Of a DNA stretch of 18,973 nucleotides, positions 1 to 18,973 are shown one piece after another. Both the position numbers and the translations under genes were made by a program. The DNA comes from Ignavibacteriales bacterium (GTDB lineage Bacteria > Bacteroidota > Ignavibacteria > UBA10030 > UBA6906): contig JBBIRR010000061.1 of the NCBI GenBank assembly GCA_037441705.1, forward strand, positions 1 to 18,973, read 5' to 3'. Each line of letters opens with the position of its first letter. Position 1 is the first letter of the stretch. The notes under the pieces were generated by a model, which saw only the letters and a list, made by a program, of their open reading frames with translations, ran no database searches and was not told the origin of the DNA.

Positions 1-7
1 TCTGCCT

Positions 8-60
8 CGTCACCCTGAGCGCAGTCCTGCCGCTTTTCAGGCGGGACGGAGTCGAAGGGT
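8..60 (+). repeat. CGTC-tagged REP-like hairpin, family A copy 1
   Basis: CGTC tag; outer stem ACCCT(12-16)/AGGGT(56-60) with GA on each inner side; inner stem GTCCTGCC/GGCGGGAC around loop GCTTTTCA. Confidence 0.75.
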
Positions 61-75
61 GTTCCGCGCATTTGC

Positions 76-185
76 GTAGGGACACGGCTCCGCCGTGTCC
101 TGATGTGAGGAATGCTGAATGCTTGCGTTGCCGATGCGGGGTGTTTGCACACTTCCAGCAGGACATGCCGGAGGCATGTCCCTAC
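76..185. repeat. Inverted pair of GTAG-tagged REP hairpins (REPIN-like doublet)
   Basis: Plus strand GTAG-GGACACGGC-TCC-GCCGTGTCC (76-100); minus strand GTAG-GGACATGCC-TCC-GGCATGTCC (185-161); 60-bp spacer. Confidence 0.85.
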
Positions 186-197
186 AAAGATGTTCGC

Positions 198-246
198 CGG
201 TTCTGGATGCTTCGCGCTTGGAAAGCAGCGCTCAGCATGACAGTGT
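198..246 (-). repeat. REP-like hairpin, family A copy 2
   Basis: Minus strand TGTC-ATGCT-GA-GCGCT-GCTTTCCA-AGCGC-GA-AGCAT-CCAGAAC; 49 bp, one mismatch to 449-497. Confidence 0.85.
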
Positions 247-259
247 AGTCCACTTCCCG

Positions 260-306
260 CCCTTCCGTCACGGCGCGGGTGTCAGGCGCGTGAGCCGTGA
301 CGTCCG
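260..306 (+). repeat. Family B palindrome copy 1 (CGTCACGGC-N19-GCCGTGACG)
   Basis: Perfect 9-bp inverted repeat 266-274/294-302; flanks CCTTC and TCCG shared with copy 2. Confidence 0.8.
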
Positions 307-313
307 ATCGCTC

Positions 314-356
314 CGTCATTCTGAGCCTCGCTTTTCAGAGGCGAAGAATCCAGAAC
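314..356 (+). repeat. CGTC-tagged REP-like hairpin, family A copy 3
   Basis: CGTC-ATTCT-GA-GCCTC-GCTTTTCA-GAGGC-GA-AGAAT-CCAGAAC. Confidence 0.85.
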
Positions 357-361
357 AAGAA

Positions 362-413
362 TCATCCTGCATCCTGTATCCTGAATCGAACCTCAAACCC
401 CGAACCTCGAACC
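362..413 (+). repeat. Degenerate heptamer tandem array 1
   Basis: TCATCCT GCATCCT GTATCCT GAATC GAACCTC AAACCCC GAACCTC GAACC. Confidence 0.75.
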
Positions 414-448
414 ATGCATCCACGATTGAACATTGGCCACCTGTGCCT

Positions 449-497
449 CGGTTCTGGATGCTTCGCGCTTGGGAAGCAGCGCTCAGCATGACAGTGT
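449..497 (-). repeat. REP-like hairpin, family A copy 4
   Basis: Direct repeat of 198-246; the single difference lies in the loop (GCTTCCCA vs GCTTTCCA on the minus strand). Confidence 0.85.
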
Positions 498-530
498 TGG
501 CCAGTGCAATCTCCGCGTTGCGTACTCGTG

Positions 531-619
531 GGTCACGTAGTGACCTCACGACCATAGCCCGACCTTTCAAGGTCGGGATTCCAATCATACGCATCATCAC
601 ACCCGTCGCGTAGCGACGG
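531..619 (+). repeat. Three-hairpin element with GTA triloops
   Basis: GGTCAC-GTA-GTGACC (531-545), CCCGACCTT-TC-AAGGTCGGG (558-577), CCGTCGC-GTA-GCGACGG (603-619). Confidence 0.7.
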
Positions 620-677
620 AATCAAAACTTGGTGATAAGGAGAGAAACGTGGACCGGAGTAAACGTGGCGAGCGGAT

Positions 678-892
678 ACAGGTCGCCCCTACGGGGCTTA
701 CGTTCGTTTGGGCATTGTCCATGCTACAAACAGGTCGTCCCTACGGGACTCAGCTTGGCTGCGCCCGCTTGGCAACAGCTCGCCCTCACGACGAGTAGCA
801 CGAGTGTTGATTTGAGCATCCGCTCCGTAGGAGCGGAACTGTTTGGAGAACTCAGAGACCGAAAAATCCCTCAAGCCCCATCGGGGCGACCC
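678..892. repeat. Inverted doublets of triloop mini-hairpin repeats (family D)
   Basis: Minus strand AGCCCC-GTA-GGGGCGACCTG (698-679) and AGTCCC-GTA-GGGACGACCTGTTTGTAG (750-724), mirrored by plus strand GCTCC-GTA-GGAGCGGAACTGTTTGGAG (822-848) and AGCCCC-ATC-GGGGCGACCC (874-892). Confidence 0.75.
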
Positions 893-910
893 GATCATGT
901 TCCGATCCGT

Positions 911-1000
911 GAATCCTGAATCCTGCATCCTGAAGCCTGAACCCTGAAGCCTGAACCTTGAACCCCGATCCTCAAACCTCAAACCTCAAACCTCAAACCG
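911..1000 (+). repeat. Heptamer tandem array 2 (13 units)
   Basis: GAATCCT GAATCCT GCATCCT GAAGCCT GAACCCT GAAGCCT GAACCTT GAACCCC GATCCTC AAACCTC AAACCTC AAACCTC AAACCG in unbroken 7-bp register. Confidence 0.9.
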
Positions 1001-1021
1001 ACCCCGCACGCTCGCGTTCCC

Positions 1022-1067
1022 CCCTTCCGTCACGGCACAAGGTTGCGTGCGTAAGCCGTGACGTCCG
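1022..1067 (+). repeat. Family B palindrome copy 2
   Basis: CGTCACGGC (1028-1036)-N18-GCCGTGACG (1055-1063). Confidence 0.8.
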
Positions 1068-1075
1068 GGCGACGC

Positions 1076-1134
1076 GTAGCACGAATTTCCAATTCGCGAC
1101 CCGAACAAAACGCCGGACGGGAGTCCGGCGCTAC
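1076..1134. repeat. Second inverted pair of GTAG-tagged REP hairpins
   Basis: Plus strand GTAG-CACGAATT-TCC-AATTCGCG (1076-1098, one mismatch); minus strand GTAG-CGCCGGAC-TCCC-GTCCGGCG (1134-1111). Confidence 0.7.
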
Positions 1135-1146
1135 ACATCATGCCCT

Positions 1147-1194
1147 GGGGCGTCACGGCTCAATAGTTTGGCTCAAGTGCCGTGACGCAACGGG
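1147..1194 (-). repeat. Family B palindrome copy 3 (inverted relative to copies 1 and 2)
   Basis: CGTCACGGC (1151-1159)-N19-GCCGTGACG (1179-1187); the reverse complement reads CGTCACGGCAC...TGAGCCGTGACG, like copies 1 and 2. Confidence 0.75.
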
Positions 1195-1227
1195 CGGGCA
1201 AAGGCGCTACGCTGCCAATCCCGCTCC

Positions 1228-1341
1228 CTCCGTTATTCTGAGCGAGCGCAACGAGCGAAGAATCCAGAACGAGAATCATTCTGAATCCTGCATCTTACAT
1301 CCTGCATCCTGAAGCCTGAACCTCAAACCGTCACTCTCAAA
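1228..1341 (+). repeat. Family A copy 5 followed by heptamer array 3
   Basis: CTCCGTTATTCTGAGC...GCGAAGAATCCAGAACGAGAATCATTCTG, then GAATCCT GCATCTT ACATCCT GCATCCT GAAGCCT GAACCTC AAACCG; parallels 311-413. Confidence 0.8.
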
Positions 1342-1365
1342 CGGCGTCCTGCCCGGCTTCGCCTC

Positions 1366-2814
1366 TCAACTTCTGAGTGTGAACCAGAAGGTACTTCCCT
1401 TTCCCGGTGTGCTTTCCACATGGAGGGTGCTGCCGTGCGCTTCGACGATGTGCTTGGCGATGGCAAGTCCAAGCCCCGTGCCGCCGACCTCGCGCGAGCG
1501 GTTCTTGTCGACGCGGTAGAAACGCTCGAAGATGCGCGGCAGATGCTCCGCGGCAATACCGACGCCGGTATCGGCAACAGCGATGCGCACGAAACCATCC
1601 TGCAGCGTGTAGGAGACGCTCACCTCGCCGTCGGGCCTGTTGTACTTGATGGCATTTTCTAAAAGGTTCTCGAACACAACCCGCAACCGTTCCCGGTCGC
1701 CCAGCACCTCCACGGCGTCGGAGGAAGAAGGCACGAGCCGCAACGTAACGTTGTTGCGCTCGGCGCTCGTGCGGTACTCCTCCATGAGGGCGGTGAGAAA
1801 CTCATGCAGGTCAAAATAGCGGAAGCTCATCTTCATCTCGCCCGACTCGATATGCGAGATGGTCATCAGGTCTTCTAATAACGAGTTGAGGCGAACGGAG
1901 TGTTCGTAGGCTTTCTTCAGGAAGGTCCGGTTCACCTGCGGGTCGTCCACTGCTCCCTCCATCAAGGTCTCGAGAAATCCTTGAAGCGAAAAGATAGGCG
2001 TGCGCAGTTCGTGAGAGGCATTCCCGAAAAACTCGGTGCGGACGCGCTCAAGCTTTTTCAGCCGGACGATATCGGCTTTCAGTTTATCCACCATCTCGTT
2101 GACGGCACGCGCAACGCGCGCAACCTCATCGTTGCCCCGCACCGTGATGTGTGTGTCGAGTTCGCCGGCACGAATGCGTTCGACCGCATCGGCAATCGTC
2201 ACCATCGGACGGGCAATGCGGCGGGAGAGAACCACGCTCACCGCGATCACCACCCCTAAGACAACAAGGCCGGAAAGGATGATCGCCAGTTGTTCTTTCG
2301 CAGCCATGCTGTCAACATCGGTCAGATGTGCGCTCACACGAACAACGCGCACCCCGGCGAGCACACCGGTCGCCCCGGCAAGCCGCATACGACGGGCTAC
2401 GTACAACAGCTCCCCATGCACGGTTGCACTGCGGCGCGTTGCTACACCTATTCTCCCGCGCACAGCGTCCTGGACTTCCGGCCTGCTGAGATGATTCTCG
2501 ATGGATGACGTGTGATCGATCGGTACATCGGAGTCGATCAGAACCGTCCCTGATGAATCTATCAGTGTAATGCGCAGACCCGTGGCACGAGCAAAGCGTA
2601 CAACCGAGCGATGGAGCGCGGCAAGCGTCTGATCGGTCTCCGAGGGAAGCAGCTCCGCGAGCGCCGTGATACGTTCTTCAAGCTCATCAATCTTTCTGTC
2701 GACGAGGTACCTTTTCGTAGCAATCCCCGCAAGGATCGCCAAAGAGGTTACTGTCACAACCGTCAGGACGACGTAGGTGAGTGTGATTTTGGTTTGAAGC
2801 CGCTGTATCGGCAT
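1366..2814 (-). CDS. phoR: PhoR-like sensor histidine kinase (2 TM, extracytoplasmic sensor, HAMP, HisKA, HATPase)
   Basis: 482 aa; two hydrophobic segments; ENHLSRPEV motif familiar from PhoR-type sensors; H-box SHELRTP; N-box NLLENAIKYN; DTGVGI; FERFYRVDKNRSREVGGTGLGLAI. Start overlaps the regulator stop (TGATG, 2816-2812). Confidence 0.85.
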   Translation of the reverse strand: MPIQRLQTKITLTYVVLTVVTVTSLAILAGIATKRYLVDRKIDELEERITALAELLPSETDQTLAALHRSVVRFARATGLRITLIDSSGTVLIDSDVPIDHTSSIENHLSRPEVQDAVRGRIGVATRRSATVHGELLYVARRMRLAGATGVLAGVRVVRVSAHLTDVDSMAAKEQLAIILSGLVVLGVVIAVSVVLSRRIARPMVTIADAVERIRAGELDTHITVRGNDEVARVARAVNEMVDKLKADIVRLKKLERVRTEFFGNASHELRTPIFSLQGFLETLMEGAVDDPQVNRTFLKKAYEHSVRLNSLLEDLMTISHIESGEMKMSFRYFDLHEFLTALMEEYRTSAERNNVTLRLVPSSSDAVEVLGDRERLRVVFENLLENAIKYNRPDGEVSVSYTLQDGFVRIAVADTGVGIAAEHLPRIFERFYRVDKNRSREVGGTGLGLAIAKHIVEAHGSTLHVESTPGKGSTFWFTLRS

Positions 2815-3500
2815 CAGGCCCTCATCCGGTAACCCACACCTTTGACGGTTTCGATGTACTCCCCGCAGGCGCCGAGTTTTTCCCGAATCTTGCTGATGTG
2901 GACATCAACCGTTCGGTCAACCACGCGCACATCGTCGCCCCACACGCTGCTGAGCAATACCTCCCGCGTAATGACACGCCCGCGATGGCGGGCCAGATAC
3001 AGGAGTGTTTCGAACTCCCGCCGCGTCAGCACGACCGGTTTTCGACGAACCGTCACGGTGTAGCGGGGCACGTCGATTTCCAACTCATCAATCGTGATGT
3101 GCTCATCGTGCGGCGGGCCGTCGACGCGCTGGTCGTGGCGACGCAGCGCCGCTCGCACGCGCGCCAGCAAGCTGCGCACGGCGATGGGCTTCACAACGTA
3201 GTCGTCCCCACCTAACTCCAGCCCCAACACCTCATCCACCTCCGTGCCCTTTGCGGTGAGAAAGATGATGGGCGTGGCTGCCGTTTTCGGATCTCGTTTC
3301 AGTTCCTTGCACACTTCCCAGCCGTCCATTTCCGGCATCATCACATCCAGCAGAACGAGATGCGGAGACAACTTCGCTTGCTTCAACGCTTCGATCCCGT
3401 TTCGCGCCGTCAGCACGGCATAGCCCTCCTTTTCCAGATTGTACCTCAGCATGTCGAGGATATCCTGTTCATCGTCAACGACGAGGATGGTTTTTCGCAT
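2814..3500 (-). CDS. OmpR-family response regulator, PhoP/PhoB-like
   Basis: Receiver motifs ILVVDDE, LLDVMMP, FLTA, KP; winged-helix motifs RTVDVHISKIREKL and IETVKGVGY. Start placed at ATG 3500 (MRKTILVVDDE, 228 aa) with GGAAGG upstream, rather than 3611. Confidence 0.9.
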   Translation of the reverse strand: MRKTILVVDDEQDILDMLRYNLEKEGYAVLTARNGIEALKQAKLSPHLVLLDVMMPEMDGWEVCKELKRDPKTAATPIIFLTAKGTEVDEVLGLELGGDDYVVKPIAVRSLLARVRAALRRHDQRVDGPPHDEHITIDELEIDVPRYTVTVRRKPVVLTRREFETLLYLARHRGRVITREVLLSSVWGDDVRVVDRTVDVHISKIREKLGACGEYIETVKGVGYRMRA

Positions 3501-3566
3501 AGGGGAACCTTCCATTGGTGATGCCGCACCGCCAATATATGAAACTCTCCCGAAACCTTCTCTTGC

Positions 3567-3599
3567 TTGACATTGAATTACCTTCTCCACATTTTGTGG
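3567..3599 (+). promoter_or_regulatory. Possible sigma70-type promoter for the hypothetical-polB unit, overlapped by a short palindrome
   Basis: TTGACA (3567-3572), 17 bp, weak -10 CATTTT (3590-3595); CCACA-TTT-TGTGG (3587-3599) overlaps the -10; AT-richer patch between divergent genes. Confidence 0.35.
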
Positions 3600-3761
3600 G
3601 AGGCAACGCACGCTCCTTCAACGACGATCCAACCATCCGCCACAGCGGCCGGGCAGCTTGGGAGAGAGAGGCTTGCTGACGGGACAACGAAAGCCGAGCG
3701 CAGCACAACATCAGACAGGGCCGGCCTCCACGATGAACAGCCACTTGAGCGAGAGACACGC

Positions 3762-4250
3762 ATGATTTCCGCAACGACCATTGACCACGTGCTGGAGAGA
3801 ATGTCCGACCAGACCCCCGAACAGGCACAAGCGTTGGTTCTGCAAATGAGTGAGGAGCAGCCGAACGTTCTCGCCTTCTTGACCGTCCTGAGTAAATACG
3901 AAGGCTTCAACCGACTGGAGCGGCAGTTCTTTTGTTATATCGGCATTATCATCTGGCAGATCCTCGAACAACGTCCGGGCGGATGCAAGAGTGTGTCAAA
4001 CGAACATCTGGAACAGATATATCAAGCAAACAAGGATTTTTTTGCAAAGGTGGCTTCGGATTCGGCGGGCGACTTCGTGGGCGGTTTGCTCTCCATGATC
4101 GAGAGCTATCCCGAGCCTGAGGTGCTGAGGTACCTCACAGGGGTGCTCAAGGATGACGCGCAAGACGCCCCCAGCGGCATGGACATGCGTCGCGAGAACC
4201 TTGACTTTGCTTTCCTTCATCTGAAGACCATCTTGGACTCGTTGATTTGA
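3762..4250 (+). CDS. Hypothetical acidic, probably all-helical protein with a two-fold internal repeat
   Basis: 162 aa from ATG 3762 (GAGAGA upstream), protein-like composition, ends 33 bp before polB; QPNVLAFL / EPEVLRYL repeat. The frame is open back to 3567, but the extension looks non-coding. Confidence 0.75.
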   Translation: MISATTIDHVLERMSDQTPEQAQALVLQMSEEQPNVLAFLTVLSKYEGFNRLERQFFCYIGIIIWQILEQRPGGCKSVSNEHLEQIYQANKDFFAKVASDSAGDFVGGLLSMIESYPEPEVLRYLTGVLKDDAQDAPSGMDMRRENLDFAFLHLKTILDSLI

Positions 4251-4283
4251 GGAGAGAAAGACTTCGGAAGCAACAATTCCTCT

Positions 4284-6551
4284 ATGGGCAGGATGGTTCA
4301 TACCGGCTGGCTGTTCGATGTGTATCCGTCGCCCGGGGGCATTACCCTGTGGGTGATCGATGAACAAGGCGAGCAGCATTCCGCCGCGGTGCCGTATGCG
4401 CCGTCGTTCTACATGCACATCCCGCAGAGCGACGAGCCGCGCGTCGCCGCACTCGTGCGCCGCTTTCCGTGCCGCATCACGTTGGATTGGGTGCTGAAGC
4501 GCGAGCTGTACTCGAACGAAGAGTGGCGACTCCTGCGCGTGCAGGTTCATGATCCGCTTCGGCTGAAAGAAGTGGTGCGCGCGCTGGAGCATCATTTTCC
4601 GCATTTCGTGTTCTTCAACTCCGACATCCCGCCGCAGCAGACGTACCTGTACGAGACCGGACTATTCCCGCTTGCCTATGGACAGTACACATTCTCGGCC
4701 GAGGGCACCCTTCTCGCCGCTGATCTTGCCGACAAGCGCGAGGCCCTCGAATACTCCATGCCGCCGCTGACGTTTCTGAAACTGGCCAATCGTCCCGACG
4801 TCCTCTCTCCCAGATACCGAAAGACGATCCAGCTGGAGATCAGCTACAACGGTGAGACGTACAGTGTGCAGCAGGACAATCCTGCCGACATTCTCGCATC
4901 CGTGAACGACCACCTCCGGCGCTGCGATCCGGATGTGATTATGACGGAGTACGGCGACGCCCTTCTGCTGCCGATGCTTGACCGCCTGTCGCAGGAGCAT
5001 CGCATGCCGCTGCTGCTGAACCGCGACCCGCACGCGGGGTACTTCCGCACGCGTGAGTCGAGTTATTTTGTGTACGGAAAAATCGTGCACAAAGAAGGCG
5101 CGTTCGAGCTGGCCGGCAGATGGCACCTCGATACGGAGAATTCGTTCATGATGGGCGAAGCGAGCCTCGACGGCGTTGTGGAGATCGCCCGCCTCACGCA
5201 ATTGCCTGTGCAGCATCAGGCGCGTTCAAGCATTGGCACGGCACTCTCGTCCATGCAGCTTTCCTGGGCCTATCGCAACAACTATCTCATCCCCGCGAAG
5301 AAACGCGAGCCGGAGAGTTTTAAGTCCGCTGCCACCCTGCTGCTTGCCGACCGCGGTGGTTTGATCTTCCAGCCCGTGATGGGATATCATGAACAGATTG
5401 CGGAGTTAGATTTCGTCTCGATGTACCCGAGCATCATGGTAGAACACAATGTGTCGCCGGAGACGGTGAATTGTCGCTGCTGCCGCAACCGCACGGTACC
5501 GGAGTTGAACTACACCATCTGTGAAAAACGCGAGGGCATTGTTCCGGCAACGCTGCGTCCTCTTGTGGAGCGACGGTCGTTCTACAAAAAGGAAAAGAAG
5601 CGCCTCAAGAAACTCGGTGATGAACGCTGGCATGTCTACGACCACCGTCAGAATGCGCTCAAGTGGATGCTGGTGACTTGCTTCGGCTATCTCGGGTACA
5701 AGAATGCCCGCTTCGGCAAGATCGAGGCTCACGAGTCGGTCAATGCCTTCTCGCGCGAGTGCATCTTGAAAGCAAAAGAACTTGCCGAAGCGCGCGGCTA
5801 TCGCTTCCTGCACGCTATCGTGGATTGCATGTGGTTGAAGAAGGAAGGAGCAACGGAAGCGGACTACGAACAGCTGTGCAGCGAGATCAAAGCCGCCACC
5901 AACATCGAAATCTCCCTCGAAGGCATCTACCGCTGGATTCTGTTCCCGGCGTCGAAGATGGATCCGAACATTCCGACGGCAAATCGGTACGTGGGCTTCT
6001 ATACGAATGGGGAGATCAAGGTCCGCGGGATCGAGCTGCGACGCCGCGATACGCCTCTGTTCATCAAACGCATGCAGGCAAAGATGCTCGAAGCGTTCCA
6101 GCATGCAACCGGCGTCGCTGAAGTCGAAGCGTCCGTTCCGACTGCACTTGCTGCGGCTCGCGAGTTCCTCGCCTTGCTGGCCTCCGGCAAAGCCGACCCT
6201 CTCGAGCTGGTTATTCGGCAGCACATCTCGCAGGAGCCGGAGGAGTACACCACCAACAGCGCAAACGCTGCGGCTGCAAAAGCGCTGGACGACGCAGGCA
6301 TTACGTTGCGTCCCGGGGAAATGCTGGAGTACATCATCGTTGACGCTAAGGGGAAGAAGAAGCCTGCAAAGGCCGTCCCGCTGGCATTGTACTCATTCGA
6401 AGATGGATATGATATTGAGAAGTACACCGAGCTGGCACTGAAGGCAATTGCAACATTGCTTCTTCCTTTCGGATACTCGCCCCAGCGGCTGCGTGAGGAA
6501 GCGATCCCGCGTCTGGACTTGCAGCAGAAGAAGACAGCAGTGATGCCGTGA
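4284..6551 (+). CDS. B-family DNA polymerase, PolB2-like
   Basis: 755 aa; motif A ELDFVSMYPSIM..HNVSPET; motif B RQNALKWMLVTCFGYLGY; motif C HAIVDC (5811-5828); NRYVG; KVRGIELRRRD. Exonuclease acidic motifs not recognisable (DPDVIMTEYGDALLLPML). Confidence 0.92.
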   Translation: MGRMVHTGWLFDVYPSPGGITLWVIDEQGEQHSAAVPYAPSFYMHIPQSDEPRVAALVRRFPCRITLDWVLKRELYSNEEWRLLRVQVHDPLRLKEVVRALEHHFPHFVFFNSDIPPQQTYLYETGLFPLAYGQYTFSAEGTLLAADLADKREALEYSMPPLTFLKLANRPDVLSPRYRKTIQLEISYNGETYSVQQDNPADILASVNDHLRRCDPDVIMTEYGDALLLPMLDRLSQEHRMPLLLNRDPHAGYFRTRESSYFVYGKIVHKEGAFELAGRWHLDTENSFMMGEASLDGVVEIARLTQLPVQHQARSSIGTALSSMQLSWAYRNNYLIPAKKREPESFKSAATLLLADRGGLIFQPVMGYHEQIAELDFVSMYPSIMVEHNVSPETVNCRCCRNRTVPELNYTICEKREGIVPATLRPLVERRSFYKKEKKRLKKLGDERWHVYDHRQNALKWMLVTCFGYLGYKNARFGKIEAHESVNAFSRECILKAKELAEARGYRFLHAIVDCMWLKKEGATEADYEQLCSEIKAATNIEISLEGIYRWILFPASKMDPNIPTANRYVGFYTNGEIKVRGIELRRRDTPLFIKRMQAKMLEAFQHATGVAEVEASVPTALAAAREFLALLASGKADPLELVIRQHISQEPEEYTTNSANAAAAKALDDAGITLRPGEMLEYIIVDAKGKKKPAKAVPLALYSFEDGYDIEKYTELALKAIATLLLPFGYSPQRLREEAIPRLDLQQKKTAVMP

Positions 6552-6624
6552 CGCCGACGCCAAGGTAATCCAGAGCAGGAAGCAGCATCAAGTCGCAAGC
6601 GAGAAACGAGTGCGACCCCGGCAC

Positions 6625-7692
6625 TCATTCCCACCGGAACATCTTCACGGCAACGAACACCGAAATCACACACCACACCGCAAGTCCCGCGATATCGGGC
6701 AGAACCTCGGTCAGGGTTGCGCCCTCGATTGCAATATTGCGCAGCGCGTCCGCAAGAAAGGAAAGCGGGAAGTAGTCCACCGCACTGCGCACGAAGCCGG
6801 GGAGCGCCGAGCGGCTGAAGAAGACACCCGACAGCAGCATCATCGGCATGGCGATGACGTTGGCAAGCGGCGCAACCTGATCCTCACTTTTGCTGATGCC
6901 GGCGATGGCAAACCCGAGAGCGAGGAACACGACCGCGCCAAGGATGCCGACCACAAACATCTCCCAGAAGCTGCCGATGAAATGAAGGTCCAGAAAGAAA
7001 TACGGCACGAGCGTCATGATCACAATTTGCAGCATGACCAACACCAGGCGCATCCCCACCTGCGCGATGATGAAGTCGTTGGGGTTGATGGGCGTAACGA
7101 ACAGCCTGCGCAGGATGCCGCGCTTCTTCATCGAAACGAAGCCGAACGCCACCCCGAAAATGCCCAGCTGCATGATGGACATGGAAAGAATTCCCGGCGC
7201 AACGAAATCAAAATAGGTAAGATGGCGGCTCGCCACCGCTTGCAGCGTGACGCGGGTGCGTGCCGTTGCGCCGAGCGCCGCAAAGGTCATCTCATCCACC
7301 ACACGCTGAAGAATCATCCCGCCGAGCTGGGCTTCTTGCGGTCGAGCATCGTTGGTGAACGCAAGCAGCTCCGCCCCCGAGGAGGGCCGGTACCCCCGCG
7401 GGATCACAAGAACCATGACGCGCTCGCCCTTTATCAGCTCGCTCAGTTCTGCTTCCCGCGCCCCTTCGTGCACTCTGAATGCATGAACCTTCCGCAGTGC
7501 TGCGATCAGCGAGTCTCCCATCGCTCCCGCTTCATTCACAACACCAAGGTCAATACGCCCAACCCCATCGAAGCGAACAAAGCTGAACAGGAGAATCATG
7601 AACAGCGGCAGCAGCAGCGACCAGAGCACAGCTTCCCGTTGGCGGAAGAGCATTTTCAGAGAAGCGACGAACAGTTTCCATTTCAGACGCAT
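6625..7692 (-). CDS. ABC-2 type transporter permease
   Basis: 355 aa from ATG 7692; N-terminal TM, extracytoplasmic loop, further TMs; YFDFVAPGILSM, KKRGILRRLFVTPI, PMMLLSGVFF, YFPLS. Confidence 0.9.
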   Translation of the reverse strand: MRLKWKLFVASLKMLFRQREAVLWSLLLPLFMILLFSFVRFDGVGRIDLGVVNEAGAMGDSLIAALRKVHAFRVHEGAREAELSELIKGERVMVLVIPRGYRPSSGAELLAFTNDARPQEAQLGGMILQRVVDEMTFAALGATARTRVTLQAVASRHLTYFDFVAPGILSMSIMQLGIFGVAFGFVSMKKRGILRRLFVTPINPNDFIIAQVGMRLVLVMLQIVIMTLVPYFFLDLHFIGSFWEMFVVGILGAVVFLALGFAIAGISKSEDQVAPLANVIAMPMMLLSGVFFSRSALPGFVRSAVDYFPLSFLADALRNIAIEGATLTEVLPDIAGLAVWCVISVFVAVKMFRWE

Positions 7693-7740
7693 GAAGGGTT
7701 CAGGGTTCAAGGTTCAAGGTTCAGGGTTTCACGGTTCAGG
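7693..7740 (-). repeat. Heptamer tandem array 4 filling the ATPase-permease spacer
   Basis: Minus strand CCTGAAC CGTGAAAC CCTGAAC CTTGAAC CTTGAAC CCTGAAC CCTTC-ATG; same GAACCYT units as in 911-1000. Confidence 0.8.
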
Positions 7741-7744
7741 CGGG

Positions 7745-8512
7745 TCAATCCTCGCGCAACGAATGTCCGGTAAGACTCAGGAACACATCTTCGAGGTTCG
7801 CCAATCTTTCGATACGTTCCTTCTTGAAGCCTCCCGACACAAGCTTGTTGATGAGTTCCTGCGGGCGATCGAGGGCGATAATCTTTCCCTGATCCATGAT
7901 CGCAACACGGTCGCAGAGTTCCTCCGCCTCCTCCATGTAGTGCGTGGTGATGACGATGGTTTTTCCTTCCGAGCGAATCCTCTTGATCACTCCCCACAGA
8001 TGTCGTCGCGACTGCGGATCGAGTCCCGTTGTCGGCTCATCCAGAAAGAGAAGGACCGGTTCATTGACGAGAGCAGCGGCGATGGAGAAGCGCTGCTTCT
8101 GTCCGCCGGAAAGGTGAGCGACGTACGATTTCGCCTTATCCTCCAACTCTACTTCCTGCAAGAGTCGCATCGGGTCCACCTCCCGGCCGTACATTGCGCC
8201 GAACAGCTCCAGCAGCTCCTTCAGCGTGAGCTTGTCAAAGAAGGACGAGGACTGCAGCTGCACGCCGATGATTCGTTTCACCTCCTGCGGCCGTCGTTTC
8301 ACGTCGAGTCCGTTCAGGTGCACGTCGCCTTCGTCTATCGGTCGAAGGGTTTCGATCATCTCCAGCGTCGTCGTTTTGCCCGCGCCGTTGGGACCGAGGA
8401 TGCCGAAGATCTCTTGTTTGTACACCGCGAAGCTGATGTGGTCCACAGCCACGAGGCCGTTGTAGCGCTTGGCGAGATTGCGGACGTTGAGGATTGGCTC
8501 CATCTCTCTCAC
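7745..8512 (-). CDS. ABC transporter ATP-binding protein (DrrA/CcmA-like exporter)
   Basis: Walker A GPNGAGKTT, signature LSGGQKQR, Walker B LFLDEPTTGLD, H-loop TTHYMEEA. Start is GTG 8512 (overlapping the MTase stop) or ATG 8503. Confidence 0.93.
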   Translation of the reverse strand: MREMEPILNVRNLAKRYNGLVAVDHISFAVYKQEIFGILGPNGAGKTTTLEMIETLRPIDEGDVHLNGLDVKRRPQEVKRIIGVQLQSSSFFDKLTLKELLELFGAMYGREVDPMRLLQEVELEDKAKSYVAHLSGGQKQRFSIAAALVNEPVLLFLDEPTTGLDPQSRRHLWGVIKRIRSEGKTIVITTHYMEEAEELCDRVAIMDQGKIIALDRPQELINKLVSGGFKKERIERLANLEDVFLSLTGHSLRED

Positions 8513-9420
8513 TTCACCTCCAGGGGATTGTCCTGCTGCAAGCGCCGCTGTGCGAGCCTGCAGTACGATTCATCCAGCTCATACCCGACGTAATGGCGCC
8601 CGCACGTTTTTGCCGCTAAGCACGTCGTGCCACTGCCGCAGAACGGGTCGAGCACGACGTCGCCGGCAAAGGTGTAGAGTTGGATGAGTCGCCGCGGCAG
8701 TTCGACGGGAAAGGGGGCCGGATGACCGATACGGGTTGCACGCTCGGCAGGAAATTGCCACACGCTTTTCGTGTACTCCAAAAACTCTTCGCGCCCGATC
8801 GTGCTCTGCTTGCCGGACTTCGGGCGCGCGAAATCTCCTTTCGTGAAAATCAGGATGTACTCATGCACATCCCGCAGCGTTGGGTTGCTTGCGGATTGCC
8901 AGCTTCCCCATGCCGTCGAAGGACTCGCGCTGGAGGCTTTGTCCCAGATAATCTCGCCGCGCATCTGATAGCCGAGCGCCTGCATGTCCTGAATGATGTA
9001 CGCGTGCAGCGGAATGTACGGCTTCCGTCCGAGGTTGGCGACATTGATGCACGCCCTGCCGCCGTTGACGAGAACGCGGAACGTCTCGCCAAAGACACGC
9101 CTGAGCAGAGCGCGATACTCGTCCAACGTCAAGTTGTCGTCATACTCCTTCGTCACGTTGTACGGCGGGGAGGTCACCATCAGATGGACGCTGTTGTCGG
9201 GCAGTTCATCCATCTGTTCGCTGCTCTTGAGAAAAATCTTGTCCAGCGATGAGATGGGGAGGGCATTCTCGTCGGGACGCTCCTTTCGGGAACCATCACG
9301 ACGCAAGCCATCGTACAGTTTGCTCGAGTAGAACTTCGACGAATCATGTCCGATGCGCCCGGGCGTGCCGAACGAGCTTGTTGACGTGGGAGTGCGATGA
9401 TATTTCTTCTTTGCCCTCAT
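8509..9420 (-). CDS. Site-specific DNA methyltransferase, N6/N4 family, beta class (probably m4C)
   Basis: 303 aa; catalytic motif IV VTSPPY precedes HPAPFP and SAM-binding motif I VLDPFCGSGTT, giving beta order; SPPY is typical of N4-cytosine enzymes. Confidence 0.9.
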   Translation of the reverse strand: MRAKKKYHRTPTSTSSFGTPGRIGHDSSKFYSSKLYDGLRRDGSRKERPDENALPISSLDKIFLKSSEQMDELPDNSVHLMVTSPPYNVTKEYDDNLTLDEYRALLRRVFGETFRVLVNGGRACINVANLGRKPYIPLHAYIIQDMQALGYQMRGEIIWDKASSASPSTAWGSWQSASNPTLRDVHEYILIFTKGDFARPKSGKQSTIGREEFLEYTKSVWQFPAERATRIGHPAPFPVELPRRLIQLYTFAGDVVLDPFCGSGTTCLAAKTCGRHYVGYELDESYCRLAQRRLQQDNPLEVK

Positions 9421-11762
9421 CGTTGGTCAACGCCGAAAGTATCAACCGAAGTGATTGTTGTCCGATACTGCACGTTTGTAAACTCCCGCGCAATCCTGAT
9501 GGGGTATGCGACAGAATCGAAGAGGATTTCTACCTTCTCCCGCACGCGTTGCGTGTCGCGCAAGAAAAAGCTAACCGGCACGGTGAGGAACGTATCAGGA
9601 AAGGCATACCATCGAAAGACTTTTCTTCTGTCAGTCTCGCGCATCCTGCGATCGGGTGTTTTCGGCCCGTGTGCCCACTCGGTTCGAATGTCGAACGGCT
9701 GCTCGCTCTCGTACACAACATCCATGCGCAACGGCCGGAAAGCGCTGCGGACTGCGAGCATCCGGTCCATACGTCGAATCGAATCGGAGATCGCCTGAGC
9801 CTTGCTGTTCGTGCGATGCACATCTACCCACCCTACGCGCACGCCTTTCGCTTCGGGCACATCGAGAAGATTTTCGCGACCGTCAAGTGTTGTATCACGA
9901 CCGGCAACGGAGCCGGACAGCCCGCGCAGATACTCCGAGCCTCGGATGACCAACGAGCCGGTATCGGCTTCCATGTCGTACCGATGGATGATGCTCACTC
10001 CATTGAACCACAATTTGTCATAGACAGGCTGTGCGAGAAGATAACCCATCACGCCGATCGTCGCAAGCAGCGTCACCATCAGACCACTCCTGCTTCTGAA
10101 TCGTCTCAACCCAAGAAGGTCCGTGCCCGATCCGCGATAGATCGCCGCGAAGCCATACACAAACGGAAGGGAGAAGAATGTAAAGGCGATGATGTACGCA
10201 AGATGGAGGAGGGCCTTTTGCCAGAACACGGCGATCTGATTCTGCGCTATCACGCGTTGAAACAATCCCAGTCCCTCAAAGAAGAAAAGGTTGTACATCA
10301 CCCACACACTGAGAGCGAACCAGATCAGCTTCACCGTCGGTCTTCGGACCATCACAGCGAGAGAGAAGCAGAGCAGTGACGCGGCAGCATACATACCTAA
10401 CTCAGGCGTGACGAACGATGACAGGAGCGTGAAAAGAAGCAGAAGAATAAAGGCCGGTCCGGCAAACAGATGCGCCTCTTCACTCAACCGATAGCGTCGG
10501 AGCGCTTGCAGCACCAGCCAGAGCCCTATCAACCCGAAGAGTATGCCGAGAAGGAGAAACCCGGCTATATTGTTCACCCAGGGGAAGCGATAGCCCTTGA
10601 TGAACCCGACGACGGTTTCCGAACTCCAGACAAACGCCTGAATCGCCAGAGCGGCGAGCAGCACTTTCCATCGTGACCACTTGATGTTCGCAGCCGCGTC
10701 GGCAGGCAACCTTCGCCGCCGGGAGATGATAAACCCGGCGATGCCGCAGGCAACACACAAAACGATGAACGCCCAGAGCAGCGGGTACGGAAGGAAGAGA
10801 AGCGTCGAACCCCATTGCAGGACTTGATAGCGCTCCGTCGTTCGCGAGGGAACGCCGGCATCGAACCTTTCGAACAGCTTCAACACGAGGTCACCCGAAC
10901 GCTTCAGGCCCGACGGCGTAAAATTCTCCCACGAATCCTGCGGGGTGTGAATGGGGAACGTCACGTCGCTCGTAAAGTCAATCGCTGGAATGCCTTTGTC
11001 AATGAACGGAATGTGATCGGAGCCGAACGATCCGCCGGAGGCGAGATTCCACGTTGCCGCGCCGGTTTGATACACCAGATCATCACGATTCAAGTCTCTC
11101 GAAATCTCAAAAGCCGCTGCGAGCAACCACGATGGTGCGCTTTCTTTGGTTCCGTCCGGGTCGGCGATGAGGTAGCTGGAACCATCCGCCATATCAATCT
11201 GCAGCATCAGCACAACGCTGTCGAGGTGCGCGAACGTGTTCACGAAGTGCTTCGAGCCTTGCAGCCCTTGCTCTTCGCCGCCCCAGCAGCAGAACATGAC
11301 GGTGGACTCGTTGTCGCGGCGGCACAGCACGCGCGCCAGCTCGATCACGCACGCGGTGCCCGAGCCGTCATCGTTCGCGCCCGGCACATTGGGTCCGGAA
11401 GTATCAATGTGCCCGCCGATGATGATGATGCGACCCGTCTTTCCTTTCTTGATGCCGATGGCAACGCCGCTTTTGGTGTTCACGCCCTCGGCCACCGTCA
11501 GGGGCAGCACGTAGCCTGTGTCGCAGCCGTAGGCGCGAAACTTGTCGACGGCAAAGGTGAGTGCCTGTTGCTCCGCGGGCGAGCCCATGGGCCGCGGGCC
11601 GATCTCGACGACGAGTGTTCTCAAGATCTGCTCGGCGTTTTCCTGCGAGAATTCGGTTTGCGACATCGTACTGGCGGAACACACGAGACTTGCAGCGGCA
11701 AAGCAGATGAGCTTCTTTACGAACGCGCGCAAGCGTGCGGGTGGAATGGGGGAGAGCGTCAC
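9417..11762 (-). CDS. M28 family metallopeptidase with multi-pass membrane domain and C-terminal soluble domain
   Basis: Motifs GGHIDT, PGANDDGSG, GEEQGLQGS, QIDM, SDHIPF, IHTPQD, then about 8 hydrophobic helices. Start placed at GTG 11762 (781 aa, signal-peptide-like KKLICFAAASLVCSA), because 11966 would overlap pduO by about 200 bp. Confidence 0.85.
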   Translation of the reverse strand: MTLSPIPPARLRAFVKKLICFAAASLVCSASTMSQTEFSQENAEQILRTLVVEIGPRPMGSPAEQQALTFAVDKFRAYGCDTGYVLPLTVAEGVNTKSGVAIGIKKGKTGRIIIIGGHIDTSGPNVPGANDDGSGTACVIELARVLCRRDNESTVMFCCWGGEEQGLQGSKHFVNTFAHLDSVVLMLQIDMADGSSYLIADPDGTKESAPSWLLAAAFEISRDLNRDDLVYQTGAATWNLASGGSFGSDHIPFIDKGIPAIDFTSDVTFPIHTPQDSWENFTPSGLKRSGDLVLKLFERFDAGVPSRTTERYQVLQWGSTLLFLPYPLLWAFIVLCVACGIAGFIISRRRRLPADAAANIKWSRWKVLLAALAIQAFVWSSETVVGFIKGYRFPWVNNIAGFLLLGILFGLIGLWLVLQALRRYRLSEEAHLFAGPAFILLLLFTLLSSFVTPELGMYAAASLLCFSLAVMVRRPTVKLIWFALSVWVMYNLFFFEGLGLFQRVIAQNQIAVFWQKALLHLAYIIAFTFFSLPFVYGFAAIYRGSGTDLLGLRRFRSRSGLMVTLLATIGVMGYLLAQPVYDKLWFNGVSIIHRYDMEADTGSLVIRGSEYLRGLSGSVAGRDTTLDGRENLLDVPEAKGVRVGWVDVHRTNSKAQAISDSIRRMDRMLAVRSAFRPLRMDVVYESEQPFDIRTEWAHGPKTPDRRMRETDRRKVFRWYAFPDTFLTVPVSFFLRDTQRVREKVEILFDSVAYPIRIAREFTNVQYRTTITSVDTFGVDQR

Positions 11763-11763
11763 G

Positions 11764-12306
11764 CTACGTTTTCCATTTGGTTTCTGCAACGCCGGCACAG
11801 TGGTTGGCGTAACGGGCAAGCACAAACAATAGATCCGACAGCCGATTAAGGTAGATGGTGACGGCCTCACCGATGTCTTCGTTGCGCGAGAGGCGCACCA
11901 CAGCGCGCTCGGCGCGTCGGCAGACCGTGCGTGCGAAGTGAAGCCGCGCAGCAACCGGCGACCCACCGGGCAGAATGAACGCCCTGAGCGGCTTCAGTTC
12001 GGCATCGAGCTTGTCGATCACCCGTTCCAATCGCACGGCATCTTTCGGCTCTACGCGGCGGATCTGTTTGGCGTTGGACGATCGCGGCGTGGCAAGATCA
12101 GCCCCGAGCACGAACAGCTCATTCTGCACTTGCTCGAGAATCTCATCAATCTCCTTCTCTTTGTTGTCTGCCCGAACGATGCCGAGCACGGAGTTCAACT
12201 CGTCCACCGTGCCGTATGCTTCGATGCGCAGCGCATCTTTCGGCACGCGCTGTCCGCCGAAAAGCGAGGTATCACCTTTGTCGCCGGTCTTCGTGTAGAT
12301 TTTCAC
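11764..12306 (-). CDS. pduO: PduO-type ATP:cob(I)alamin adenosyltransferase
   Basis: MKIYTKTGDKGDT from GTG 12306; YGTVDELNS; FILPGG; ARTVCRRAER; YLNRLSDLLFVLAR. Confidence 0.93.
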   Translation of the reverse strand: MKIYTKTGDKGDTSLFGGQRVPKDALRIEAYGTVDELNSVLGIVRADNKEKEIDEILEQVQNELFVLGADLATPRSSNAKQIRRVEPKDAVRLERVIDKLDAELKPLRAFILPGGSPVAARLHFARTVCRRAERAVVRLSRNEDIGEAVTIYLNRLSDLLFVLARYANHCAGVAETKWKT

Positions 12307-12351
12307 CAATCTCGTCGTCGAGAGATGTCCGTCAAGAATTTCCTGGCGAAG

Positions 12352-12380
12352 AAGTTAGCCAATAGCGCAATGACAATCAA
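12352..12380 (-). promoter_or_regulatory. Possible sigma70-type promoter for the pduO-to-permease run
   Basis: Minus strand TTGATT (12380-12375), 17 bp, TAACTT (12357-12352), about 45 bp before pduO. Confidence 0.35.
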
Positions 12381-13687
12381 CGTACCTGTGAAGTGGCGTC
12401 CATCGGCAGCATCCGCAGCGACGCTGCCAGCAGAAGAATCAGAAACCAGAGATTCATCGCCGTAAGCACGGGTCGCAGCAACTCCGGCATGGAAATGAGC
12501 GGATAGAGTGCCTGAAAATCCACCATCGACAGGGTTGCAAGCACGGTTATCGCGAGCATTCTCTTCACGCGCCGCCGTCCTTGCTCTTCAAACCATATCC
12601 CACGAAGCACGAACACGACCCCCGGCAAAAGAAGGATGAGATGATGTCGCCACGTGACCGGCGAAGCGACGAGCATGAGGATGAGATAGGGCAGAATGAA
12701 CGACGCGTCGTTTCGCGGCGTTTGTTTCTTTACCTGATGGAAGAGGATAACGGCAAACAGAAGAACGGCGGTCATCATTGTCAGCAAGCGAATAGCAGTG
12801 CCTTCGCCGGGCAGCAGGCGCATGAAGAAGCCTGCAAGTGAGAAGTTGGCGACAATACTCGGATGAAATCCTCCCTGCACATTGCGGGCGTAGCCCATGT
12901 TCGGAAGAAAGTCGAGAAACGCGCGCCACGAATTTTTGTCGGCGAGATCGAACGTAGCAAGCACGAGCAGAGCCGATCCTCCCCAAAACCCTCCCAACAC
13001 GTTCCATCGTTTGTTAACGAGGAACGGCACCAGCAGCAATGCGGGCGTCACTTTGATGAGCGTCGCGGCGGCGAGCGCCATCCCTGCAAGCACATCTCGT
13101 CTGATGTTGATCGAAAGAAAAATGCTTGCCGTGATCAAAATTAGAATCAGAAAGTTGATCTGCCCGAAGGCAAGATTCTCTCCGAACGGAAAGACCACAA
13201 CGCTCGCACACGTAATCAAACTTCCAACCGTCCAATAGCTGCCTCCGGAAACATCTGCCGAGCGAAAGGGAAGCGTTAGCATGATGAGCACACACGCACA
13301 ACTCACGCACAGCACCTGCACGGCGTCCCACAGGCGCTGGGCTGTTTGCGGCGAGAGTCGTGCCATCGGCTGAGCGACGATGGCAAAGAAGGGCGGATAG
13401 AGATACGGCAGCACGTGGTTGGCAACGCCATCTGCTGCGGCGAGACTATCCAACACACGCGCAGCGTAGATGTTCAGTCCGTGTGCCGATGCCTTAGCAG
13501 CATAGTAGAACGACGCGAAGTCCGTGCGCAGGAAAACCGTCCGTGATGAGTCCACGGACCCGCGGAACATCGCTGCATCCCGTTCGGGGTCGGGCCGGGG
13601 ACCGTTCCATAAACGAAACGTCAACAGAAGAGCGGAGCAGACGAAAACACCGACGGCGAGCAGTCGGGGGCGACTCAGTGATTTCAT
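12377..13687 (-). CDS. GT87/DUF2029 polytopic membrane glycosyltransferase (GT-C fold)
   Basis: 436 aa; TDFASFYYAA, YLYPPFFA, GQINFLIL, IKVTPALL, SPVTWRHH; many TM segments. Confidence 0.85.
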   Translation of the reverse strand: MKSLSRPRLLAVGVFVCSALLLTFRLWNGPRPDPERDAAMFRGSVDSSRTVFLRTDFASFYYAAKASAHGLNIYAARVLDSLAAADGVANHVLPYLYPPFFAIVAQPMARLSPQTAQRLWDAVQVLCVSCACVLIMLTLPFRSADVSGGSYWTVGSLITCASVVVFPFGENLAFGQINFLILILITASIFLSINIRRDVLAGMALAAATLIKVTPALLLVPFLVNKRWNVLGGFWGGSALLVLATFDLADKNSWRAFLDFLPNMGYARNVQGGFHPSIVANFSLAGFFMRLLPGEGTAIRLLTMMTAVLLFAVILFHQVKKQTPRNDASFILPYLILMLVASPVTWRHHLILLLPGVVFVLRGIWFEEQGRRRVKRMLAITVLATLSMVDFQALYPLISMPELLRPVLTAMNLWFLILLLAASLRMLPMDATSQVR

Positions 13688-13753
13688 CAGTCCGGCCCGG
13701 GTCTGATGACGTCAGGAAGAGCTGTCATACGACGGCGAGATGCGTTTCGAGTT

Positions 13754-14263
13754 CTATTTTGTCTTCACAAACTTCAGTGCGGCAGAGTTCATGCAGTAGC
13801 GCAGGCCGGTCGGTTTCGGACCGTCGTCGAACACGTGACCGAGATGCGCACCGCAGCGGGCACAGAGAACTTCCGTCCGCTCCATGAGGAAGCTGCGGTC
13901 GGTCTCCTCCTTTACATTTTCCTGTGCTATCGGTTGATAGAAGCTGGGCCAGCCCGTACCCGATTCATACTTTGTTTCCGAGCTGAACAAATCCGTGCCG
14001 CAGCAGACGCACTTGTACACGCCCGCCTCGTGATTGTCCCAGTACTCCCCCGTGAAGGCGCGCTCGGTTCCTTTCTTTCGGGTCACTTCAAACTGCAGAG
14101 GCGTGAGCTGCTTCTTCCACTCCTCTTCGCTTTTCACGACTTTGTCGGCCATGACATATCCTTTCTTCTCGACGGAGTAGAGTTTGATTTTTGGTCCGCC
14201 CGCTTCAAGCATCGCTGCCCCCAGCAAAAGCGCGACGACGACCGTTCCAAGCTTCCGATTCAT
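13754..14263 (-). CDS. msrB: Peptide-methionine (R)-S-oxide reductase with N-terminal signal peptide
   Basis: [12 protein letters not shown] and CARC Zn-type pairs, [27 protein letters not shown]; ATG 14263 preceded by AGGAGG; 169 aa. Confidence 0.95.
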
Positions 14264-14358
14264 GCTTCTTCCTCCTGTGTTGAATGGCTCGATATCCAGA
14301 CGTAGCAGGATACAAACAAAGTGGATGGCAGAGTTCACGGAACGATAACATTTCCATT

Positions 14359-15372
14359 TCAACTTTCTGCTGCCCGTGATACATCAACGTTTCTGAGCAG
14401 CGCCGCGTTCTCTTCCGGAACTGAAGGGTTGATGAACATGCCGCTGCCCAACTCGAAACCAGCCGTTTTGACGACGCGGGGAATGATGGTAAGGTACCAG
14501 TGAAAGTAATCCGTTCGCCTGTCGCCGGTCGGAACCGAGCGGATGGAGTAGTTGAAGTCGGGGTTATCGAGCGCATGATACAGTCTGGCAAGGACGTTCT
14601 TCAACACGGCGGCGAAGTGTTCGATTTCGCTGTCGGTGATTTCGTCAAAGGAAGAGGCATGCCGCTTCGGGAAAATCCACATATGAAACGGTGAGAGCGC
14701 CGCGTACGGAATGAATGCCACGAAGTGATCGTTCTCCTCGATCACGCGCTCACGCGACGCAAGCTCGTCTGCAATCGTTCGGCAGAAGATGCATTCCCCC
14801 GTGTCATCGAAGTAGCGAATGGCTTCATCGACGCGGATGCGGAACTGATACGGCACGATCGGCGTTGCCGCAAGCTGCGAGTGCGGATGAACGAGCGAGG
14901 TTCCCGCCGCCTCGCCGTGATTCTTGAAAATGATGATTGCTTCGATGCGTTCATCCTGACGCAGCGTTTCGTACCGCTGACGATATGCCCTGATTACATC
15001 GGCAACATGAGCCACCGGCATCAGCGCAATGGTGGTATCGTGCCGCGGGTGTTCGATGATAACTTCCTGTACGCCCACCGCGGCCATCGAGCGGTACACG
15101 CCCGAAATTTTCCTCGTCCGCTCCCCTTCGGGTGTGAGCGCGGGAAACTTGTTCGGCACAACGCGAACTCTCCAGCCCTGCGCATCGCGTATGGCGAACG
15201 TCTCCTCCGCCGTCTGATGCTCGTTGCCGAGACAGAAGGGGCAGTGTGCGACGTACGCAGGCAGCGGGGGTCGGGACTTCCTGTCGGAGGCAAACTCATC
15301 CGGTCGGTCGCCCCGCCCCTTGGCGATGACAACCCAATCACGCGTGATGATGTTCTGCCGCAGTTCGTTCAT
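14359..15372 (-). CDS. galT: Galactose-1-phosphate uridylyltransferase family (GalT/HIT superfamily)
   Basis: 337 aa; [35 protein letters not shown] active site, [12 protein letters not shown]. Confidence 0.88.
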
Positions 15373-15388
15373 GCAGGTCTCCCGACAC

Positions 15389-15748
15389 CTAAATCCGTGC
15401 AGGCGCCGCCACCGTCCGCTCGTCGACCACGTTGCCGGTGTTCAGCGTTGTGGCCGGTTCGAACAGCATCAGCCACACTTCTTCATCGGCAACGGGTTTG
15501 TGCTCAACGCCGCCTGGAACGACAAGCATCTCGCCTTCGTTCAGCACAACATTCCGATCGCGGAAGCAGATCGTAAGCCTTCCCCGCAGGACGTAGAACA
15601 ACTCGTCCTCCTGTTCATGATGATGCCAGATGAACTCACCCTTCACCTTCACCAGCTTCACAGCCTGTCCGTTCAGCTCGGCGACGATGTGCGGCTGCCA
15701 ATGCTCCGAGAACATATCGAGCTTGTGCATGAGGTTTATCTTGTCCAT
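15389..15748 (-). CDS. Cupin domain protein
   Basis: 119 aa; GEFIWHHHEQEDELFYV and GEMLVVPGGVEHKP cupin motifs; GGGAGAGA upstream of the ATG. Confidence 0.9.
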   Translation of the reverse strand: MDKINLMHKLDMFSEHWQPHIVAELNGQAVKLVKVKGEFIWHHHEQEDELFYVLRGRLTICFRDRNVVLNEGEMLVVPGGVEHKPVADEEVWLMLFEPATTLNTGNVVDERTVAAPARI

Positions 15749-15826
15749 GACTCTCTCCCGAAGTGAAGCCGCACGTTCCGGGGCTTGCCCGGTTTCGTCG
15801 TGAGCCGCAAACCGCGAACGCCGCGT

Positions 15827-16240
15827 CTACCCTTCCAATGTGGCGTCGAGGGTAATCTTGGCTGTCAATGATTTCGAGATGGGGCAGTTCGCTTTCGCCT
15901 CGTTGGCGCATTCGGCAAACTTCTCCGGCGAGATGCCAGGGACTTTGGCCTTGAGGTCGAGATGACTCTCGATGATCGCGCCCTGATCGAGGTTGACCGT
16001 GCAGGTCACGTTCAGGCTTTCGGGCGTGAAGCCCGCATTGCCGAGCACGAAGCTGAGCTTCATGGCAAAGCAGCCCGCATGCGCGGCCGCAACAAGCTCC
16101 TCGGGGTTCGTGCCGGCGCCCTGTTCGAACCGCGATGACCATGTGTAGGGTTGATCCTTCAACAGGCCGCTTTGCACGGTCATCGTTCCTTTGCCTTCCT
16201 TGCCTGATCCCTTCCACACAGCGGTCGCCCATCGTTTCAT
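15827..16240 (-). CDS. osmC: OsmC family peroxiredoxin
   Basis: 137 aa; AVWKGSGKEGKG, SRFE, GTNPEELVAAAHAGCF, AKANCPIS; AAAGGA RBS. Confidence 0.93.
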   Translation of the reverse strand: MKRWATAVWKGSGKEGKGTMTVQSGLLKDQPYTWSSRFEQGAGTNPEELVAAAHAGCFAMKLSFVLGNAGFTPESLNVTCTVNLDQGAIIESHLDLKAKVPGISPEKFAECANEAKANCPISKSLTAKITLDATLEG

Positions 16241-16326
16241 ACGTAATGTCCTTTCATGATTGGTTGGAGATGTTATGGATGTACAAAAAACAGAATTTGC
16301 CGCAGGGTTTCAAGACATGTCTGCTC

Positions 16327-16806
16327 TTAGAAGATATACGCTATCACAAAAATTCCGATCATCATGAAGACCAGGGCAAGCTTCGCAGCGATGCCCAACG
16401 CCAGCCCGAGCCAGGCACTCGCACCTGCCTTCCCCGCCTGCTTCAGATCTTTCCTCACCACCAACTCGCCGAGAAAGGCTCCGATAAACGGACCGAGAAT
16501 CACGCCCACAACTCCGAAGAACAATCCGACAAGAAGTCCAACAGCAGCGCCCAGGAGTGCAAGCCTGCTGGCGCCGACTCTTCTGGTTGCGACATTCGTT
16601 GTGTAGAAATCCACAAGAAAGGAAGCGAGCGTGAGAACACCAAGCACCGCGAGCGTTTGCCATCCTACTTTGTCGAAATTGTCGGCCCATGCGGCAAGCA
16701 GCAAGCCGACGAACACGGCCACAGTGCCCGGTACGGCGGGCACGACGACACCAACGATGCCCACCACAATGAGAATGATAGCAACAAGCCAGAGAATCGT
16801 CGTCAT
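16327..16806 (-). CDS. DUF456 (YqgC-like) membrane protein
   Basis: 159 aa from ATG 16806; GIVGVVVPAVPG, GASR, ILGPFIGAFLGEL; very hydrophobic. Confidence 0.85.
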   Translation of the reverse strand: MTTILWLVAIILIVVGIVGVVVPAVPGTVAVFVGLLLAAWADNFDKVGWQTLAVLGVLTLASFLVDFYTTNVATRRVGASRLALLGAAVGLLVGLFFGVVGVILGPFIGAFLGELVVRKDLKQAGKAGASAWLGLALGIAAKLALVFMMIGIFVIAYIF

Positions 16807-16843
16807 TGCGTCAGCGGTTCCACACGCGGAGAGGTTTTCACGT

Positions 16844-18577
16844 TCACAGCAGCACCGCCTTGCGCCACTTCCGAACCGAGTTGATGAGAAAGAGCTGCGA
16901 TGCCTTCCGCAATTCCTCGAGGGTAATGACCCGCTCACTGATGCGCCCTTCTTTCAACAGCACTTCTCGAAACGTCCCTGCCAGCAATCCGGACGATACG
17001 GGTGGAGTGTACAACGTTCCGTTGAGTTCAACGACAATGTTGGCAACCGTTGATTCGGTGATTTCCCCTCGTTCATTCCAGAGGATCACATCGTCGCATT
17101 CAGGGACGGAGGCAAGCGCGTCCTCGTAGGCTTTGCGATATGTAGTTTTATGATAAAGATATTGGTCGGATGAATTGACCGGCGCGGCGGCAACTCTCAC
17201 GCGCAGCGCTTCGGGTGTTGAAGTGTCCAGAGGTCGCATAACGAACGACGGCCGCCCGTCGCGATGAAGAACCACGCGGATGCGAACGTCGTCCGCAAAG
17301 GCCCGCACATCGGATTGGAGTCGCGTCAGCATCCTTGCCAGCTCCTCCTCATCAACAGGATAGTTGAAGTAGGCGGCAGATTCTCTGAGGCGTTTGAGAT
17401 GTTCCTCTAACAAGAAGAAGCCCTCCTGTTGCGTGAAGATCATAGTCTCCAGAAGTTCGAACTCGGGTCGAGCCTCCGTGAGGATGCGAGCCTTGGTGAG
17501 GCACTCTTCGTATTCACCATCCGGAGTTGAAGCCCAGACCACACCGCCGCCGACGCCGTACTCCGCAGTGCGCCTGTGGCGATCAATGAGGACTGTGCGA
17601 ATAGCCACGTTGAACTGCGCGCGCCGGTTCGGCGCGATGAATCCGATCGCCCCCGTGTACACCCGCCGCGGGGTGGATTCCAACTCGGCAACAATCTCCA
17701 TCGTTCGTGCTTTCGGGGCGCCCGTTACCGAAGCGCACGGAAATAATGCTCGCATGATATCGGTGACGGATGCCTCGGTTCGTGCCGCGACGGTCGAGGT
17801 CATTTGCCACACCGTCGGATAGCGCTCGACGTCGAACAGCGACGGTACAACAACGCTGCCGACGGCAGCAATACGGCCGAGGTCGTTCCTCATCATATCC
17901 ACAATCATCACGTTCTCGGCACGGTTTTTCTCGGAAGCGCGAAGCGAAGCTGCCTGCTGTTCGTCCTGCGCAAACGTCAACCCGCGGGGTGCGGTTCCTT
18001 TCATCGGGCGGGTGACGATGTTTTGGTCGTGAAGAGAAAAAAAAAGTTCCGGTGAAGCCGAGCAGACGGCAATGTCGTCGGTTTCAATGAAGGCCGCATG
18101 GCGCGACGGCTGGGCAGCAACGAGACGACGAAACAGCGCAAAAGGATCGTCGTGGAACGCCGCCGTCAGGCGAAAGCTGAAGTTCACCTGATAAGTGTCG
18201 CCTTCGGCGATGTAGTGTTTGATGCGCTCGATTGCCGTTCGATACTCGTCGCGCGAAACGTTGGGCTGCCAGAGTATCGGAACATCGGAAGGAACGGAGG
18301 AGGATAGGCTCACCGACGCGGGCCGCTCGAACAGAGCAAACCAGAGAAGCGGGCATACGGGGTCGGGTTGGTGCGTTGTCAATGCGGCGTCGAATGCCGG
18401 GGCCGCTTCGTAGCTGATGAAGCCGAGAGCAATCCCGCCTTGCCGTTGCACGATCTCTTCCACATACTGCAAGCCTTTTACCACATCCTCGGTACGCCGC
18501 ACGTCAACGATCTCCTTCAAGCGCTCACCGCAGATCCACTCATCGCGCTCAGCATCGTACATCACCGCTCCCGGCAT
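16844..18577 (-). CDS. pabB: Aminodeoxychorismate synthase component I fused to a class IV aminotransferase / ADC lyase (PabB-PabC)
   Basis: 577 aa; GDTYQVN, SPELFF, RPMKGT, KNRAENVMIVDMMRNDLGR, TGAPK, FNVAIRT; C-terminal YHKTT, ESTVAN, LLAGTFR, INSVR. Confidence 0.92.
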   Translation of the reverse strand: MPGAVMYDAERDEWICGERLKEIVDVRRTEDVVKGLQYVEEIVQRQGGIALGFISYEAAPAFDAALTTHQPDPVCPLLWFALFERPASVSLSSSVPSDVPILWQPNVSRDEYRTAIERIKHYIAEGDTYQVNFSFRLTAAFHDDPFALFRRLVAAQPSRHAAFIETDDIAVCSASPELFFSLHDQNIVTRPMKGTAPRGLTFAQDEQQAASLRASEKNRAENVMIVDMMRNDLGRIAAVGSVVVPSLFDVERYPTVWQMTSTVAARTEASVTDIMRALFPCASVTGAPKARTMEIVAELESTPRRVYTGAIGFIAPNRRAQFNVAIRTVLIDRHRRTAEYGVGGGVVWASTPDGEYEECLTKARILTEARPEFELLETMIFTQQEGFFLLEEHLKRLRESAAYFNYPVDEEELARMLTRLQSDVRAFADDVRIRVVLHRDGRPSFVMRPLDTSTPEALRVRVAAAPVNSSDQYLYHKTTYRKAYEDALASVPECDDVILWNERGEITESTVANIVVELNGTLYTPPVSSGLLAGTFREVLLKEGRISERVITLEELRKASQLFLINSVRKWRKAVLL

Positions 18578-18578
18578 A

Positions 18579-18950
18579 TCATCCTTTCACGTACGAATAC
18601 TTCTCGGCGATCTTCCCATCCCGCACACGAAATACATCTACACCGCGCAGATGCCACGGCTTGCCGTCTTTCGTTTTGTGGTACACCCAGCGTACAACAC
18701 AGCGGTCGGCGACGGCAAACATCTCTTCGCACGCAAAATACGCATCGGGATACGCGGCGAAAAACTTCTCCCACACCGCGCGCACTGCAGCCTGTCCCTC
18801 GAAGCGCTGACCATCGGGCGGCGGGTATGTGGACTCGAACACGCAATCCTCCGTCATCGCTTCCATCACGGCATCAACGTCGTGACGGTTGAAGGCGTCG
18901 TTGAAGCGCTGAACGGCCTCAAGCGTTGAATCGGAATTGGTGATCATCAT
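18579..18950 (-). CDS. SnoaL-like / NTF2 family protein
   Basis: 123 aa; FNDAFNRHDVDAVMEAMTEDCVF, GQAAVRAVW, GVDVFRVRDGKIAEK; GGGAGG RBS. Confidence 0.88.
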   Translation of the reverse strand: MMITNSDSTLEAVQRFNDAFNRHDVDAVMEAMTEDCVFESTYPPPDGQRFEGQAAVRAVWEKFFAAYPDAYFACEEMFAVADRCVVRWVYHKTKDGKPWHLRGVDVFRVRDGKIAEKYSYVKG

Positions 18951-18973
18951 AGATACCCCTCCCGTGAAATTTG

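Follow-up and report, generated by a model that had tools for sequence, protein, structure and literature searches.

A bacterial PolB2 gene parted from its iRadA-PPB2 partner genes in an Ignavibacteriales genome

The polB2 locus and its neighborhood

The window, by which we mean the whole 18,973-nucleotide stretch of DNA analyzed here, comes from an Ignavibacteriales bacterium and carries a family B DNA polymerase gene preceded by a small ORF and a two-component gene pair. The following features have been identified in this neighborhood.

1366..2814, minus strand: HAMP-HisKA-HATPase kinase (Pfam), an old neighbor of up162 by synteny
2814..3500, minus strand: OmpR-type response regulator (Pfam), likewise an old neighbor of up162 by synteny (dN/dS 0.066)
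3501..3761, no strand: divergent intergenic region between the response regulator and up162, the only candidate promoter region for up162-polB2
3762..4250, plus strand: up162, a helical 162-aa ORF without a known family, separated from polB2 by 33 nt
4284..6551, plus strand: polB2, catalytic subunit of the bacterial PolB2 (G2) type, with an ATG start, 755 aa and no internal stops
8509..9420: N6_N4 methylase (Pfam), the only DNA-modification gene among the window ORFs scanned, 2 kb downstream of polB2

The product of up162 has no match in Pfam or NCBIfam. The gene is found in 3 of 41 related genomes, with a dN/dS of 0.178. In this genome (G000) and its closest relative (G003), up162 and polB2 lie on the same strand with a gap of 33 nt, and in G007 up162 adjoins the response regulator/histidine kinase (RR/HK) pair, away from polB2. 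This distribution, together with the G007 copy beside RR/HK without polB2, led us to reject up162 as a new PolB2 partner. The adjacency of the two genes is therefore attributed to one rearrangement, and up162 is a native neighbor of the response regulator. The core of the divergent intergenic region, CTTGACATTGAA..CCTTCTCC, is conserved in G000, G003, and G007. A sigma-70 and terminator consensus scan of positions 3400-6800 detected no promoter ahead of up162 or polB2, and two sites overall against 1.2 expected.

The GC content of the window is even (0.54-0.61). No integrase, transposase, Cas1, terminal-protein, phage, or plasmid gene has been found among the 23 window ORFs scanned with Pfam, in agreement with the sequence-only reading, which had seen no phage, casposon, or plasmid genes nearby.

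Polymerase core, exonuclease remnants and family placement

The polB2 product has a Pfam DNA_pol_B match over residues 323-698 (E 2.1e-34), and in the PDB it aligns with Pyrococcus abyssi PolB (4flt, E 2.3e-53). The AF2 model has a pLDDT of 91.1, and archaeal PolBs are its full-length fold matches (TM 0.63-0.75). The motifs and segments of the protein are listed below in gene order, all on the plus strand.

4713..4733, plus strand: Exo I remnant LAADLAD, residues 144-150, with DxE replaced by D-L-A (HMMER against 4flt); the strand is residues 143-148 in the model
4944..4979, plus strand: Exo II remnant TEYGDALLLPML, residues 221-232, with the catalytic Asn and Asp substituted and NxxxFD replaced by YGDALL (4flt alignment)
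5157..5177, plus strand: Exo III remnant EASLDGV, residues 292-298, with the Tyr and Asp of YxxxD gone and E..LDG in their place (clade alignment)
5319..5354, plus strand: FKSA...DR segment, residues 346-357, a putative iRadA-docking motif of the Rad51 FxxA type and, after it, the D(K/R) motif (clade alignment, complex model)
5409..5432, plus strand: motif A DFVSMYPS, residues 376-383, catalytic D376 (4flt and clade alignments)
5469..5522, plus strand: Cys cluster C397, C399, C400, and C413, located after motif A and before motif B (nearly invariant among the aligned clade sequences, present in the consensus of 31 relatives)
5661..5717, plus strand: motif B KWMLVTCFGYLGYKNARFG, residues 460-478, K460 (clade alignments)
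5811..5828, plus strand: motif C HAIVDC, residues 510-515, catalytic D514 (4flt and clade alignments)
6510..6548, plus strand: short C-terminal tail with no recognizable beta-clamp-binding motif; residues 742-755 are disordered in the model

In the residue-by-residue alignment with 4flt, HAIVDC pairs with YIDTDG, so that the first Asp of motif C is replaced by Ile and the second is retained. D376 and D514 are invariant across 31 diverse relatives (31-56% identity), K460 is nearly invariant, and the motif C consensus of these relatives is LHxIVDSLW. The nine-residue motif C of the window protein appears 10 times in supplementary file 1 of PMC11791011, with Ignavibacteriota/Bacteroidota operons among the entries. 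The Cys cluster is possibly a metal or disulfide site. A full-length frame, an intact motif A Asp, the loss of the first motif C Asp with retention of the second, and eroded Exo motifs had all been claimed in the sequence-only reading, and each claim is upheld by these alignments.

None of the three exonuclease motifs is intact, which indicates that the exonuclease active site of PolB2 is lost. An alternative reading of Exo I as E-I-S, obtained with MAFFT against the exonuclease-proficient PolB of the same genome, is not DxE either, and conservation at this position is absent in the clade alignment. DNA_pol_B_exo1 of Pfam has no match in PolB2 at E<=0.001. The protein matches the length of its relatives (755-790 aa) except for its shorter C-terminal tail. 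Of 121 homologues, 61 have the clamp-type pattern Q..[LMFIV]F within their last 45 aa, and it is absent from this stretch of the window protein.

By its motifs, the window protein is a member of the already described bacterial PolB2 group (G2). Its best NCBIfam model is PRK05761.1-2 with 412 bits, and the best Pol II model reaches 67.7 bits, which bears out the claim that it is distinct from E. coli Pol II; the best NCBIfam models fall under their cut-offs (412 vs 516 and 408 vs 692). In the tree, the protein lies inside a 79-row PolB2 clade (SH-aLRT 99) that takes in two Bathyarchaeia PolB2s and ten bacterial phyla, with three exonuclease-proficient PolBs outside. The tree is a quick search with SH-aLRT support only, made from ORFs taken under tblastn matches and with exonuclease-proficient PolBs, none of them a named PolB1, PolB3, or Pol II reference, for comparison. 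The archaeal rows are only loosely placed, with supports of 33 and 51. PolB2 has been proposed to have passed from archaea to bacteria long ago (PMC7544198, PMC11791011), and with two archaeal rows in our tree the direction of transfer rests on these papers. The assignment to the PolB2 group made from the sequence thus stands on the IxD motif C, the dead exonuclease, the D(K/R) motif, the docking segment, the operon-borne orthologues, and a tree position apart from the exonuclease-proficient PolBs. Of the 41 related genomes of the order, 36 carry a polB2 orthologue, with identities that drop with kinship from 88% to 54%.

The genome holds one Y-family polymerase (IMS) gene, one DnaE, and one S24 gene, which is fused to an HTH domain. 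Searches of the genome for dnaE2, a second imuB-like IMS gene, and a umuD-type S24 gene found none, so neither umuDC nor imuAB-dnaE2 is present; this settles in the affirmative a check proposed with the sequence-only reading. The PolB2 complex would therefore be the only mutasome-type system of the genome. A second PolB of 790 aa is encoded on contig C36, with Exo I (DIE), Exo II (NFD), Exo III (YALDD), and DTD all intact and a DNA_pol_B_exo1 match of 1.2e-18. It has 20% identity to PolB2, falls outside the PolB2 clade, and is a candidate member of the uncharacterized, exonuclease-proficient bacterial group G3 of PMC12926913.

Partner genes, docking segment and candidate operator

Bacterial PolB2 (G2) is normally encoded in an iRadA-PPB2-PolB2 operon (Kazlauskas 2020, PMC7544198; Timinskas, Timinskas and Venclovas 2025, PMC11791011; PMC12926913). 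Both iRadA and PPB2 lie upstream of polB2 on the same strand at 57 of 59 assessable public loci, PPB2 is directly upstream in 34 of the 36 related genomes carrying polB2, and relatives L006-L015 have the order iRadA, PPB2 (starting MGRT), PolB2. PolB2 and PPB2 have identical distributions, each being present in the same 36 of the 41 relatives. The window departs from this order, with up162 as the gene upstream of polB2. Both partner genes are on a contig other than that of polB2.

C1:349141-349743: iRadA
C1:348794-349048: PPB2, with the N-terminal sequence MGRT

These genes had been overlooked in the sequence-only reading, though the partners define the PolB2 system.

iRadA is modeled with a pLDDT of 91.3, and Rad51/DMC1/RadA structures account for all of its best fold matches (E about 1e-9, TM 0.60-0.68). 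A GK[ST] Walker A motif is absent from iRadA, and no clamp-type motif is present in its tail. The split of the operon is common to this genome and G003, and a second, independent split has been found in G043, where PPB2 is kept elsewhere in the genome. Between G000 and G003, dN/dS is 0.068 for polB2 (at dS 1.33), 0.149 for iRadA, and 0.104 for PPB2; all three genes have been under purifying selection since the split (0.07-0.15).

The segment by which PolB2 is predicted to dock to iRadA is preserved. F346, K347, A349, and R357 vary hardly at all across the clade, and D356 is invariant in the 31 diverse relatives. A docking segment and D(K/R) motif of this kind are described in section 3.3.2 of PMC11791011, and by that paper's description D356-R357 can be equated with S. 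islandicus 253-DK-254. The PolB2-iRadA complex model, which covers these two of the three proteins, scores 0.77 vs 0.01 for the best of three controls. Among solved complexes 116 of 157 attain this mark, as do 2 of 215 mismatched pairs, counts that hold only roughly because the analysis's own alignments were used. Contact agreement between runs is at least 89%, partner pLDDT is at least 76, and the core of the predicted interface is formed by PolB2 residues 339-356. The score may be partly owed to likeness with solved Rad51 FxxA interfaces.

Upstream of iRadA, a CGACA-W4-TGTCG palindrome lies in the 17-nt spacer of a TTGACT...TATCAT (-35/-10) pair. The same palindrome is found at a DUF72 / HTH-S24 (LexA-like) locus; the HTH-S24 protein is encoded on contig C19, and the box is placed some 40 nt from where DUF72 starts and some 270 nt away from the S24 gene. 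An IUPAC-motif scan of the whole genome gives three exact sites, the third being in an intergenic stretch (C49:24125). Five relatives together have 14 exact sites vs 0 for a reversed control pattern, and among the 13 relatives' sites with a fetched locus, five are at DUF72/HTH-S24 and four are upstream of the iRadA operon. In the window there are zero exact matches, and positions 3136-4873 have none even at two mismatches. From its position, the HTH-S24 protein is the presumed binder of the palindrome. The non-canonical Bacteroidetes LexA motifs GGA-N5-TCC and CTAA-N5-TTAG reported in PMC8565304 have been compared with the palindrome and do not match it. In a full-text literature search, no paper was found on the CGACA-W4-TGTCG operator, nor a relevant one on Ignavibacteria LexA/SOS.

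Proposed role and comparison with known systems

Based on these observations, polB2 most likely encodes the catalytic subunit of a bacterial PolB2 mutasome whose operon has been split by rearrangement in this genome and its nearest relative. PolB2 would be a family B polymerase of archaeal origin that has lost 3'-5' proofreading and kept its key metal-binding residues D376 and D514. By analogy with archaeal (Sulfolobus) Dpo2, it would act as a translesion extender, prolonging primer ends opposite lesions or mismatches. It is predicted to work in a complex with iRadA, a RadA homologue whose ATPase is dead, and with a PPB2 trimer, PPB2 being a small helical protein. The rearrangement would have split the ancestral iRadA-PPB2-PolB2 operon, with iRadA-PPB2 remaining on C1 behind the palindrome-bearing promoter and polB2 now placed, operator-free, after the unrelated up162. 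The data directly show the family membership, the split, the operator sites, and the retention of all three genes under purifying selection; we infer that PolB2 is an active polymerase and an extender, that the complex forms, that the HTH-S24 protein mediates damage induction, and that polB2 is co-transcribed with up162. A mutasome-like reading of bacterial PolB2 has already been published (PMC11791011 sections 3.1-3.3; PMC12926913).

Since polB2 has no operator and neither PolB2 nor iRadA has a clamp-type tail, the way the system is regulated and uses the clamp may depart from the canonical pattern. It is conceivable, as a tentative proposal that we regard as doubtful, that the split uncoupled control of the genes, with polB2 expressed from an ordinary promoter beside the two-component system and iRadA-PPB2 alone kept behind the damage operator, so that mutasome assembly and not polymerase synthesis would be the damage-gated step. 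At least two independent splits (the G000/G003 lineage and G043) with partners kept suggest that linkage of the three genes is not needed, and PolB2 may also act partner-free in undamaged cells.

A rewired polymerase, working alone or with the up162 protein under the adjacent two-component system and outside the iRadA/PPB2 complex, would account for the 33-nt same-strand spacing of up162 and polB2 in G000 and G003, the lack of an operator upstream of polB2, the missing clamp-type tail, and the conserved up162 promoter region facing the OmpR-type regulator. We consider this unlikely, since up162 occurs in just 3 of 41 genomes and its G007 copy lies beside RR/HK without polB2, the nearly invariant FxxA/DR docking segment is retained, the PolB2-iRadA model passed its controls (0.77 vs 0.01), iRadA and PPB2 have stayed under purifying selection since the split, and the independent G043 split also kept PPB2 elsewhere in the genome. 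It is very unlikely that polB2 is a decaying relic on its way to becoming a pseudogene, or that its product is catalytically dead. The lost first motif C Asp and the dead exonuclease form a pattern formerly interpreted as inactivation of the entire group (PMC7544198), and the C-terminal tail is shortened, but the 755-aa frame is intact, D376, K460, and D514 are kept, dN/dS against G003 (0.068, dS 1.33) is as low as that of the neighboring response regulator (0.066), and Sulfolobus Dpo2, which shares the IxD motif, polymerizes robustly (PMC8764526; PMC11791011 section 3.2).

An accurate, Pol II-like repair or replication-restart polymerase is hardly credible. The loss of Exo I, II, and III, Pol II models of at most 67.7 bits vs 412 bits for the best model, and the presence in the genome of another PolB, intact in Exo I-III and DTD and lying outside the PolB2 clade, all speak against it, even though this is a family B polymerase on a bacterial chromosome and Dpo2 has high fidelity on undamaged DNA (PMC8764526). 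The chance that the gene is the polymerase of a casposon, plasmid, or phage is slighter still. Family B polymerases are common on such elements and an N6_N4 methylase lies 2 kb downstream, but the 23 ORFs include no integrase, Cas1, terminal-protein, or phage gene, the GC content is even, and the orthologues in 36 of 41 genomes of the order have an identity that tracks kinship (88% to 54%).

Much of this is already in print, namely the bacterial PolB2 group with its altered motif C, dead exonuclease, and partner proteins, as well as Ignavibacteriota operons that have the same motif. The locus is unusual solely in that the iRadA and PPB2 genes are elsewhere in the genome and not directly upstream of polB2. 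The table of PMC11791011 includes a class '6 (only PolB2)', and no discussion of partners kept elsewhere in such genomes was found in the portions of that paper cited here. The finding adds little alone and its value is modest. It provides a natural experiment in which polB2 has been parted from iRadA-PPB2 and the operator with all three genes still under purifying selection, and it points to a very small candidate damage regulon in this lineage, made up of iRadA-PPB2 and the DUF72 / HTH-S24 locus, with CGACA-W4-TGTCG as its operator.

The system is like the described bacterial PolB2 mutasome in its IxD motif C, dead exonuclease, D(K/R) motif, and FxxA segment, in a Rad51-fold iRadA without Walker A, in a PPB2 starting MGRT, and in its association with DUF72 and a LexA-like gene. 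Unlike the canonical operon, polB2 of the window is unlinked from iRadA-PPB2, which are on another contig, and it has no operator and no clamp-type tail. Dpo2 of Sulfolobus islandicus and S. solfataricus (PMC8764526, PMC7390963) belongs to the same family and has the same replacement of the first Asp by Ile (IID vs IVD). Dpo2 is an active enzyme without exonuclease activity that extends mismatches and lesion termini (PMC8764526), and it is encoded with iRadA and PPB2; the window PolB2 has lost its Exo motifs and has its partners in the genome. Dpo2 has been characterized biochemically and genetically, whereas the window PolB2 is known from sequence and models. The archaeal PolB2 system is associated with PCNA and Orc1/Cdc6-type regulation, and the bacterial one with the beta-clamp and LexA-type control (PMC11791011 sections 3.1, 3.3.3). 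E. coli DNA polymerase II (PolB, G1) shares the family B fold and the location on a bacterial chromosome, but its active DEDDy exonuclease and YGDTDS motif have no counterpart in the window PolB2. Pol V (UmuD'2C-RecA) and ImuA-ImuB-DnaE2 have catalytic subunits of the Y and C families that are unrelated to PolB2, yet they are alike in outline, each being a damage-controlled, multi-subunit polymerase without proofreading that works with a RecA-family accessory protein.

Family and motifs of the polymerase

The gene under study encodes a PolB2-type family-B polymerase, and its principal features had been proposed from the sequence alone. These were an intact reading frame, a motif C with one aspartate, a preserved motif A aspartate, eroded exonuclease motifs and a distance from E. 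coli Pol II, and the database analysis bears them out. The 755-aa ORF (4284–6551, +) is uninterrupted, and residues 323–698 match Pfam DNA_pol_B (E 2.1e-34), while no exonuclease-domain family is matched in the Pfam scan. The closest solved relative is the Pyrococcus abyssi PolB (4flt, E 2.3e-53). In the alignment to 4flt, HAIVDC lies on YIDTDG, with the first Asp replaced by Ile and the second retained, and DFVSMYPS lies on motif A. Asp376 and Asp514 are unchanged in 31 relatives of 31–56% identity. Exo I reads D-L-A and Exo II reads YGDALL in the same alignment; in a MAFFT alignment with the other PolB of the genome, the Exo I register shifts to E-I-S and Exo III is lost. The DxE of Exo I is broken in both registers, and this position is variable across the clade. 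The exonuclease domain is predicted to persist as a fold with its active site gone, because the AF2 model (pLDDT 91.1) matches archaeal PolBs over the full length (TM 0.63–0.75).

The top NCBIfam models, PRK05761.1-2 (412 bits) and PRK05761.1-4 (408 bits), are both named “type B DNA-directed DNA polymerase” and both score under the model cut-offs, compared with at most 67.7 bits for the Pol II models. Among 8000 candidates, 4846 proteins match at E<=1e-10, and the best 120 of these 4846 include many MAG proteins labelled Ignavibacteria/Bacteroidota with 67–88% identity. A library clustered at 50% holds 875 relatives at E<=1e-30. Kazlauskas 2020 (PMC7544198) describes a bacterial subclade, G2, nested within archaeal B2, in which Exo I is unconserved and Exo III absent, with a single Asp in motif C and a conserved D(K/R) motif. 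The G2 traits are present here, and the assignment to the PolB2 group is right.

A four-cysteine cluster, C-x-CC-x12-C (5469–5522, residues 396–413), lies between motifs A and B. It is nearly invariant in the clade, is also seen in the distant-relative consensus, and could bind a metal or form disulfides. The C-terminal Q..[LMFIV]F, present in 61 of 121 homologues, is absent from this PolB2. Several relatives of 1237–1306 aa (for example P0125, P0158, P0169, P0171, P0173 and P0176) match in two stretches, the first running to about residue 467 in motif B, a pattern that an intein-sized insertion would give.

The second PolB of the genome (contig C36; L001 1303–3675, minus; 790 aa) has intact Exo I–III and DTD and shares only 20% identity with PolB2. 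A possible home for it is G3 of PMC12926913, an uncharacterised exonuclease-proficient bacterial group said to be universal in Chlorobi. A check for dnaE2, imuAB and umuDC, proposed in the sequence-only reading, finds one DnaE, one IMS (Y-family) gene with no adjacent S24 gene, and one S24 gene, which is an HTH fusion. The absence of mobile genes nearby also holds among the 23 window ORFs scanned with Pfam, and the GC content is even across the window. An N6_N4 DNA methyltransferase gene (8509–9420, minus) abuts an ABC-transporter ATPase gene, with no restriction-enzyme partner identified among the window ORFs scanned.

Operon context and its exceptions

Timinskas 2025 (PMC11791011) describes an iRadA-PPB2-PolB2 operon, reported as the sole order found in bacteria, in which PPB2 bears an N-terminal MGRT arm. 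Of 41 related genomes, own genome included, 36 encode a PolB2 orthologue (54–88% identity), and PPB2 is present in exactly these 36. In the relatives' loci that were examined, polB2 is preceded by iRadA (~215–240 aa) and PPB2 (94–99 aa, beginning MGRT). A comparison of two match tables places PPB2 and polB2 on one contig, at most ~630 nt apart, in 34/36 genomes. The 80 named public loci are from Ignavibacteriota/Bacteroidota, Kryptoniota, Nitrospirota, Thermodesulfobacteriota, Chloroflexota, Armatimonadota, Acidobacteriota and Sumerlaeota, with one Bacillota and two Bathyarchaeia records. Of these loci, 59 extend far enough ahead of the gene to be assessed (1300 nt or more), and 57 of them have both partner genes before polB2 on its strand.

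Exceptions to this arrangement are the window and G003 (L035), its nearest relative at 88% identity. Upstream of polB2 in the window is up162, followed by a divergent OmpR-type regulator and kinase, and the partners lie elsewhere in the genome (G000):

3762–4250 of the window: up162, a 162-aa ORF
C1:349141–349743, minus: iRadA
C1:348794–349048, minus: PPB2, together with iRadA

A convergent haem-binding gene follows iRadA-PPB2 on C1, and G003 is arranged alike. The tree joins the window and L035 as sisters with support 100, and G007 branches next, also with 100. In G007 the operon is intact, with groES-groEL behind it, and up162 lies on another contig beside the same regulator-kinase pair. Since up162 occurs in 3/41 genomes and in G007 lies by this pair away from the operon, it is polB2 that moved beside up162, in the ancestor that G000 and G003 share. 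Downstream of polB2, groES-groEL remain in G003, and a convergent ABC-2 transporter is found in the window. A third exception, L042 (G043), has PPB2 on a different contig and belongs to a different starred subclade of the tree; therefore, the operon has split at least twice independently.

The up162 product is apparently helical, has no family in Pfam or NCBIfam, and is always encoded beside the same two-component pair. It is limited to three genomes of the genus, and the G007 match is in two pieces. In G006, of the same genus, an ORF between iRadA and PPB2 (L007 256–945, contig C46) resembles by eye an IS200/RAYT-type transposase, in which case a mobile gene would have inserted into the operon. 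In the same order, the PolB2 match of G040 (C5:853996–856601) contains one TGA and its PPB2 match one TAG, and the PPB2 match of G032 (C1:403316–403579) contains one TGA; such stops could reflect sequencing errors or disrupted copies.

Operator sites and a proposed loss of control

In six genomes of the genus, the region upstream of iRadA contains the promoter TTGAC(A/T)-17 nt-TAT(C/A)(A/C)T, with a CGACA-W4-TGTCG palindrome inside the spacer and often a second copy. The whole genome G000 holds three exact copies:

C1:349809 and 349841 (L026): exact copy and adjacent one-mismatch copy, iRadA promoter
C19 ~5565 (L034 2346–2359): in the –35/–10 spacer of a matching promoter, in the gap that separates a DUF72 gene from an HTH_3 + Peptidase_S24 gene
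C49: intergenic

On C19 the DUF72 gene is divergent to the LexA-like HTH_3 + Peptidase_S24 gene, and another DUF72 gene adjoins the latter; lexA and DUF72 are described as enriched around PolB2 operons (PMC11791011). Five relatives have 14 exact copies vs 0 for the reversed control pattern, and among 13 sites whose locus was examined, 5 belong to the DUF72/HTH-S24 locus and 4 precede the iRadA operon. We infer that repression is by the HTH-S24 protein, acting as a non-canonical LexA like those known from Bacteroidetes. The motifs given for such LexA proteins in PMC8565304 differ from this palindrome, and a full-text literature search found no description of it. The operator is lineage-specific, and the candidate regulon is very small. 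No operator copy is found around polB2 in the window, and the promoter core of up162 is older than the arrival of polB2. The polymerase gene of the G000/G003 lineage thus appears to have escaped the candidate HTH-S24 control. In G001 (L008, L125), an operator lies ~300 nt upstream of iRadA, ahead of a short Cys-rich ORF, which could be an additional gene at the head of the operon.

The separated genes and the published PolB2 group

The dN/dS values between G000 and G003 are as follows:

polB2: 0.068 (dS 1.33)
iRadA: 0.149
PPB2: 0.104
neighbouring response regulator: 0.066
up162: 0.178, purifying selection

The iRadA sequence has no GK[ST] and no Pfam match even at E<=1; the best fold matches of its model (pLDDT 91.3) are all Rad51, DMC1 or RadA. 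PMC11791011 places a Rad51-like docking motif ahead of D(K/R), and PolB2 retains F346-K-S-A349 and D356-R357. A complex model of PolB2 and iRadA, built without PPB2, scores 0.77 (best control 0.01), a mark met by 116/157 solved complexes and 2/215 mismatched pairs; these counts apply only roughly here, since the model was built on alignments of our own. Contact agreement between runs is at least 89%, the partner pLDDT is at least 76, and the predicted interface centres on residues 339–356, the segment described in PMC11791011. The model supports binding of PolB2 to iRadA, and solved Rad51 FxxA interfaces may have contributed to its pass.

The mutasome-like role suggested in the sequence-only reading is, for bacteria, the published and still in-silico reading; its biochemical support is limited to archaeal Dpo2 (PMC8764526). 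The group and operon description is restated in PMC12926913. The supplementary table of Timinskas 2025 includes Ignavibacteriota/Bacteroidota operons, lists ten times a nine-residue motif C identical to that of the window PolB2, and contains a class “6 (only PolB2)”, which sections 3.1–3.3 leave without further analysis. The unlinked partners and the lost operator are a small twist on the known PolB2 group, in which the unlinked class is already catalogued as “only PolB2”.
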